NCBI GenBank assembly: GCA_963796455.1
Contig: CAWCLO010000001.1
Coordinates: 320,001 to 384,000, forward strand
DNA: 64,000 bases
Reading direction: 5' to 3'
Origin: Candidatus Sulfomarinibacteraceae bacterium
GTDB taxonomy: Bacteria > Acidobacteriota > Thermoanaerobaculia > Thermoanaerobaculales > Sulfomarinibacteraceae
The position numbers and the translations under genes are program-made. Below the pieces are notes generated by a model, which was not told the DNA's origin, did no database searches, and was given only the letters and a program-made list of their open reading frames with translations. Shown in pieces: positions 1 through 64,000 of the stretch. Position 1 is the stretch's first letter; each line of letters begins with the position of its first letter.

Positions 1-2
1 CC

Positions 3-194
3 GAGGATGATCTGATTGTAGCCATCGAATCGACCTATAGCGGGCTCTACGGAGGGTTCGGTTTCGTGCAACAAGCCGGAGGCCGGGGCGCACTGTACAT
101 GGCCTTCTTGTGGGATTTCAACTACGACAAGAACGAACCCAATCCGCGCAACGACCCTTTCCAGATCCAGATTGGATATGGGATCAGGTTTTAG
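3..194 (+). CDS. C-terminal fragment of a probable outer-membrane beta-barrel protein (5' truncated by window)
   Basis: Open frame from window edge EDDLIVAIESTYSGLYGGFGFVQQ...FQIQIGYGIRF* ending in TAG at 192-194; alternating hydrophobic residues and terminal Phe resemble a beta-signal. Confidence 0.5.
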   Translation, partial: EDDLIVAIESTYSGLYGGFGFVQQAGGRGALYMAFLWDFNYDKNEPNPRNDPFQIQIGYGIRF

Positions 195-427
195 GGCTCG
201 GGGCCTCGACTCACTCTAAAAAAACCTTTGCGTTCTTTGCGTCTTCGCGGTTTTTACCTTCCTCAGGTAGGTTGATGTTTTCCGAAACGCACCATCGTTG
301 AAATGTGCATGAGATAGCTCGGGGCCTCGAGTCGGTTCGCATATTCGAGCGTTGTTCCTGCGTCAACCACGTAAAAAACGCAAAGTCGCCAAGTCGCGAA
401 GAGGCCGCGAAGATCCATTTCGACTCG

Positions 428-862
428 TCACTCACGTCAAGACAGAATCGCGAATAGCGTTCAGGGACAGCGACAGAATTCAGCGACAGCGAGCAGGAGT
501 CGGCGGCAGCGCTCAGTCATCAGGGTCAGCGATCAGCGGCCGGGACAGTGAACGGCACTCATTTCTTCGGGGCTCCGGCCTTTGTGGTGCGACCGTCTCG
601 GCCGCACGGTGTGCAGGCGAGACGCCTACACCACCACGGGTGATCCTCCTGTTGAACGACCCGGAGATGACCACGTGGTCACTGCACCTGATCGCTGCCC
701 CTGCCACTGAACACTGATTGCTGTTCCCTGTCGCTGACCCTGGACACTGCCGCTGCAACACGGACACGGGCCGACCGCGATCAGGAAATGCCAAGAACCA
801 ACCCCTCAACCTTGTGTTGTCAGGTGGGAAAATTCAAATGACGATTTGTTTTGGACTGCAGT
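428..862 (-). mobile_element. Gene-less derivative (copy E) of the four-helix-bundle cassette
   Basis: Both end motifs (TCACTCACGTCAAGACAGAATCGCGAATAGCG; TTGGACTGCAGTG), conserved CCTGACAACAC block, 5' hairpin arm and last codons (CCG AAG AAA TGA, minus strand) retained; CDS replaced by a REP-like doublet. Confidence 0.7.
584..634. repeat. REP-like palindromic doublet (second copy ~1240-1290)
   Basis: GTGGTGCGACCGTCTCGGCCGCAC...GTGCAGGCGAGACGCCTACACCAC: two inverted GTGG-footed hairpins. Confidence 0.65.
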
Positions 863-1081
863 GTCGGCCGGTAAAAAATCTTAGCGTTCTTTGCGTCTTC
901 GCGGTTTTCACGCTGCTCAAGCAGGTTGGCGTTTTCCGAAACGCGACCATCGTCGAAATGTGCATGAGATAGCTCGGGGCCTCGAGTCGGTTCGCATATT
1001 CGGGCGTTGTTCCTGCGTCAACCACGTAAAAAACGCAAAGTCGCCAAGACGCGAAGGGGCCGCGAAGATCCATTTCGACTC

Positions 1082-1432
1082 ATCACTCACGTACAAGACA
1101 GAATCGCGGATAGCGTTCAGGGACAGCGACAGAATTCAGCGACAGCGAGCAGGAGTCGGCGGCAGCGTACAGTCATCAGGGTCAGCGATCAGCGGCCGGG
1201 ACAGTGAACGGCACTCATTTCTTCGGGGCTCCGGCCTTTGTGGTGCGGCCGTCTCGGCCGCACGATGTGCAGGCGAGACGCCTACACCACCACGGGTGAT
1301 CCTTCTGTTGAACGACCCGGAGGTAACCACGTCGTCACTGCACCTGATCGCTGCCCTGCCACTGAACACTGATTGCTGTTCCCTGTCGCTGGACACTGTC
1401 CCTGCCGCTGCATTTCGGGATCGGGATCGGAA
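1082..1432 (-). mobile_element. Gene-less truncated derivative (copy F) of the four-helix-bundle cassette
   Basis: Duplicate of copy E lacking the distal end. Confidence 0.65.
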
Positions 1433-1544
1433 CTGACGTCCAGATGACATCGGGAGGCGACATTCCCATTCAGGAGAAATCGGTGCATGGTGGTTCTCCC
1501 TTTCACCCTTTCTCCCTTTCTCCCTTTCTCCCCTGCCTAGAGCT

Positions 1545-2675
1545 TCAGCTCCAAACGCCCGGAATCGCCCGACTGCACCCCGGACAGGAGCCGCTCTCCA
1601 GATTGTTTGATATCACCCTGAAACCGACCCGGCGGATGAGGATCTCGCCGCAACCTGGACACATCGTGTTTTCGCCGGGATGACCGGGGAGGTTGCCGAG
1701 GTAGACATAGTGCAACCCAGCCGCGCGGCCGATCTCCCAGGCGCGTTCGAGGGTCGCCACCGGGGTTGGAGGCAGATCGGTCAATCGATAGGTTGGGTGA
1801 AAACGGGTGAAATGGACCGGTACGTCCGGGCCGAGATGGTCCGCGACCCACTTCGAGAGATCCTTGATCTCGGCTGCCGAATCGTTGAGGGTCGGCACCA
1901 AAAGAACCACGATCTCGAGCCAGACCCCTGATTTGCGTATGATTTCGAGAGTCTTCAAAACCGGTTCGAGCTTGCCCCGCACCTGCTGCCGATAAAAATC
2001 ATCCGAGAAAGCCTTGAGATCAATCTTGACGGCGGAGATCTCCGGCAGCACATCAAGGAGCGCCTGCTCCTGAATGAAGCCATTCGAAACGACTGTCGCT
2101 TTGATACCGGCCTTGTTGGCCGCTCTGGCGGCGTCGCGGACATATTCCCAGAACACCACCGGTTCGCCGTAGGTGGCAGCGGTCAGTTTCGCCCCGGCCC
2201 GGCGAGCAGTGGCCACCAAGTCTTTTGGCGGCAAATCGTACGCCTCCACCTGCTCGGGCCGAAACTGAGACAACTCCCAGTTCTGACAAAACTTGCATTC
2301 GACGTTACATCCCGCCGTCGAATAGGACAGCGCCTTTTCACCGGGCATGACGTGGAAGAAGGGTTTTTTTTCGATCGGATCCACATGAACGGCGCAGGCC
2401 AGGCTGTGGACCAGGGTGAGGTAGATACCGTTTCGGTTTTCGCGCACTCCGCACATGCCCCGTTCCATGTCGGCCACGGTGCACGCCTGGGGGCAGAGTT
2501 GGCACTCCACCCTCCCCTCTTCCAGTTTCTTGTACCAGGAAGCTTCGCGCGCCGGCAGTTCGTCACCCGCAGCCGAGGTTCCGCGCGATAAGGAAGCCGG
2601 TGCCATTGAGGGATTGACCGCCGAGACGGCACCCGCGGCACCGAGCACGAGCATCCGGCGCCGGTCGATCTTCAC
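1545..2675 (-). CDS. amrS: AmmeMemoRadiSam system radical SAM enzyme with Tat-like leader
   Basis: CQLCPQAC...CGVREN, DPIEKKPFFH, radical SAM CNVECKFC, C-terminal CPGC x2; N-terminal DRRRML leader. Confidence 0.9.
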   Translation of the reverse strand: MKIDRRRMLVLGAAGAVSAVNPSMAPASLSRGTSAAGDELPAREASWYKKLEEGRVECQLCPQACTVADMERGMCGVRENRNGIYLTLVHSLACAVHVDPIEKKPFFHVMPGEKALSYSTAGCNVECKFCQNWELSQFRPEQVEAYDLPPKDLVATARRAGAKLTAATYGEPVVFWEYVRDAARAANKAGIKATVVSNGFIQEQALLDVLPEISAVKIDLKAFSDDFYRQQVRGKLEPVLKTLEIIRKSGVWLEIVVLLVPTLNDSAAEIKDLSKWVADHLGPDVPVHFTRFHPTYRLTDLPPTPVATLERAWEIGRAAGLHYVYLGNLPGHPGENTMCPGCGEILIRRVGFRVISNNLESGSCPGCSRAIPGVWS

Positions 2676-3637
2676 GCCGGCACCAAGCGCAACGCGTCGG
2701 GGTCCGCCAGACCCAGACCATGGCGGGCGGCGGTTGCCAGAAACCGCACCGGTCTTCCCGCCGCTTCGAGGGTCGGCAATCCGCGTCGTTTTCTTTCCTT
2801 TTCAATGACCTGCCAGGCCCAGAGATCCGCCGCCACCGGGTCGGTGCTCGCCGCAACTCGCTCAGGTTGAAGGTGGCTCCCGATCGAAAGGCCGGTCCGC
2901 CGTGGCACTGCGCCACCACACCATCGAGGACCGTCAGACGTAATTTGCCGGCGACATAGGGATGGCGGGCCACATCCGCGATATACGGATCGCAGCCGTT
3001 GTCGTGGTACTTGTTCGGGTTGTGGATAACGCCATACCAGTTCTTCATCCCGGCCGAAATCCCCGACAGATCGTGATCCTTGACGACCCCGAAGGATACC
3101 AGGGCCGTACAGCCGGTGGTTACGAGCCGGGCAAAACACGATCCGATGGCTCCCGAGGTCGAAGGTGTTTTTTCGTAGTCATTGTCGGTGCCGATACAGA
3201 CATAGGGAGGTCCGTCGCGGCGAATCGTGAAGCCCGCCCGTTCAAGCTCCCGGCTGGACCGCTCGAAGACGATGATCCGGCGGCGATCGACGCCGGCCTC
3301 GGCGATCAACTCGACGAGAGCCTCCACCAGCTCCACTCGCGGCGAGAGCAATCTTCCGGCCAAACAGTTGAGCTTGATTGCCACCGTATCGGAAGGTCGA
3401 AAGAGCATCGCCGCAGCCGATTGCCCGGTTTCAGCGCCCACAGCCGCTCGCAGAGCTCCTGCTATCGCCAGGCGCGCTGTGTCGCCTGAGCAGCGCACGG
3501 CCAAGCTCGGAGTTCGCAGTCGCGAGACCAACCTGGCCGGGCCGTAGGACCGGAATCGATCCGCCCGACGCGACCCGAGCAAAAAAACCTGCACCGAATA
3601 GAGCTGCCAGCTCGCGGCGGGTGAAACGCCCTCCCAT
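2672..3637 (-). pseudogene. DUF362-family protein with Tat-like leader, disrupted by two frameshifts (pseudogene or assembly error)
   Basis: Three frames join: MGGRFTRRELAALFG (3637) / VAIKLNCL...KDHDLSGISAGMKNWYG...CHGGP / AASTDPVAAD...* (2672); shifts near 3490-3510 and ~2862. Confidence 0.75.
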
Positions 3638-3640
3638 CCG

Positions 3641-5152
3641 TCAGTGTTCCTCACCGAAGACCTGCGCCGTGAAGACTTCGAAGCGAGTGCCGGAGCGCCA
3701 TCCGCCCGGTTCGATACCGGCTTTTTGAGCCAGGTGATCGAGCATCGTTTCACGGTCCCACCCCTGCTCGGTGGCGACCTGGGGCAGGAACAGGGCCCGA
3801 TGGCGTCCTTTGCTCAAAACCACACCGTGGGTTCCGACCTCGATATCCTCCGGCCTCGCCACCAGGTGGCGCGGAGAGAGAATCGAGACCTCCACCGCGA
3901 TTGAATCGAGTTCCGCCGCCTCGAGAGGGGGAAATCGCGGGTCCTGGGCAGCCCATACGGCCGCAGTTACCACTGCCTCGTCGAGAGGTTGATCGGCCTC
4001 GATGACCCCCATGCAGGCGCGAAGACGATCGGGGCTGCCGGGTTTTTTGCCGCGTTGGTTGAGCGTCACAAAGGCCCCGGCCAGGGCCCGGCCTGGGTTG
4101 GCGTCGTGGGGCGCTGAATACCACCGCGCCAGACTTTCGTCGTGGATCAGAAAACTCGTCAACGCGGCTCGAGCGAGGGAGACGATCTGCCGGCCCTGAG
4201 CGGTCGCGACCTCACCGAGAACCGGCGTCTCCGGCTCGCCCCACGGGATCCAGGCGCCGTGATAGGAAATACCCGCATAGGTCACCGACAGATCCCAACG
4301 TCCCGTGAGGTGGCCCGAGGTGGTCACGTCCAGCACCTCGCCACGCCCGCGAAAAGCATGTGCCAGGAGTTCGGCAAGCACCATCGACGGTTTCAGACCG
4401 CAGACCGTATCGCCGCTGACCTCGACCTGATGGGTGAACCCGACCGGATCGGCGGCGGCGAGACGGTCAGCGGTCGCTCGGCCGAGCCGGAGCAGCTTGG
4501 CGCCGAGCCCCGGCTCCGAAAAGGGTGTCCATCCATAACGTTCACCATGGTGCGTGAAATCCGACGAGACCACCACAACAGTACCGGCATCGAGCAGCGG
4601 CAGGAGGGCCTCCGCCATTCGCCGAGCGGTCTCGAGGTCGGTTTGTTGGCCGACCAGAATCGGTACGATTTGCACCGTTGGGGCCAGAACCTGAAGGAAC
4701 GGAATCTCCACCTCGAGGCTGTGTTCCGGTTCGTGGGCCGAAGCCGGACCACGAAAATCGCGGTGCTTGCGAAGCGCGCGCACGGCTTCCAGGTCGAGTG
4801 GGACGTCACCTAGTGGCGTTTCGAAGGCCGCGAGGTTGCGCGCCGGCAGGGCACCGCCGGCAAAGGAGCTGTGATGGGAAGGACCGAGCAGAACCACGCG
4901 ACGCATCTTGCCGCCATCGAGGGAGGCGAAGACCCGTCCCGCCACCGCCCCCGAAAAGGCGTAGCCTGCGTGGGGCACCACCACGGCGCGGGCACCGCCA
5001 CGGAATTCCCCGTCCGCCATCATCTCCTCGATCTGGGTGCGCAGTTGTTGTGGATCGTCGGTGTAGAAGGACCCGGCAACCGCAGTGGGCCGGGTCGCCG
5101 CAGATACCACCGATGCGGCCAAAACCACGACCGCAACCAGCACATTCTTCAT
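3641..5152 (-). CDS. amrB: AmmeMemoRadiSam protein B (MEMO1 family) fused to protein A (AMMECR1 family), with signal peptide
   Basis: AVAGSFY, PHAGY, LLGPSH, EHSLEV, SSDFTH, TVCG then GAFVTL...LRACMG...DPRFPP...LFLPQV; MKNVLVAVVVLAASVVSA leader. Confidence 0.88.
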   Translation of the reverse strand: MKNVLVAVVVLAASVVSAATRPTAVAGSFYTDDPQQLRTQIEEMMADGEFRGGARAVVVPHAGYAFSGAVAGRVFASLDGGKMRRVVLLGPSHHSSFAGGALPARNLAAFETPLGDVPLDLEAVRALRKHRDFRGPASAHEPEHSLEVEIPFLQVLAPTVQIVPILVGQQTDLETARRMAEALLPLLDAGTVVVVSSDFTHHGERYGWTPFSEPGLGAKLLRLGRATADRLAAADPVGFTHQVEVSGDTVCGLKPSMVLAELLAHAFRGRGEVLDVTTSGHLTGRWDLSVTYAGISYHGAWIPWGEPETPVLGEVATAQGRQIVSLARAALTSFLIHDESLARWYSAPHDANPGRALAGAFVTLNQRGKKPGSPDRLRACMGVIEADQPLDEAVVTAAVWAAQDPRFPPLEAAELDSIAVEVSILSPRHLVARPEDIEVGTHGVVLSKGRHRALFLPQVATEQGWDRETMLDHLAQKAGIEPGGWRSGTRFEVFTAQVFGEEH

Positions 5153-5218
5153 GGTGTCATTGATAAACCGGGAGTCCTTCATTTGCAAGCGGCTGCTGCT
5201 GCAACGACACCCTCCAAC

Positions 5219-6334
5219 TCAACCGGAATCTTGGGAACGACCCTGTGCCGAAAGAGCCCGCAACTCGATCGCTCGTTCGCGATGTTTTCGGGCCTTGTCC
5301 GTATCCCCGACCAGCTCGGCGAGGCGGGCCAACGCATCGTAGATTTCCGGCTCCTTGCCATACCACCAACGTGCGCGCCTGAGATATTGCCGCGCCTCTT
5401 CGTACTCGCCCCGCAGCATTTCGGCGTCGGCCATGGCCACGAGAGTGAAGGGATTTCGGGTACCCTCCGCGGCCGCCTGCATGGCTGTCCGCGCCTCTTC
5501 TTCCATACCCCACTCGCTGTAGACCCGTGACATGTTGATCAGTGCGGAGGAATTGCCCTCCTCCGCGATCAGAGCCTGTCGGTAGGCCTCCATGGCCGCA
5601 TCGGGGTCGCCCAGGCGCATTTTTGCCACGCCGAGATTCACCCAGGCCGGGGCCCATTTCGGTTCCAGGATGGTCGCGATCTCGAGGTGCCTCACGGCCT
5701 CCTCGTAGCTGCGGTTGCGAATTTCGCGACCTCCGATATTCGTGTGGTAGAGCGCCGAGGCACCGAGATCATCAATCACCTTTCGATTGGCGTAGGAGGC
5801 TACGGACGACACATAAAAATCGTAGAGATAGATCCGGTCGGGTGCCCTGTAGCCCGCCACGACGTGTCGATTCACCACGACCAGAGTGCCCTCCTTCTCG
5901 ACCTCCGGCTGCCTGCGCGCGGCCACCAGAAAAGCCGGCTGGCCGATACTTCTCGCCAGGGCGACAAAAAGCGACGTGAAGGACATGCAGTTTCCCTTGC
6001 GAGCCGCAAAGGCTTCCTCTGCGGTCAGCGTACGGGCGATTTCGTATTCGAAATCGAATTCTCCCTTTTCGAAGAAAGCCTGCTGCAGCCCCTCGAGCCG
6101 CAACTCCGGTGAAGCCGTATTCAGAGTGCGGGTCTTGTTCTTTGCCCACGCCTTCATGTCGTCGTTGATGCCGAAGGGAAACACGACCTCGGATTCATCG
6201 AGACCCAGCTTTTCGACCGCGCGGCTCCAGTCTTCATATCCGAAGACCTGGCCGTCGAAGTCGTCAGCCGGGAGAATCGATGCTGCCAACAGCAACACCG
6301 CCACCAGGATCGAGATTTTTCGAGTCGGCTTCAC
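5219..6334 (-). CDS. Secreted transglutaminase-like domain plus TPR protein
   Basis: Signal peptide; GNCMSFTSLFVALARSIG...HV..YD Cys-His-Asp-like core; C-terminal TPR repeats. Confidence 0.7.
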   Translation of the reverse strand: MKPTRKISILVAVLLLAASILPADDFDGQVFGYEDWSRAVEKLGLDESEVVFPFGINDDMKAWAKNKTRTLNTASPELRLEGLQQAFFEKGEFDFEYEIARTLTAEEAFAARKGNCMSFTSLFVALARSIGQPAFLVAARRQPEVEKEGTLVVVNRHVVAGYRAPDRIYLYDFYVSSVASYANRKVIDDLGASALYHTNIGGREIRNRSYEEAVRHLEIATILEPKWAPAWVNLGVAKMRLGDPDAAMEAYRQALIAEEGNSSALINMSRVYSEWGMEEEARTAMQAAAEGTRNPFTLVAMADAEMLRGEYEEARQYLRRARWWYGKEPEIYDALARLAELVGDTDKARKHRERAIELRALSAQGRSQDSG

Positions 6335-6444
6335 GTTAAAATTGTACGTCTATCGTAGAGAAAAGGTTATTTTTTGGCAGTATGATCGATGGGCCCACTG
6401 GACCCTTCGGACGATCCAAGCGGGCCGGACTCATGGAGGTTTTC

Positions 6445-7911
6445 ATGCGACAGCACGTCATTTCGCTCATGATCGCGGGGTTTCTCAGCGCCACCGCCTT
6501 CGCACAATCGCCTTTCAGCGACCACTTCGAAGACGCCGGTCTTCGGGTCGACTACCATCACACCGGCAACGCCGAGGAAGAGATCATCGCTGTCGACCGG
6601 CTCTATCGCCAGGGCGTCTGGGCAGGTTCCCGAACCCGTCTGATCGACTATTCGAAATATGGCGGTTATCAGGTGGTGGTCCGAGACACCGCATCCGGGG
6701 ATCTGCTCTATTCACGGGGATTTGACAGCTACTTCGGTGAATACCGAACGACAGGCCCGGCCACCGAAGGGGTGATGAAGACATACCACGAGACGGTCCT
6801 CGTGCCCTTTCCCAAAAAGCCGGTGATCATCGACTTCACGGCCACCCGTCGCGATGGCACGACGGTGGCCATCAAGAGTCTGAAAATCGATCCGAGTTCG
6901 ATCGAGATCACGACCGAACCGCCCGCCGGAGGCACCGTCATTGTCGAAGCCCACATCGGTGGCGAACCGCACCACACCCTCGATATCGCAATCATCGGCG
7001 AGGGCTACACGGTCGCTGAAAAAGATCTCTTTCGCTCCGATGTGGCTCACGCGGCCGAAGTTTTGCTCGGCCACGAGCCTTACGCTGCCCAGCGCGCCAA
7101 CATCAGTGTGCGCGGAGTCATGCTTCCGTCGCGCGAAAGCGGATGCGATGAACCGACCCGGGGGATCTACCGGGACACCCCTCTCGGCGTCTCATTCAAT
7201 TCCTTTGGCTCGGAGCGCTACATGCTCACGGAGGACAACCGTAGCCTTCGCGACATCGCAGCCAACGTGCCCTACGACGCCCTGGTGATCATGGTCAACC
7301 ACGACCGATATGGAGGCGGGGGGATCTACAATCTCTTCAGTACATTTACCGCCCACTCCGAATGGGCCGACTACCTCCTCCTGCACGAATTTGGACATTC
7401 CTTCGCAGGGCTGGCGGACGAGTACTACAGCTCGTCGGTGGCCTACAACGATTTTTACCCGCCCGGCCGCGAACCGGTGGAGCCGAATATCACGGCGCTG
7501 CTCGATCCCCTGGACTTTCCGTGGCCGGAATTCGTGAAACGCGAGGTTCCCATACCGACTCCATGGGAAAAGGAGGAGTACGACCGTCGGGACGCCGCGT
7601 ACCAGATCAAGCGCACCGAACTCAACGATGCGATTGCCGAAGCAACCCGCAACGGGGCTTCAAAAAAGCTGATCGACGAACTGACTGAAAAGGAAAAGCG
7701 GCACGCCGCCGATCATGCCGCGTGGGCACAGAAATACCTCGCCGAGAGCAAGTGGGCGGGTCTGGTCGGGGCCTTCGAAGGGGCGGGCTATTCGTCAACC
7801 GGTTTGTATCGCCCGGCCCTGGACTGTCTGATGTTTTCGCGCCGGGTCCAGCCCTTCTGCCCGGTCTGCGAGCGAGCGGTCGATCAGGCCATCGAACAGT
7901 TCACCAAATAG
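6445..7911 (+). CDS. Peptidase M64 (IgA peptidase-like), secreted
   Basis: GGAGG RBS before 6445; signal peptide; HEFGHSFAGLADEY zinc motif; EGAGY...YRP..DCLM...FCPVC. Confidence 0.88.
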   Translation: MRQHVISLMIAGFLSATAFAQSPFSDHFEDAGLRVDYHHTGNAEEEIIAVDRLYRQGVWAGSRTRLIDYSKYGGYQVVVRDTASGDLLYSRGFDSYFGEYRTTGPATEGVMKTYHETVLVPFPKKPVIIDFTATRRDGTTVAIKSLKIDPSSIEITTEPPAGGTVIVEAHIGGEPHHTLDIAIIGEGYTVAEKDLFRSDVAHAAEVLLGHEPYAAQRANISVRGVMLPSRESGCDEPTRGIYRDTPLGVSFNSFGSERYMLTEDNRSLRDIAANVPYDALVIMVNHDRYGGGGIYNLFSTFTAHSEWADYLLLHEFGHSFAGLADEYYSSSVAYNDFYPPGREPVEPNITALLDPLDFPWPEFVKREVPIPTPWEKEEYDRRDAAYQIKRTELNDAIAEATRNGASKKLIDELTEKEKRHAADHAAWAQKYLAESKWAGLVGAFEGAGYSSTGLYRPALDCLMFSRRVQPFCPVCERAVDQAIEQFTK

Positions 7912-8045
7912 CAGAGTCGTCTGCTGGGGTCGGGTCCCGGCGGGACGGGGGCCACGTGACACCGGGCCGCCTTCGGTTTGCCATGATTGGTCGGTGCTTT
8001 CGCCACCTCTCCTTCTTACGATAGATGGAGGTGAGGACGGCGAAA

Positions 8046-9149
8046 ATGAAAAAATTGTATATTCAGAGGATGAACTCCACGACCGAAGTAAGACCGTTCG
8101 AAACCGTCCTGCTGTTGACGCCACGGAGGCGTTTCGAAACGATCGACGTCCGCGCGAGGATTGCCGAATTGTTCGGAGATGTATTGCAGGGGTTTCAACG
8201 CATTCTCTATTGCTCCCATCACACGACTGCCGGCTATCTCGATCAACGGATCGCCCACCGCTTGCACTATCGAAGCGATAGAGTCGACCCCTACATCGAT
8301 TTTTTCCGAGGGCTCTTCCCGCGTGGGGCGGGCTACCGCCACGACGAAATGGATCAACGTTCAGAATTGACTGAAGACGAACGCATGGACGAACCGCCGA
8401 ACGGTGACGCCCACCTTACCTACATCGGTTCCGGGCTTTCGAGTTGTGTCACCTACGACGCGACGGTGCCCTCGCCGGTATTTTTCATGGAACTCGATGG
8501 TGTCTACCGCGGAATCCCCCGGCAGAGAAGGACGTCGGTCATCGCCTACAACCGGGAAACCGTGGTCAGCGAAGAAATGGTCGAGATCCCGGTTTCTCAG
8601 CACGCCATCGACTCGGTCAATCTCGGAGACGAGCGTTTCGGTCTGCAGCAGCGGATCGAGGAGTTGCTGCGATCACACTCGATCGAGAACGGTCGCCTCG
8701 ATGTGGCGCTCGATCCGAATGAAAGCGCTGCCGGTGTGACCGTCAACGAGTTCGAGACCCTTCTCATGCGTCACGATCTGGCTGAAGTCCTCCAGAATCC
8801 TCTGCGCTTCGCAGCCCGTCAGGGTCGAAGGGCTCTGGCCGATCCACGATCGGTTCCGGCCAAGAGTCTCGGTTACGCACGCTACGACGTCGTACGGATC
8901 ATCAATAGATTGCTCGATGCGACCGGCACATCCGATTCGATCTTCGAGGCGATGTTGACCAGGGTTCTGGCGATCACCGCCTCGAGGCGGCTGCGATTCA
9001 AACGTTCGCTGAGCATGCCGGTCTCTGCCGGTGAAAACGGGAGGGCGCAGATCGTGATTGGCCGATATCAGACGCCGATTCTCATCCAATGGGCGGCACC
9101 TTCGCGTCGATCCCGCCGCCTCCGGCTGCGGCTGAGTCGTTTCGAATGA
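8046..9149 (+). CDS. Protein with two tandem YjbQ/UPF0047-like domains
   Basis: HHTTAG...YRHD...NGDAHL in the first half; AAGVTVNEFE...SLSMPV...IGRYQ in the second half. Confidence 0.55.
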   Translation: MKKLYIQRMNSTTEVRPFETVLLLTPRRRFETIDVRARIAELFGDVLQGFQRILYCSHHTTAGYLDQRIAHRLHYRSDRVDPYIDFFRGLFPRGAGYRHDEMDQRSELTEDERMDEPPNGDAHLTYIGSGLSSCVTYDATVPSPVFFMELDGVYRGIPRQRRTSVIAYNRETVVSEEMVEIPVSQHAIDSVNLGDERFGLQQRIEELLRSHSIENGRLDVALDPNESAAGVTVNEFETLLMRHDLAEVLQNPLRFAARQGRRALADPRSVPAKSLGYARYDVVRIINRLLDATGTSDSIFEAMLTRVLAITASRRLRFKRSLSMPVSAGENGRAQIVIGRYQTPILIQWAAPSRRSRRLRLRLSRFE

Positions 9150-9940
9150 CCGGCCGGAATCAACCCCCGCCGGTCCATGTGATCGGAATGGGCGAAGTCG
9201 GACGCCGCATCGACGCCGCCCTGCGTCGCGCCGGTGTCGAGACCCATTCCGTCACGCGAAGCAATGGTTGGTCGCACGCCCTCTCCGACACTGACAGCCT
9301 CCGAATCGTGTGCGTCCGCGAGGAGGCCCTTGGCGAGGTCCTCGGGCACCTTGGCGGAACTCCTCCCGATCGAATCGTTCTGGTCCAGAACGGTTGGATT
9401 CGACCACTGCTGCACCGGGCAAAAGACCTCACACGAGGGCTCATATGGTTCACGGCCAAAGGGGACTTTTTCACAGTTTTGCGATCGAGCGCCTTTTCCG
9501 GCCCGCGTGCCGAAGAAGTGTCCCGTATCCTGACTGACGGCGGGCTGCCGTCACGTGCAGTCGATCAATCGACTTTCGACCGTCTCGATGTCGACAAGAT
9601 GGGATTCAACTGCGTAGTCGGACTCCCTCTGGCGGTATACGGCCTCAGTCTTTGGGAGTACCTCGACAGTCATCGCGAGGAGGCGGAGGCGCTCTTCCGC
9701 GAATCAACGACAATCTGCGCCAAGGCTATCGGATCAGCGCTCGAAGGCGACCTCTGGGACCGGTTTCTCCTTTCGGCAGAACCGCTTGGATGGGTTCGGA
9801 TTGTGAGCGCCAAGGCGCTCGATTTTCGCAACCGCGCGGTGGTTGAGCTCGCCCGCCGACTCGGGGTGGAGGCGCCGGTCAACGCACGATTGCTGACGGA
9901 GAACGACCGTGGCTGTGTTACAAAACAAGTCCTGGATTGA
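9146..9940 (+). CDS. Ketopantoate-reductase-like NAD(P)-binding oxidoreductase
   Basis: VIGMGEVG Rossmann motif, VLVQNG, K...N, C-terminal VVELARRLGVEAPVN; ATGA overlap with upstream gene. Confidence 0.6.
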   Translation: MTGRNQPPPVHVIGMGEVGRRIDAALRRAGVETHSVTRSNGWSHALSDTDSLRIVCVREEALGEVLGHLGGTPPDRIVLVQNGWIRPLLHRAKDLTRGLIWFTAKGDFFTVLRSSAFSGPRAEEVSRILTDGGLPSRAVDQSTFDRLDVDKMGFNCVVGLPLAVYGLSLWEYLDSHREEAEALFRESTTICAKAIGSALEGDLWDRFLLSAEPLGWVRIVSAKALDFRNRAVVELARRLGVEAPVNARLLTENDRGCVTKQVLD

Positions 9941-10279
9941 ATGATGGACAAAGAAACGATTTACCGAATCAGCTTTTTCAACCAGGGCGAGGTCTACGAG
10001 GTCTACGCTCGAAATGTCGCTCAGGGTGGCCTATTCGGTTTTATCGAGATCGAAGACCTGGTATTCGGCGAACGTTCCAAACTCCTGATCGATTCCTCGG
10101 AAGAACGTCTCAAGACAGAGTTCGATGGTGTTCGGAGAATTCACGTACCACTCAACGCCGTGATACGGATCGACGAGGTGGAAAAACTGGGCCGCGGTCG
10201 CATCACCTCGGGAGAGGGCAAGGTCACCAACTTTCCGATGGCGATCATGCCTCCAGGGGGTAAAAAAGGCGGGTCCTGA
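9941..10279 (+). CDS. DUF1820 family protein
   Basis: YRISFFNQGEVYEVYA...GFIEIEDLVF...EERLKTEF...IRIDEVEK. Confidence 0.8.
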   Translation: MMDKETIYRISFFNQGEVYEVYARNVAQGGLFGFIEIEDLVFGERSKLLIDSSEERLKTEFDGVRRIHVPLNAVIRIDEVEKLGRGRITSGEGKVTNFPMAIMPPGGKKGGS

Positions 10280-10320
10280 AACCCGTAGTCCCTCGCTTCG
10301 TACATTCAGGCGGAGACCAG

Positions 10321-11016
10321 ATGGCCATTGAATTCAAGAAAATGCTGTCGCGTTGGTGGACCGAGTGGATTCGCTCCGTCCTGCTGATCGTGCTTGTTAT
10401 TACCTCCTTTCGATCTGCCATCGCGGACTGGAACGACGTGCCATCCGGGTCCATGAAACCGACCATCTTCGAGGGCGACAGAATTGTCGTGAACAAAGTC
10501 GCCTACGACCTCAAGATTCCGTTTACCACGCACCAGATATTTGCCTGGGAAAACCCGGCGCGAGGCGACATCGTGGTGCTCTACTCACCCGCGGATGGCA
10601 AGCGTCTGGTCAAACGGGTCGTCGGTCTGCCCGGCGATGAGGTGGCGATGATTGACGATCGTTTGGTCGTCAACGGTGATTTCGTGTCCTACGCACCGCT
10701 GCCGCCGGGCATGGTCAACGGACAAACTCCGGACGGTCAGGGCAAGGTCCTCGCCATGGAGACCCTCGGCGAAAAAGATCACGCCGTGATGGTTCCCCAC
10801 GGCGCCCATTCGTCTCCGATCTTCGCCCCGGTCACGGTCCCCGACGATAGTTATTTCGTCATGGGTGACAATCGCCACGAGAGTTTCGATTCCCGTTACT
10901 TCGGCTCGGTGGCACGCAAGAAGATCGTCGGCCAGGCAACGATGGTTGCAGCCTCGGTGGATCCCAAACGCAACTATCTGCCGCGGTGGGAGCGCTTCCT
11001 CCACAAACTGCAGTAG
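10321..11016 (+). CDS. lepB: Signal peptidase I
   Basis: VPSGSMKPT, RGDIVV, VKRVVGLPGD, MGDNRHESFDSRYFG. Confidence 0.95.
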   Translation: MAIEFKKMLSRWWTEWIRSVLLIVLVITSFRSAIADWNDVPSGSMKPTIFEGDRIVVNKVAYDLKIPFTTHQIFAWENPARGDIVVLYSPADGKRLVKRVVGLPGDEVAMIDDRLVVNGDFVSYAPLPPGMVNGQTPDGQGKVLAMETLGEKDHAVMVPHGAHSSPIFAPVTVPDDSYFVMGDNRHESFDSRYFGSVARKKIVGQATMVAASVDPKRNYLPRWERFLHKLQ

Positions 11017-11305
11017 CGGAGCACTCGATACTGGATGCTGGATCCTGGATCACTGCTGTCCAAAAGAGATTGTCATGAAGTTACCCACCTGACAACACGC
11101 GGTGAACGGGTTGGTTTTTGGCATATCCGGTTGGCGGTTGGCACGTACCCGATCCCGATCCCGTATAGCAGCGGCAGCGACAGGGGCCAGCGTCAGCGAC
11201 AGGCAACAGCGAACAGGGACGGCGAAAGACAGCGATCAGCGATCAGCGATCAGCGATCAGCGATCAGAGTTCAGCGGCAGCAATCAGGTTCAGCGACGGC
11301 GTGCC

Positions 11306-11436
11306 CACCTCCGGGTCGTTCAACAAAAGGGGTAGCCGGTGGGCGGCCGATGTCAAGGACAGGCAGGGTGCAGGGCATCCTTGACATCGGCCGCCACACC
11401 GGCTTTGTGGGAATGGGCAAGAACGACCCGGAGGTG
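11306..11436 (+). promoter_or_regulatory. Conserved long hairpin sequestering the GGAGGTG ribosome-binding site of the four-helix-bundle gene
   Basis: CACCTCCGGGTCGTTC/GAACGACCCGGAGGTG (16 bp), GCCGGTG/CACCGGC, GGCGGCCGATGTCAAGGA/TCCTTGACATCGGCCGCC (18 bp); also in copies B and C. Confidence 0.75.
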
Positions 11437-11439
11437 ACC

Positions 11440-11793
11440 ATGTCCTCAGCCGCTACGAACACCAACCTCGTTGCCCACTCGAAAGCCCTCGAAGCAGCAG
11501 GAATCGCGATCAAGCTGGTGATGAGGGTTCCAGCTCCGTTGAAATCGATAGCCGATCAGGTGATCCGGTCGGCAAGTTCAGTCCCTGCGAATCTGGCAGA
11601 AGGCCACGGCCGATTCGGTAGAGACCGGTTGAACCATTGGAGAATCGCCTACGCCTCAGCCAAAGAGGTCGACAGCCACTTGCAGCTCCTCGCTCATGCC
11701 GGGGCGATCAGCTCGAACGGAGCGAGTGAAGCGATGAACGCCTTCGATCATGTCCGTGCGATGACCTGGCGGCTCTTGAACCCGAAGATGTGA
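11440..11793 (+). CDS. Four helix bundle protein (23S rRNA IVP/TIGR02436-like), 117 aa
   Basis: DQVIRSASSVPANLAEG...IAYASAKEVDSHL family motif; GGAGGTG RBS. Confidence 0.9.
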   Translation: MSSAATNTNLVAHSKALEAAGIAIKLVMRVPAPLKSIADQVIRSASSVPANLAEGHGRFGRDRLNHWRIAYASAKEVDSHLQLLAHAGAISSNGASEAMNAFDHVRAMTWRLLNPKM

Positions 11794-11927
11794 GTGCAGT
11801 CGCTGCCCCGGCCGCTGATCGCTGTTCCCTGCCGCTGCTCACTGTCGCTGGCGCTGGAAGCTGTCGCTGCCGCTGCAATGTGGGCACGGACTCGGGATCG
11901 GGATCGGACGCGGGCGGGAGTACCAGA

Positions 11928-14201
11928 CTATCGGGTTGCAGCGTAGCGGGCGAGATTCTGCCAGAAAGTGAAATTGGTCGGCTGGCCGCCCGGGCTGACG
12001 AGGATTCCCAGATCACCGAGGCCAACCACCTCGCCGCCGGCATCACCATGCTCGAGGTGAATTGCCATCAAAGCCTCACCGACCCGAGCAAGCGCCGAAT
12101 AGGTCTGATCCACCGCGATCGAGCTGCCATTGCCTTCGATCAACCGGAGTGCCTCGACACCTTCCATCAACGGGTGGCCGGTAACGGCGGTCGCCATTGA
12201 TGCAACGAGGTCGCCCCCGAATCGAATGCCAAAGACTTCCGAGACCGCGTTGATGTCGTCTTGATCTTCGTTGTCTTCCCGGACACGACCAAAAGGGCCG
12301 AGACGGGCGGCGGCATTGGTCAAGACGAGCAACCCGCCGTCCCCTACGTAATCGGCCAACACCTCCACCTCGTCGCCGGTCCACGACTCGTCGTAGAGAT
12401 CTAGATCGGAGTACAGGTTGGGGAAATCGTGAACGGGAAGCACGACCACAATCTCCGCACCTACGAGGTGTTCCGCCGTCAGGGCCTCGCCGTAGGGCAC
12501 CAGATCGACATCGAGCCCCTCCCAGGCAAGGATGGTCCCGAGATCGGTGAACAGATAAGGGGCCATGTGCGGGCTTTCGGTGTGGCTGCCGACAAAGACC
12601 GCCCGACCTGAAGGTGCGGGCGTCACCCGCAGATCCGGAAGGACACTTCCGGTATCGAGGGCTGCCGACAACATCACCGCGGTCAGACGTTCGAATTGTT
12701 CCGATTCGGCTCGCGCATGTGCAACGGTGTCGTATGGTGTGTGCCAATGAGCGGTGTAGTGGGCTGACCCGATTTCGTCGATGGCTGGAAAATCGAGATT
12801 GTCGATGAGGGCGTTCGGCACGTCATAGGGAATGAAACCCGAGATATCAGATAGCAGCCAATGGAAATCCCAGGTCAGGGAATCGTCCCCACGCTCGGCC
12901 GCCTCGTCGTGGAGAAAATCCGGGAAAGGAAGGGACGGGTCACCAAGCCTGTCGTAGGACCACGATTCGATATTGACGGGGTTGTCGAGGCCGTTGAGGG
13001 ATCGCGCCAGACCGTCCATTTCGATCATTCCCAGGGCCCGGTCGAGCAATTCCTGGTGGGTCGATGCAAAAAAAGGTGACCCGAAAAGCCCCCTCTCTTC
13101 GCACCCGAACCACACGAGATAAACATCCACCGGTGGAATCGTGTGACTGCGGTTGAGCACCCGCGCAACCTCCAGCAAGGACGCGGTGCCCGATCCGTCG
13201 TCGAGGGCGCCGGGGCAATTCGGCGAATCGTGATGGGCGGACAAGATGGTCGCGTAGTCGGAGTTCCGCCCGGGAATTCTCGCCACGATGTTGCCGGATT
13301 GACCGGGGGACACGATGTCGGTGTCCCATGTCATCCGGGCGCTCGCTATGGTTTCGAGATCCGCCATTGAAGCCAAACCCCAAACACCCATGTCTTCGAT
13401 CTGCGCGATCAGGACCGGAATCGGCGGGTCCGCCTGATAATTACTCAGAATGCTGGAATCGCCGGCAAACGAACCGTGACTCTCGCCGACCACGAGCGAA
13501 TCACTCGTGACCGCCACCAGACCGAGAGGTCTCGCGGCAAAGACCAACTGAGCGCGATTGCTGGCCTCCGTCGATCCTGCGACCATCCGGTCGATGAGGG
13601 CGTAGTCGAGCACCGCGATGCGCCCTTCGAGATCTCCCTCCGCGAGCAGTTGGAGCTCAGTCAGTTCGGTGATCACTTCCACCGGGCCGGCGGCGGACAC
13701 CGGGTTCGGGCTGCTGTCGTTGAGCGATCCATCCGAATCGTAGAGCCGCGTTCGGCTGAGATCGTAAGGATGTCCGGCGATCGCGTCGGCGGGCACCTCC
13801 CGAAAGATTGCTTCGACTTCGATTTCGAGGAGACTGCGGTGAAAAACAACGCCTGCGATGGTTCGATAGGACTCTCGTTCGACCTCGAGACCATGGTCGA
13901 CCAGGAAGGCAAAGCTCTGGAGTCGCTGCTCGAGATAGTTCAGCGTTTGTTCGTCACCGGCGCTGCCACATGTCCTCCAACCCGAATGGGCCTCAATGGA
14001 AGTCAGATCCTCGAGGTATCTAAGAAGACTGGTACTGGAGACAATTTCGAAGGGGTCAACGGCGGGGATTAGGCGATCGCCGGCCGGCCGGGGCTTCACA
14101 GCAGGCGTCATGGTCCCGAAGGCCCGTTCCTGGCTCGATCCCGGGACCGAAATCAGGCCGGTGAGCAGCAGAAGGACTCCGATTCGCAGCTTTCGAATCA
14201 T
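11928..14201 (-). CDS. Secreted M28-family peptidase with additional C-terminal domain
   Basis: SAHHDS, GALDDGSG, EERGLFGS, HWHTPYDT; signal peptide. Confidence 0.85.
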   Translation of the reverse strand: MIRKLRIGVLLLLTGLISVPGSSQERAFGTMTPAVKPRPAGDRLIPAVDPFEIVSSTSLLRYLEDLTSIEAHSGWRTCGSAGDEQTLNYLEQRLQSFAFLVDHGLEVERESYRTIAGVVFHRSLLEIEVEAIFREVPADAIAGHPYDLSRTRLYDSDGSLNDSSPNPVSAAGPVEVITELTELQLLAEGDLEGRIAVLDYALIDRMVAGSTEASNRAQLVFAARPLGLVAVTSDSLVVGESHGSFAGDSSILSNYQADPPIPVLIAQIEDMGVWGLASMADLETIASARMTWDTDIVSPGQSGNIVARIPGRNSDYATILSAHHDSPNCPGALDDGSGTASLLEVARVLNRSHTIPPVDVYLVWFGCEERGLFGSPFFASTHQELLDRALGMIEMDGLARSLNGLDNPVNIESWSYDRLGDPSLPFPDFLHDEAAERGDDSLTWDFHWLLSDISGFIPYDVPNALIDNLDFPAIDEIGSAHYTAHWHTPYDTVAHARAESEQFERLTAVMLSAALDTGSVLPDLRVTPAPSGRAVFVGSHTESPHMAPYLFTDLGTILAWEGLDVDLVPYGEALTAEHLVGAEIVVVLPVHDFPNLYSDLDLYDESWTGDEVEVLADYVGDGGLLVLTNAAARLGPFGRVREDNEDQDDINAVSEVFGIRFGGDLVASMATAVTGHPLMEGVEALRLIEGNGSSIAVDQTYSALARVGEALMAIHLEHGDAGGEVVGLGDLGILVSPGGQPTNFTFWQNLARYAATR

Positions 14202-14399
14202 CCTTTCCCCCATTACGATCCTCCCGGCAGACGGTTTTTGCGGTTGCTCTTCAAGAGATCATACGCAGCAGCGGCGGTGGGGTTGTGAACCTCACCTGAA
14301 TTCATGGAGACCGGGCGAGCCCGCGGTGACCCGGAAATGCCTCGCCACGAAAAACCAATGCTCCTATCGAATCGCACCGATTGTGCAGCCACCGAGTTG

Positions 14400-15120
14400 A
14401 GAGCCCACAGAAACCCAGAGAAGCTCAGAAGCTATCACAAAGCAGCGCATGTTGCCCGCAGATCACGCAGGTAGACGCAGCTGACAGCCTGATTGCGAAG
14501 GCATCGGCCATCTCTGCAATCGAACGCCTTCAGCGTCGGGGTTTTTCAACGCAAAGGCGCAAAGACGCGAAGGCGCAATGGCCGCCGATCTACTGGATCG
14601 ATATTGCCAAAAGGATAATGAACGCAGAGGCGCAGAGTCGCGGAGACGCAGAGGACTTCCCGGCAAGGCAGATCCGGCATGCCGTTGGCGTGCCGGCCGG
14701 TGGGGAGCGGGGTGACTCCGAGCGCTGGCGATTGGAGGCGCCCCGCTTCTCACCGGCGACTGGCGATCGGAGATCGTCTGTCGATCTGCCGACACTGATG
14801 GCACCCCGTACAATTTCGGCGACCGAGCCTTGGCGTCTTTGCGTTCTTTGCGTTCTTCGCGGTTCATCCATGTGCACGCGAGACGCGTGCACCACCATGG
14901 TGGTGCAGCCGTCCCGGCTGCACTCCGGTCGTCCCTTTGCGATGGCTTCTGTGTTTTTCTGTGTGTTCTGTGGGCCTTTGCGCCAGCCCTCTGTGTTCCC
15001 TCTCTGTGTCTCCGTGCCGCTGTGGTTTTCTTGGTGTGACTCCTTCGTGCCTTTGTGTCTTCGTGTTTGCGACGAGAGCGAGCGCGATGGATCTGCGTCC
15101 ATCTGCGTGATCTGCGGGCG
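14400..15120. repeat. Cluster of several inward-facing inverted pairs of short-period (8-9 nt) repeats around a central hairpin, plus a REP-like doublet at 14872-14923
   Basis: CCCACAGAA.. 14404 vs TTCTGTGGG ~14975; CCCGCAGATCACGCAG 14455 vs CTGCGTGATCTGCGGG ~15103; ACGCAAAG.. 14549 vs CTTTGCGT 14837; ACGCAGAG.. 14622 vs CTCTGTGT ~14990. Confidence 0.75.
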
Positions 15121-15222
15121 GAATTAAAGAGGCCAACCGTTGCTGTCCAACGTTTCCGGCATCACCGAAGAGGCATGTGACTTGCCCAGACACCGATCAT
15201 CGCGATCAAAGAGTGAAGCTCC

Positions 15223-15651
15223 CTAGAAGGTGAGAACGTGCCATCCATCCTTTTGAATATCTGCCAGCAATTTGCCGGCATATTTGACATCGATTCCGAG
15301 CCCGGCAAGGGTGTCCGAAACTCCGTAGAGATCTGCGCAGGCTTTACATGCCACAAGCTCCACGCCTGCCGCCTCGAGCTCCTTGAGTCCCGCCTGAAGC
15401 TCCTGATCGACCGAAAGCAATTTGGCCGACGGGCCCCACACCAGCAACATCACGTGGTCCATCCATTCACGTTTTGCAGCATTGGCGGCGTACATGTAGA
15501 CAAGCTTCAAGGCCACCTCGCGGTCGCCGCTCGTCCAGACGATGCATTGTTTGTTGACGGCGGTCTCAGGGTCGGGTGCCGCATCCTCCGCCGAAGCCGC
15601 GGTCGGTACAACCAGTAGAACGATCAATGACAGCAGTACGAGTCGTTTCAT
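15223..15651 (-). CDS. DsrE-family protein with signal peptide
   Basis: VWTSGDREVA...LLVWGPS...ACKACAD.YGV; GGAGG RBS; ORF-track upstream extension is repeat DNA. Confidence 0.75.
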   Translation of the reverse strand: MKRLVLLSLIVLLVVPTAASAEDAAPDPETAVNKQCIVWTSGDREVALKLVYMYAANAAKREWMDHVMLLVWGPSAKLLSVDQELQAGLKELEAAGVELVACKACADLYGVSDTLAGLGIDVKYAGKLLADIQKDGWHVLTF

Positions 15652-15880
15652 CGAGACCTCCTGCCGGCATGGTACCGGGGCCGGAGGGGGAAAGGGGGAA
15701 AGGGCGCAGGGGGGAAAGGGGGAAAGGGAGAGGGCTGCTTCGCTCGATGCTGGTTGCTGGATGCTGGAACCGCGCACCCTGTCCGGTCCCGATCCCGAAA
15801 GGGAGAAAGGGAGAAAGGGAGAAAGGGAAAAGGGGGAACCACCATGCACTGGTTTCAGATGCATGCGAATGTCGCCTTCC

Positions 15881-16000
15881 GATGTCATCCTGAGCGGAGC
15901 CCACAGGGCGTAGTCGAAGGATCTATGACGCTCACGGGAGAGACCCAAGACCACAGATCCTTCGACTCCGCGCTCGAAGCGCTGCGCTCAGGATGACATC
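15881..16000. repeat. 120-bp palindromic element (copy 1)
   Basis: GATGTCATCCTGAGCG...GTCGAAGGATCT...AGATCCTTCGAC...CGCTCAGGATGACATC; 16-bp perfect terminal inverted repeat. Confidence 0.9.
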
Positions 16001-16238
16001 TTGAACGACAGTCCCGTTCCCGAATGGGACCGTACCCAAGATGGCAGAGGGGCCGAGGACCGCTGAGCATCCTCGCTATCGCTATCGCTATCGGTATCGC
16101 TATCGACCGACTGTGGTGGACACGGACGCCGTTATAGAGGCAGGGAGAACCGTACCGAAGTGATCCACGTGACAAGGAGCAGGTCTCCCTTTCTCCCTTT
16201 CTCCCCTGCGCTCGCCGCCCCTGAACCAGCTTCCAGCC

Positions 16239-18047
16239 TCAATCCAGGTGACCGCGGTCGGAGTCACCCATCTCCACGCCGCCGTCGGGGAAATACTCCT
16301 TCCACCGGCGGGTCACGGTGGCGGCGGTCTCCGGGTCGCAGAAGAGCTCTTTCGGATAAGGTGGTTTGATCCGGGCATCGATGACCAGCGGAGGGGTGTA
16401 GCTGATGTGATGCCGTGCAACCCCCGTTTGCGACGCGTAGATATCGGCCGCGGGCTCGAAGCGGGTGAAGGTCGTCCACAAGAAATTCATCGGGCTGGCG
16501 GCGGCCCGTGACGGTTCATCAGTCAGCACCACCAGCGGCCACTCGGCAAAGGCGGGAGATTCGGCGAAACGCTGCGCCGCGGCGGGCTCGTCGCTCCAGC
16601 TGGGTCCGCCGATAACGAGACAGCCGCCACAAAATGTGAGGACCTCTCCGACGCCCCGCGGAAGCTCCGAAGATCGGAACTCCCGTGGCAAGGTGCGAAC
16701 CGGATCTCCGAGCCCGAGCAGCACTCCCTTCGATCCGAGATTGACCTCCGGGCCGGTGTAATCGAGGGTGTCCATCGAGACATTGGAAAAGACGTAGAGA
16801 TCCGTTTCGGGCTGGGTCCGCTCGAGCACGTGTTCGAGGGTTTTTCGAAAGTCCTTGAGATCCACCGCCCGGTCGGTAAGCAAAAGGAACTTGGTGAGGC
16901 TCAGTTGACCCTCGCCGAGGATCCTGAAGGCCGAGGCCATCGCTTCCCTTCGATAGCGCTGGTGAACGACTGCCGCCGCAAGCGAGTGGTATCCGGTCTC
17001 GCCATAGGACCACAGCGACTGAACCGCCGGCATGACCATCGGAAAGAGTGGCGAAAGGAGCTCCTGCAGGAGATCACCGATAAAAAAATCCTCCTGGCGC
17101 GGTTTGCCGACCACCGTCGCCGGAAAAATCGCATCGCGCCGGTGGGAAATGGTTTCGATCTCGAAAACTGGGTAGTCGTGCTGCAGCGAGTAATAACCGT
17201 AGTGATCTCCAAACGGTCCTTCGGGCCGGAGCACACCGCAAGCCACCCTCCCACTCAACGCGAACTCCGAATCGGCGATGAGAGCGTGTGGGCCCGGGCC
17301 GGAGCAACGCCGAATCCGACCACCGGCGAGCAGCGACGCCAGAACCAATTCGGGCACATTCTCGGGCAGCGGAGCGATGGCCGAGAGAATCAACGCCGGC
17401 GGACCGCCCAGAAAAACACTCACCGGCAGATCCTGTGCATTCTCTTCCGCCCGGGCGTAGTGATAACCCCCGCCCTTGCCGATCTGCCAGTGCATCCCGG
17501 TGCTTCGTCGATCGTGGACCTGGAGGCGATACATTCCCAGGTTGTGGCCTTTACCTCCCGGGTCTTCGGTGTAGACCAACGGCAGGGTCAGAAACGGCCC
17601 GCCATCCTCCGGCCACGAGGTGAGGACCGGAAGCCGGCCGAGATCCACATCCGTGGTCTCGACCTCTCGGACCGCTCCCCGGCCAACCGAGCGTGTTCCC
17701 AGTCTGAGACCCGCAGCCACCAGATCCCGTGCCGCCCAAAATTTTCCGGCGCTCGGAGGAAAAACGCTCTGGGCAAACTCTACCGCCCGGCGAACAAGCC
17801 GGGCCGGGCGAGCGCCAAAAGCCATCTCCGCGCGACGTGTGGTGCCGAAGAGATTGGTCGCGAGGCGGAAATCTCTGCCCTCGACATTTTCGAACACGAG
17901 CGCTGGACCACCGGCGGCGATCACTCGGCGATGGAGTTCGGCAACCTCGAGACTCGCGCTCACGGGTGCCCTGATGGTTTTCAAATCGCCCTCGATCTCG
18001 AGCTGCCTCACAAAGGACCTGAGATCCGGAAAATTCAGTTCTTTCAC
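16239..18047 (-). CDS. UbiD-family decarboxylase (possibly menaquinone/futalosine-pathway type)
   Basis: GGPALVF, TNLFGT, NLGMYR, EGPFGDHYGYY, VVGKPRQED, DTLDYTGP; GTG start at 18047. Confidence 0.88.
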   Translation of the reverse strand: MKELNFPDLRSFVRQLEIEGDLKTIRAPVSASLEVAELHRRVIAAGGPALVFENVEGRDFRLATNLFGTTRRAEMAFGARPARLVRRAVEFAQSVFPPSAGKFWAARDLVAAGLRLGTRSVGRGAVREVETTDVDLGRLPVLTSWPEDGGPFLTLPLVYTEDPGGKGHNLGMYRLQVHDRRSTGMHWQIGKGGGYHYARAEENAQDLPVSVFLGGPPALILSAIAPLPENVPELVLASLLAGGRIRRCSGPGPHALIADSEFALSGRVACGVLRPEGPFGDHYGYYSLQHDYPVFEIETISHRRDAIFPATVVGKPRQEDFFIGDLLQELLSPLFPMVMPAVQSLWSYGETGYHSLAAAVVHQRYRREAMASAFRILGEGQLSLTKFLLLTDRAVDLKDFRKTLEHVLERTQPETDLYVFSNVSMDTLDYTGPEVNLGSKGVLLGLGDPVRTLPREFRSSELPRGVGEVLTFCGGCLVIGGPSWSDEPAAAQRFAESPAFAEWPLVVLTDEPSRAAASPMNFLWTTFTRFEPAADIYASQTGVARHHISYTPPLVIDARIKPPYPKELFCDPETAATVTRRWKEYFPDGGVEMGDSDRGHLD

Positions 18048-18188
18048 CGTCAAAACATAGCATTTCAGTCGTTTCCGGCTCCAGGGAGTACAATAGAAGA
18101 GGATGGAGCGTCCGAGTCTCGTGTTCAGCTTTGTGACAATTGTGCGAACGGTTTCTGGAAATGGGGATTGTCGGGGAGTGATTCGTCG

Positions 18189-20813
18189 GTGAATAGCTTC
18201 GAATCGGCAGCTGTTGAGCGGTTTTTCGACACCTCTCTGGAGTACGAGCGTCTGCTCGCCGGAATTTCCCACAGTTTCCTCGCAATGAACGCAAATAACC
18301 TCGAGCGCGGCGTCGAGGAAGCTCTCCGCGAAATCTGCCAGACCGTCGATGCCGGTCATGGGTCTTTTCTGGAAATCGCCTCTGACGGGTTGCGGGTTGA
18401 TTCAATCCACAGTTATGACAACGGAGGTGGAAAGTGGCACCCGGATGCCCTCTTCAACCTCACGTTGCGGGAGTACCAGTGGCTACGGGAGCAACTCCGC
18501 ACTCAGCCCATGTTCCACATCGAAGGCATCGAGGAGTTTCCGTCCCACGCCATCGCTGAACAGAATCTGTTTCGGATTCACCGCATCGGTTCGCTGGCCT
18601 GTGTCCCCTTCATCAAGGACGACAGTCTCTGCGGATTTGCGTGCTTCACCCTCGCACCGGGCACGAAGCGCTGGGCCCCCGATGAACTCCGATTGATGCG
18701 CGCGGCGACCCAGAGTGTCGGCGCCGCGATTCACCGGCTCCGGGCGGACCTCGAGTTGGAGTCGAACCGCGAATGGCTTGATCTCGCCCAGTTGGCGGGG
18801 CGCAGCACGGTCTGGGAATGGCATCCCAAGGACGACACGCTGATCTTCTCCAGTTCCACCGCTGAAGTTTTTGGCTTTGATCGAAAGCTGATGCCGCGGA
18901 CCAGCAGCCAGCTCCTCGAATTCGTTCCAGCCGCCGATCGTGAGTCCTTTATCGAAAACTTCACCGAGATCATGAAGACCGGTGACAATTTTTCGATCGA
19001 ACACCGATTCAATGTCCCACGGCTCGGCATCGTCTGGATCTTGATTAGAGGCGAGGTGCATACGGGGCCCGACGGCCGCGCCGAACGAGTGGTCGGAGTT
19101 TCGGCCGATATCACCGAACGTAAAACGGCCGAGTACGAATTGCAGCACCTCAAGGAGCGGGCACAGGTCACGCTCGCCGCAATCGGCGACGGTGTGGTTC
19201 GTACCGACGCCGGCGGCCGGATCGACTATCTCAATCCCTCCGCCGAAGAACTGCTCGGTGTCCGCTTTGCTCAGGTCAGAGGCCAGGAACTCTCCAGGTT
19301 CTACAACGTGATCTGCGAAGAGACCCTCAAACCGCAAAAAAATGTCGTCCGACAGTGTCTTGCCGGTCGCCACCGCGTCGAACCGGCCGCAGGGTCTCTG
19401 CTGATTCGGGCTGGCGAATCGAGAATCCCCATCCGCCAGAACGCTTCACCGATTTTTGATGTCGACGGCGAACTGGTCGGCGCGGTCCTGGTCCTCACCG
19501 ATGTTTCGCAACTTCGCACCCTGCAAAAACGGATGAGCCACCTCGCGACCCACGATCCCCTGACGGGACTCATCAACCGGCGCGAATTCGAGCTCCGGCT
19601 GGGGCAGGCGATTGCTGAAGCCAATCAAGGCGATCGCCGCTTCGCGTTGTGTTATCTCGATCTCGATGAATTCAAGGTCGTCAACGACACCTGTGGGCAC
19701 GGCGCCGGAGACAGTCTTTTACGTGAGCTCACGTCGGTCCTCGATGCCGTCGTTCAAAACGATGACACCCTCGCCCGACTCGGCGGCGACGAATTCGGAA
19801 TGCTGCTCGCGGATTGTGATCTCGACCACGCAGCACGACATGCACAGGAAGTCATTGATGCAGTCCGGCAATATCGATTCCAATGGAACGACCGGGTTTT
19901 TGAAATCGCCGCGAGCATCGGGATCGTACCGATCGAGGGCGGCAACAACAATCTGGCAGAACTCTTGAGCGCAGCCGATTCCGCCTGCTATGTGGCGAAG
20001 GGGCGAGGACGCAACGAAATTCACGTCTCGAAGACGGACGACCACGAGATTGCGACCCGCCACACCGAGATGCGCTGGGTCGAACGCATCAACCGGGCGC
20101 TCGCCGAAGATCGGTTCTGCCTCTTCAAACAGCCGATCATGCCTCTTCAAAACAGCCAAGGTCCGGAATTCAACGAGATCCTGTTGCGCCTACAGGATGC
20201 CCAGGGCAGCATCGTCGCGCCGAGCCAGTTCATCGGTGCCGCGGAACGATACCGATTGATGCCGGTCATTGATTTGTGGGTGGTCGGTGCCGCGCTCGAC
20301 TTGATCGGCAGCCTCGGCGGCGAAACCGACAAACCCTCTCCGGCATTCACGATCAATCTTTCCGGACAGAGCTTTGGCAACACCGACCTCAAGCGGCTGA
20401 TCCTCGACAGCCTCGATCGCCTCGAGATTCCACCGCAAATGGTGTTGTTCGAGATCACTGAAACCGCAGCAATCTCGAACCTCTCTCAAGCCATCGAGTT
20501 CATGCGCTCACTCCGGGACCGTGGCTGCCGTTTTGTCCTCGATGATTTTGGTAGCGGACTCTCTTCATTCAGATATCTCAAGAGTCTCGACGTCGAGTTC
20601 CTCAAGATCGATGGCGAATTGGTGCGTGAGATCGCCTCCGACCCCATCCAGCGTGAAATGGTGGCGGCGATCCATCGAATCGGTGAATCGATGGGGATCC
20701 AGACCATCGGAGAATGGGTCGAAAACTCAGAGATCGAACGAACTCTCACCGATATTGGAGTCGACTACGCACAGGGCTTTGGCGTCGGCCGACCGGTTCC
20801 ATTCTTAGGTTGA
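18189..20813 (+). CDS. GAF-PAS-PAS-GGDEF-EAL diguanylate cyclase/phosphodiesterase
   Basis: HDPLTGLINRR, DLDEFK.VND, RLGGDEF, EILLR, LDDFGSG, LKID; true start probably GTG 18189 (upstream part of ORF is antisense to UbiD). Confidence 0.9.
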   Translation: MNSFESAAVERFFDTSLEYERLLAGISHSFLAMNANNLERGVEEALREICQTVDAGHGSFLEIASDGLRVDSIHSYDNGGGKWHPDALFNLTLREYQWLREQLRTQPMFHIEGIEEFPSHAIAEQNLFRIHRIGSLACVPFIKDDSLCGFACFTLAPGTKRWAPDELRLMRAATQSVGAAIHRLRADLELESNREWLDLAQLAGRSTVWEWHPKDDTLIFSSSTAEVFGFDRKLMPRTSSQLLEFVPAADRESFIENFTEIMKTGDNFSIEHRFNVPRLGIVWILIRGEVHTGPDGRAERVVGVSADITERKTAEYELQHLKERAQVTLAAIGDGVVRTDAGGRIDYLNPSAEELLGVRFAQVRGQELSRFYNVICEETLKPQKNVVRQCLAGRHRVEPAAGSLLIRAGESRIPIRQNASPIFDVDGELVGAVLVLTDVSQLRTLQKRMSHLATHDPLTGLINRREFELRLGQAIAEANQGDRRFALCYLDLDEFKVVNDTCGHGAGDSLLRELTSVLDAVVQNDDTLARLGGDEFGMLLADCDLDHAARHAQEVIDAVRQYRFQWNDRVFEIAASIGIVPIEGGNNNLAELLSAADSACYVAKGRGRNEIHVSKTDDHEIATRHTEMRWVERINRALAEDRFCLFKQPIMPLQNSQGPEFNEILLRLQDAQGSIVAPSQFIGAAERYRLMPVIDLWVVGAALDLIGSLGGETDKPSPAFTINLSGQSFGNTDLKRLILDSLDRLEIPPQMVLFEITETAAISNLSQAIEFMRSLRDRGCRFVLDDFGSGLSSFRYLKSLDVEFLKIDGELVREIASDPIQREMVAAIHRIGESMGIQTIGEWVENSEIERTLTDIGVDYAQGFGVGRPVPFLG

Positions 20814-20952
20814 TGCGTTACGCCGCAGCGCGGCATTTCCAACATGCCCCGAACCGGCAACAGCTCACCGACCGGCAATTCTCGAAACTCTCTGAATAAG
20901 TGAAAGCCTATTACTTTGAACACCTTGGACCACCAAGAGAAAAGTGCTTTCC

Positions 20953-20981
20953 TTGACATAGTTGCCGCAGTGCGGTACACC
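20953..20981 (+). promoter_or_regulatory. Sigma70-type promoter with palindromic operator in the spacer
   Basis: TTGACA-17 bp-TACACC; CCGCA-G-TGCGG palindrome at 20965-20975. Confidence 0.6.
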
Positions 20982-21041
20982 CTAATAAGGCATCAACGAT
21001 CGGCATCTTGCCCATCTCAAAGGCCACAATGGAGTGAAATA

Positions 21042-21500
21042 ATGATCCGACTCATCAAACGCTACGGTAGCCGCAAGCTCTACGACACCGAAGAGAGCCG
21101 CTACGTATCGCTCGACGAACTCGCGGGGTGGATCCGAACTGGTCAACAGATCCGGGTTATCGACAACAAGACCTCCGACGACGTCACATCCCAGACCCTG
21201 ACACAGATCATCTCCGAAGAGGGACGCAAAGGAACCGCCCTGCTGCCCAACGAGCTTCTCCACGAACTCATTCGAATTGGCGAGCAGGCCGTCTCGACCG
21301 GCGTCGAACAGCTGCAGACAAAAATGGACCGACTCGTGCAGGCCTCCATCGACCGTATCGGCCCCGTCCGCCGAGCTCGAGAAGAAATGTCTCGTCTGCG
21401 CGAACGTCTCGGGGACCTTGAAGCATCACTCGCGTCGATCGACACCGACCGTCAGGAGAGCGACGTCACGCCGCCGGATGACGAGGAGAAAAAAGATTAA
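21042..21500 (+). CDS. PhaR-like polyhydroxyalkanoate-synthesis regulator (DNA-binding domain plus coiled coil)
   Basis: IKRYGSRKLYDTEESRYVSL...VIDNKTSDDVTSQTLTQII. Confidence 0.85.
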   Translation: MIRLIKRYGSRKLYDTEESRYVSLDELAGWIRTGQQIRVIDNKTSDDVTSQTLTQIISEEGRKGTALLPNELLHELIRIGEQAVSTGVEQLQTKMDRLVQASIDRIGPVRRAREEMSRLRERLGDLEASLASIDTDRQESDVTPPDDEEKKD

Positions 21501-22692
21501 AATCGGCCTCGCCCTTGCCGGTGGCGGTCCGGAAGGATCGATCTACGAAATCGGTGCGGTGCGCGCGCTCGATGAGGCGATCGAGGGCATCGACCTGAAT
21601 GACCTCGATGTCTATGTCGGGGTCAGCGCCGGCGCTTTCATCACCTCGTGTCTCGCGAACAATCTGACCACCGGCCAGATGTGCAGGGCCATCGTCAAGC
21701 ACGAGCCCGGAGAACATCCATTCGTGCCTGAGAACTTCCTCACCCCGGCGGTCGGAAGTATGTTCCGCAGCGGCCTCAAGGTCCCAAGACTTCTGGTCGA
21801 AGCGGTTCGCGACATGGTTCTGCACCCCTCGGAAACCACTCTATTCGAGCCTATGACCAGGTTGTCGCGGGCGCTCCCGGTCGGACTTTTCAAAAATGAA
21901 CCCATCCGCTCCTACCTCGAGAATATTTTCCGCAAACCCGGTCGAACCAACGATTTCCGGGAGTTGCGGCGCAAGCTCGTGGTCGTGGCCACCGATCTGG
22001 ATTCCGGTCGACCGGTGTGCTTCGGAGAGCCCGGGCTCGATCACATTCCCATTTCCGTCGCCGTCCAGGCTTCAACGGCCCTCCCGGGGCTCTACCCGCC
22101 GGTCCTGATCGAAGGCCGCCATTACGTCGACGGCGTTCTGCTCAAGACGGTGCACGCATCCGTCGCACTCGACGAAGGTGCCGATCTCGTCTTGTGCGTC
22201 AACCCTATCGTTCCGGTCGACACGATCCGATCGGTGGAGATGGGCGTCATGCGGCGCGGTCAACTCATCGACCGCGGGCTGCCGACCGTGCTCGCTCAGA
22301 CCTTCCGCACCATGATTCACTCACGGATGGGGATTGGCCTGGCGGCTTATGAAAGCCGTTATTCCGACAAAGACGTTCTGGTTATCGAGCCCCGCCGCGA
22401 CGACTACCACATGTTCTTCAGCAACGTGTTTTCTTTTTCGAACCGAAAAAAGGTGTGCGAACACGCGTACAACAGCACCCGGCAAAAGCTGTGGCGAAAT
22501 CGCCGCCGTATCGCGCCGATTCTCGAAAGCCACGGGCTCAGGCTCCGCACCGAGGTTCTGGAAGGGGAACGCGATCTGTGGGAGTCGGTGGATCTGAACC
22601 GAAAACGCCGTCCATCCAGCTCGTATCTCAAAGACCGGCTCGACAAGGCCCTGTCTCGGATCGAAAGCCTGGTGGCCGAGCAGACTTCCTGA
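21478..22692 (+). CDS. Patatin-like phospholipase/esterase
   Basis: LALAGGG, GVSAG nucleophile motif, ASTALPG, YVDG. Confidence 0.85.
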   Translation: MTRRKKIKIGLALAGGGPEGSIYEIGAVRALDEAIEGIDLNDLDVYVGVSAGAFITSCLANNLTTGQMCRAIVKHEPGEHPFVPENFLTPAVGSMFRSGLKVPRLLVEAVRDMVLHPSETTLFEPMTRLSRALPVGLFKNEPIRSYLENIFRKPGRTNDFRELRRKLVVVATDLDSGRPVCFGEPGLDHIPISVAVQASTALPGLYPPVLIEGRHYVDGVLLKTVHASVALDEGADLVLCVNPIVPVDTIRSVEMGVMRRGQLIDRGLPTVLAQTFRTMIHSRMGIGLAAYESRYSDKDVLVIEPRRDDYHMFFSNVFSFSNRKKVCEHAYNSTRQKLWRNRRRIAPILESHGLRLRTEVLEGERDLWESVDLNRKRRPSSSYLKDRLDKALSRIESLVAEQTS

Positions 22693-22728
22693 CCCCCTCG
22701 GCCCCTACCCCGAAAAGAAAACAGAATC

Positions 22729-23079
22729 ATGGAGACCCAGATGGATCAACCTACCTATAGCTTCGTCTATGACCGGAAAACGGCCGATCAGGGCTTCCAC
22801 GGTATCGGAGTGACCAAGCTCGTCCTGTCCCTGCTGGCGGGCATCAGACCCTTTCAGACCTGGGAGAACTGCCTGGTCTATGAAGGCCAGAGCCCCCATG
22901 GCGCGGCGACCGTTTGTATCGGCATGCAAGGCCCCGGAGCCGACACGCTGCAACTGCAACTGGTCGAGGCGTTCGAAAACCAGGGAGTGCAGGTGATCGA
23001 GGTTTACGAGGGCGGTCCTCCACCGACGAATGAGATCGCTGTGGCAGTCAACGGCACGTGGTCCGAGCCCTCGGTTTAA
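22729..23079 (+). CDS. Hypothetical protein
   Basis: 116-aa ORF filling the gap, protein-like composition. Confidence 0.55.
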   Translation: METQMDQPTYSFVYDRKTADQGFHGIGVTKLVLSLLAGIRPFQTWENCLVYEGQSPHGAATVCIGMQGPGADTLQLQLVEAFENQGVQVIEVYEGGPPPTNEIAVAVNGTWSEPSV

Positions 23080-23855
23080 CGATCCGGATTCATCAAAGCA
23101 AAGAGATCTGCTGCAAGATCGGGGTTGAGCTCTCTGAGCAGTTCGTACTGGACCATGGCTCCTTCGCGGTCTTCCTGGTAGAGCCTTGCCAGACCGACTC
23201 CATAGACTGCGCGGGAGTTCTCCGGTTCGATCTCGACCACGGCCTCGAAGGCCTGTAGTGCCTGAGCGTAGAGCCTCAGGTGGTAGCGAGCGACTCCGAG
23301 GCACAACAGCGCTCGGACGTCGTTCGGATCAACCGTCACGGCGCGCCAACATGCATCTGCCGAATCTTCGTGACGGCCGAGTTGAGCGTAGACGACGCCG
23401 AGTTCTACCAGCGCTGCTCCAAGATTCGAATCCCGCACCGCGGCGCGAGCGAAGAGCGTAGCCGCAGCATCGAGACGACCCTGTTGTTTGGCCAACAATC
23501 CCATTGAGAAGAGAGTCGCCGCATCATCAGGTTTGATGGCGAGAGCCTTCTCGTATGCGGATTGCGCATCATCAAATCGACCCAGAGAGGCGGCGGCGGT
23601 TCCCATTCCAAGACTGGCCTGGTACCGAAGCTCAGATGTGGATGCGCGCTCGAGTGCCCATTCGAAATGTCGGTACGCCTTCTCGAACTCACCCTGGTTC
23701 ATTGATACGAGCCCTGCCTTGAGCTGATCGAGGGCCGGAGCGGATCCGCGCCCGACCGATCCCTCGTCCGTCTCCTGCGCGATCACCGGCGTCACCAGGG
23801 CCCATACGAGCATCAGCGAGCACAATACTTTCGCTGTCATCCATCTCGGAATCAT
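23076..23855 (-). CDS. Secreted tetratricopeptide repeat protein
   Basis: Signal peptide then multiple TPR motifs; start uncertain (23855 or 23840). Confidence 0.8.
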   Translation of the reverse strand: MIPRWMTAKVLCSLMLVWALVTPVIAQETDEGSVGRGSAPALDQLKAGLVSMNQGEFEKAYRHFEWALERASTSELRYQASLGMGTAAASLGRFDDAQSAYEKALAIKPDDAATLFSMGLLAKQQGRLDAAATLFARAAVRDSNLGAALVELGVVYAQLGRHEDSADACWRAVTVDPNDVRALLCLGVARYHLRLYAQALQAFEAVVEIEPENSRAVYGVGLARLYQEDREGAMVQYELLRELNPDLAADLFALMNPDR

Positions 23856-24031
23856 CCATTGGCTCCTTCCAACCCATCTTACCCGACAGACCGCCCGGTT
23901 TCTGACCAACCGGACCCCAAGGTGCGTCGTAAACCCCCTATCGACTGCAACTTTGCCTCGATTATTGCGTATAGGCTACGGCAGACGCAAGCGACGAGCA
24001 CCACAAAAAAAACTCTCCGGGAGACTCAACG

Positions 24032-25267
24032 ATGATCGATTTCAGGGCTTTGAAAACCGGGTTCCGAACGAGCATTTTCGCCTGGATCGTCCTTTTCTCT
24101 CTTTTCCTCACATCTGCGGTCTCGGCGAACGATGCACCGCGCACGGTCGTTCTCGGGGAGGTTCAGGGAGCGTTCAACACGACAACATCATTGCTGCAAA
24201 AACTCGATTTGATCGACCAGAATCTCCATTGGTCGGGCGGCGAGACGGTGCTGGTGCAAACCGGGGATCTCGTGGATGGCGGCGAAGGAGTGCGCGCGAC
24301 CCTCGACCTTTTCATGAGACTGCAGACGGAGGCCGAGGCAGCGGGCGGGCGAGTCGTGGTTCTCATGGGCAATCACGAAATCATGAATATCATGAGGGAA
24401 TTCAAGTCGGTCAACTATATGGCCTACGCCACCTTTGCCGGTCCCGATGCCGAGCAGCGACAGAAAGAGCTCTATGCCGAGTATGTCGCCTGGCGGCAGC
24501 GCCGAGCCAAAGAAACTGGAACCGGGGCCTTTGCCCCGAGCGAAGACTTCAAGGCGGACTACTTTGCCACCCATCCTCCCGGTTGGGCCGAGTACGCCGA
24601 GATGATGGCTCCGAGCGGGATCTACGGCAGGTGGATGCGGGCTCTGCCTGTCGCCTATCGCGCCGGCGACGTGCTCTTTATTCACGCGGGTATCGGCCCA
24701 GAAATGAAGGGCGTCGATGTCGACTCGATGAACCAAAGGGCCGCCGCAGAGATCGCGGCCTTCGACAAAGACACCGCGTTGATGGTTTCAGAGGGCCTCT
24801 GTCTCACGACGCATTCGGTCCGCGATATGGCGAAGGTGGTTCAGGGTGAGATCGAGTACGTCAACTCGCTCAATGACAAACGCAGAAACAGAGGCAATCA
24901 GCGCGTCGCGCGATTGATGGAGATTCAAGAGCTCACCAGGGTCGCTTCGTGGTCGGTTCTCGACGACGATGGTCCGCTGTGGTTCAAGGGCCCGTCGGAG
25001 TGGAGTGAATCGGAGAAGGGCCCAGAAATGGAGTCGATCCTCGACGCCGGCGGAATCGAGAGGATGGTCACCGGTCAATCCAACGGCGGCGAAATGCGGA
25101 TCAAGACCCGTTTCGATGATCGGGTCGTCCTGACTTCGGTCAATCTGGCTGACGGTGCCTACTCGGGTGGCGGAAAACCAGCGGCACTCGAAATCGACGA
25201 CGGTGTCTACTCGGTTGTCACATCCGACAGCAGGGACGTTTTGCTGAAATCGAAAGAAGGGGGCTGA
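24032..25267 (+). CDS. Secreted calcineurin-like (Shewanella-like phosphatase type) metallophosphoesterase with degenerate metal ligands
   Basis: GEVQG, QTGDLVDGG, LMGNHE, FIHAG, GPLWF, VTGQS. Confidence 0.75.
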   Translation: MIDFRALKTGFRTSIFAWIVLFSLFLTSAVSANDAPRTVVLGEVQGAFNTTTSLLQKLDLIDQNLHWSGGETVLVQTGDLVDGGEGVRATLDLFMRLQTEAEAAGGRVVVLMGNHEIMNIMREFKSVNYMAYATFAGPDAEQRQKELYAEYVAWRQRRAKETGTGAFAPSEDFKADYFATHPPGWAEYAEMMAPSGIYGRWMRALPVAYRAGDVLFIHAGIGPEMKGVDVDSMNQRAAAEIAAFDKDTALMVSEGLCLTTHSVRDMAKVVQGEIEYVNSLNDKRRNRGNQRVARLMEIQELTRVASWSVLDDDGPLWFKGPSEWSESEKGPEMESILDAGGIERMVTGQSNGGEMRIKTRFDDRVVLTSVNLADGAYSGGGKPAALEIDDGVYSVVTSDSRDVLLKSKEGG

Positions 25268-25290
25268 CGCGAGACTGATCGGTCAGCAAA

Positions 25291-25324
25291 GAAAAAGCGA
25301 GGGCCGCGGGCCCTCGCTTTGTTT
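25291..25324. terminator. Bidirectional intrinsic terminator
   Basis: AAAGCGAGGGCC-GCG-GGCCCTCGCTTT between convergent genes, A/T tracts on both sides. Confidence 0.8.
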
Positions 25325-25340
25325 GAACGAAGTCAAGAAA

Positions 25341-25901
25341 TCACTCGTGGACCGACTCCATCAGGTCTTCGATCCCGGGCAGATCGTCCATTTTCGAGAG
25401 CAACCTCCCCAATAAAACAGGATCAATGTCACCGACAAGATTGGCCAGAACCAACTCGTCGCCGTCGCTGTTGACCAGACCTGTCAGACCCACGATCTTA
25501 CCGCCGCTCTCGAGGGCGAAGAGATAAACCATGGTCTCATCGTCGTTGACCTTCAAAATCCGTTGCCAACCCAAATTCGTGAGTTGATCGACGGCATCGG
25601 AAATGCTGTTGCCTATCATGGTCTGATCAGCCTTTTGCGGTGAACCGACCTGAACTCGAACTCTTTCGAGAGATGCCACCAGCTTTCCGAGGTCGGCATC
25701 AACCTCACCGTTCTCGCCCTGCATGGCTCCTGCCGCAACCTGCAGCATCGCTCCGTGAAGATCGATATCAACCTCCAACTCCCCCTGGGCCATGATTCCC
25801 ATTTCTTCGATCGGGAAAAACCCGGGATGATTGGTCTGGGCATCGACGGCCCCACAGAGCAACAAAAGCACCACGCCTACGATTAGACTCATCCTTTTCA
25901 T
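25341..25901 (-). CDS. DUF4252-like exported protein
   Basis: Signal peptide; LERVRV...GWQRILKVND...LVLANLVGDIDP; typical ECF-operon position. Confidence 0.7.
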   Translation of the reverse strand: MKRMSLIVGVVLLLLCGAVDAQTNHPGFFPIEEMGIMAQGELEVDIDLHGAMLQVAAGAMQGENGEVDADLGKLVASLERVRVQVGSPQKADQTMIGNSISDAVDQLTNLGWQRILKVNDDETMVYLFALESGGKIVGLTGLVNSDGDELVLANLVGDIDPVLLGRLLSKMDDLPGIEDLMESVHE

Positions 25902-26503
25902 GACGAACTCCCTTCAATATCCGGTTTTTTTGTCGGAACCGGGGGCACCTTGCCGCCTCCGCTCCCACCGGCCCACTGCAATGAACGCGAAACGCTCCGA
26001 ATCGTCGTCGCCACGGCATCGTCCTCGATCACCCGCGCCCGGGCCACGCGCTCGGCGCGGCGGGTCATGTCCGCCACATACGCCAATGCCAGGCGGGCTT
26101 CCGCCGCAGCCCGCTCGGCCTCCATTTGACTGACCGTGGGTTGCGGGGCCCGGTTCCACAGCGACACGACCAACAACAACACTGCTGCCGCTACAGCAAC
26201 AGCAATTTTCGGACCGTGGCGAAACAACCCGCCGGTAACGAATCGACCCGAAACCGACGGCGCATCGTTTCGGGTCGCCCGTTCGACTTCGGACAGCAGG
26301 GTCTCGGGGAGGTCGAGCATGGGCAGAGCCCTCAGCTGAGCCCGAATCTCCTCGGAGTGTCGCCGTTCGGCGGCGCAATCGGCACAGCTTTCGAGATGGG
26401 CCTCGACAGCAGCTGTCTCCGTCGCCCCCAGCTCACCATCAATCAGGCTTTCGATTACTTTGATGATCTCGATACAGCTGACCGAATCAACAAACGGCGA
26501 CAT
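25898..26503 (-). CDS. Zinc-finger (zf-HC2) membrane anti-sigma factor
   Basis: C...LIDGEL...HLESCADC, one TM helix, downstream of ECF sigma. Confidence 0.85.
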   Translation of the reverse strand: MSPFVDSVSCIEIIKVIESLIDGELGATETAAVEAHLESCADCAAERRHSEEIRAQLRALPMLDLPETLLSEVERATRNDAPSVSGRFVTGGLFRHGPKIAVAVAAAVLLLVVSLWNRAPQPTVSQMEAERAAAEARLALAYVADMTRRAERVARARVIEDDAVATTIRSVSRSLQWAGGSGGGKVPPVPTKKPDIEGSSS

Positions 26504-27017
26504 GATCGACCACCTCCTCGAGTTCTTGTCGGAGTTTTCGCCTGCCGCGGTGGAGGCTGACCCGGACGGTGCTGATCGGGATCCGCAACACCTCGGAAAT
26601 TTCCTGATAGGGCAAACCGTGAACCTCGCGCAGGATCACGATGCTTCGTTGTGGCTCGGCCAGACGTTGCAAAGCGACGATGATCCGGTGGCCGAGTTGG
26701 GAAGCCTGGGCCAGCCTTTCCGGTCCAGGCGAGACCAATTCCTGCTCACCGTGATGTCTCGCGGCTACCACTTCCAGCGGGGCGACTGTTTTTCGACGTC
26801 GAATGAGGTCGATGCAGGCGTTCCGCGTGACCCGCAGAAGCCACGCTCCGATGCGCTCTGTGGCCACCTCGTCGCCCCGCCGCCACAGCCGAATCAGAAC
26901 TTCCTGAGTCACGTCCTCCGCCTCTCCGTGGTCACCGAGCAGATAAGCAGCCAGAGTGAAGACCCTCCTGCTGTGTTCCTGTACTGCTGCGTCGAAAACC
27001 GATCGCCTCATTCGCAT
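26487..27017 (-). CDS. ECF RNA polymerase sigma factor
   Basis: AEDVTQEVLIRLW, WLLRVTRNACID, region 4 LPYQEISEVL..TVRVSLHRGR. Confidence 0.92.
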   Translation of the reverse strand: MRMRRSVFDAAVQEHSRRVFTLAAYLLGDHGEAEDVTQEVLIRLWRRGDEVATERIGAWLLRVTRNACIDLIRRRKTVAPLEVVAARHHGEQELVSPGPERLAQASQLGHRIIVALQRLAEPQRSIVILREVHGLPYQEISEVLRIPISTVRVSLHRGRRKLRQELEEVVDHVAVC

Positions 27018-27022
27018 TGAAA

Positions 27023-27049
27023 GACGTACTCCCCCTCCAGAAAGTTACA
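27023..27049 (-). promoter_or_regulatory. Putative ECF-type autoregulatory promoter
   Basis: TGTAAC-17 nt-CGTC immediately upstream of the sigma ATG. Confidence 0.55.
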
Positions 27050-27228
27050 CCCCGACCGAAACCGGAGAACGAAAAACCCGTATTTCAAGAGGGAATTAGC
27101 CGATATGCAATCCTCCCGACGAGTCTCTCCGGAGATCGGATCCAGTCGGCCGGCGTCCGATGCCGGCCCGAATTTCTTGTCGCCGCCGGGCGACGTCCGG
27201 GCCCCAGTTGCCCGAAAGGAGACCAAAT

Positions 27229-28707
27229 ATGAAGACCCCGAAAACCGTGTTGTCAATTGTTGCGGTGGCCTGCCTCGGGCTTGTCGCCTGCGGCGGATCC
27301 CACCACCCCGAGACGAGCGCTTCGGCTGAGAAAATCGAGATCACGACCTCATCCGAGGCGGCTCGAGAGTCCTTTCTCAAAGGCCGAAAGCTGCTCGAGG
27401 ATCTGAGGTTCACCGATGCCAATGAGCACTTTCAGGCCGCGGTCGAAACCGATCCTGATTTTGCATCGGCATGGGTCGGGGTCGCCAACACCTCCGCCAG
27501 CGCCCCCGAATTCTTTGCCGCCATGCGCCACGCCATCGATCACATGGAGGGCGCCAGTGAAGGCGAAAAAATGCAGATCCGGGCCTTCGAAGCAGCGGTC
27601 AACGGCGAACCGGAGATCCAGCTTGCCCAGATTCAGGCCCTGGTCGAAGCATTTCCAAATGACGAAAGAGCCCACAACGCGATGGCCGCCTATCATTTTG
27701 GCCGACAAGAGTATGATTCGGCGATCGCCGAGTACCGCGCCGCCATCGCCATCGATCCGACTTATGCTCCTCCCTACAATCAGCTCGGATACGCGCTTCG
27801 TTCGATCGGAGACTATGCCGGCGCCGAAGAGGCTTTTGTCCGTTATACCGAACTCATTCCCGACCAACCCAATCCATATGATTCCTATGCCGAATTGCTG
27901 ATGAAAACAGGTCGTTTCGACGACTCCATCAGCCAGTATCAAAAGGCCCTCGAGATCAACCCGAATTTCGTCGCGTCCTATGTTGGTATCGCCAACAACC
28001 AGATGCTGATGGGCGAAACCGAGGCGGCACGATCGACGCTCGCGCGGCTCGAGGGTGCGGCGCGAAATGACGGCGAACGACGGCAGGCGTGCACCTGGTC
28101 AGCCGCAAGTTATTTGTACGACGGTGAATTCGATCAAGCTCTGGCCGAGGTCAAGCGGCGCTACGAGATCGCCAAAGCAACGGAAGACAACCCCGCCATG
28201 TCCGCCGACCTCAACCTCCAGGGAAATATTCTGCTCCGTGCCGGTCGAACCGACGGGGCTGAAACGGCATTCAAGACGAGTGTGGATCTCATGCTCGCAT
28301 CGGATGCGACCGATGAGGTCAAAGCTGCGACCGAACGAAATCACGATTTCAATATGGCCCGGGTTGCTCTGTGGCGGGGAGACGTGGATTCGGCGACCGC
28401 GCACGCGGACACCTATCGAAAGGCTGTGGCTGAACACAACATCCGTTTCGAGGTGTTTCAACGCCATATGCTCGATGGCAGCCTGGCGCTGGCCGCGGGA
28501 GATACCGAAACTGCAATCTCGGAATTCAACCAGGCAAACCAACAGGATTCGAGGGTGTTGCTCTTGAAGGCCCAGGCTTTTGCCGCCGCGGGCAACGAGC
28601 AAGCTGCACGAGCGGCCTGCCAAGCGGTCATTGACTTCAACCAACTCGACATCAATCTTGGATTCACACGCAACAACGCTCGGAGCATTCTGGACGGGCT
28701 GTCATAG
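27229..28707 (+). CDS. TPR-containing lipoprotein
   Basis: AAGGAG RBS, lipobox LVAC, multiple TPRs. Confidence 0.85.
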   Translation: MKTPKTVLSIVAVACLGLVACGGSHHPETSASAEKIEITTSSEAARESFLKGRKLLEDLRFTDANEHFQAAVETDPDFASAWVGVANTSASAPEFFAAMRHAIDHMEGASEGEKMQIRAFEAAVNGEPEIQLAQIQALVEAFPNDERAHNAMAAYHFGRQEYDSAIAEYRAAIAIDPTYAPPYNQLGYALRSIGDYAGAEEAFVRYTELIPDQPNPYDSYAELLMKTGRFDDSISQYQKALEINPNFVASYVGIANNQMLMGETEAARSTLARLEGAARNDGERRQACTWSAASYLYDGEFDQALAEVKRRYEIAKATEDNPAMSADLNLQGNILLRAGRTDGAETAFKTSVDLMLASDATDEVKAATERNHDFNMARVALWRGDVDSATAHADTYRKAVAEHNIRFEVFQRHMLDGSLALAAGDTETAISEFNQANQQDSRVLLLKAQAFAAAGNEQAARAACQAVIDFNQLDINLGFTRNNARSILDGLS

Positions 28708-28766
28708 AATTCATTTGCATTGGAACCAGAAATCCAATAGCCCCCAGATTCCGGAGGTCAGATTCA

Positions 28767-29357
28767 GTGCGCCAAACCATTTACGTGCTGCTTGTGCTCG
28801 CCCTCTTCATCGTAGGCCCGACCGATGCCCAGGACATGAAGGAGAACAGTCTCGGGATCGATCATGATGCATTGCCCGTCGCAGTGGATGGATGGGACGG
28901 GGTGCAGAACGGCGTCTACCAAGACGGCCGGGTCTATATTGCCGGACAACCCGACGAAGCAGCGTTCAAGAGGTTTCAGGACCTAGGTGTCAACGTGGTC
29001 ATCAACCTGAGGCCACCACGCGAAATGGACAATCGCGAACGAGTGCCCTTCGACGAGGCAGCGGTGCTCGAGGAACTCGATCTGCAGTACGTTCAGATTC
29101 CACTCGGCGGCGAAGCATATCCCTACAATCGACAGGCCGTAGATCAATTTGCAGAGGTCTTGGCGAAACACAACGGACCGATCCTGTTGCACTGCACCGT
29201 CGCCTGGAGGGCGAGCTATATGTGGGCCGCGTACCTGATCCTTCATCATGATTTCACGCTCGAGGACGCGCTGGCCAGGGGTGAGGCCATCGCCATCAGT
29301 CCTCCGCCGCTGGAGGGTCTCCTTGGTAAGGACCTGACGTTGAGCTACGCGGAATAG
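28767..29357 (+). CDS. Exported CX5R phosphatase/sulfurtransferase-like protein (DUF442/beta-lactamase hydrolase-like)
   Basis: YIAGQP, VINLR, ILLHCTVAWRA. Confidence 0.7.
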   Translation: MRQTIYVLLVLALFIVGPTDAQDMKENSLGIDHDALPVAVDGWDGVQNGVYQDGRVYIAGQPDEAAFKRFQDLGVNVVINLRPPREMDNRERVPFDEAAVLEELDLQYVQIPLGGEAYPYNRQAVDQFAEVLAKHNGPILLHCTVAWRASYMWAAYLILHHDFTLEDALARGEAIAISPPPLEGLLGKDLTLSYAE

Positions 29358-29560
29358 ACCTCTCATCAAAAGGTGCCGCGGCCTATGCGGCCCAACTGCT
29401 CTTGCGGTACTATATGAATAGCGGTGATGACACCCTATCAACGGCAATAGAGCGTACCTGACGGCTGCTCGCGGATCGGCGGACGCGGCCGACCGCCAAC
29501 CTGGGAAGCACGTCGGCACTGCCACGGAGCCGTCAAGTCGACAGCTGGGAGAGAGAGTCT

Positions 29561-32131
29561 GTGAGCACGGATTCTGGAGTGACAGGTTACAACGAGGAAC
29601 GGGCGCTGCTCAAGCGCTATCTTTCGGATGAGATCGCGCCACTGATTTTCGCCAACAACGCCTCGGATCTATTCGAAATACCGACCTACGTGGTCGCCAG
29701 CGAAATCCACTCGTGGATCGGCGATCAGATCCGCGGGTCCTCGAACATGACGACGGCCGACCTCATCTATCACGCCGCCACAAAGCTCCACCAGCTCGGT
29801 ATGCTCGAGCTGATCCCCAAAGAAGAGATCAACGCCTATATTTCTCGGATTCAACCAAATCTCCTGGAAATTTGTCCCGCCGAGCAGCGCCAGGGTCTCG
29901 AAGAGAATTTCAGCCACCTCGAGAGAAGCACGTCGATCGGTGGCGGAAAGGTCGAGGTGCTCCACAAACAGGGCGGAGGAGGACCGGGCCAATCGGGAGG
30001 TTCTGGTGGGCAGCATCAACCAGCCGGCCCCGGGGGCGGCGGGTATGCGGGAGCTCAGGGCGGAGCCGCACCTTCAGCGGCTGGATCAAATGCGAACGCG
30101 GGCCCCGCGGCGGCGGCCGACCCTGCCTCCATGCAGCGACTCAACCTCCTGCTCGACCAACTCCAGCGACTTCCCGCCTCCAGGGAGCCCGGTGCAGAAC
30201 CGGGTGCGGCTCCTGCCGGCGACAGCAGGGTTCTGGCTCATGTGGTGGAAGAGGTGGCCGCCCAGGCGGGCAGCTCCAAAGAACTCGAAACCCAACTAGG
30301 TTTCCTACAGGATCTCGGGGTAGCAAGCCTCGGATCGGGCATCTTTCAACTGCTGAGCCAGGGCCTACCCGACTGGGCTCCCCCAGCCGGCGGCGATAGC
30401 AACGCCGAATCACCCGTCAGCGCAGCCCGTGCGATGCGGAAGGTGGTCAAGCTTTCCCAAGACCGGGAGGAACTCGGAAAACGATTCAAGGAGCTCGTCG
30501 ATGTGGCCATCGATGAGTGTAACGGTGGGTCTCTGGGCCGCGCCGTCACAATGCTCGATCTGGCCGATCGAATGGTCTCGCAAAATGACGTCGATTCGGC
30601 GCTGGCCGCGGCGGTGGTCACCCAGAGTGCGGAACAGCTCGACCGAAAACAGCTCTATGCCTTTGCCGAAGACAGCAACAAAGCATCACTGCTGCGCCGG
30701 CTGCTGACCTTTTTCCCCAGTCTGCGGGTCGAACCGCTGCTCGAGGCGCTCGCAGAGAACGAGGATCGCGAAGAGCGCATGGAGATCCTCAAACTCCTTC
30801 GAGCCCACGGTGAGGAGGCGCGCCAGGAGGCGGTCAGCGCCCTCGACGAATCGGTCAACGGGGCGAATCAGTTGCCGTGGCACGTAGAGCGCAATCTCCT
30901 CTTTCTGATGCGCGCCATCCCCCGCTCCGAAGAGGATGATCTCGAACACGAGATCGATCTCCTGAACCGTACCTCAGACATCGGCGGTCCGACGCCGGTG
31001 GTCCGTGAAAGCTTGACATCCCTGGTCCAAATGGACAATCCACGGGCCTTGGTTACCGTCGACGCTCGTATCACCGAACTCGAAGACGGGCTCCTCGGCA
31101 AAGCCAAGCTTCCAATCGATCTCAAGGAGGCGCGCTGGCTCCACACCCATGCCTTCAAACAGCTTGCTCTCAGTGAATCACCCCAGGCGACGGAGATCGT
31201 CATCAACCACGGACTCACGGGTGAAACGGAACTCGGCGACACCTACGGCCGCATTGCCCAACTCGGTTCACAGGACCTCTCCAACTCCCCGGAGCAGGTG
31301 AAGCGATTGGTCGACGCTCTCGAAAACGAGTTGCCGAGGAGATTCCTCGGCGTTTCGCGCAAGAACGAACGCAAAAGCCAGGTGGTGGAACATCTCATCA
31401 CCGCCGTATCCGGCACGAACACACCCTTGGTGCAAAAGACCTTGGGCGAAATCGCTCGCAAATATACCGATCAGCCCTTCTCTACCAGCGCAGGGCGAGC
31501 CCTCGAACAAATGGGCTCATCGGTGGCCGAGAAATCGAAATCAGCAAAGAACCTGGCGACTTTGAGTGGTGACCTCGGTCTCTTCGGGCTCCCCAATCTC
31601 CTGCAAAACCTCGCCGACAGCAGGCTCGCCGGGACCATCAAGATCTTCGGTTCGGGTGGCACGGATCTGGCGGCGGTTGAACTGGATCAGACCATCCTCG
31701 TGTCGGCCAGCTACGGAAAGCTCTCGAACGATCTCGCGGTCTACCAACTCCTGGAAATCCCCGCTGAAGGACGCTTCGAATTCCACAGTCGCAGTGAATC
31801 CGAAGAATCGAAAAGCTACCCTGACGACGCGCACTCGGTCACTTCTCTGTTGCTCGAAGGCATGCGCCGCTACGACGAGTTCCAGAGGGCCGCCTCGCTG
31901 GTTCCGGATGACGCCCGTTTCAAACCAGCCAACAAGAAACCGAGCGATGTCAAAGAGGATGGCGACCCAAAGCTGGCCAAGGCGGTGTGGACCAAGGCTG
32001 TCCGAGGCGCACCGCCGGCCGTCGTCGAGCCCGAGATCGGCCTCGACTCCTTCCGTATCCGAAGGCTCTACGAACACTGGGTGACCGAGGGGTCATTGGT
32101 GCGGGTCGAGGATCCGCCGACAGCTCAGTAG
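29561..32131 (+). CDS. Large helical protein with C-terminal DUF4388-like domain
   Basis: LSGDLGLFGLPNLLQNL...GRFEF...SLLLEGMRRYDE; Gly-rich linker; HEAT-like middle. Confidence 0.7.
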   Translation: MSTDSGVTGYNEERALLKRYLSDEIAPLIFANNASDLFEIPTYVVASEIHSWIGDQIRGSSNMTTADLIYHAATKLHQLGMLELIPKEEINAYISRIQPNLLEICPAEQRQGLEENFSHLERSTSIGGGKVEVLHKQGGGGPGQSGGSGGQHQPAGPGGGGYAGAQGGAAPSAAGSNANAGPAAAADPASMQRLNLLLDQLQRLPASREPGAEPGAAPAGDSRVLAHVVEEVAAQAGSSKELETQLGFLQDLGVASLGSGIFQLLSQGLPDWAPPAGGDSNAESPVSAARAMRKVVKLSQDREELGKRFKELVDVAIDECNGGSLGRAVTMLDLADRMVSQNDVDSALAAAVVTQSAEQLDRKQLYAFAEDSNKASLLRRLLTFFPSLRVEPLLEALAENEDREERMEILKLLRAHGEEARQEAVSALDESVNGANQLPWHVERNLLFLMRAIPRSEEDDLEHEIDLLNRTSDIGGPTPVVRESLTSLVQMDNPRALVTVDARITELEDGLLGKAKLPIDLKEARWLHTHAFKQLALSESPQATEIVINHGLTGETELGDTYGRIAQLGSQDLSNSPEQVKRLVDALENELPRRFLGVSRKNERKSQVVEHLITAVSGTNTPLVQKTLGEIARKYTDQPFSTSAGRALEQMGSSVAEKSKSAKNLATLSGDLGLFGLPNLLQNLADSRLAGTIKIFGSGGTDLAAVELDQTILVSASYGKLSNDLAVYQLLEIPAEGRFEFHSRSESEESKSYPDDAHSVTSLLLEGMRRYDEFQRAASLVPDDARFKPANKKPSDVKEDGDPKLAKAVWTKAVRGAPPAVVEPEIGLDSFRIRRLYEHWVTEGSLVRVEDPPTAQ

Positions 32132-32254
32132 CAGCCGACTGGAGAAACCCTAGATCACGCAGATATCCAATCGGTCTCGGTAGAGGTATCGCCTGCGAGG
32201 TCCCTACACCAGATTGCAGAGGGGATCGATCCTAGATGCTCGATCCTAGATGCT

Positions 32255-33096
32255 GGATCACTCTTGTCCAAGACAGAGTCTCGGATAGCGTGCAGGGACA
32301 GCGGCAGAGAACGGTCTACAGCGTCAGCGAACAGGAGTCAGGGGCAGCGTTCAGCTATCAGCGACAGCGATCAGAACTCACTTCGTCGGGTTCAAAAGGC
32401 GCCAGGTCATCGCACGGACCTGATCGAAGGCGTTCATCGCGTCGCGGGCGGCTGTCGCACTGATCGCCCCGGCGTGGGCAGAGAGGTCCAAGTGGCTGTC
32501 GACTTCTTTGGCCGATGCGTAGGCGATTCTCCAGTGGTTCAACCGGTCTCTACCAACTCGACCGTGCCCTTCTGCCAGATTCGCAGGGACCGAACTTGCT
32601 GACCGGATTACCTGATCGGCGATAGGCTTCAGCGGAGCCGGAACCCTCATCACGAGCTTGATCGCGATTCCTGCTGCTTCCAGGGCTTTCGAGTGGGCAA
32701 AGAGGTTGGTGTTCGTGGCGGCTGAGGACACGGTCACCTCCGGGTCGTTCATGCCCATTCCCGCAAGCCGGTGTGGCGGCCGATGTCAAGGATGCCCTGC
32801 ACCCTGCCTGTCCTTGACATCGGCCGCCCACCGGCTACCCCTTCCTTGGAACGACCCGGAGGTGGCCATTTCGCCGACTGGACTCCTGATCGCTGCCGCC
32901 GCCGCCGCTGTCCTCTGTCGCTGTTCCCTGACGCTGTTGCCTGTCGCTGACGCTGGACACTGCCGCTGCCGCTGCGATTCGGGATCGGTATCGGGTACCT
33001 GCGAACCACGAACCGGACATGCCAACAACCAACCCGTAAACCACGTGTTGTCAGGTAGGTAACTTCATGACGATCCGTTTTGGACAACAGTGATCC
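32255..33096 (-). mobile_element. Four-helix-bundle cassette copy B (complete, 842 bp)
   Basis: GGATCACTCTTGTCCAA ... TTGGACAACAGTGATCC (16/17 inverted match); heptamer array continues in direct orientation on both flanks. Confidence 0.8.
32378..32731 (-). CDS. Four helix bundle protein, 117 aa
   Basis: 13 substitutions versus copy A; GTG start after GGAGGTG. Confidence 0.9.
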   Translation of the reverse strand: MSSAATNTNLFAHSKALEAAGIAIKLVMRVPAPLKPIADQVIRSASSVPANLAEGHGRVGRDRLNHWRIAYASAKEVDSHLDLSAHAGAISATAARDAMNAFDQVRAMTWRLLNPTK

Positions 33097-33218
33097 TAGA
33101 TGCTGGATGCTCGATCCCGATCCCGAAAGGGGAAAGGGAGAAAGGGGGAAAGGGAGAAAGGGGGAAAGGGGGAAAGGGAGAACGTTACAGGAAGCGCGGC
33201 TTCTGATAAGGGCAGGGT

Positions 33219-33306
33219 CTCCTCTGCTCCTCTGCTCCTCTGCTCCTCTGCTCCTCTGCTCCTCTGCTCCTCTGCTCCTCTGCTCCTCTGCTCCTCTGCT
33301 CCTCTG
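33219..33306. repeat. (CTCCTCTG)11 octamer array
   Basis: Perfect tandem repeat after TGATAAGGGCAGGGT anchor. Confidence 0.95.
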
Positions 33307-33310
33307 CCTA

Positions 33311-36043
33311 CTACGGCGTGACGACCAACAGCATCTTTTCCGGCACGAGATATTTCTTCGCCGCGGACTGGATCGCTTCTGGCGTGACCTCGGCGTAGGC
33401 TTCTTCGTCCACGGCCAAGGGCGAACCCGGACCCTCGAAGAGCGCACGGCCCACTCGGTAGGCGCGTGAAGCCGCGGACATTCCGCGCAGCATCCGGCTG
33501 CGGCGTTGCCGTGCCCGCCAACGATCGAGATCGGATTCGTCCATTGCTTCCGCTGCCAGTTCGCCGACCAGCTCCTCGAGAAGACCGGCCACCCTGTCAC
33601 TGTTTTCCGGCCGGGTCCCGACGGTGGCCGACAAGATCCAGGATCCATCCGGGTTGTTTCTGACACCGGCGCCAAGTCGATAGGCCAGACCCTCGCGTTC
33701 TCGAATCACCGCTGTCATCTTGTCCGACAACGAATCCATCGCCACCAGGGTCGCGACCCGGTCCTCTGGCTCAACTTCCGCGATCCGGCCCCACAGGAGC
33801 GTCACCTGCGGCGCCTCACCGATCTCGACGATCGGAGCGTCGGTTGCCGGTTCGGGTTCGGGGTAGGGTCCTCGCCGCGGTTCGGCACTCGGGCCACCCG
33901 AGAAGAAGTCCTTCACCATCTCGACTGTCTCCTCCGCCGAGACCGGCGAGGCGACGGTCACCACCAGACCGGCGGGCGCAAAGAAACCATCCGGCCAGGA
34001 ATTCCACGTTTTTCGGACAGCGTCGGCATCGACCGGTGGTGCATCCAGGGGGCCCGAAACCGGCTGGGCCAAAGGATGTCCGGTACCGAGCAGGGCGCCA
34101 AAGAAAAGCTGTTGAGCCTTTTCCGAACCCCGGTTATCGGCCTTACGGGCCGCCTGGTGCGAAGTCATCGCCCCACGCCACCCTTCGTTGTCCCAGGCCG
34201 GGACGCGGATCATCTCCGCCAACATCGCGAGGGCGATCTCGAGACCGGTCGCGGGCCCTTCGATGCGGACATAGGAAAAATCGGGCACGTGATACCGGTT
34301 GTCGAAGGGAATCATCGGCGAGTCAGCGACCTTGACCTCGAAACCCGCCCTCTCGACACGGCGGGCAAAATCGCCACTGTCCCCGAGGGCCGTCCCGGCT
34401 GACAACAGCCGGTGAACGAAATCAGAGATTCCCGGCGCACCATCCGGTTCGCGGAGCGTGCGGTCAGCCACCAGAAGATGAATACCGAAAACATCGCTGC
34501 CCACTTCGGGGAGAACACCCACCACCACACCGTTCTCAAGTGTGGTGACACGGCTCCCGAGCGGTCCGTTTTCAAGCATCGCGCTTCGTGCTGTCGTCTG
34601 AGTCGCCTGCGCTTCGGGGAGCGCCACCCGAACTTCCGGACCACCCTTGCCCAGCCAGGCAGCACGCGATCGCGAAGAGATGTTTGTCAACAATGCCGCT
34701 GCCGTGCTCCGAAGAACAGTCGCTTCAACCACCGGCGGCGAGACCGAATCAATCAGTGAGCCACGGGCTGACGCCAGAGCCTCGCCAAAGAAAACCGCCG
34801 CATAATGCGGCCGCTGATCGGAAAGTGCCCGCTCTCCCGCCCAGGTGCGCTGAATGATCGCGGCCTCCGTGTCGGTCGGGCCGGCTGACGCGCGATTGAG
34901 AGTTCCGAGGAGCAATGCCAGGAGGCTCTCGGGATCGGCCCCCATCTCCGCCTCGACCCGGATCTCGAGAAGATCGCGGGGTTCGCGGGGCTGCCGCGTG
35001 ACGCTGATTTCGCGGGCCAAGCCGGGACCGACAATCGCCGCAAAGGGGCCATTGGAGTCCGACAACCATCGCGCCAGAATCTCCACCTCGGTTCCGGACT
35101 CGGACAACGCATCGGGCACCGCGATCACGACCGCGAGGGTCCCGCCCGACGGCGCCTGACCGCGGCCGGACATTCCGTGGCCGCCGCCACCCATCCCCAT
35201 GGTGGGCATTCCTCCGCCGGCCGGGGCCTCGGGCGCCGTCATGGCCACCCACTCACCCCACCCGGACCACTCCAGTTGATCCGGACGCGCAGCGGCACGA
35301 TCAGATGGACCGAGAGCTGCAAAGGGTTTCAAGACAGCCTCGAGGCCACCGACATCGAGATCACCGGTGATCAGCAGCCGAAAACCGGAGGGCACATAAC
35401 GTTCGTTCCAATAGGCGACGACCTTGTCCCGCGGGGTGGCCCCCACCGAGCTTTCCGATCCACCGACCGGGTGTTCGAGAGGGGTTCCCTGCCAGAGAGC
35501 CTCACGCAACCGATCCTCTTTCAGGCCGTCCGGAGAAGCATGATCCTTGGCCAACTCCTCGAGAATGACTTTCTTTTCTTTTTCGTAGACCTCTGCTTCG
35601 ATGGTCGAACGGGTGAGCATGCCCACCATGAGCTCGGCCGCAGCCACCGCGTCGGCGCGGGGAATCAGAGCGAAATACACCGTCGTCTGTTCGCGGGTAA
35701 AGGCATTCATATAGGCCGAAAGCCTTTCAAAGGCCTCGGTCACACCCCGCTCGTCGAGTTCGTCAAAACCATCAAAGAGCAGATGTTCCAGGTAGTGCGA
35801 AAGACCGCCCATCCCTGCCGGCTCGTCCTGCGACCCGGCAGGGACAGCGACTGCCACCAGGACAGTGCCCGAACCCGGGCGGGGCCACAACAGGGCGCTC
35901 GCACCCGACGGCAACGTCCGTTCGACGGGGCCGGATGCCGCCTTTTCCTCTGCCGCCAGCAACGGCTGGGCAGGCACCAGGAGGGCCGCAAGAACCAAAA
36001 CACAGATCACAAGCACAACGGGACGAAACATGGGTGTATGCAT
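33311..36043 (-). CDS. Secreted M16 (insulinase-family) zinc peptidase
   Basis: GLSHYLEHLLF inverted HxxEH, NAFT, EKEKKVILEE, IREREGLAY; signal peptide. Confidence 0.9.
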   Translation of the reverse strand: MHTPMFRPVVLVICVLVLAALLVPAQPLLAAEEKAASGPVERTLPSGASALLWPRPGSGTVLVAVAVPAGSQDEPAGMGGLSHYLEHLLFDGFDELDERGVTEAFERLSAYMNAFTREQTTVYFALIPRADAVAAAELMVGMLTRSTIEAEVYEKEKKVILEELAKDHASPDGLKEDRLREALWQGTPLEHPVGGSESSVGATPRDKVVAYWNERYVPSGFRLLITGDLDVGGLEAVLKPFAALGPSDRAAARPDQLEWSGWGEWVAMTAPEAPAGGGMPTMGMGGGGHGMSGRGQAPSGGTLAVVIAVPDALSESGTEVEILARWLSDSNGPFAAIVGPGLAREISVTRQPREPRDLLEIRVEAEMGADPESLLALLLGTLNRASAGPTDTEAAIIQRTWAGERALSDQRPHYAAVFFGEALASARGSLIDSVSPPVVEATVLRSTAAALLTNISSRSRAAWLGKGGPEVRVALPEAQATQTTARSAMLENGPLGSRVTTLENGVVVGVLPEVGSDVFGIHLLVADRTLREPDGAPGISDFVHRLLSAGTALGDSGDFARRVERAGFEVKVADSPMIPFDNRYHVPDFSYVRIEGPATGLEIALAMLAEMIRVPAWDNEGWRGAMTSHQAARKADNRGSEKAQQLFFGALLGTGHPLAQPVSGPLDAPPVDADAVRKTWNSWPDGFFAPAGLVVTVASPVSAEETVEMVKDFFSGGPSAEPRRGPYPEPEPATDAPIVEIGEAPQVTLLWGRIAEVEPEDRVATLVAMDSLSDKMTAVIREREGLAYRLGAGVRNNPDGSWILSATVGTRPENSDRVAGLLEELVGELAAEAMDESDLDRWRARQRRSRMLRGMSAASRAYRVGRALFEGPGSPLAVDEEAYAEVTPEAIQSAAKKYLVPEKMLLVVTP

Positions 36044-36142
36044 GGGCGGGATTGTACCTGCACTCAATCAGTTTTGAGTTTCAAGTTTTGAATTTTGAGG
36101 TCTGAAGATCCTCCGCCCCCGCCCAATTACCTGAGTGGATCA

Positions 36143-36203
36143 AACTCCGAACTCCAAACTCCGAACTCCGAACTCCGAACTCCGAACTCCGAACTCCGAA
36201 CTC
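36143..36203. repeat. (AACTCCG)~8 heptamer array
   Basis: Tandem heptamers; reverse-complement array at 50625-50681. Confidence 0.9.
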
Positions 36204-36226
36204 GACAAATGGTACCCTTCGCTCCG

Positions 36227-36967
36227 ATGGTAGAAACAAGAGACCTTTCACTCAGCCTCCGCGCCTTCTTGAAAGCCTATCCCTGGCGGGTCATCGATCC
36301 GGTACCGTGCACGGTTCTCGGAAGGCCTCTGCCCGAGTGCAGGGTGGCACTGCTGTCCTCCGCCGGCTTCGTGGTTCCCGGCGAGGAGCCGTTCAGCGCC
36401 TCGATCAAAGGCGGCGATTTCAGCTATCGCGTGATCCCCGACGATATCGACGTACAGACGCTCGAAGAGCACCATCGTTCGGACAGCTTCTCTCACGACG
36501 GAATCGAAGCCGATCGCAACATGGGCTTGCCCCTCGACCGTTTGCACGAGCTGGCGGCAGACGGTGTCATCGGATCGGTGGCGCCCCGCCACATTTCGGT
36601 CATGGGCTCCATTACCGCACCCGGAAGATACATCCGCAAGACCCTTCCCGTGGTGGCGGACATTTTCGTGGAAGACCAGGTAGACGTCGCGCTGATGGTC
36701 CCTGTCTGACCGGTCTGCGTCCAGACGGTCGGTCTGGCTCAGTCAACAGTCGAGGACCGGGGAATCGCCACCGCCTCCATCACCATGCTCGAGGACATCA
36801 CCCGCAAGATCCAGCCCCCCCGCGCCCTGTCGGTCCCCTACCCCCTCGGTTTCCCACTCGGTGAGGCCGGCAACCACGCGCTCCAGACCTCGGTTCTTCG
36901 GGCGTTGCTCGCGCTGCTCGATCGCACCGATGCTCCAGTTCTCGAGCGTTGGTCGCCGAATGGCTGA
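36227..36967 (+). CDS. Glycine/sarcosine/betaine/D-proline reductase selenoprotein B family (PrdB-like), Sec at TGA 36707-36709
   Basis: RVALLSSAG, GDFSYRVIP, DRNMGLPLDRLHEL, DVALMVPV-TGA-PVC continuing in frame to PPRALSVPYPLGFPLG; SECIS-like hairpin. Confidence 0.85.
36721..36737 (+). promoter_or_regulatory. Putative bacterial SECIS hairpin
   Basis: CCAGAC-GGTCG-GTCTGG beginning 11 nt after the UGA, G-leading apical loop. Confidence 0.65.
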
Positions 36968-37088
36968 TCGGAAACGTCTCTTCCATAAACACTTGCGACA
37001 TTTCGACAGCACCAATCAGGGACATTCGTCAGCACTGACGACTGAGGACTGTCGACTACTGGCGTGTAGAATCCGCGCAACAAGGGTC

Positions 37089-39794
37089 TTACCCACCCAA
37101 TTCGAGGACCGTACAGCCTTCCGCGCGCTCGGCAAATGCTTGCACGGTCGCCGGATGGCAGGTGAAGAAGATGACCTGGCGACGATTGGCAAACTCCGCA
37201 ATGACCTCGGCCGCCGCTCCGCGACGCTCGTCATCAAAATTGACGAGAACGTCGTCCATCAGGACCGGGAGGGCGGGGTGGGCGCCGGACAGATTTTCGA
37301 TGTAACTCAGGCGGAGCGCGAGGAAGAGCTGTTCGGCGGTGGCGCGGGAGAGTTTCTGCGGAGCTTTGCCAATGGAACGGCCGTCACTCACCGTGGGCTC
37401 GAAAGAACCGAGGGGCGTTCCGATCTTTGTGTAGCGCCCGTCGGTCAGGCTCGAGAAGATCTCCTGGGCCCGCTGGATGACGGCCGGCTGGCGCTCGGCT
37501 TCATAGACCTCGAGTGACTCCTCGAGCAACCTCGCGGCCACGGCCTTGACCGCGTAGGCCTCCACCGTATCTGCGATTCGCTCAATGAGACCCGACTCGG
37601 CCAACCGGAGTTCAGATGACGCACTCTCTTCGGCGCCGCGCTGCAGGCGGCCGTCGAGGGTACCGCGATGCTCGAGGAGTTGGTCGCGTTCAGCCTCGAT
37701 CTCGCCGGCCCTTTTTCCAGCCACCGCTGCTGCTGCTTCGAGGTCGGCCATTGTCTTGCCGTCGCCGAGGTCGGCCTGCCCGAAGATCTCGGTCAACCGC
37801 CGCCGATTCCTCGTGATGCGTTCGGAGAGCACCGCACCCTGCTCCTCCGCTGCCGATGCCTCAGACAGAAGCTCACGCCGCTTTTCAGCCGAACGTCTTG
37901 CCGCGCCCGACCTCGCCAGGAGCGAACGGACCCCGTGCTCGGTCCCATCGAGATCCACTGATCCGTCAGCCTTCGAAAGGGTGGCCCCGGCAGTGCGTGC
38001 TTCTCGGCCATACTCCTGACACAATTCCTCACGGCGATCCACTTCGGCCTGGAGCCCGCGCATCGAATCCATCCGCGATCTCAGGTCGCGGAGCAATCGG
38101 AGCACCCGCCGCACGCTCTCCGGTTTATCCGAGAGCGTATGAAGCTGGTGCTCATCCACCCAGGCGAGCCAGCCGCGCCACGCGCGATCGTGGTTCTCGG
38201 CCGCGCTGCGGGCCGATTCCTCCCGGGCCGCAGCGGTCAGAGCGAGCTCGGTTTCGGTGGCCCACAGACGACGGCACTCCTCGAGCCGGTTCTTCATTTC
38301 CATCAACTCGATCGCGGACGGAGTTTCTTCGAGCTCGAGCACCGGCAGCAGCTCCGCCACCGCCCGCGGGATCCGACGACGATACAGAAGTGGTCCCACA
38401 GCGAGACCGACGGCCAGGAGGGCGATCGGTACTGCTGCCCACATCAGAGGGCGGTTGTCGACGAAAAACCCCGCCACCACGATCGCGACGGCCACGACAG
38501 CAGCAGCAGCAGCCGGCAAGAAGGACGGCCCCTGCGTATCGGGACCGTGACCGAGGGTGAGCAGACGATCGACGGTCTCGAGCCGGGTCCCCACCTCATC
38601 ATTGATCTGGTCGGCGTTCTCGAGACCCAGGTTCTGCGAAAGCTCTCGCGCCCTGTGTTCGGCCTCATCGTGTTCCTTGCGCGCCTCGCTTGCACGCCGG
38701 GCGTCCTCCTCCCTGCGACGCTGGGTTTCGCGCAGCCGCTCCTCCGATTCGTGGAGTCGGTTCTCGAGTTCGAGATCGAGATGCAGAGCGCCCGCCGTCT
38801 CCAGGGTCCAACTTTCACCCAGATCGGTGACCCTCCGTTCCAGATCCGTCTCGAGTTGACGCTTTTTCTCGAGGTCGATCTTGAGCTGCGAGGCCTCCGA
38901 TCGAAAGAGCTCGAAGCGCGCACCCAGTCTCTCGATCGTGTCGGAACGCTCGAGAAGCTCGTCGTCGACTTCGTGGGCCGCTGCCTCGCGCCGGGCCCGT
39001 TCCACATCGAGTTTTTTGCCCTCGAGCTCGGCCTCGTCCTCCTGGATCTTGTCTTCCAGCCGGTGGCCTTCGACAAGCAGCGCCCTGAGACGGGCCTCCT
39101 CCCGGCGACGGCTCTGAAGCTCTCCTTCAGCAGTTTGGAGGTTGGCACCGACCACCACCCGCTGCTCCCGATCGACCCGATAGCTCTCGGCCGCCTCCTC
39201 GAGTTTTCGCCGATCCTCCCGCAGCGATCGCAGATCCTGGTTGAGACGATGGAGTTCCTTGGTGCGCGCTCGCGGAGCCCATAGAGCGTCGGCATCGGCA
39301 CGAAGTTTTTCGAGAACATCGTAGGGATTCACCAGGAGGCCGGCGGAGGTTGCATAAAGCCGCGACTGAATTGACTCGAGGGCTGAAAAGTCAGAGAGCT
39401 CCTCGAGCGAAAACCCGAAGACGCCCTTGAAGACACCGGCACTCACACCGGCAATGAGGGGCTCGAGCAGGACATCTCCGGATTGCTCACCGTGCGGTCC
39501 CCTGGCCATCACCCGGCCGCCATGGGCGCCCTCGGTTCGCTCGACGATCCACGGCGTTCCATCGTCATCGAAGACGAGACGGCCGACCCGGGCGTCGCCC
39601 GATGGCGGCAGGTACTGCCGCTCGTTCGTCCGGCCGCGGGGAAAACCATAGAGGATCTGCCGAATCAGCGAACTGTAGGTGCTCTTGCCGGCCTCGTTTC
39701 GCCCGTAAACGACGCTGAGGCTTGCACCGAAGACGCCGAGGACCTCGTCCGAGAGCTCCCCAAAACGAACGGCTTCTACGTTGGTCAAACGCAT
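37089..39794 (-). CDS. YhaN/SbcC-like SMC-type ATPase with coiled coils and TM segment
   Basis: Walker A GRNEAGKST, LSRATAEQLFLALR, Walker B VLMDDVLVNFD, FFTCH. Confidence 0.85.
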   Translation of the reverse strand: MRLTNVEAVRFGELSDEVLGVFGASLSVVYGRNEAGKSTYSSLIRQILYGFPRGRTNERQYLPPSGDARVGRLVFDDDGTPWIVERTEGAHGGRVMARGPHGEQSGDVLLEPLIAGVSAGVFKGVFGFSLEELSDFSALESIQSRLYATSAGLLVNPYDVLEKLRADADALWAPRARTKELHRLNQDLRSLREDRRKLEEAAESYRVDREQRVVVGANLQTAEGELQSRRREEARLRALLVEGHRLEDKIQEDEAELEGKKLDVERARREAAAHEVDDELLERSDTIERLGARFELFRSEASQLKIDLEKKRQLETDLERRVTDLGESWTLETAGALHLDLELENRLHESEERLRETQRRREEDARRASEARKEHDEAEHRARELSQNLGLENADQINDEVGTRLETVDRLLTLGHGPDTQGPSFLPAAAAAVVAVAIVVAGFFVDNRPLMWAAVPIALLAVGLAVGPLLYRRRIPRAVAELLPVLELEETPSAIELMEMKNRLEECRRLWATETELALTAAAREESARSAAENHDRAWRGWLAWVDEHQLHTLSDKPESVRRVLRLLRDLRSRMDSMRGLQAEVDRREELCQEYGREARTAGATLSKADGSVDLDGTEHGVRSLLARSGAARRSAEKRRELLSEASAAEEQGAVLSERITRNRRRLTEIFGQADLGDGKTMADLEAAAAVAGKRAGEIEAERDQLLEHRGTLDGRLQRGAEESASSELRLAESGLIERIADTVEAYAVKAVAARLLEESLEVYEAERQPAVIQRAQEIFSSLTDGRYTKIGTPLGSFEPTVSDGRSIGKAPQKLSRATAEQLFLALRLSYIENLSGAHPALPVLMDDVLVNFDDERRGAAAEVIAEFANRRQVIFFTCHPATVQAFAERAEGCTVLELGG

Positions 39795-41047
39795 CAGAGA
39801 TCATCCTCCGACACGAGATCGATGCAAAGGTCTCTCGCCAGCGCGACAATTTCCTCCGGCGAGGAGATGGTCTCGGGCCTCGCCGCGAGCTGATCGAGGA
39901 CCGGGTCGATGATCTCCGCCAGGAGCGAATGGGCCGCTGCTTGATCTTCCATTCGGGCGCCGGCCAGACGCGCAATGTCACCTCGAAGACCTTCTTCGGC
40001 CAGCACCTCTTCGAGGGCGACGGCCGGTCGCGTGCGATCACGGACCCGGTCGATCCACAACCATGGGTCGAGACCCAGCTGTTCGTCACGAATATCCGCG
40101 ACAAGATCTCTCATCACACCCGGTCGCAGGAGTGCACCATGGATCGGCGAGCGACCCGTCAAATCGATTCTCGCGATGACAGGACGCCCCGCACCTGCTT
40201 CACGAAGATTCTGGCAGAGCTCGCGGATCGCGGTCCGTAATCCGTCGAGTCCCGTGATCTCGGCGCTCGGCAACTCCACCCGTCGCCACAAAACGGAGGC
40301 CGTGGAAACGAATTCCTCAACGGCCCCGTCGCCGTCGAGCTCCACGAAAAGGCACCCGCGGGGCCCTTCCTCGGTGGGATCGAGACCCTGGGTCGACCCC
40401 GGGTACACGGCTGGCGGGTGATCCGAAACCCGGCCCGGCACATGTATGTGACCGAGCGCCCAGTAATCCATCCCCGCCGATCGCAGATCCTCGACCGAGC
40501 ACGGGGCGTAATTGTCGTGGCCCTCGCGTTGGCCCACGTTGGCGTGGAGCACTGCCAATGCAAGCGGGTCCCCCGTCCTGCGGCTGAATCCGCGCGCCAG
40601 GTTGTCGGTGACTTCACGGGTGGCGAAACTCCGGCCATAGACGGCACAAGCAACATCACCGTCACGCTCAACCTCGAATCGCGCCACCCGATCTGCCGGG
40701 AAAATCTTAACTGAGGGAGGAAGTTCCAACCCCGCCGACCAGCCATCCCTGGGGTCGTGATTGCCGTGGACCAGAAAGACCGGAATTCCAGCCTCGTCCA
40801 TTCGCATCATGGCCCTTTGAAAGGCGAGCTCGGCCCGCAGACTGCGGTCTGCGCTGTTGTGAAGATCTCCGGCGATGACGAGGAAGTCCGCCGACCGATC
40901 GATGCACAGGTCGATCACCCGATCGAGGGCTTCAAAGGTTGATCGTGCAAGGGCTCCCGACACCCGGTCGTCGGTGGCATCGACTCCGCCGAAGGTGGCA
41001 TCGAGGTGAAGGTCGGAGGCGTGGACAAAGCGAACCGACCCCTTCAT
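39794..41047 (-). CDS. YhaO/SbcD/Mre11-family DNA repair exonuclease
   Basis: HASDLHL, IAGD, GNHD, LH, WALGHIH, YPGSTQG. Confidence 0.9.
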   Translation of the reverse strand: MKGSVRFVHASDLHLDATFGGVDATDDRVSGALARSTFEALDRVIDLCIDRSADFLVIAGDLHNSADRSLRAELAFQRAMMRMDEAGIPVFLVHGNHDPRDGWSAGLELPPSVKIFPADRVARFEVERDGDVACAVYGRSFATREVTDNLARGFSRRTGDPLALAVLHANVGQREGHDNYAPCSVEDLRSAGMDYWALGHIHVPGRVSDHPPAVYPGSTQGLDPTEEGPRGCLFVELDGDGAVEEFVSTASVLWRRVELPSAEITGLDGLRTAIRELCQNLREAGAGRPVIARIDLTGRSPIHGALLRPGVMRDLVADIRDEQLGLDPWLWIDRVRDRTRPAVALEEVLAEEGLRGDIARLAGARMEDQAAAHSLLAEIIDPVLDQLAARPETISSPEEIVALARDLCIDLVSEDDL

Positions 41048-41051
41048 CGAA

Positions 41052-41762
41052 CTACAACCCGAGGTAGATAATCGACAGACCGGCTGCGGCGATCACGCAC
41101 CCCGCAAAGACGTGCGACCACCGTTCCAGCGGACCGAGTCGTACCAGCTTGAGACCTTCATAGCCTGCAAGCACGGCGCCGACCATGGACACCAGGGTTG
41201 CGACCGCAAAGACCAGGGCCGTCAAAATCGCCACGTCCCATCGGCCCTGACTCGCCGGCAGGGCAAAAAGTGGAATGAGAGGTTCGCACGGCCCAAGGAC
41301 GAAAATAATGAACAGCGTCCAGAAGGTGGTGTTGGTGCCGATTGTTTTGCCCTCATGACCGTGAGGACTGATGCCGTGGCTGTGGATGTGGACCTCGTCA
41401 CCGTGGGTGTGGGTCTCGATGCCGCGGCGCTTTCTCATTGCGTGGCGAATGCCCCACAATGCGTAGGCAAAACCAAAAGCCACAAGAGCCCACGCGGCAA
41501 GCGGTCCGCGCCCCGTTTCGACCCCCTCGATCTGCCCGATGGCAAGTCCCAGGGCGATACCGATCCCACCCAGGATCACCGACGACGCGATGTGTCCGAG
41601 ACCGCAGACGGCGGTCACGACGACCGTCTTCAGTCGGCTCCAGTCGCGCGCCTTGGCGAGCATGATGAAGGGAAGATAGTGATCGGGCCCAAGCAGGGTG
41701 TGCACAACACCCACGCCAAAGGCCGCTGCCAGTAGACTCCACGAAACGCTCTGAGCATCCAT
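41052..41762 (-). CDS. Nickel/cobalt permease (UreH/NiCoT-like)
   Basis: VHTLLGPDHY, GLGH, His-rich loop HTHGDEVHIHSHG, LGPCE; coupled to hypE. Confidence 0.75.
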   Translation of the reverse strand: MDAQSVSWSLLAAAFGVGVVHTLLGPDHYLPFIMLAKARDWSRLKTVVVTAVCGLGHIASSVILGGIGIALGLAIGQIEGVETGRGPLAAWALVAFGFAYALWGIRHAMRKRRGIETHTHGDEVHIHSHGISPHGHEGKTIGTNTTFWTLFIIFVLGPCEPLIPLFALPASQGRWDVAILTALVFAVATLVSMVGAVLAGYEGLKLVRLGPLERWSHVFAGCVIAAAGLSIIYLGL

Positions 41763-42782
41763 CAACAAATCCTCGGAAGATCCAATCCAGAAAGCAGATC
41801 GAGCGGCCTCTCACCCCCGATCCGGGTTTTCATTACGACCGGCGGCGCTCCCTTTGGAGCCTCCTCCATCCGGCCGATCACCATGGCACCGGCCCCGGCG
41901 GGGTCGGCGCGCATCGCCTGCAACGCGCGATCCACATCCTCGCTCGCGACCCACACCAACGCACGGCCCTCGCAGGCCAGGGCCAGCGGATCGAGCCCGA
42001 GGAGATCGCAGACCGCCGCGACGGTCTTCTGCACCGGTATCTGAGACTCTTCCAGAACCACCCGCGCACCACTCCGTTCGGCGACCTCGTGGCTGACCGT
42101 CACGACCCCCCCACGGGTCGGGTCGTGCATGCTTCGAACCGCTGCACCGCTTGCCATCAGGTTTTCGACCAGCGACGTCAACGGACCACAATCGGACTCG
42201 AGCCCGGGAGCATCGAGCTGGTGCCGGTGCGCAAGCACCGTCGCTCCGTGGTCGCCGATCGGACCGGAAACCAGGATCGCGTCTCCCGGTTGGATGTTGG
42301 TGTCCGAAATATCACGCCCCGGAGGCACGACACCGAGACCGGCGGTCACCGCGAAAATGCCGTCACCCTTGCCTCGCGGCACCACCTTGGTGTCTCCGGC
42401 AACTACGGCGATCCCAGCCTTTTCGGCGGCGGCTGCAGCACCCCGGACACAGGTCTCCAGGAGCACACCGTCGGCGCCCTCCTCGAGGATCAGGGCCCAC
42501 GTCAGCCACAGGGGCTTGGCCCCACCCATGGCGAGATCGTTCGACCGTGCCGTAAATCGACAAACACCCCAGATCACCACCCGAAAAAACCGGTGGATCG
42601 ACCACAAACGCATCGGTGGTCATGGCCGGTCGTCCCGGCGGCAGTTCCGGCAGCACCGCAGCGTCGGTCAAATCGGCCAGGTGTTGATTGTGAAACGCCG
42701 GCAGGAAAAGCTCCTCAACCAGGCGCCGGGTCAGACGCCCTCCCCCACCGTGTGCCAGAAGGACCTTGTCGGGCGCCTTCAC
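41762..42782 (-). CDS. hypE: Hydrogenase maturation protein HypE, one +1 frameshift at ~42542
   Basis: LAHGGGG, TTDAFVVDP..GDLG..YGTV then extra base then NDLAMGGA, GDTKVV, HDPTRGG, C-terminal PRIC. Confidence 0.88.
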
Positions 42783-43885
42783 GATTGCCCCCCGCCTGCC
42801 CACCGCTCGTGGCGATACCAGGCGGCGCAGGTACCTTCGGAGGAGACCATGCAGGCCCCAATCGGCGTATCAGGATCGCAGCCCGCATCGAACAGTGGGC
42901 ATTCCGGCGGGTCGATCACACCGCGCAAAACATCACCGCACGCGCAACCCACCGGTTCGTTCGGCGGCGGCAGTTCGACCTCGATCAAGGAGGCGTCGCG
43001 GTGCGCCCATTCCGAGCGCAGACCGAGCCCAGATCCCGGGACCATTCCAAAGCCCCGCCAGATCTCGTCCGATGGTTCAAAATACCGATCCACCAGGTCC
43101 CGCGCATGGACATTGCCGTCGGGGGTCACGACCCGGCCGTAGACATTGCCGATGGATGCCTCGCCCTCTGCCACCTGGCGGATGAGAGCCACCACACCCT
43201 GGGCCACATCGGTAGGCAGGAAACCGGCAACCACACCCGACACGCCATAGTCCTCGGCGAGAAACTCGAAGAGCTTCCAACCCGTGATCACCGAAACGTG
43301 ACCCGGCAGCAAAAAGCCATCCACATCCAGATCAGGATCGTCCACCAGCACCCGCATCACCTGCGGCATGGTTTTGTTCCCCGGCAGCAGGAGGAAATTC
43401 GGCACGCCGGTTCGTTCCGCCTCGTCGAGCGCGCCGCCGATGGTCGGAACGGTGGTCTCGAATCCAACCGCCAGGAAGATCACCCGGAGCGCCGGGTTTT
43501 CGCGAGCCAGCGCCACGGCGTCCCGTGGCGAGTAGACGATCTCGACGCGAGCGCCTTCCGCCCGAGCCATTTCCAGAGACATGGTGCTCGACGGAACGCG
43601 CATCAAATCGCCAAAGGTGCACAACACAGTGTCGGGCTGGGCCGCCAGGGCAAGCGCCCGATCGAGGTATTCAACCGGGGTGACGCAGACCGGACAGCCA
43701 GGTCCGGAAATCAGTCGCACCCGTTCCGGCATCAATCGCCGCAGACCCGCTCCGGCCACGCTGTGGGTATGGGTGCCACAGACTTCCATAAAGGTCACTC
43801 GGCGATCGAGTTGACGAGCCTGCTCGCGGAGGTCTGACAAAATCCCATCCATGACCTCCGGGTCGGAGAAGAGCCCGGTGCTCAC
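42779..43885 (-). CDS. hypD: Hydrogenase maturation protein HypD
   Basis: MEVCGTHT, GPGCPVC, GFETT, PGHVS, GACMVSSEGTCAA. Confidence 0.96.
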   Translation of the reverse strand: MSTGLFSDPEVMDGILSDLREQARQLDRRVTFMEVCGTHTHSVAGAGLRRLMPERVRLISGPGCPVCVTPVEYLDRALALAAQPDTVLCTFGDLMRVPSSTMSLEMARAEGARVEIVYSPRDAVALARENPALRVIFLAVGFETTVPTIGGALDEAERTGVPNFLLLPGNKTMPQVMRVLVDDPDLDVDGFLLPGHVSVITGWKLFEFLAEDYGVSGVVAGFLPTDVAQGVVALIRQVAEGEASIGNVYGRVVTPDGNVHARDLVDRYFEPSDEIWRGFGMVPGSGLGLRSEWAHRDASLIEVELPPPNEPVGCACGDVLRGVIDPPECPLFDAGCDPDTPIGACMVSSEGTCAAWYRHERWAGGGQS

Positions 43886-44109
43886 AACTCCACCATCGAG
43901 TCGGAGTACTCGCGCAACAACTCGAGAGTTTTGGCTGCTTCTTCTTCGTCCACCTGAGAGATCGCAAAGCCGGCGTGAACGAGCACGTAATCACCGACCT
44001 TGGCGTCGGGCACGTACATCGTCGAAATCTGCCGCCGCACACCGTCGATCTCGGCGACTCCGTCGAATTCGGTTCGTTCGACCAATACCATCGGGATGGC
44101 GAGACACAT
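43882..44109 (-). CDS. hypC: Hydrogenase chaperone HypC
   Basis: MCLAIP...VGDYVLVHAGFAI. Confidence 0.96.
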   Translation of the reverse strand: MCLAIPMVLVERTEFDGVAEIDGVRRQISTMYVPDAKVGDYVLVHAGFAISQVDEEEAAKTLELLREYSDSMVEL

Positions 44110-44193
44110 GAGAACCCTCCCTCTCGGTCACGACGCCCCAAGGTGAAACGTCGGGTTTGTTACATGTACATCCTACAGAAGCCTGAAGCGAAA

Positions 44194-44287
44194 ATCGCTC
44201 TCGCTATCGGAATAGCTCTCGCTATCAATACAGCAAATCGAGACTGTCATTGCTCGATAGCGATACCGATAGCGATTGCGATAGCGA
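44194..44287. repeat. Inverted pair of ATCGCT hexamer arrays
   Basis: ATCGCTCTCGCTATCG.. versus GATAGCGATACCGATAGCGATTGCGATAGCG; related arrays at 16073-16105 and ~60530. Confidence 0.7.
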
Positions 44288-44317
44288 CTGGTTATCAGCG
44301 TTTGGCGCTGCCGGACT

Positions 44318-46669
44318 TTAACCGGCGGCCGGCTCCATTTTGAGCGTCACGCCTCTTGCCTCAGCCACTGCCGCAAGAACTGCCTGTCCATACGACAATC
44401 CCCCGTCACCCGGCGGCAACTGGCGCGGCAGCAGGACCTCATGCCCAATGGCCACGAAGCCCGCGCTCAGTTGAGAACACAGGATCCGATTGACCAGACA
44501 TCCCCCACCCAGCGCCACTGGATCGGTCGATTCTCCGCTGACTCGTCGAGTGATCTCTACCACCAGGCTAGAGAAGGTCTTATGAAAACCGAGGGCCACC
44601 CTTGAAGGGTCCTGCCCATCGACCACCCTGCGTGCGGCCGCGGCGAGGAGGCTCTTCGAGGGCAGAACCGGGTCTCCGGAGGTCATATCAATCTCGACCT
44701 CAGACCAGACTTCGGCCGATCCCGCCGCCTGCGCTGCCAAAGCCTCGAGCCTCGCTGCAGCTTCACCTTCCCAGCGATTCGATTCGGTCACGCCCAACAG
44801 AGCTCCTGCCGCCTCGAACACGCGTCCCGCCCCGGAAGCAAGCGGCCACCCGGAATCCTCCGCGAGCCGCCGCACCGAATCCATGCGAGCAGTCTCAACG
44901 AGATTGGCCATCGGCGTGGCGGCGATCAGATCGGCATGTCCGCTTCGCACCAACGCCGCCACCGCGACCCGCCACGGCTCACGCACCGCCGCCTCGCCCC
45001 CGATCAGATCCAGAGCTTCGAGATGGGCAAGCCGCCGCCACGAAAGATCGCCCTGGATCTCCAGCCACTCGCCGCCCCATGAGGTCTCGTCGGGCCCCCA
45101 CCCGGTTCCATCCAAAGCGATGCCGAGTGCCGTCTTCCCCGGGTCTGGGAAGTTTCCACTTTCGGCGAGCACCGCAGCAATGTGGGCTAAATGATGTTGG
45201 ACCTGGACCAGCCTCGCGCCGTGGGTCTCGGCCAATTCTCGCGCGTACCAGGAACTCGGGTAATCCGGGTGCAAATCGGCGACGACCACATCGGGGGTGG
45301 CCTGAAGAAAATCGAGCAAACCCTCGATGACCTCGCGATGAAACTGCCGGGCCGGCACCGACTCGAGATCGCCCACGTGTTGCGTGGGAAAGGCGCGATT
45401 TCCCTGCGCGACACACCCCGTGACCTGAAGGAATCCCCCGACGGCCACAACGACCGCGAGCGAAGATACCGGCAGGGGCACCGGCTCCGGTACCCAGCCC
45501 CGAGCCCGCCGAACCAGAATCGGGCCCAGTTCCGAGCTCCTCACCACCGAGTCATCCACCCGGCGCACAATGTCGCGGTCGTGCAACAAAAAGAGATCGG
45601 CGATACCAGTCAGCCGTTCGACGGCCTCTCGATTGCCGCGACACAGGGGTTCTTCCGAGAGATTGGCCGAGGTCATGACCACGGGTGGCAACCGCGGGTC
45701 GCGGGTCAGTTCGATGTGCAGGGGCGTGGTTGGGATCATGACCCCGAGATCATCGAGCCCTGGTGCCACCTCGTCGGAAATCGGAGCCTCCTGACGACGT
45801 GGAGCAAGGACGATGGGCGCCCTGGAAGATGCCAACAGGGCCTCCGACTGCTCCTCGAGGTGGACCACGGATCTCGCGACCTGAAGGTTACGAACCATCA
45901 CCGCAAAGGGTTTCCCAAAGCGGCGCTTTCGCCGACGCAGACGATTCACCACGTCGGGATCGTCGGCCCGGCAGGCGAGTTGGAATCCTCCGAGCCCCTT
46001 GACCGCTACGATTCGACCATCGAGGAGCGCTTGTTGCGCCTGGACGATGGGATCCTCCGAGGTGATCAACTCCTCGCCGTTCTCGTCGGCCAGCCACAAA
46101 CGGGGGCCGCAACGTGGACAGGCCACGGGCTCTGCGTGGAAGCGCCGATCCGCAGGGTCCCCGTATTCACGCTCGCAGTCCGGGCAGAACGGGAAACACG
46201 CCATCGACGTCCGTTCACGATCATATGGCAGGCTCTTGACCAGTGAGAATCTCGGACCGCAATTGGTGCAGGTCGTAAAGGGGTAGTGATGGCGTCGATC
46301 CATCGGGTCTTCGACCTCACGCCGGCAGTCCGCGCACAGGACGGTATCGGGTGGCACCAGGGCCCCTTCGGGGCGCCCGGTCGTCGAGGTCCGGACTTCG
46401 AATCCTTCGGCCTGCACGGGATCCAGTTCTACTCGCTCGATCGCATCGAGGTGCGCCAGGGGCGGCAGTTCGGAGCGCAGCCGTTCGACGAAGAGATCGA
46501 TCATCTCCGATGATCCCTCAACCTCCGCGGTCGCGCCCAACGGATCGTTGATGACCCACCCCGCGAGACCGATTGATGTCGCGATGCGGTGGACGGTCGG
46601 GCGGAAACCCACACCCTGAACGGTGCCGCGACACCGGAGCTGGACGCGAATCAGTTGTTTGCCAATCAA
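44318..46669 (-). CDS. hypF: Carbamoyltransferase HypF
   Basis: GTVQGVGFRP, two zinc fingers, KGLGGF, QHHLAH, LDGTGWG, PPGDGGLSYGQ. Confidence 0.96.
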   Translation of the reverse strand: MIGKQLIRVQLRCRGTVQGVGFRPTVHRIATSIGLAGWVINDPLGATAEVEGSSEMIDLFVERLRSELPPLAHLDAIERVELDPVQAEGFEVRTSTTGRPEGALVPPDTVLCADCRREVEDPMDRRHHYPFTTCTNCGPRFSLVKSLPYDRERTSMACFPFCPDCEREYGDPADRRFHAEPVACPRCGPRLWLADENGEELITSEDPIVQAQQALLDGRIVAVKGLGGFQLACRADDPDVVNRLRRRKRRFGKPFAVMVRNLQVARSVVHLEEQSEALLASSRAPIVLAPRRQEAPISDEVAPGLDDLGVMIPTTPLHIELTRDPRLPPVVMTSANLSEEPLCRGNREAVERLTGIADLFLLHDRDIVRRVDDSVVRSSELGPILVRRARGWVPEPVPLPVSSLAVVVAVGGFLQVTGCVAQGNRAFPTQHVGDLESVPARQFHREVIEGLLDFLQATPDVVVADLHPDYPSSWYARELAETHGARLVQVQHHLAHIAAVLAESGNFPDPGKTALGIALDGTGWGPDETSWGGEWLEIQGDLSWRRLAHLEALDLIGGEAAVREPWRVAVAALVRSGHADLIAATPMANLVETARMDSVRRLAEDSGWPLASGAGRVFEAAGALLGVTESNRWEGEAAARLEALAAQAAGSAEVWSEVEIDMTSGDPVLPSKSLLAAAARRVVDGQDPSRVALGFHKTFSSLVVEITRRVSGESTDPVALGGGCLVNRILCSQLSAGFVAIGHEVLLPRQLPPGDGGLSYGQAVLAAVAEARGVTLKMEPAAG

Positions 46670-47337
46670 ACCCTTGGTCGCCGTTTTTCGGCTAGCCGCG
46701 ACCGCAACAGATCGATCCAGGCATCGATACCGTCGCCGCCGAGCGATGAGGTAACAAGAACGCAGCCCGAAGGGTTGAGGGTGGTGATGTGCTCCTGGAC
46801 CGCGTCCATATCAAAGGGGACATAGGGCAGGAGATCCGACTTCGAGATCACCGCGACCTCGGCGCGAGAGAAGATGGCGGGATATTTGACCGGTTTGTCA
46901 TCACCCTCGGTCACCGACAACACGACCACCTTGAAATCCTCGCCGAGGTCATAGGTCGTCGGACAGATGAGGTTGCCGACGTTTTCGATGAAAAGAATAT
47001 CCACCAACGGTATCGCGCCGTCGCGCAATCCACTGTCGACCTGGCGGGCATCGAGGTGGCAGGATCCGCCGGTCAGAATCTGGTGCGCCGGCACGCCGAG
47101 GGCACGAATCCGATCGGCATCGTTTTCGGTCGCCACGTCGCCTTCGATGACCGCGCAACTGAGCTCGTCTCCGAGGGCGCGAACGGTCGCCTCGAGCAGG
47201 GTCGTCTTTCCCGAACCGGGCGAAGAGATCAGATTGACGACCAGTGTTCCCGATTCGGCGAATCGCGACCGCAGCAACTCTGCCTGTTCTTCGTTGGCTG
47301 CCAGGGCGCGGCGTTTGACTGTCACGATTTGCGTCAT
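46666..47337 (-). CDS. hypB: Nickel-insertion GTPase HypB
   Basis: SSPGSGKT, IEGD, CHLDA, ENVGNLICP, KPVKYP, KSDL. Confidence 0.95.
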   Translation of the reverse strand: MTQIVTVKRRALAANEEQAELLRSRFAESGTLVVNLISSPGSGKTTLLEATVRALGDELSCAVIEGDVATENDADRIRALGVPAHQILTGGSCHLDARQVDSGLRDGAIPLVDILFIENVGNLICPTTYDLGEDFKVVVLSVTEGDDKPVKYPAIFSRAEVAVISKSDLLPYVPFDMDAVQEHITTLNPSGCVLVTSSLGGDGIDAWIDLLRSRLAEKRRPRV

Positions 47338-47383
47338 CTTGGGGACCTCTCCTACCGGAATCTTCGCCTCACCGGAAACAGCC

Positions 47384-47746
47384 TCAATCCGACGGCTCGT
47401 CGGTTTCAAAACTGAGATCGATCACATCGAGTTCATCACCGCCGGTGACCTCCAGCGGCATGCCGCAGTCGGCACACAACCGCATCCAACTTCCCTCCGA
47501 CCGGTCCTTGTCCTCATCACATTGAGCGCAATGTTGAGTCGCGGTGCACCACTGAATGACAAGTTCGGCGTCCACATCGGGGCCTTCGGCAACAACAGCC
47601 TCCCAGGCGTAGACCAGGAGGTCGGGTTCGACCGCCGAGAGCTCGCCGACGGCGAGGCGAACCCGCTGCAGTGTCCCACCGCCATGCTCTTCGACCGTTT
47701 CGCGGCTGGTCCGGTAGACCTCGAGTGCGATACCCATTTCGTGCAC
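47384..47746 (-). CDS. hypA: Nickel metallochaperone HypA
   Basis: MHE start, VGELSAVEP, CAQC...CADC, TGGDEL. Confidence 0.93.
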   Translation of the reverse strand: MHEMGIALEVYRTSRETVEEHGGGTLQRVRLAVGELSAVEPDLLVYAWEAVVAEGPDVDAELVIQWCTATQHCAQCDEDKDRSEGSWMRLCADCGMPLEVTGGDELDVIDLSFETDEPSD

Positions 47747-47916
47747 CTGGACAGTATACCGAGCACGAAAGGGAGAAAGGGAGAAAGGGAGAAAGGGGGA
47801 AAGGGGGAAGGGGGGAAAGGGAGATCGCCAGTCGATCTGTCCGAGATTGGAGAACCAGGGTCCATATGGCAGAGGGGCGGAGGGGCAGAGGGGCTAGATG
47901 CTGGATGCTGGATGCT

Positions 47917-48546
47917 GGATCACTCTTGTCCAAGATAAAGTCTCAGACAGCGATCAGGGACGGCGGCAGCGATCAGCGTCAGCGACAGGGAACAGCGATC
48001 AGCGTTCAGCGTTCAGCGTCAGCGTCAGCGTCAGCGAACAGTAGTCAGCGTCACGTTTGATTGGTATGGAGCACTGAAATCAAGACTTTGGGTTGAGTAA
48101 ACGCCATGTCATGGCACGGACTTGATCGAAGGCCTTCGTCGCTTCACCGGCTCCGTTCGGGCTGATCGCCTCGGCGTGGGCGAGGAGCTGCAAGTGGTTG
48201 TCGACCTCTTTGGCCGAGGCGTAGGCGATTCTCCAGTGGTTCGACCGGTCTCTACCGACTCGGCCGCCCACCGGCTACCCCTTCCTTTGAACGATCCGGA
48301 GGTGGCCGCTTCGTCGCCTGTACTCCTGACCGCTGCCGCTGGATACTGACCGCCGTCCCTGACCGCTGTCTCTGTTCGCTGTTGCCTGTCGCTGCCGCTG
48401 GACACTGTCGCCGCCGCTGCAATTCGGACGCGGGCACGGGCACAGGCACGGGCAACCGCGAACCGGATATGCCGAAAACCAACCCATAAACCACGTGTTG
48501 TCATGTGGGAAACTCCAGGTGACGATCTATTTTGGACAGCGGTGAT
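47917..48546 (-). mobile_element. Four-helix-bundle cassette copy D with internal deletion
   Basis: Both ends present; 5' half of CDS and 3' half of hairpin deleted at CGGCCG microhomology (~48261-48266). Confidence 0.78.
48080..48266 (-). pseudogene. Truncated four helix bundle gene (C-terminal half)
   Basis: GRVGRDRSNHWRIAYASAKEVD...MTWRLLNPKS*. Confidence 0.85.
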
Positions 48547-48659
48547 GCTGGATGTTCGATCGAGCCCGAGCCCGTTGCCGTTGCTGAGCGGGGAAAGGGA
48601 GACCCGAACCGGAAGCGATGGACGTGACCGAATCTCCCTGAATCAGAGTGTCGCCTCCC

Positions 48660-48813
48660 GATGTCATCCTGAGGGGAGCCCCGCCTTGTCACGGCGCAGC
48701 CTGAAAGGCGAAGCCGGAAGGGGCGTAGTCGAAGGATCTATGGGATGAATGGAACACCTCAGTCCGCAGATCCTTCGACTTCGCGCCAGGGGCGCTTCGC
48801 TCAGGATGACATC
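48660..48813. repeat. Palindromic element copy 2, with nested ~35-bp insertion
   Basis: GATGTCATCCTGAG...GTCGAAGGATCT...AGATCCTTCGAC...CTCAGGATGACATC. Confidence 0.88.
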
Positions 48814-48911
48814 TTGAACGACAGTTCCGTTCCCGAAAGGGGAAAGGGAGAAAGGGAGAAAGGGAGAAAGGGAGAACCATACCGGAGACTTAGTTCGTGA
48901 TAAGGGCGGGT

Positions 48912-49071
48912 CTCCTCTGCTCCTCTGCTCCTCTGCTCCTCTGCTCCTCTGCTCCTCTGCTCCTCTGCTCCTCTGCTCCTCTGCTCCTCTGCTCCTCTGC
49001 TCCTCTGCTCCTCTGCTCCTCTGCTCCTCTGCTCCTCTGCTCCTCTGCTCCTCTGCTCCTCTGCTCCTCTG
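48912..49071. repeat. (CTCCTCTG)20 octamer array
   Basis: Perfect tandem repeat after TGATAAGGGCGGGT anchor. Confidence 0.95.
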
Positions 49072-49108
49072 CGCGAGACTCGGGTGGGGTGTACAATGCC
49101 CGCTGTTT

Positions 49109-50626
49109 ATGACACTCCCACGCATCGTCATCACCGGCGCATCGGGCTTCATCGGCCGCAATCTTCTGCGAGACTTCAAGAACGATTTCAAAATCGTCGG
49201 TTTGGCCCGTCGTTCACAACTCCATTGCGGAGCGCCGATTCACAACAACATCACCTGGTATCAGGTCGACATCGGCAACCGCGAACAACTTGCCACCGCA
49301 TTCAAGTACATCCGCGAGTCGGGCGGAGCCGACTATGTGATCCACCTCGCCGCCCACTACGATTTCACCGGTGAGAACCATCCCGAGTATTGGCGGACCA
49401 ATGTGGAAGGCATGCGCAACGTGCTGGAGGAGTGTCGCGGCCTCGATCTGAAGCGTTTCATCTTCAGTTCTTCGATCGCAGCCTGTGAATTTCCCAGAAC
49501 CGGCGAAACGCTCAACGAAGAGAGTCCGCCCGATGGCGAACATGTTTATGCGGTGACCAAACGCATCGGCGAGGAGATGCTGGTCGAGTACGACGACATC
49601 CCGTCCTGCATCATCCGTCTCGCCGCGTTGTTCTCCGACTGGTGTGAATACGCTCCACTGTATATCTTTCTCGAGACCTGGCTTTCGGATGTGTGGAACA
49701 AGAACATCCTCGGTGGTCGAGGCACCACCGCCATCCCTTATATGCACGTCCGCGAGATGGGGCCCTTTCTCCGCCGTCTGATGGAGCGGGGAGATTCGAT
49801 CGGGCAACGGGAAGTCCTTCTCGCCAGCCCCAACGAAACACTTTCCCACAAAGAGCTCTATGACCTGGCCAACATCGATTATTTCGGCCAACGCCGGCGC
49901 CCGATCTTCATGCCCAAGGCCCTCGCCCAGATTGGTGTCTGGGGCCGCGATCTGATCGGTCGCCTGCTGGGTAACCGGCCCTTCGAACGCCCTTGGATGA
50001 TTCAGTACCTGGACACCGATCTCGCTGTCGACACCAGCCGTACAAGCGAGCGTCTCGGGTGGAGACCGAGAAAACGCCTGCTTCTCCAGCGTCGGATGCC
50101 CTTCATGGTCGAATACAGAAAAACGAATCCCAACGAATGGCACCGTCTCAACCGCGCTGCCCTCAAAGAGGTTCATCTCCGCGACAATTTGCGGATCAAC
50201 GGATTGCTCGAAGTGCACCTGGATTCGATCTGCACCGAATTTCTCGACCAGATGCAGTCTCCTGGTTCGGCGTCGCGTTTTCCGTCCTATCAGAATGTTG
50301 CCAGGGACCGCCTCGAGTGGCGTTTCATCATCCTGCTACGCCATCTTCAGAGCTCGATCCGAACCCACGACCGCGGTCTCTTTACGACCTACTGCAGAGA
50401 CCTGGCGGAAAAACGGCTGATGCAGGGCTTCGGGGTGCGCGAAGTGGTCGGTGCACTGCTGACGATGAATTCCATTTGCGTCGACACGCTGCGATCGGAC
50501 CCCGAGGGCGAAGACCTCGGCACGGCGATCCACGACTACCTCTCGATGACCGTCCAGTTCGGTTGTGATCAGATCCTGGAGATCTATGAAGAGGTTGGTG
50601 GCGAAGAGATCGACGAAGACTTTTGA
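49109..50626 (+). CDS. NAD-dependent epimerase/dehydratase (extended SDR) with C-terminal helical (globin/RsbRD_N-like) domain
   Basis: ITGASGFIG, HLAA, FSSS, YAVTK; extra ~150-aa helical tail. Confidence 0.8.
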   Translation: MTLPRIVITGASGFIGRNLLRDFKNDFKIVGLARRSQLHCGAPIHNNITWYQVDIGNREQLATAFKYIRESGGADYVIHLAAHYDFTGENHPEYWRTNVEGMRNVLEECRGLDLKRFIFSSSIAACEFPRTGETLNEESPPDGEHVYAVTKRIGEEMLVEYDDIPSCIIRLAALFSDWCEYAPLYIFLETWLSDVWNKNILGGRGTTAIPYMHVREMGPFLRRLMERGDSIGQREVLLASPNETLSHKELYDLANIDYFGQRRRPIFMPKALAQIGVWGRDLIGRLLGNRPFERPWMIQYLDTDLAVDTSRTSERLGWRPRKRLLLQRRMPFMVEYRKTNPNEWHRLNRAALKEVHLRDNLRINGLLEVHLDSICTEFLDQMQSPGSASRFPSYQNVARDRLEWRFIILLRHLQSSIRTHDRGLFTTYCRDLAEKRLMQGFGVREVVGALLTMNSICVDTLRSDPEGEDLGTAIHDYLSMTVQFGCDQILEIYEEVGGEEIDEDF

Positions 50627-50681
50627 GTTCGGAATTCGGAGTTCGGAGTTCGTAGTTCGGAATTCGGAGTTCGGAGTTCGG
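50625..50681. repeat. (GAGTTCG)~8 heptamer array
   Basis: Begins inside the stop codon of the upstream gene. Confidence 0.9.
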
Positions 50682-50777
50682 CTATAGGGCCCACGCTCTC
50701 CATCTCAACCCATAGGTCATGAACACACATCTGCGTTTTTCTGCGCTTTCTGCGGTTCCTCCGATTGGTGGCCGATT

Positions 50778-51158
50778 TCAGCCTCTGGCAACCGCCCGGT
50801 GCACCAGATATGCCACCAACGCCATCGCGCCATCGGCAAAGCCGGAGAACCACACGGACCACGGGGTGTCGGCAATCAGCGATCCACCGATGAGAAAGAC
50901 AAAGGCCGAGCTCTTGGCGATCAGCAACATATTGATGGTCCCATGTTGTTTGTACTCCACCACATATCCGGCCGCGAGCACGAAGTGAAACGCCCCCGCC
51001 TGCCAGATGAAGAAGATCGGATCAGCGCCGTCCCAACCGGCAAAAGCCACCGCCCATTCGGAAAAGAACATCAGCATGATGCCGACGATGAAGCTGTGGA
51101 GGGCGATCAGACCGATGAGGATCTTTTCGTGCGTTGTGGTCAGTTTCAAGGCCATCAT
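50778..51158 (-). CDS. Small integral membrane protein, coupled to hybD
   Basis: About four TM helices; ATGA overlap with hybD stop. Confidence 0.7.
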   Translation of the reverse strand: MMALKLTTTHEKILIGLIALHSFIVGIMLMFFSEWAVAFAGWDGADPIFFIWQAGAFHFVLAAGYVVEYKQHGTINMLLIAKSSAFVFLIGGSLIADTPWSVWFSGFADGAMALVAYLVHRAVARG

Positions 51159-51679
51159 GCCCACCAGATATCGAGTTCGAGGGGAGGATCTCGACGTACG
51201 GCGGGACAGCCGAGTCTCTCGAGTTCAGCGAGCACCGTTTCAGTAACCGCGGGAACCGCATTTTGCACGGCATCTGTCAGCGCGGTGCCCTGCCCGGTTG
51301 TCTCAGGCACGACTCCGACGAGGAGAATTTCATCCGGACTCGAGTCCGAAAATTCGGTCGCCATGAGTGCCTCGCGAAGACCCGGCTCATGGGGGCTCAT
51401 ACGGGAAGGGGGTGGCGTCGAGACGATCTCTCCGTCGCGAAGCAGACGCAGGCTGCCAGGTTCCTGCTTGCCACTGATCGTGTCGATCACAATCACCATT
51501 CGGGCATCCGCCAGGTAGGGCGTGAGATCCATCCCCGGGGTCCCGAGGTCGATCACCTCGACACCCTCTGGAAACTCGTACCCGGCCTCGAGGACCTTGA
51601 TCGTGTAGGGCCCGAGACCGTCGTCTGTACACAAAATGTTACCGACACCGAGAATGCGGACGGGCTTGGTCTCAATCAT
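51155..51679 (-). CDS. hybD: Hydrogenase maturation endopeptidase
   Basis: LGVGNILCTDDGLG, IDLGT, VID, SPHE. Confidence 0.9.
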   Translation of the reverse strand: MIETKPVRILGVGNILCTDDGLGPYTIKVLEAGYEFPEGVEVIDLGTPGMDLTPYLADARMVIVIDTISGKQEPGSLRLLRDGEIVSTPPPSRMSPHEPGLREALMATEFSDSSPDEILLVGVVPETTGQGTALTDAVQNAVPAVTETVLAELERLGCPAVRRDPPLELDIWWA

Positions 51680-51788
51680 CCGATGATTGTGCCAGAGCGG
51701 TGGGGTGATGGATAGTGCAGATATTCGAGTTCTCGGATCGGATGATCGATCCTCGGCGCTGGATACTGGATGCTGGATGCTCGTTTCT

Positions 51789-52581
51789 GGATCACCCTTG
51801 TCCAAGACAGAGTCTCAGACAGCAACCGGGGACAGGGACGGGGAACGGCGGACAGCGTCAGCGAACGGTTGTCAGGGTCAGCGATCAGCTATCAACAGCA
51901 GCGACAGACAGCAGCGCTCACCTTTTCGGGTTCAAGAGCCGCCAGGTCATCGCACGGACCTGATCGAACGCCTTCATCGCTTCACTGGCTCCGTTCGGGC
52001 TGATCGCCCCGGTGTGGGCGAGGAGTTCCAAGTGGCTGTCGACCTCTTTGGCCGAGGCGTAGGCGATTCTCCAGTGGTTCAACCGGTCTCTACCGAAACG
52101 GCCGTGGCCTTCTGCAAGGTTCGCAGGGACTGAACTCGCCGATCGGACGACCTGATCGGCTATGGATTTCAGCGGAGCCGGAACCCTCATCACGAGTTTG
52201 ATCGCGATGCCTGCTGCTTCGAGTGCTTTCGAGTGGGCAACGAGGTTGGTGTTCGTGGCGGCGTTGGACATGGTCACCTCCGGGTCGTTCATGCCCATAC
52301 CCACAAGCCGGTGTGGTGGCCGATGTCAAGGATGCCCTGCACCCTGCCTGTCCTTGACATCGGCCGCCCACCGGCTACCCCTTCTGTTGAACGACCCGGT
52401 GGTGGCCACTTCGTCGCATGTACTCCTGATCGCTGCCGCTGAACACTGATCGCTGATTGCTGTTCTCTGTCGCTGCTTCCTGTCGCTGCCGCTGGACACT
52501 GTCGCTGTCGCTGATTCCTGTTGACTGCCCCTGCCCCTGCCTCTGAACGCTATCCGAGACCCTTTCTCGGACAAGAATGAT
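51789..52581 (-). mobile_element. Four-helix-bundle cassette copy C, inserted between hybC terminator and hybD
   Basis: 33-bp imperfect terminal inverted repeats (26/33), hairpin and intact CDS. Confidence 0.8.
51918..52271 (-). CDS. Four helix bundle protein, 117 aa
   Basis: 8 substitutions versus copy A. Confidence 0.9.
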   Translation of the reverse strand: MSNAATNTNLVAHSKALEAAGIAIKLVMRVPAPLKSIADQVVRSASSVPANLAEGHGRFGRDRLNHWRIAYASAKEVDSHLELLAHTGAISPNGASEAMKAFDQVRAMTWRLLNPKR

Positions 52582-52610
52582 GCCGCATCCAGTATCCGGC
52601 ATCCAGCATC

Positions 52611-52638
52611 AAAAAAAGCCGGGGGCGAAGCCCCCGGC
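52611..52638 (-). terminator. Intrinsic terminator after hybC
   Basis: GCCGGGGGC-TTC-GCCCCCGGC followed by T7 on the minus strand. Confidence 0.85.
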
Positions 52639-52660
52639 GATTGAACAGGTTTGGTGCTAC

Positions 52661-54361
52661 TTACAGCACTCTCACCTTCGACTTCTCGTTGCCTTCCGTA
52701 TCGTGGGTGTGGATCGCACACGCCAGACACGGGTCGAAGGAGTGAATGGTCCGCAAGACCTCGAGCGGCCGTTCTTCGTCAGCGATCGGGTTGCCGACCA
52801 GCGACGCCTCGTAGGGCCCCATCCGGTCGTTTCCGTCACGCGGCCCGGCATTCCAGGTCGAAGGAACAACGCACTGATAGTTTTTGATCTTGCCGTTTTC
52901 GATGACGCACCAGTGCGACAGGGTGCCGCGCGGCGCCTCGTGGAAACCGAATCCCTGGATCTCACCCGCCGGGAACTCGAATGGGGTGAAGATATCGGTG
53001 TCGCCCGATGCGATGTTGGCAACCAAAGCCTCCCAATGGGCGAGGGCCTGGTGAGCGATAACCCGTGCGCGAATGGCCCGGGCCGCGTGGCGTCCAAGAG
53101 TCGAATGCAGCACGGCCGGAGTCAGCTTGGCACCCGCGATGCTGCCCGCAACGTCGAGGAACTCGAGCGCGAACTTGGTGGTCATCTCGTCGCCGGCTGC
53201 CAGGGCGGCGAGCACCTGAGCGAGCGGTCCAACCTGCATCGGTTCGTCGTTGAAACGCGGTGCTTTGACCCACGAATAGCGGCCGTTGTAATCGTACTCG
53301 GAGTACGCCGGGACGGTGTCCTCTTCCCACGGATGTTTCTGCCAGTCGCCGTCGTACCACGCATGAGCGATCGATTCGGCGACATTGTCGCGGAAAAGAG
53401 GATCGTTGAACGATGTGATGGCCTGGAAGCTGCCCAGGTCGGCGTTCATGATGACTCCGCCAGGCATCTGGAACTGGGTGCCCTCGGCATTCAGCGGCAG
53501 TTCAGGAACCGACAGGTAGTTGGTGACACCGGCGCCGTAGCCGAGCCACGGAGCATACATGGCGCCGATCGCGGCCACGTCGGTGAAATAGACCTGGTCG
53601 ATAAAGGTCTTGACCTCTTCCAGATAGCCTTTGATCTGATAGAGCTTCGCCATATTGAGCGTCGCCTCGTTGTCGAGGTTGATGGCATTGGCCACACCAC
53701 CGACAGCGAGATTCTGGATGTTGGGAGTTTTGGAACCCAGCACCGTGACGACCTTGTTGGCGATCTTCTGGACCTCGAGAGCCTGCAGGTAGTGCGAAAC
53801 TGCCAGCAGATTCACATCCGGCGGCAGATCCATCGCCGGGTGGCCCCAATAACCGTTGGTGAAAATACCAAGCTGGCCTTTGGAGACGAAGTCTGCAACC
53901 TTGGCCTTGACGGCCGCAAGGTCCTTCTCGCCGTTACCGGGCCAGTCGGACAGCGACTCAGCAAGGCGTGCCGTGGTTCTCGGATTGCCGTCGAGGGCCG
54001 ACACGACGTCAACCCAGTCGAGCGCCGACAGGTGGTAGAAGTGGACAATGTGGTCGTGCAGCGAGTGCGCCGAAATCAATAGATTGCGGATCAACTGGGC
54101 GTTAAGCGGCGGGTTGATCTGGAGCGCGTTCTCAACCGATCGCACCGATGCGATCGCATGAACTGTCGTGCACACACCGCAGATGCGCTGGGTGAAGACC
54201 CAGGCGTCTCTCGGATCGCGGCCTTCGAGAATCTTCTCGATGCCGCGCCACATCTGACCGGAGGACCAGGAATTGGTGACCTTCCCCCGGTCGACCTCGA
54301 CGTCGATGCGCAAATGACCCTCGATGCGAGTGATCGGGTCTACAGTGATCGTTTTGGCCAT
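52661..54361 (-). CDS. hybC: [NiFe] hydrogenase large subunit (group 1, Hyd-2-like)
   Basis: DPITRIEGH, L1 QRICGVCTTVH, EAPRG, L2 SFDPCLACAIH plus cleavable tail. Confidence 0.95.
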   Translation of the reverse strand: MAKTITVDPITRIEGHLRIDVEVDRGKVTNSWSSGQMWRGIEKILEGRDPRDAWVFTQRICGVCTTVHAIASVRSVENALQINPPLNAQLIRNLLISAHSLHDHIVHFYHLSALDWVDVVSALDGNPRTTARLAESLSDWPGNGEKDLAAVKAKVADFVSKGQLGIFTNGYWGHPAMDLPPDVNLLAVSHYLQALEVQKIANKVVTVLGSKTPNIQNLAVGGVANAINLDNEATLNMAKLYQIKGYLEEVKTFIDQVYFTDVAAIGAMYAPWLGYGAGVTNYLSVPELPLNAEGTQFQMPGGVIMNADLGSFQAITSFNDPLFRDNVAESIAHAWYDGDWQKHPWEEDTVPAYSEYDYNGRYSWVKAPRFNDEPMQVGPLAQVLAALAAGDEMTTKFALEFLDVAGSIAGAKLTPAVLHSTLGRHAARAIRARVIAHQALAHWEALVANIASGDTDIFTPFEFPAGEIQGFGFHEAPRGTLSHWCVIENGKIKNYQCVVPSTWNAGPRDGNDRMGPYEASLVGNPIADEERPLEVLRTIHSFDPCLACAIHTHDTEGNEKSKVRVL

Positions 54362-54374
54362 CAGGCCCCCCCTT

Positions 54375-55580
54375 CTAATGAGCCGCCTCGGCCGGACGCG
54401 TGCCGCCGAGGATCGGGTAGCGTTTGACAATGACGATGTAGAGGAAGATCTCGAACGCGATCACGCCCAGGGTGATCAGGAGTTCGAGGGTGGTCGGGAA
54501 GTACGACCAGTTGTCTCCCGGATTGTATGCCACGATGTATGCATCGAACCGGTAGAGTCCTCCGGCGAGCATGAACAGGATCGATGCCTTGAATATGGTC
54601 GAAAACTTCATGTTCCCTTTGGACCGCATGAGCATGACCATCGGCGCAACGAAGAGGGCGATCTCGATCCAGAACATAAGGCTCAGGAAGCCCGAAGTGA
54701 ACATCAGCATCGTCTTCCCGCTGATGATGAGATCGGTGAATCGAATCAACAGATACAGACCGGTGACGACCACCATCGCACCTGAAAGCGAGATCAACAT
54801 CTCGTCTTCGCGCACGCGGTTGAAGGCCTTGCTCGAAATCGCGGACTCCCAGACAACCACCGCATATCCCATTCCCACGCAGGAAACGAGGAAGAGGAGC
54901 GGGATCCAGGGAGTGTTCCACAGCGGGTGGAGCTTCCAGCCGGCGAGCAGCATCAGGGTACCGAGCGACGACTGGTGCATGGTCGGAAGCAGCACGCCAA
55001 GGGCGATGATCCAGATCAGGGCCTTGTCATAGAACTTGAGACCGAACTTGGCGAATTTCACGAGTGAAGAGTTCTTGGATGTGGCTTCCCATTTTTCGAG
55101 AAATGCCGGACCGAGCTCGATCCACAACACACCCACGTAGGCCATGACGCACAGCGCCACCTCGAGGAGTGCGGAGTTCCAGTTGTAAGAACCCATGTCC
55201 GGGAATCCGCCCATTGGGATTCGCCAGACGCCCCACCAACGACCGACATCAATGACGATCGAGAGTCCCGCCATCGAGTAGCCGAGTGCACTGGTCAGCA
55301 GAGCAGGCCGCACCAGCGGGTGGTACTTGCCTTTGTTGAGGATGTAGGCCAAAAGGGCGACCGCATAACCGCCGCAGGCGAGCGCAGTGCCGGTGACCAC
55401 GTCAAAAGCGATCCAGATGCCCCAGGGATACCCATCGGTGAGACCCGAGACAACGCCGATTCCAAAGAGGAAGCGGTATGCCAGGATCAGCACCCACAGC
55501 CCGAGGAAGATCGCCAGGAACCGGGTGAACCGGTTGTAGATAACGGGGCCGCCGACGGGTTCAGCGCGGTGCTCACTCAT
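54375..55580 (-). CDS. hybB: NrfD/PsrC-family membrane anchor of hydrogenase-2
   Basis: GYPWGIWIAFDV, LACGGY, LPTMHQSSLG, ~10 TM. Confidence 0.92.
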   Translation of the reverse strand: MSEHRAEPVGGPVIYNRFTRFLAIFLGLWVLILAYRFLFGIGVVSGLTDGYPWGIWIAFDVVTGTALACGGYAVALLAYILNKGKYHPLVRPALLTSALGYSMAGLSIVIDVGRWWGVWRIPMGGFPDMGSYNWNSALLEVALCVMAYVGVLWIELGPAFLEKWEATSKNSSLVKFAKFGLKFYDKALIWIIALGVLLPTMHQSSLGTLMLLAGWKLHPLWNTPWIPLLFLVSCVGMGYAVVVWESAISSKAFNRVREDEMLISLSGAMVVVTGLYLLIRFTDLIISGKTMLMFTSGFLSLMFWIEIALFVAPMVMLMRSKGNMKFSTIFKASILFMLAGGLYRFDAYIVAYNPGDNWSYFPTTLELLITLGVIAFEIFLYIVIVKRYPILGGTRPAEAAH

Positions 55581-56475
55581 CGGAGCCCCCCTTCTTTGCC
55601 GCACGGCTATTGCGCCACATCACTGCGCCGAGAACCCCGTACAGAGCAACCGGTGCGATGAAGCCGCGGTAGATGCCGTGCTGGATGGTCCGGGCCTGGA
55701 CTCCTACGCCCTCATGACCCACATCCGGCAGACCGAGTTTGTCGAAACCGACATCGGCGAGATAAAGCACCTGGGTGCCGCCACCTTCGGTGTCGCCGAA
55801 TATCTGCGGATCACCGGCCGGGTAGTAGCGCTCCGGATGCTCGGCAACCCGTTGCCGGGCATCAGCCAACAGATCTTCGTATTTGCCGAAGATCACGGCT
55901 TCCTTGGGGCACGACTGGCAGCAACCCGGTTGGGTCCCTTCCTTGTACCCGCCGGTCGAGGCGTCGACGATCATGTGGTGGCACAGCTCGCATTTGACGA
56001 TCAGAGGAATCGCCGTGTCCCACTGGAATTTGGGAACATTGTAGGGACACGCCACCTGGCAGTACCGGCAGCCAATACAACGGTCCGGGTCCCAGGTGAT
56101 GATTCCCAGTTCGCGTTTCTTGAAAGCACCGATCATGCATGCGTTGACGCAACCGGGGTCGATACACTGCATGCACTGTTGTTTCATATACGACTTTTCG
56201 CCGTTTTCCTCATACAGCTTGATGATGTTCTTGGTGTAGCCGTCGAGGTCCTTCGGCGGGTCGTACAGATTGCCCGGGAGATTATTGGCCGACTTGCAGG
56301 CGGTCACACAGGCCTGGCACCCAATACAACGGGTTGCGTCATACAGCATCCCGTACGCATCGGGCGGCGCTTCGACCCGATTCGAAGAGGCCTCGGCGTT
56401 CGTTGCGGCCGAGACCGCAGCGCCGGCGCCTACCGCGGCGGCTCCTTTCAACAGAGTTCGTCGATCCATGGTCAT
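55573..56475 (-). CDS. hybA: Tat-exported 4x[4Fe-4S] subunit of hydrogenase-2
   Basis: DRRTLLKG, CIGCQAC, CMQCIDPGC, CIGCRYC, KCELC, C-terminal TM. Confidence 0.92.
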   Translation of the reverse strand: MTMDRRTLLKGAAAVGAGAAVSAATNAEASSNRVEAPPDAYGMLYDATRCIGCQACVTACKSANNLPGNLYDPPKDLDGYTKNIIKLYEENGEKSYMKQQCMQCIDPGCVNACMIGAFKKRELGIITWDPDRCIGCRYCQVACPYNVPKFQWDTAIPLIVKCELCHHMIVDASTGGYKEGTQPGCCQSCPKEAVIFGKYEDLLADARQRVAEHPERYYPAGDPQIFGDTEGGGTQVLYLADVGFDKLGLPDVGHEGVGVQARTIQHGIYRGFIAPVALYGVLGAVMWRNSRAAKKGGSDE

Positions 56476-57590
56476 GACGACTCCTCCTCGCCCCCTTCTT
56501 CCGCCATCTTCTTGGAAGCCATCAGCCCGGCGCCAACCACGGCGCCACCGACGATGCCGGCAACACCCGCGGCAGCCGCGGACGGACTGCTCCGATGATC
56601 TGGGAAGATCGGCGGCACGGCGTTTTCGGGCAACGCCGCCTCCTGATGGAGCGGTTTGTGGAAAGCCACACCTTGCTCTGTGCAGCCGAAGCACGGATGC
56701 CCGATCCCGATCGGCCAAGCATCCGGCATCTCACCGAAGGGCTGGACCGAGCAGTTCGCGTGGGTCTCGGGACCCTTGCATCCAAGCGCGAAGAGGCAGT
56801 AGCCCAGCCGGTGACCCTCGTCTCCGTATTGACGGGCGAATCGGCCGGCGTCAAAGTGCGCCCGGCGCGGGCAATGCTCGTGGATCGTGCGACCGTAGGC
56901 AAAGAGCGGACGGCCCTTGTCGTCGAGTGCCGGCAGCGAGCCGAGAGCGACGAATTGCAGCACGGTGCCGAGGAAGTTGTAGGGGTTCGCCGGGCAACCC
57001 GGGATGGTCACCACAGTCGTTCCCTCGAGAATCTGCGGCGCACCGACGGCGTCGGTCGGGTTCGGGTCGGCCGAGGGAATTCCGCCCCACGAGGCGCAGG
57101 ATCCGATGGCGACCACAGCAGCAGCCTTGGATGCCACATCGTTGAGAATATCGATCGCGGTCCGACCACCGATCTGGCAGTAGATACCTCCGTCTTTTCT
57201 CGGGATCGCACCCTCCACGACGCAGACGTACTGGCCCGCGTGCTCTTCCATTGCCTGGTGCAGCGCGTCTTCGATCTGATAGCCGGCTGCGGCAAAGAGC
57301 GTCTCGTGGTAGTCCAGTGAGACGAGATCGAGGATGAGCTCCGCGATTCCTGGACTCGAGGTGCGGAGAAGCGATTCCGTGCACCCGGTGCATTCCTGGA
57401 AATGAAGCCAGATCACCGACGGTTTGAGACCCGCCTCAGCGGCCTCCGCCCATTTGACTCCGACGCTGGCGGGGAGCCCGACGGCTGCTGCCGCCATCAT
57501 GCATCCCTTGACGAAGTCCCTCCGGTCGACGCCCCCCTCTTGAGGGCAACCTTCGGGCACACCTATGTTCTCTTCCCTCCAACCCATCAT
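56472..57590 (-). CDS. hybO: [NiFe] hydrogenase small subunit
   Basis: DRRDFVK Tat, ECTGCTES, GSCASWGG, PGCP, HEHCPRR, GCKGP, HPCFGC, C-terminal TM. Confidence 0.95.
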   Translation of the reverse strand: MMGWREENIGVPEGCPQEGGVDRRDFVKGCMMAAAAVGLPASVGVKWAEAAEAGLKPSVIWLHFQECTGCTESLLRTSSPGIAELILDLVSLDYHETLFAAAGYQIEDALHQAMEEHAGQYVCVVEGAIPRKDGGIYCQIGGRTAIDILNDVASKAAAVVAIGSCASWGGIPSADPNPTDAVGAPQILEGTTVVTIPGCPANPYNFLGTVLQFVALGSLPALDDKGRPLFAYGRTIHEHCPRRAHFDAGRFARQYGDEGHRLGYCLFALGCKGPETHANCSVQPFGEMPDAWPIGIGHPCFGCTEQGVAFHKPLHQEAALPENAVPPIFPDHRSSPSAAAAGVAGIVGGAVVGAGLMASKKMAEEGGEEESS

Positions 57591-57681
57591 GGCCTCCTTT
57601 GGAAAATCGCCATTAAAAAAAACATCTCACATATTTGACCGACCCACACTACGAGGGCGCTCCGACGATTGTCAATACAAC

Positions 57682-57695
57682 TTGAGTTAATTCAA
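57682..57695. promoter_or_regulatory. Possible FNR/Crp-family site upstream of the hydrogenase operon
   Basis: TTGAG-TTAA-TTCAA, 8/10 match to TTGAT-N4-ATCAA, in an AT-rich region. Confidence 0.35.
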
Positions 57696-58017
57696 CCTTA
57701 TCTCAATTTGATCGATGTTTGTGAATGCGAATCAGTTGCATTTTGGATGCACGAATTGGCGGGGAACAGACGTTTTTGACGCGACGAGAAAAAGCCGTTT
57801 TGCGCCGCATTCCGACCAAGACTGTCCGATAGACGCACACAACGCATGATCAGGTCGTACCGCCTCGAAGGGAGATGCTCGGATTCCCTGCTCGCGTCGC
57901 CATCGAAGGCCCACCGGCGAACCGAAAATTCTCGTCCGTTGGTCGAGATTGAGTTGCTGAATGTTTTCAGGAACCGGACTGAATAGCGGCTCCCTCATTT
58001 CCGGGGCTGATCGCAGC

Positions 58018-58048
58018 AAAAAAAAAGCACCCTCGGATCGAGGGTGCC
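58018..58048 (-). terminator. Intrinsic terminator after the symporter gene
   Basis: GCACCCTCG-ATC-CGAGGGTGC followed by T9 on the minus strand. Confidence 0.85.
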
Positions 58049-58077
58049 TGGCGGATATTTTCGGTTCGCGGCTCTGT

Positions 58078-59823
58078 TCAGTGCTTTGGCGGTTCCAGTT
58101 TTCCGTCGGCCACATATTCCTTGGTCCATCCCTTGACCATCCCGGTCAGCAACAGGATCGAAATCAGGTTGGGAATCGTCATCAGACCGAGCGCCATGTC
58201 TCCAAAGGCCCAGACGAGCTCGAGCGAATAAACGGCCCCCAGAAAGTGGGCAATGCAAAAGACCACCCGGTACGGTACGACCCACTGGGGACCGGCCAGG
58301 TAGAGGATCGACCGGTCGCCGTAGTAAGACCAACTGATGGCCGTCGACAGACCGAAGAGGAAGACCGCGAGAGTCACCAACAGGTGACCCTTGCCGAAGG
58401 CAAGCTTCCCGAGACCCTCACGGAAAGCCCACGCGGTGAGCGGCGAACCGTTCTGCATCGCCCGCCCCCGCATCACCAAAACACCCTCCGCCGGGTCACC
58501 GTCCTCGGCGAGAACTGTCCCGTCCTCGAGGTGGCCCTCGTCCTCAGGCTCGAGCACGATCAACCCCGAAAACGGCCGCAGATCGCGAAGCAAAACCTGA
58601 TCGTCGGCGATGAGAATCTCGACGTCATCGACCAGTGCGTGATTGCGCACCAGCTCGAACTCGATTGGGTGGCCGTCCCGCACGACCAGCGCACCACTCG
58701 CGAGCGCTTCATTAGAGAGGGAGCCATTGACCCCAACCCTGGTGCCCTGGACCACGGCTGTGAGAGCTGACTGATCGTTGACCAGCAGCTGCTGTTCCTG
58801 CTTGTCGTGCCAGACGCCCGACACCAGGATCACGAGGCCTGTCATGGTGCAGATTATCAGGGTGTCGATGAAAGGACCGATCATGGCCACGACGCCCTCT
58901 CGGATTGGCTCATCAGTCTTAGCCGCGGCGTGGGCGATCGGCGCGGAGCCCTGACCGGACTCGTTGGAGAAGAGGCCACGTTTGACGCCCCATGTGAGCA
59001 TGAAAATGAACGTGCCTCCCGCAAACCCGCTGATACTCGCCGCCGGAGTAAAGGCCGATTGGAAAATAGTGACAAGCAATCCCGGCACCTGCCCGATGTG
59101 CATTACGATCACGATGAACGCGGTGCCAACGTAGAGCGCTGCCATAAAGGGCACCAACTTCGAGGTCACGCGACCGATGCGGCGAATTCCGCCAAGGATC
59201 ACCATCGCCACCAGCGAGGCGAGGATGAGTCCTGTCACCCAGGTGGGCACACCCAGGTCCTGGCGAAACTGATCGGCGACGGTAAAGGACTGCACCGCAT
59301 TGCCAGATCCGAATGAGGAGATCACCGCGAAACACGCAAAGGCGATGGCCAAAGGCTTCCATTTCGGACCCAGACCACGTTCGATCGAGTACATCGGACC
59401 GCCGGACGCCGCTCCTCCTGGAAGAATGGTCCTGAACTTCATCGCAAGGGTGCACTCGGTGTACTTCAGCGCCATTCCGAAAACGGCCGTCACCCACATC
59501 CAAAAGAGAGCCCCAGGGCCTCCGTAGTGGATCGCGGTGGCCACGCCCGCGATGTTGCCGATTCCAACGGTTGCCGACAATGCGGTCGTCAGAGCCTGAA
59601 AGTGGGAGAGGTCACCCTCGTGCTCGGGATCATCGAACTCGCCGCGCAAAACCCGCAGCCCGTGACGAAAGTAACGGATCTGAATCCAGCCGAGACGAAA
59701 GGTGGTAACAAGGCCGGTGCCGACGAGCAACACAACGAGCAGCGGCATCTGTTCGGGCCAGCCCCAGATCGCACCACTGATGCTCTCGATCGTCGATCGC
59801 ACCCATTCGAAGAATGTACCCAT
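58078..59823 (-). CDS. Sodium/proton:alanine-glycine symporter (AGCS family) with extracytoplasmic insertion
   Basis: ATVGIGNIAGVA, GGPGALFWMW, GGPMY, RGLFSNESGQGSAP, IDTLIICTMT. Confidence 0.92.
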   Translation of the reverse strand: MGTFFEWVRSTIESISGAIWGWPEQMPLLVVLLVGTGLVTTFRLGWIQIRYFRHGLRVLRGEFDDPEHEGDLSHFQALTTALSATVGIGNIAGVATAIHYGGPGALFWMWVTAVFGMALKYTECTLAMKFRTILPGGAASGGPMYSIERGLGPKWKPLAIAFACFAVISSFGSGNAVQSFTVADQFRQDLGVPTWVTGLILASLVAMVILGGIRRIGRVTSKLVPFMAALYVGTAFIVIVMHIGQVPGLLVTIFQSAFTPAASISGFAGGTFIFMLTWGVKRGLFSNESGQGSAPIAHAAAKTDEPIREGVVAMIGPFIDTLIICTMTGLVILVSGVWHDKQEQQLLVNDQSALTAVVQGTRVGVNGSLSNEALASGALVVRDGHPIEFELVRNHALVDDVEILIADDQVLLRDLRPFSGLIVLEPEDEGHLEDGTVLAEDGDPAEGVLVMRGRAMQNGSPLTAWAFREGLGKLAFGKGHLLVTLAVFLFGLSTAISWSYYGDRSILYLAGPQWVVPYRVVFCIAHFLGAVYSLELVWAFGDMALGLMTIPNLISILLLTGMVKGWTKEYVADGKLEPPKH

Positions 59824-59985
59824 GCCTGGAACCCCCCGTGACGCGCTGGTCGGTCTAACCGCCGCGACACGGCGGGTGGACCTATGCTAGCCGAGCGCCC
59901 TCCGACGAGGCAAGCGGCAGCCGCCGGACTGGAGTGAAGCGCGGCTCGTGATTCATCTATAATCCCGCCCGAAGGAGTTTCAACA

Positions 59986-60495
59986 ATGCGTCCTGCATTC
60001 GCAGTCGCCGTCGTCCTGACCGTGGTCCTCACCGCCTGCGGCGGATCCTCATCGGATAGCGGCACCGATTCGAGCGCGGGAGCGGTGACAGGGGCACAGG
60101 AGCCCTCCTCCGAGAGCCCCCGCAGCGCGGGCCTCGACACCCAGATCAGCCTCCCCCCAGAGATCGAGAACGCCTGGTCCGGTATTCGGATTCGGGTGAT
60201 TCGGGTCGAAGACCAAAGCTCCGAGACCTTTGAGGTCCAGCTTGGAGGGTCGACTGTTCTCGGCGAGAGCGGGCTGATTCTCTCAGCGGAGTCTTTCGTT
60301 CCCGATTTCGTGATGGACGAAGACGGCATCACGAGCCGTTCCGAAGCCACCGACAACCCCGCCGCTCGCGTTCAGATCAGCGACGGCGGCTCTTTTCAGT
60401 ATGAGGGGTGGCTCTTTGCCGCGATGCCCGGCATCGATGCTGATCCTCATCCCGTGTATCAGATCCAGTTGCTCGAGGGCATCCCTGCCGGGTAG
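59986..60495 (+). CDS. Lipoprotein with DUF2155-like domain
   Basis: AAGGAG RBS, lipobox LTAC, NPAARV...GWLFAAMP...HPVY. Confidence 0.7.
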   Translation: MRPAFAVAVVLTVVLTACGGSSSDSGTDSSAGAVTGAQEPSSESPRSAGLDTQISLPPEIENAWSGIRIRVIRVEDQSSETFEVQLGGSTVLGESGLILSAESFVPDFVMDEDGITSRSEATDNPAARVQISDGGSFQYEGWLFAAMPGIDADPHPVYQIQLLEGIPAG

Positions 60496-60650
60496 GGCGC
60501 AGAGAGGCAGAGGATCGCTCGGCATCTTCGCTATCGCTATCGATGGGCGAATTCCGATTCGAATCTTCTTGCGCCAGCCGCGATTCGTACGCTTTCCCGA
60601 AAGTCCGAACCACCCGCTCTGACTTCGAACTCAAGCGAATGCCGCCTCCC

Positions 60651-60771
60651 GATGTCATCCTGAGCGGAGCGCCTTTGGCGCGTAGTCGAAGGATCTGCGT
60701 CTCGGAATCTTTGTGTTCCGTCTCATAGATCCTTCGACTCGGCCGTCGAACGGCCTCGCTCAGGATGACAT
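60651..60771. repeat. Palindromic element copy 3
   Basis: GATGTCATCCTGAGCG...GTCGAAGGATCT...AGATCCTTCGAC...CGCTCAGGATGACAT. Confidence 0.9.
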
Positions 60772-60873
60772 ATTGAAAAGACCCACCGAATCAACTTCGG
60801 ATCAGGAGACGGGGAGATCATCGCGGATCAAGAAACTTGATAAGAGCGGAGTCTCCTCTGCTCCTCTGCCGAC

Positions 60874-62508
60874 CTAAAGCAACTTATGCAGATTCGCCAT
60901 CAGTGTGGTTTTGCGCACCCGCTTCTGAAACCTCCTGGTCTTGGCGAGATTGCCGAGGGTCGCGAATTTCCCGAGGCCCTTGCCATAGAGCATCGGTAGC
61001 GCAGCACTCAGGAACGACCCGAAGTCCTTGTCGTAGGGGTAGTACCAGGGCATTGCCTTGTCGCCGCCGGCGTCGTGCATGACATATTTGACGTTGACCA
61101 TCTCGTGCAGACCAAAGGCGCCGTGTGCGCGTCCGATCCCGCTTTCCCGAACCCCACCCCAGGAACCGGTCGGTTCACCAAATGCCACCGCGTGGTCGTT
61201 GATCGTGACCACCCCGGCATCGAGCTCGGCCTGCAACCTCTCCGCCGTTTTTCTCGACCTGGTCCAGCCCGAGGCGGTGAGTCCGAACTGTGAGGTGTTC
61301 GCCCGTTCGATGGCCTCGGTCAGCGATTCCACCGCCACCACCGGCATGATCGGACCAAAGGTCTCCTCGCGCAAGACCTCCATCTCGTCGGTGACCTCGG
61401 TGAGCACGGTTGGCGGGTAGAAAAAACCGGGCCCGTCGGGCAGCTCGCCGCCGGTGAGCGCTGTGGCACCTGCGGCCAATGCGTCCTCCACCTGACGAAC
61501 GACGATCCTGAGCTGACCTCTCGTAGTCAACGGGCCCATGTCGGTGTCAGGCAACGATGGGTCACCCAGCTTGAGCTGACGGGTCAGCTCGACGACCCGG
61601 GCCAGAAACGGATCGTGAATCGACCGCTCCACATAGACCCGTTCGACCGATGCACAGGTTTGGCCGCTGTTGAGAAAAGCACCCCACACGATTCCCCGTG
61701 CCGCGCGCTCGATGTCGGCATCGGCAGCTACAACGGCAGCATCCTTTCCGCCGAGTTCGAGTTGGGCAGGCACGATGCGTTCGGCGCAGCGCCGCGCGAC
61801 GTGACGCCCGATCTCCACCGACCCGGTGAACAAAACCTTGGCCACATCCGGGTGGTCCAGGAGAACATCGGTTGCGGCACCGGGCAGCGCTACCGTATTG
61901 ATCACACCCGGTGGGAACCCTGCGCGGCGGGCCATGTCGCCCAGCGCCAGCCCGGTCAATACCGTCGCCGATGCCGGTTTGAAGACCACCGTATTGCCGG
62001 CTCCAACCGCCGGCACGATCTCGGCCATCGGGATCCCGACCGGATAGTTCCACGGGGTGATGACCGAAAACACCCCGATAGGATCGAAACGGTAGCCTGC
62101 CTTCCAGTGGGCAAACAGGACCTGGTAGGGCTTGACCGGTTTGAAAGCCAACATTTTTTCGAGTTTGTCGGCGTAGTAGGCCAGGGTCTCCAGACCCGGG
62201 AACACATCCACAAGTTTTGCTTCGGTGACCGGTTTGCCGCCTTCCATCGAGACGAGCTTCGCTAGATCGTCGGCTTCGGCAAGCATGATCTCGAGCCAGC
62301 GGCCGATGATCTTGCGGCGCTCGGCAACTGGTGTCGCGGACCACTTCGGGAAGGCCGCCCGGGCCGACTCGACGGCGCGCCGAGCACCTTCGGTATCGAG
62401 GGCCGGTACTGAAGCGATCTCTTCTTCGGTAGCCGGATTGGTGGAGACGATGACGCCGGGACCGTCGACGTCTGCGTTGTCGATGATCGATTGAGTCACA
62501 TATTGCAT
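60874..62508 (-). CDS. Aldehyde dehydrogenase family protein
   Basis: ITPWNYP, FTGS, LELGGKD, NSGQTCAS, EETFGP. Confidence 0.93.
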   Translation of the reverse strand: MQYVTQSIIDNADVDGPGVIVSTNPATEEEIASVPALDTEGARRAVESARAAFPKWSATPVAERRKIIGRWLEIMLAEADDLAKLVSMEGGKPVTEAKLVDVFPGLETLAYYADKLEKMLAFKPVKPYQVLFAHWKAGYRFDPIGVFSVITPWNYPVGIPMAEIVPAVGAGNTVVFKPASATVLTGLALGDMARRAGFPPGVINTVALPGAATDVLLDHPDVAKVLFTGSVEIGRHVARRCAERIVPAQLELGGKDAAVVAADADIERAARGIVWGAFLNSGQTCASVERVYVERSIHDPFLARVVELTRQLKLGDPSLPDTDMGPLTTRGQLRIVVRQVEDALAAGATALTGGELPDGPGFFYPPTVLTEVTDEMEVLREETFGPIMPVVAVESLTEAIERANTSQFGLTASGWTRSRKTAERLQAELDAGVVTINDHAVAFGEPTGSWGGVRESGIGRAHGAFGLHEMVNVKYVMHDAGGDKAMPWYYPYDKDFGSFLSAALPMLYGKGLGKFATLGNLAKTRRFQKRVRKTTLMANLHKLL

Positions 62509-62555
62509 GCGCGCATTGTATGACATCGACGAGGCGCGGCATCGCATTTTCGCAA

Positions 62556-63341
62556 TCAGATCAGGGCCCGCTCACTCCCCTTCTGATAGGCGTCGATCAC
62601 CGCCGAGATATCGTGCGCGCCGAGTTCGATGGCACGCCCGATCTTCGACCACTCCATCGTCCACCGGGCAACCGGCAGCTCCCGGCTGGGAGTTACGACA
62701 ACGAGGCGCTCTTTCCGCCCACTCTGTGCGATTTCCTGCTCGAGCTCTTGCAGGCCGTTGGGAGAACACGCGGCGACCCACAACTCGTCGAAACGATTCT
62801 CCGGAACCATCGAAAACGGAACCCGATGGACCAGGCCGCCGTCGAGATAATGCTCACCTGCGATCTCGATCGAACTGCGAAAACCGTTGATCCACGGAAC
62901 GAAGGCCGTCGCTCGCAGCATCATCCCGAACTGGTTTCTGCTCATAGCGCCCCGATTCGAAAAGACCCGGAATTCAACCTTCGGCAGCGGGAACCCGCCA
63001 CCCACGATCCGGGCCGTTCCCACCCGAACCTCACATTTCGCCGTCCGTGCCGCTTCGACGTCCATCGTCTGCAGGGTGATGTGCTGGATCAGACGATCGA
63101 CGGTGCGTCGTTTGCCGAAGGCCAGCCACGGATGGAGGGCGATGCGCCACGGGTCGGCCTGACGCCACGAATCAATCAGGGCATCGGCATCGCCGGCGGC
63201 AAACCAGGCCGCTGCGATGCCGCCGGCAGAGATTCCGGCCATCAATTCAAAATCGATGCCCTCGTCCTGGAAACGCCGCAGAAAACCCGCGTAGTAGGCG
63301 CCTCGATTGGCGCCGGAGGCGAGCAGGAGCGCACGCCGCAT
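62556..63341 (-). CDS. Patatin-like phospholipase
   Basis: SGANRG, GISAG, YLDGG. Confidence 0.8.
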   Translation of the reverse strand: MRRALLLASGANRGAYYAGFLRRFQDEGIDFELMAGISAGGIAAAWFAAGDADALIDSWRQADPWRIALHPWLAFGKRRTVDRLIQHITLQTMDVEAARTAKCEVRVGTARIVGGGFPLPKVEFRVFSNRGAMSRNQFGMMLRATAFVPWINGFRSSIEIAGEHYLDGGLVHRVPFSMVPENRFDELWVAACSPNGLQELEQEIAQSGRKERLVVVTPSRELPVARWTMEWSKIGRAIELGAHDISAVIDAYQKGSERALI

Positions 63342-63346
63342 TCGGA

Positions 63347-64000
63347 TCAACCCTTTCGGTGCACGTGAACCGCGGCCGCCTGAGCGGAGGGCATCAGGAT
63401 CATCTCGCGAACATTGGCGTGTGGAGATCGGGTGGCACAAAAGAGGACCGCTTCCGCGACGTCTTGACCGCTCAGGGGCTCGAGACCGGTGTAGACGCCA
63501 TCCGCCTTGTGGTGGTCGCCGTGGAATCGGACCAATGAGAACTCGGTCGCGACCATTCCGGGATCGACCGACGAGACCCGGACTCCGGTACCGAGGGTGT
63601 CGATCCCCACGCCACGATTGAGGGCGGCCACCGCGTGCTTGGTGGCGCAGTAGACATTGCCGCCCGGATAGGTTTCGTGCCCGGCAATCGACCCAATGTT
63701 CACGACGTGGCCGCAGCCATTTTCGACCATCGACGGCAAGACCGCCCGGGTCACGTAGAGAAGACCCTTGATATTGGTGTCGATCATTTCTTCCCAGTCC
63801 TCGATATCGCCCTGGTGGAGCGGCGCCAATCCGCGCGAAAGCCCGGCATTGTTGATCAGGATGTCGATCTCGCTCCAGGAATCAGGGAGGCCTTCGTGCC
63901 ACGCTTCGACGGCGCCACGATCGGAGACATCGAGTTTGCAGGCGAGGACCTCGCAACCGGAACGATCGCGGAGGCCGGCGGCCATATCTTCGAGTCGTTC
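63347..64000 (-). CDS. Short-chain dehydrogenase (YdfG-like), 5' truncated by window
   Basis: LDV, INNAG, NIGS, YCATK, DPGMVATEFSLVRF. Confidence 0.9.
   Translation of the reverse strand, partial: ERLEDMAAGLRDRSGCEVLACKLDVSDRGAVEAWHEGLPDSWSEIDILINNAGLSRGLAPLHQGDIEDWEEMIDTNIKGLLYVTRAVLPSMVENGCGHVVNIGSIAGHETYPGGNVYCATKHAVAALNRGVGIDTLGTGVRVSSVDPGMVATEFSLVRFHGDHHKADGVYTGLEPLSGQDVAEAVLFCATRSPHANVREMILMPSAQAAAVHVHRKG

Follow-up and report, generated by a model that had tools for sequence, protein, structure and literature searches.

What moved a short intergenic segment that encodes one small protein and no transposase about a bacterial genome, and why has its gene been kept? The question is raised by positions 32,255 to 33,096 of the window, by which we mean the whole 64-kb stretch of DNA analysed here, where the segment has five relatives.

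Copies in the window and the origin of their ends

All six related segments listed by the initial annotation, here called A to F, are present in the window. The inverted match of 16/17 between the terminal 17-mers of copy B was confirmed, as was the retention in A, B and C of a hairpin and a 117-aa reading frame, with 8 differences between A and C and 14 between A and B (13 if the GTG start of B is left out of the count). For copy C the inverted likeness of the ends stood, with 19 of the terminal 24 nt matching by hand, but the reported figure of 26/33 was not reproduced. The proposed start of the element at GGAT had to be moved: genome-wide pairing of ends places the real start at CACT, 4 bp inside the motif first described. 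We rejected GGAT as part of the end because it is target DNA belonging to GATGCTG arrays, and copy B therefore spans 32259-33092. Nor are the six equivalent insertions. Their ends differ, and F duplicates E in tandem (242-757 versus 896-1412, 489/514 identical, 95%), the duplicated tract taking in flanking DNA together with the broken cassette; in both E and F another palindrome, read by eye, replaces the ORF.

The features of copy B are:
32259..33092, no strand: complete cassette, 834 bp, from IS4 left end to IS4 right end
32259..32276, plus strand: left terminal inverted repeat, IS4-type, CACTCTTGTCCAAGA(CAG), the same end as in autonomous IS4 elements
33075..33092, minus strand: right terminal inverted repeat, IS4-type, consensus CACTGCTGTCCAAAACAG
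32250..32258, plus strand: left 9-bp target duplication, ATGCTGGAT, in a heptamer array of the GATGCTG type; 7/9 positions agree with the right one
33093..33101, plus strand: right 9-bp target duplication, ATCCTAGAT, within the same array as the left one
32286..32375, plus strand: downstream CAGCG(A/G/T) hexa/heptamer arm of the cargo
32378..32752, minus strand: four-helix-bundle gene (PF05635/TIGR02436)
32732..32867, no strand: nested palindrome
32880..32995, minus strand: upstream CAGCG arm and GATCCC hexamers
32996..33074, minus strand: non-coding block adjoining the right end

The other copies are:
11051..11896, plus strand: copy A, with the right IS end (at 11051), a hairpin and an intact ORF (11440-11793); the left end is missing
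51793..52579, minus strand: copy C, whose two ends are both of the left type, with an intact ORF (51918-52292); lies between inverted GATGCTG arrays
47921..48544, minus strand: copy D, with both ends and a 9-bp duplication that is perfect; carries an internal deletion common to 9 loci
429..863, minus strand: copy E, left end decayed, right end kept, other palindrome in place of the ORF
1084..1432, minus strand: copy F, tandem duplicate of E plus flank, no right end

The window also holds other tandem arrays (GAAAGGGA, CTCTGCTC and CCGAACT, at 33110-33307, 47745-47843, 48820-49072, 36143-36203 and 50618-50681) and a REP-like palindrome family, GATGTCATCCTGAGCG...GAAGGATC, at 15846-16028, 48625-48841 and 60616-60800. 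Six matches to the Y1 transposase (Y1_Tnp) were found in the genome.

BLASTN with copy B returned 238 loci in the 5.02-Mb, 10-contig assembly. The end motif is conserved genome-wide, as had been anticipated, with 112 exact and 209 one-mismatch occurrences versus 0 and 2 in a shuffled genome. Coverage of the ORF consensus exceeds 95% at 65 loci, is partial at 43 and is nil at 130; both ends are present at 33, 13 and 34 loci of these three classes, respectively. We extracted 59 near-full frames, 58 of which have the same length and no stop, and six further full-length copies are frameshifted. When 234 loci were projected, 59 held hairpin and gene, 144 held neither, 21 kept the gene end without the leader and 5 kept the leader with a cut gene; the full gene is missing in 173. 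The bias among the truncations (21 leader-less versus 5 leader-keeping) is to be read with the 9 loci with one junction that the total includes, and palindromes are deletion-prone in any case. We rejected this common deletion as proof that dead copies had jumped: its junction has a 7-bp microhomology, and the likeness of the 9 loci is no greater than that of full copies (0.175 versus 0.177 far from the junction, 0.079 versus 0.093 near it). In the sequencing runs at most 0.17 of words were in common, and the matches of four runs to copy C were pieces of relatives' contigs only.

The ends carry the signature of a known transposase family. At 75 pairs of ends less than 1.2 kb apart (five 35-bp false pairs included), a 9-bp direct repeat is perfect in 19 and 8/9 or better in 35, versus only 0-2 perfect repeats at each length of 3-8 and 10-15 bp; the 45 perfect repeats at 2 bp reflect the AT found at both extremities of most targets. 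A 2-bp duplication misread as 9 bp within period-7 arrays is ruled out by sites free of arrays, where 21 end pairs give a mean match of 71% at 9 bp versus 25-29% at 7, 8, 10 and 11 bp. Just one of these 21 pairs has a perfect duplication and 8 reach 8/9, and the insertions are therefore old; among two-ended copies in general, a clean duplication is missing in 32/70.

The exact end motif occurs in 11/25 genomes of the genus, and in one of them (G017) it closes an intact 1411-bp IS4 element with ends CAGTCTTGTCCAAAA / TTTTGGACAGCAGTG. The transposase of this element scores 251 bits with NF033592 (cut-off 115), has DUF4372 and DDE_Tnp_1 domains, and carries residues D130, D196 and E299 and a Y292-R295-E299-K306 motif. 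Among its best 80 metagenome relatives, most begin CACTCTTGTCC and end TTGGACAGCAGTG, the two ends of the cassette, and the 9-bp duplication is perfect in 7/55 two-ended loci (5 distinct sites), with none perfect at other lengths. By sequence, the cassette's ends equal those of an IS4-family element (IS4Sa-like) that is widespread. Outside the terminal 18 nt, only one of four close IS4 elements resembles the cassette, and weakly (p=0.006, uncorrected); the block at 32996..33074, with its weak match to that element, is possibly decayed IS4 subterminal DNA. Table 1 of PMC2266710 gives the IS4Sa subgroup ends of CA------T, 8-10-bp duplications, a size of 1150-1750 bp and YREK; the partner element appears to fit by end pattern, size, repeat length and YREK, an assignment drawn from these tabulated features alone. 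The cassette itself shares the end pattern and the 9-bp duplication, but it lacks a transposase, and the nearest subclade differs from IS4Sa in inserting into period-7 arrays.

No transposase with matching ends and no reverse transcriptase was found in the cassette's own genome; the IS4 transposase with these ends is that of G017, the one carrier among the 25 genus genomes, in which the exact end motif occurs once. The cognate enzyme is absent from the window's assembly (NF033592 search; assembly 90.5% complete), and profile searches of this genome gave no match to Tnp_DNA_bind, NF033592 or ISL3. The genome's only DDE_Tnp_1 element was rejected as the mover, with its other ends and 4-bp duplication:
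G000:C7:289607-293101: L001, sole DDE_Tnp_1 element of the genome, ends GAGCCTCTTGCAAAA, 4-bp duplication
Its neighbour looks by eye like an end of an IS110 transposase.

The cassette contains the PF05635/TIGR02436 gene and no transposase, as first described, but it is not a new system at its ends, which are IS4 ends. Comparison with relatives shows where it is missing. At site B the cassette is absent and the same gene pair adjacent in three of five relatives (G005, G008 and G021), G006 has other neighbours there, and in G014 the same gene end carries a copy with ISL3 ends; the cassette is missing from site C in 5/5 relatives, and site A is not comparable, its neighbours differing in 5/5. These empty sites belong to other species, whose flanking proteins are 46-89% identical, and so are not clean pre-insertion alleles. 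Conserved ends, 9-bp duplications and empty orthologous sites nevertheless bear out the proposal that this is one discrete mobile unit, represented by intact as well as deleted members.

What the ends carry varies between species. IS4-ended copies fetched from G021, G008 and G020 lack gene and hairpin in 10/10 cases, six of them read by eye and holding other palindromes, and those fetched from G006 have both in 10/10, seven with perfect duplications. (G021 contains 52 exact IS4 end motifs.) Because the same ends carry unrelated palindromes in other species, the shell can move without the small protein, and the suggestion that this protein acts in the spread is unsupported as regards the shell, there being also the 34 two-ended loci here that lack the ORF. 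The protein may yet act in the spread of the inner hairpin-gene unit, which is under selection and, in other genera, has multiple copies lacking IS ends. With IS4 ends, 9-bp duplications, empty sites and no resident transposase, the family would be a non-autonomous mobile insertion cassette, and the sequence evidence for placement of its copies by an IS4 transposase acting in trans gives that reading good support.

The cargo, its conservation and its age

The protein of copy B is 124 aa long if read from the first ATG and 117 aa if read from the second start, which in this copy is a GTG at 32731. Its scores exceed the curated cut-offs of the TIGR02436 and PF05635 profiles (54.1 versus 33.8 and 57.4 versus 24 bits), and its predicted fold has four helices (pLDDT 93). 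The model matches the structure of Xcc0516/2GSC with a TM of 0.84, and also BT_0352/2RLD; the match to Avd (4DWL, 8UBB) is weak, at TM 0.75-0.77 and 8-10% identity. The initial assignment to a four-helix bundle with a fold in common with DGR Avd thus holds, and by analogy with 2GSC the protein is likely a homopentamer. To our knowledge no function has been assigned to this very widespread (23S-IVS, Avd-like) family. A predicted complex of the protein with the IS4 transposase scored 0.00, which gives no answer either way. At 12/70 sites, a count that has no control set beside it, an open frame runs across the site.

Ahead of the gene stands the hairpin, a 136-bp nested palindrome with a 20-bp outer stem, an inner stem of ~25 bp and a 22-nt loop. 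The outer stem covers a GGAGG site just before the second start, each arm of the inner stem has a TTGACA, and TTGAC lies 34-38 nt before ATGAAC in 35/36 sequences. When 30 of the 36 extracted sequences were aligned (6 were dropped as near-duplicates or broken), 31/41 hairpin pairs showed two-sided changes across two families, with few G-U changes. Rfam returned 0 matches at gathering score in the window and none to the hairpin, and a promoter consensus scan of the hairpin found none. The loop has a single orientation in 58/58 copies of this genome; both orientations were seen by eye between copies or species elsewhere (L245 versus L319, and L254).

Pairwise identity among the 58 frames is 0.84-0.99, and their dN/dS, which had been proposed as a check, is 0.16-0.17. 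Nonsynonymous to synonymous counts are 67:40 for private and 66:139 for common variants (p=3e-7; neutral about 3:1). In 26 two-ended full copies, mismatches to the consensus number 7/1380 (0.5%) in the hairpin, where 23 of the 26 copies matched, versus 64/910 (7%) in the IS ends, which had been chosen for closeness to the consensus, making the hairpin ~14 times more conserved. Diversity is 0.01-0.03 in the stems, 0.13-0.19 in the spacers between them and 0.16-0.38 at four-fold sites; conservation is site-specific and shows no gradient from the hairpin. Variable spacers and four-fold sites beside conserved stems therefore indicate selection on particular bases and not blanket homogenisation. 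Linkage falls from an r2 of 0.18 for sites within 10 nt of each other to 0.03 for sites more than 50 nt apart, and four gametes occur in 85% of distant site pairs; copies therefore exchange short tracts, and the ORFs are fine mosaics. Dead copies draw on the same variant pool as intact ones. Because the hairpin has diverged by 0.5% against 7% for the ends, and hairpin and gene are kept or lost jointly, the cargo has been kept long after upkeep of the shell stopped. These patterns of variation show that, since the spread, purifying selection has acted to preserve both hairpin and protein.

The gene has a history beyond this genome. At E 1e-20 it was found in 22/28 sampled genomes of the family, 3/20 of the sister family and 0/152 other genomes of the class, and the nested palindrome upstream of it is kept throughout these relatives. 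In many of them the same cargo lies between GGCTCATCCGGAA ends, a motif present in 14/25 genus genomes and not in the window's genome; intact ISL3 elements of G017 and G022 have these same ends. From 20 ISL3-ended regions picked from hit lists, 16 have both ends, 12 of those 16 have an 8-bp duplication matching at 7/8 or better, and 6 have the full gene. For ISL3 the consensus of the targets reads GAACGTTC, and it often stands in 7/8-bp arrays; among 58 ISL3 flanks, 16 are periodic and 28 have two or more AACGTT-like units. ISL3-shelled loci come from records of Thermoanaerobaculia, Sulfomarinibacteraceae and Holophagae. Intact ISL3 transposases were seen in or beside 7/8-bp arrays at L225, L226 and L228, the last of them 260 bp from a four-helix-bundle cargo having one ISL3 end.

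Three genomes (G211, G040 and G191) have the cargo in multiple copies within neither shell (20 loci read), and in G211 and G040 all 22 scored matches lack IS4 and ISL3 ends. When 54 genes were placed on a tree, the 10 rows with an IS4 shell grouped in a single clade (100/98). Rows without a shell branch deepest, and those with ISL3 ends are spread over several groups of an open fork; the order of the shells on this tree is inferred, because the root is a midpoint and there was no clade test. By its distribution, the cargo (hairpin and gene) appears to be older than the IS4 shell. Several gene matches among the copies of G151, for example L234, carry one TGA inside the aligned stretch. At L239 (G195:C260) a reverse-transcriptase element starting GTGCG, presumably group II intron-like to judge from that start motif, is inserted in the cargo's hairpin.

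Explanations for the spread and upkeep of the cargo

We consider it likely that the family is a non-autonomous, IS4-ended mobile insertion cassette formed around an older hairpin-gene unit, which was spread in trans and whose cargo has been maintained. The hairpin-gene cargo would have been captured once between IS4 ends, and a burst of transposition by an IS4 transposase in trans would have carried it into GATGCTG heptamer arrays, leaving 9-bp duplications; the transposase would then have been lost, and the ends and duplications would have decayed. The hairpin may carry the promoter and ribosome site of the gene and be bound by the protein, probably as a pentamer. Point-damaged copies that are still expressed would be removed and joint loss of hairpin and gene would be tolerated, which would give the all-or-nothing pattern. 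For the upkeep, then, we infer and favour an expressed unit whose protein would bind its own hairpin, with damaged expressed copies purged.

IS transposition leaves the shell-less multicopy cargo of other genera unexplained. Such copies would be expected if the hairpin-gene core were itself a copying unit: the protein would act in cis on the hairpin of its own unit, and homing or conversion would place new copies of the core in old shells and arrays, the IS4 and ISL3 ends being later add-ons that set the present boundaries. We regard this as unlikely. The two-sided changes in the hairpin, its excess of conservation over the IS ends, the purified common variants beside private ones nearer neutral, and the short-tract mosaics would all suit it. 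Against it, no reverse transcriptase was found in the window's genome or in G151, G211, G091 and G021, the loop keeps one orientation in every copy here, and conservation does not grade away from the hairpin; the variant pool that dead copies have in common with intact ones means, moreover, that exchange needs no intact gene in cis. We know of no catalytic function for the four-helix-bundle fold. Tentatively, we can also envisage a self-maintaining selfish unit of a new kind. Its Avd-like protein would recognise its own hairpin and bring about copying or repair of the unit, which would encode neither transposase nor reverse transcriptase; its relatives would supply the tandem arrays, and two unrelated DDE transposons that home to these arrays, IS4 and ISL3, would each have captured and amplified it.

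A retroelement or DGR reading was rejected: the genome has no RVT_1 reverse transcriptase, and there is no adenine bias (third-position change by base: A 0.17, C 0.13, G 0.16, T 0.06). PMC10053308 describes the DGR accessory protein Avd as homologous to the four-helix-bundle family. The cassette protein resembles Avd in fold; the cassette differs from DGRs on the two points just given.

Target arrays and comparison with known systems

Under the preferred reading of an IS4-ended cassette moved in trans, the arrays were its targets. Period-7 arrays make up 98/209 end flanks versus 0.46% of random sites, and the target consensus of the cassette is the palindrome ATSCWGSAT, which GATGCTG-type arrays supply. 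Four IS4 elements at least 79% identical to the G017 protein have period-7 arrays, of other sequences, at 8/8 flanks, as compared with 0/83 for more distant IS4 members. None of the four has clean duplications, perhaps because short-read contigs join the flanks of different copies. Flanking period-7 arrays of differing sequence were noted in the IS4 subclade at L012, L035, L050 and L051, and at L051 a second IS end comes directly after a five-unit array.

The genome has ~900 arrays of period 6-9. Among its GAT-type arrays, 69/123 do not touch a recognisable end, and some adjoin decayed ends; in G006, G008 and G021, where site C is empty, inverted array pairs lie at that site. With so many arrays away from ends and array pairs at empty C sites, the arrays appear to predate the cassette. 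Four other four-helix-bundle genes in the genome are each flanked by their own inverted array arms, and IS ends were not seen at them:
G000 C4:1278094, C1:983149, C9:2726 and C10:733004: unrelated four-helix-bundle genes with own arms

It is doubtful, for these reasons, that the arrays are transposon footprints and not pre-existing targets, having grown by target duplication, excision and rejoining at a 2-bp overlap (9-2=7). Each kind of array is a tandem run of the palindromic target of its element (ATSCWGSAT for IS4, GAACGTTC for ISL3), as footprints should be, but the arrays that touch no end, the inverted pairs at the empty C site of three relatives, the arms of the four other genes and the different sequences in which the close IS4 elements sit all speak against it. 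That the family is a plain MITE with a neutral passenger, its apparent selection inherited from one or a few functional sources and spread by gene conversion, is very improbable: the same shells do carry unrelated palindromes, the full gene is missing from most of the projected loci, neutrality is approached by private variants and recombination among copies is plain, but conversion alone would homogenise synonymous sites and spacers, which remain many times more diverse than the stems, and 58/59 near-full frames have equal length and no stop.

In PMC3129680, MICs and MITEs are IS ends without a transposase that are moved by a cognate transposase. Our cassette is like them in having IS ends, a target duplication, a passenger gene, deleted derivatives and no transposase of its own. 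As for derivation from IS4, its ends are those of the autonomous IS, its 9-bp duplication is that of the parent, and empty sites exist; the cognate transposase was not found in the same genome (90.5% complete). It is unlike MICs and MITEs in that ~60 intact copies of one passenger occur per genome, the passenger is under purifying selection after the ends decayed, and the same passenger lies inside two unrelated IS shells.

According to PMC4990558, 23S rRNA intervening sequences carry an S23p ORF, and Xcc0516 (2GSC) and BT_0352 (2RLD) are structures of that family. The cassette has the same protein family and fold, and its gene is likewise set among inverted repeats, but it is intergenic and has IS ends, target duplications and an extra nested hairpin before the start. 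That it is itself an rRNA intervening sequence was rejected, 0/70 PF05635 hits lying inside the single rRNA operon of the genome. A literature search, which did not extend to subscription journals, supplements or ISfinder, found no description of such a cassette.

The family would illustrate clearly how two IS families can capture the same cargo, how IS lineages can be directed to short tandem arrays, and how selection on a passenger can outlast the vehicle that carried it. With 58 natural variants in one genome, a conserved non-coding partner and a known mover, it provides a direct test system for binding, expression and cis effects on spread.

IS1397, ISPa11 and ISRm22 are IS elements that target REP/BIME repeats. 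The cassette is like them in inserting into abundant intergenic repeats; unlike theirs, its targets are 7/8-bp tandem arrays, used by both IS4 and ISL3 lineages. REP-like palindromes occupy the place of the gene inside IS4 and ISL3 shells at L279-L288, L301 and L304.
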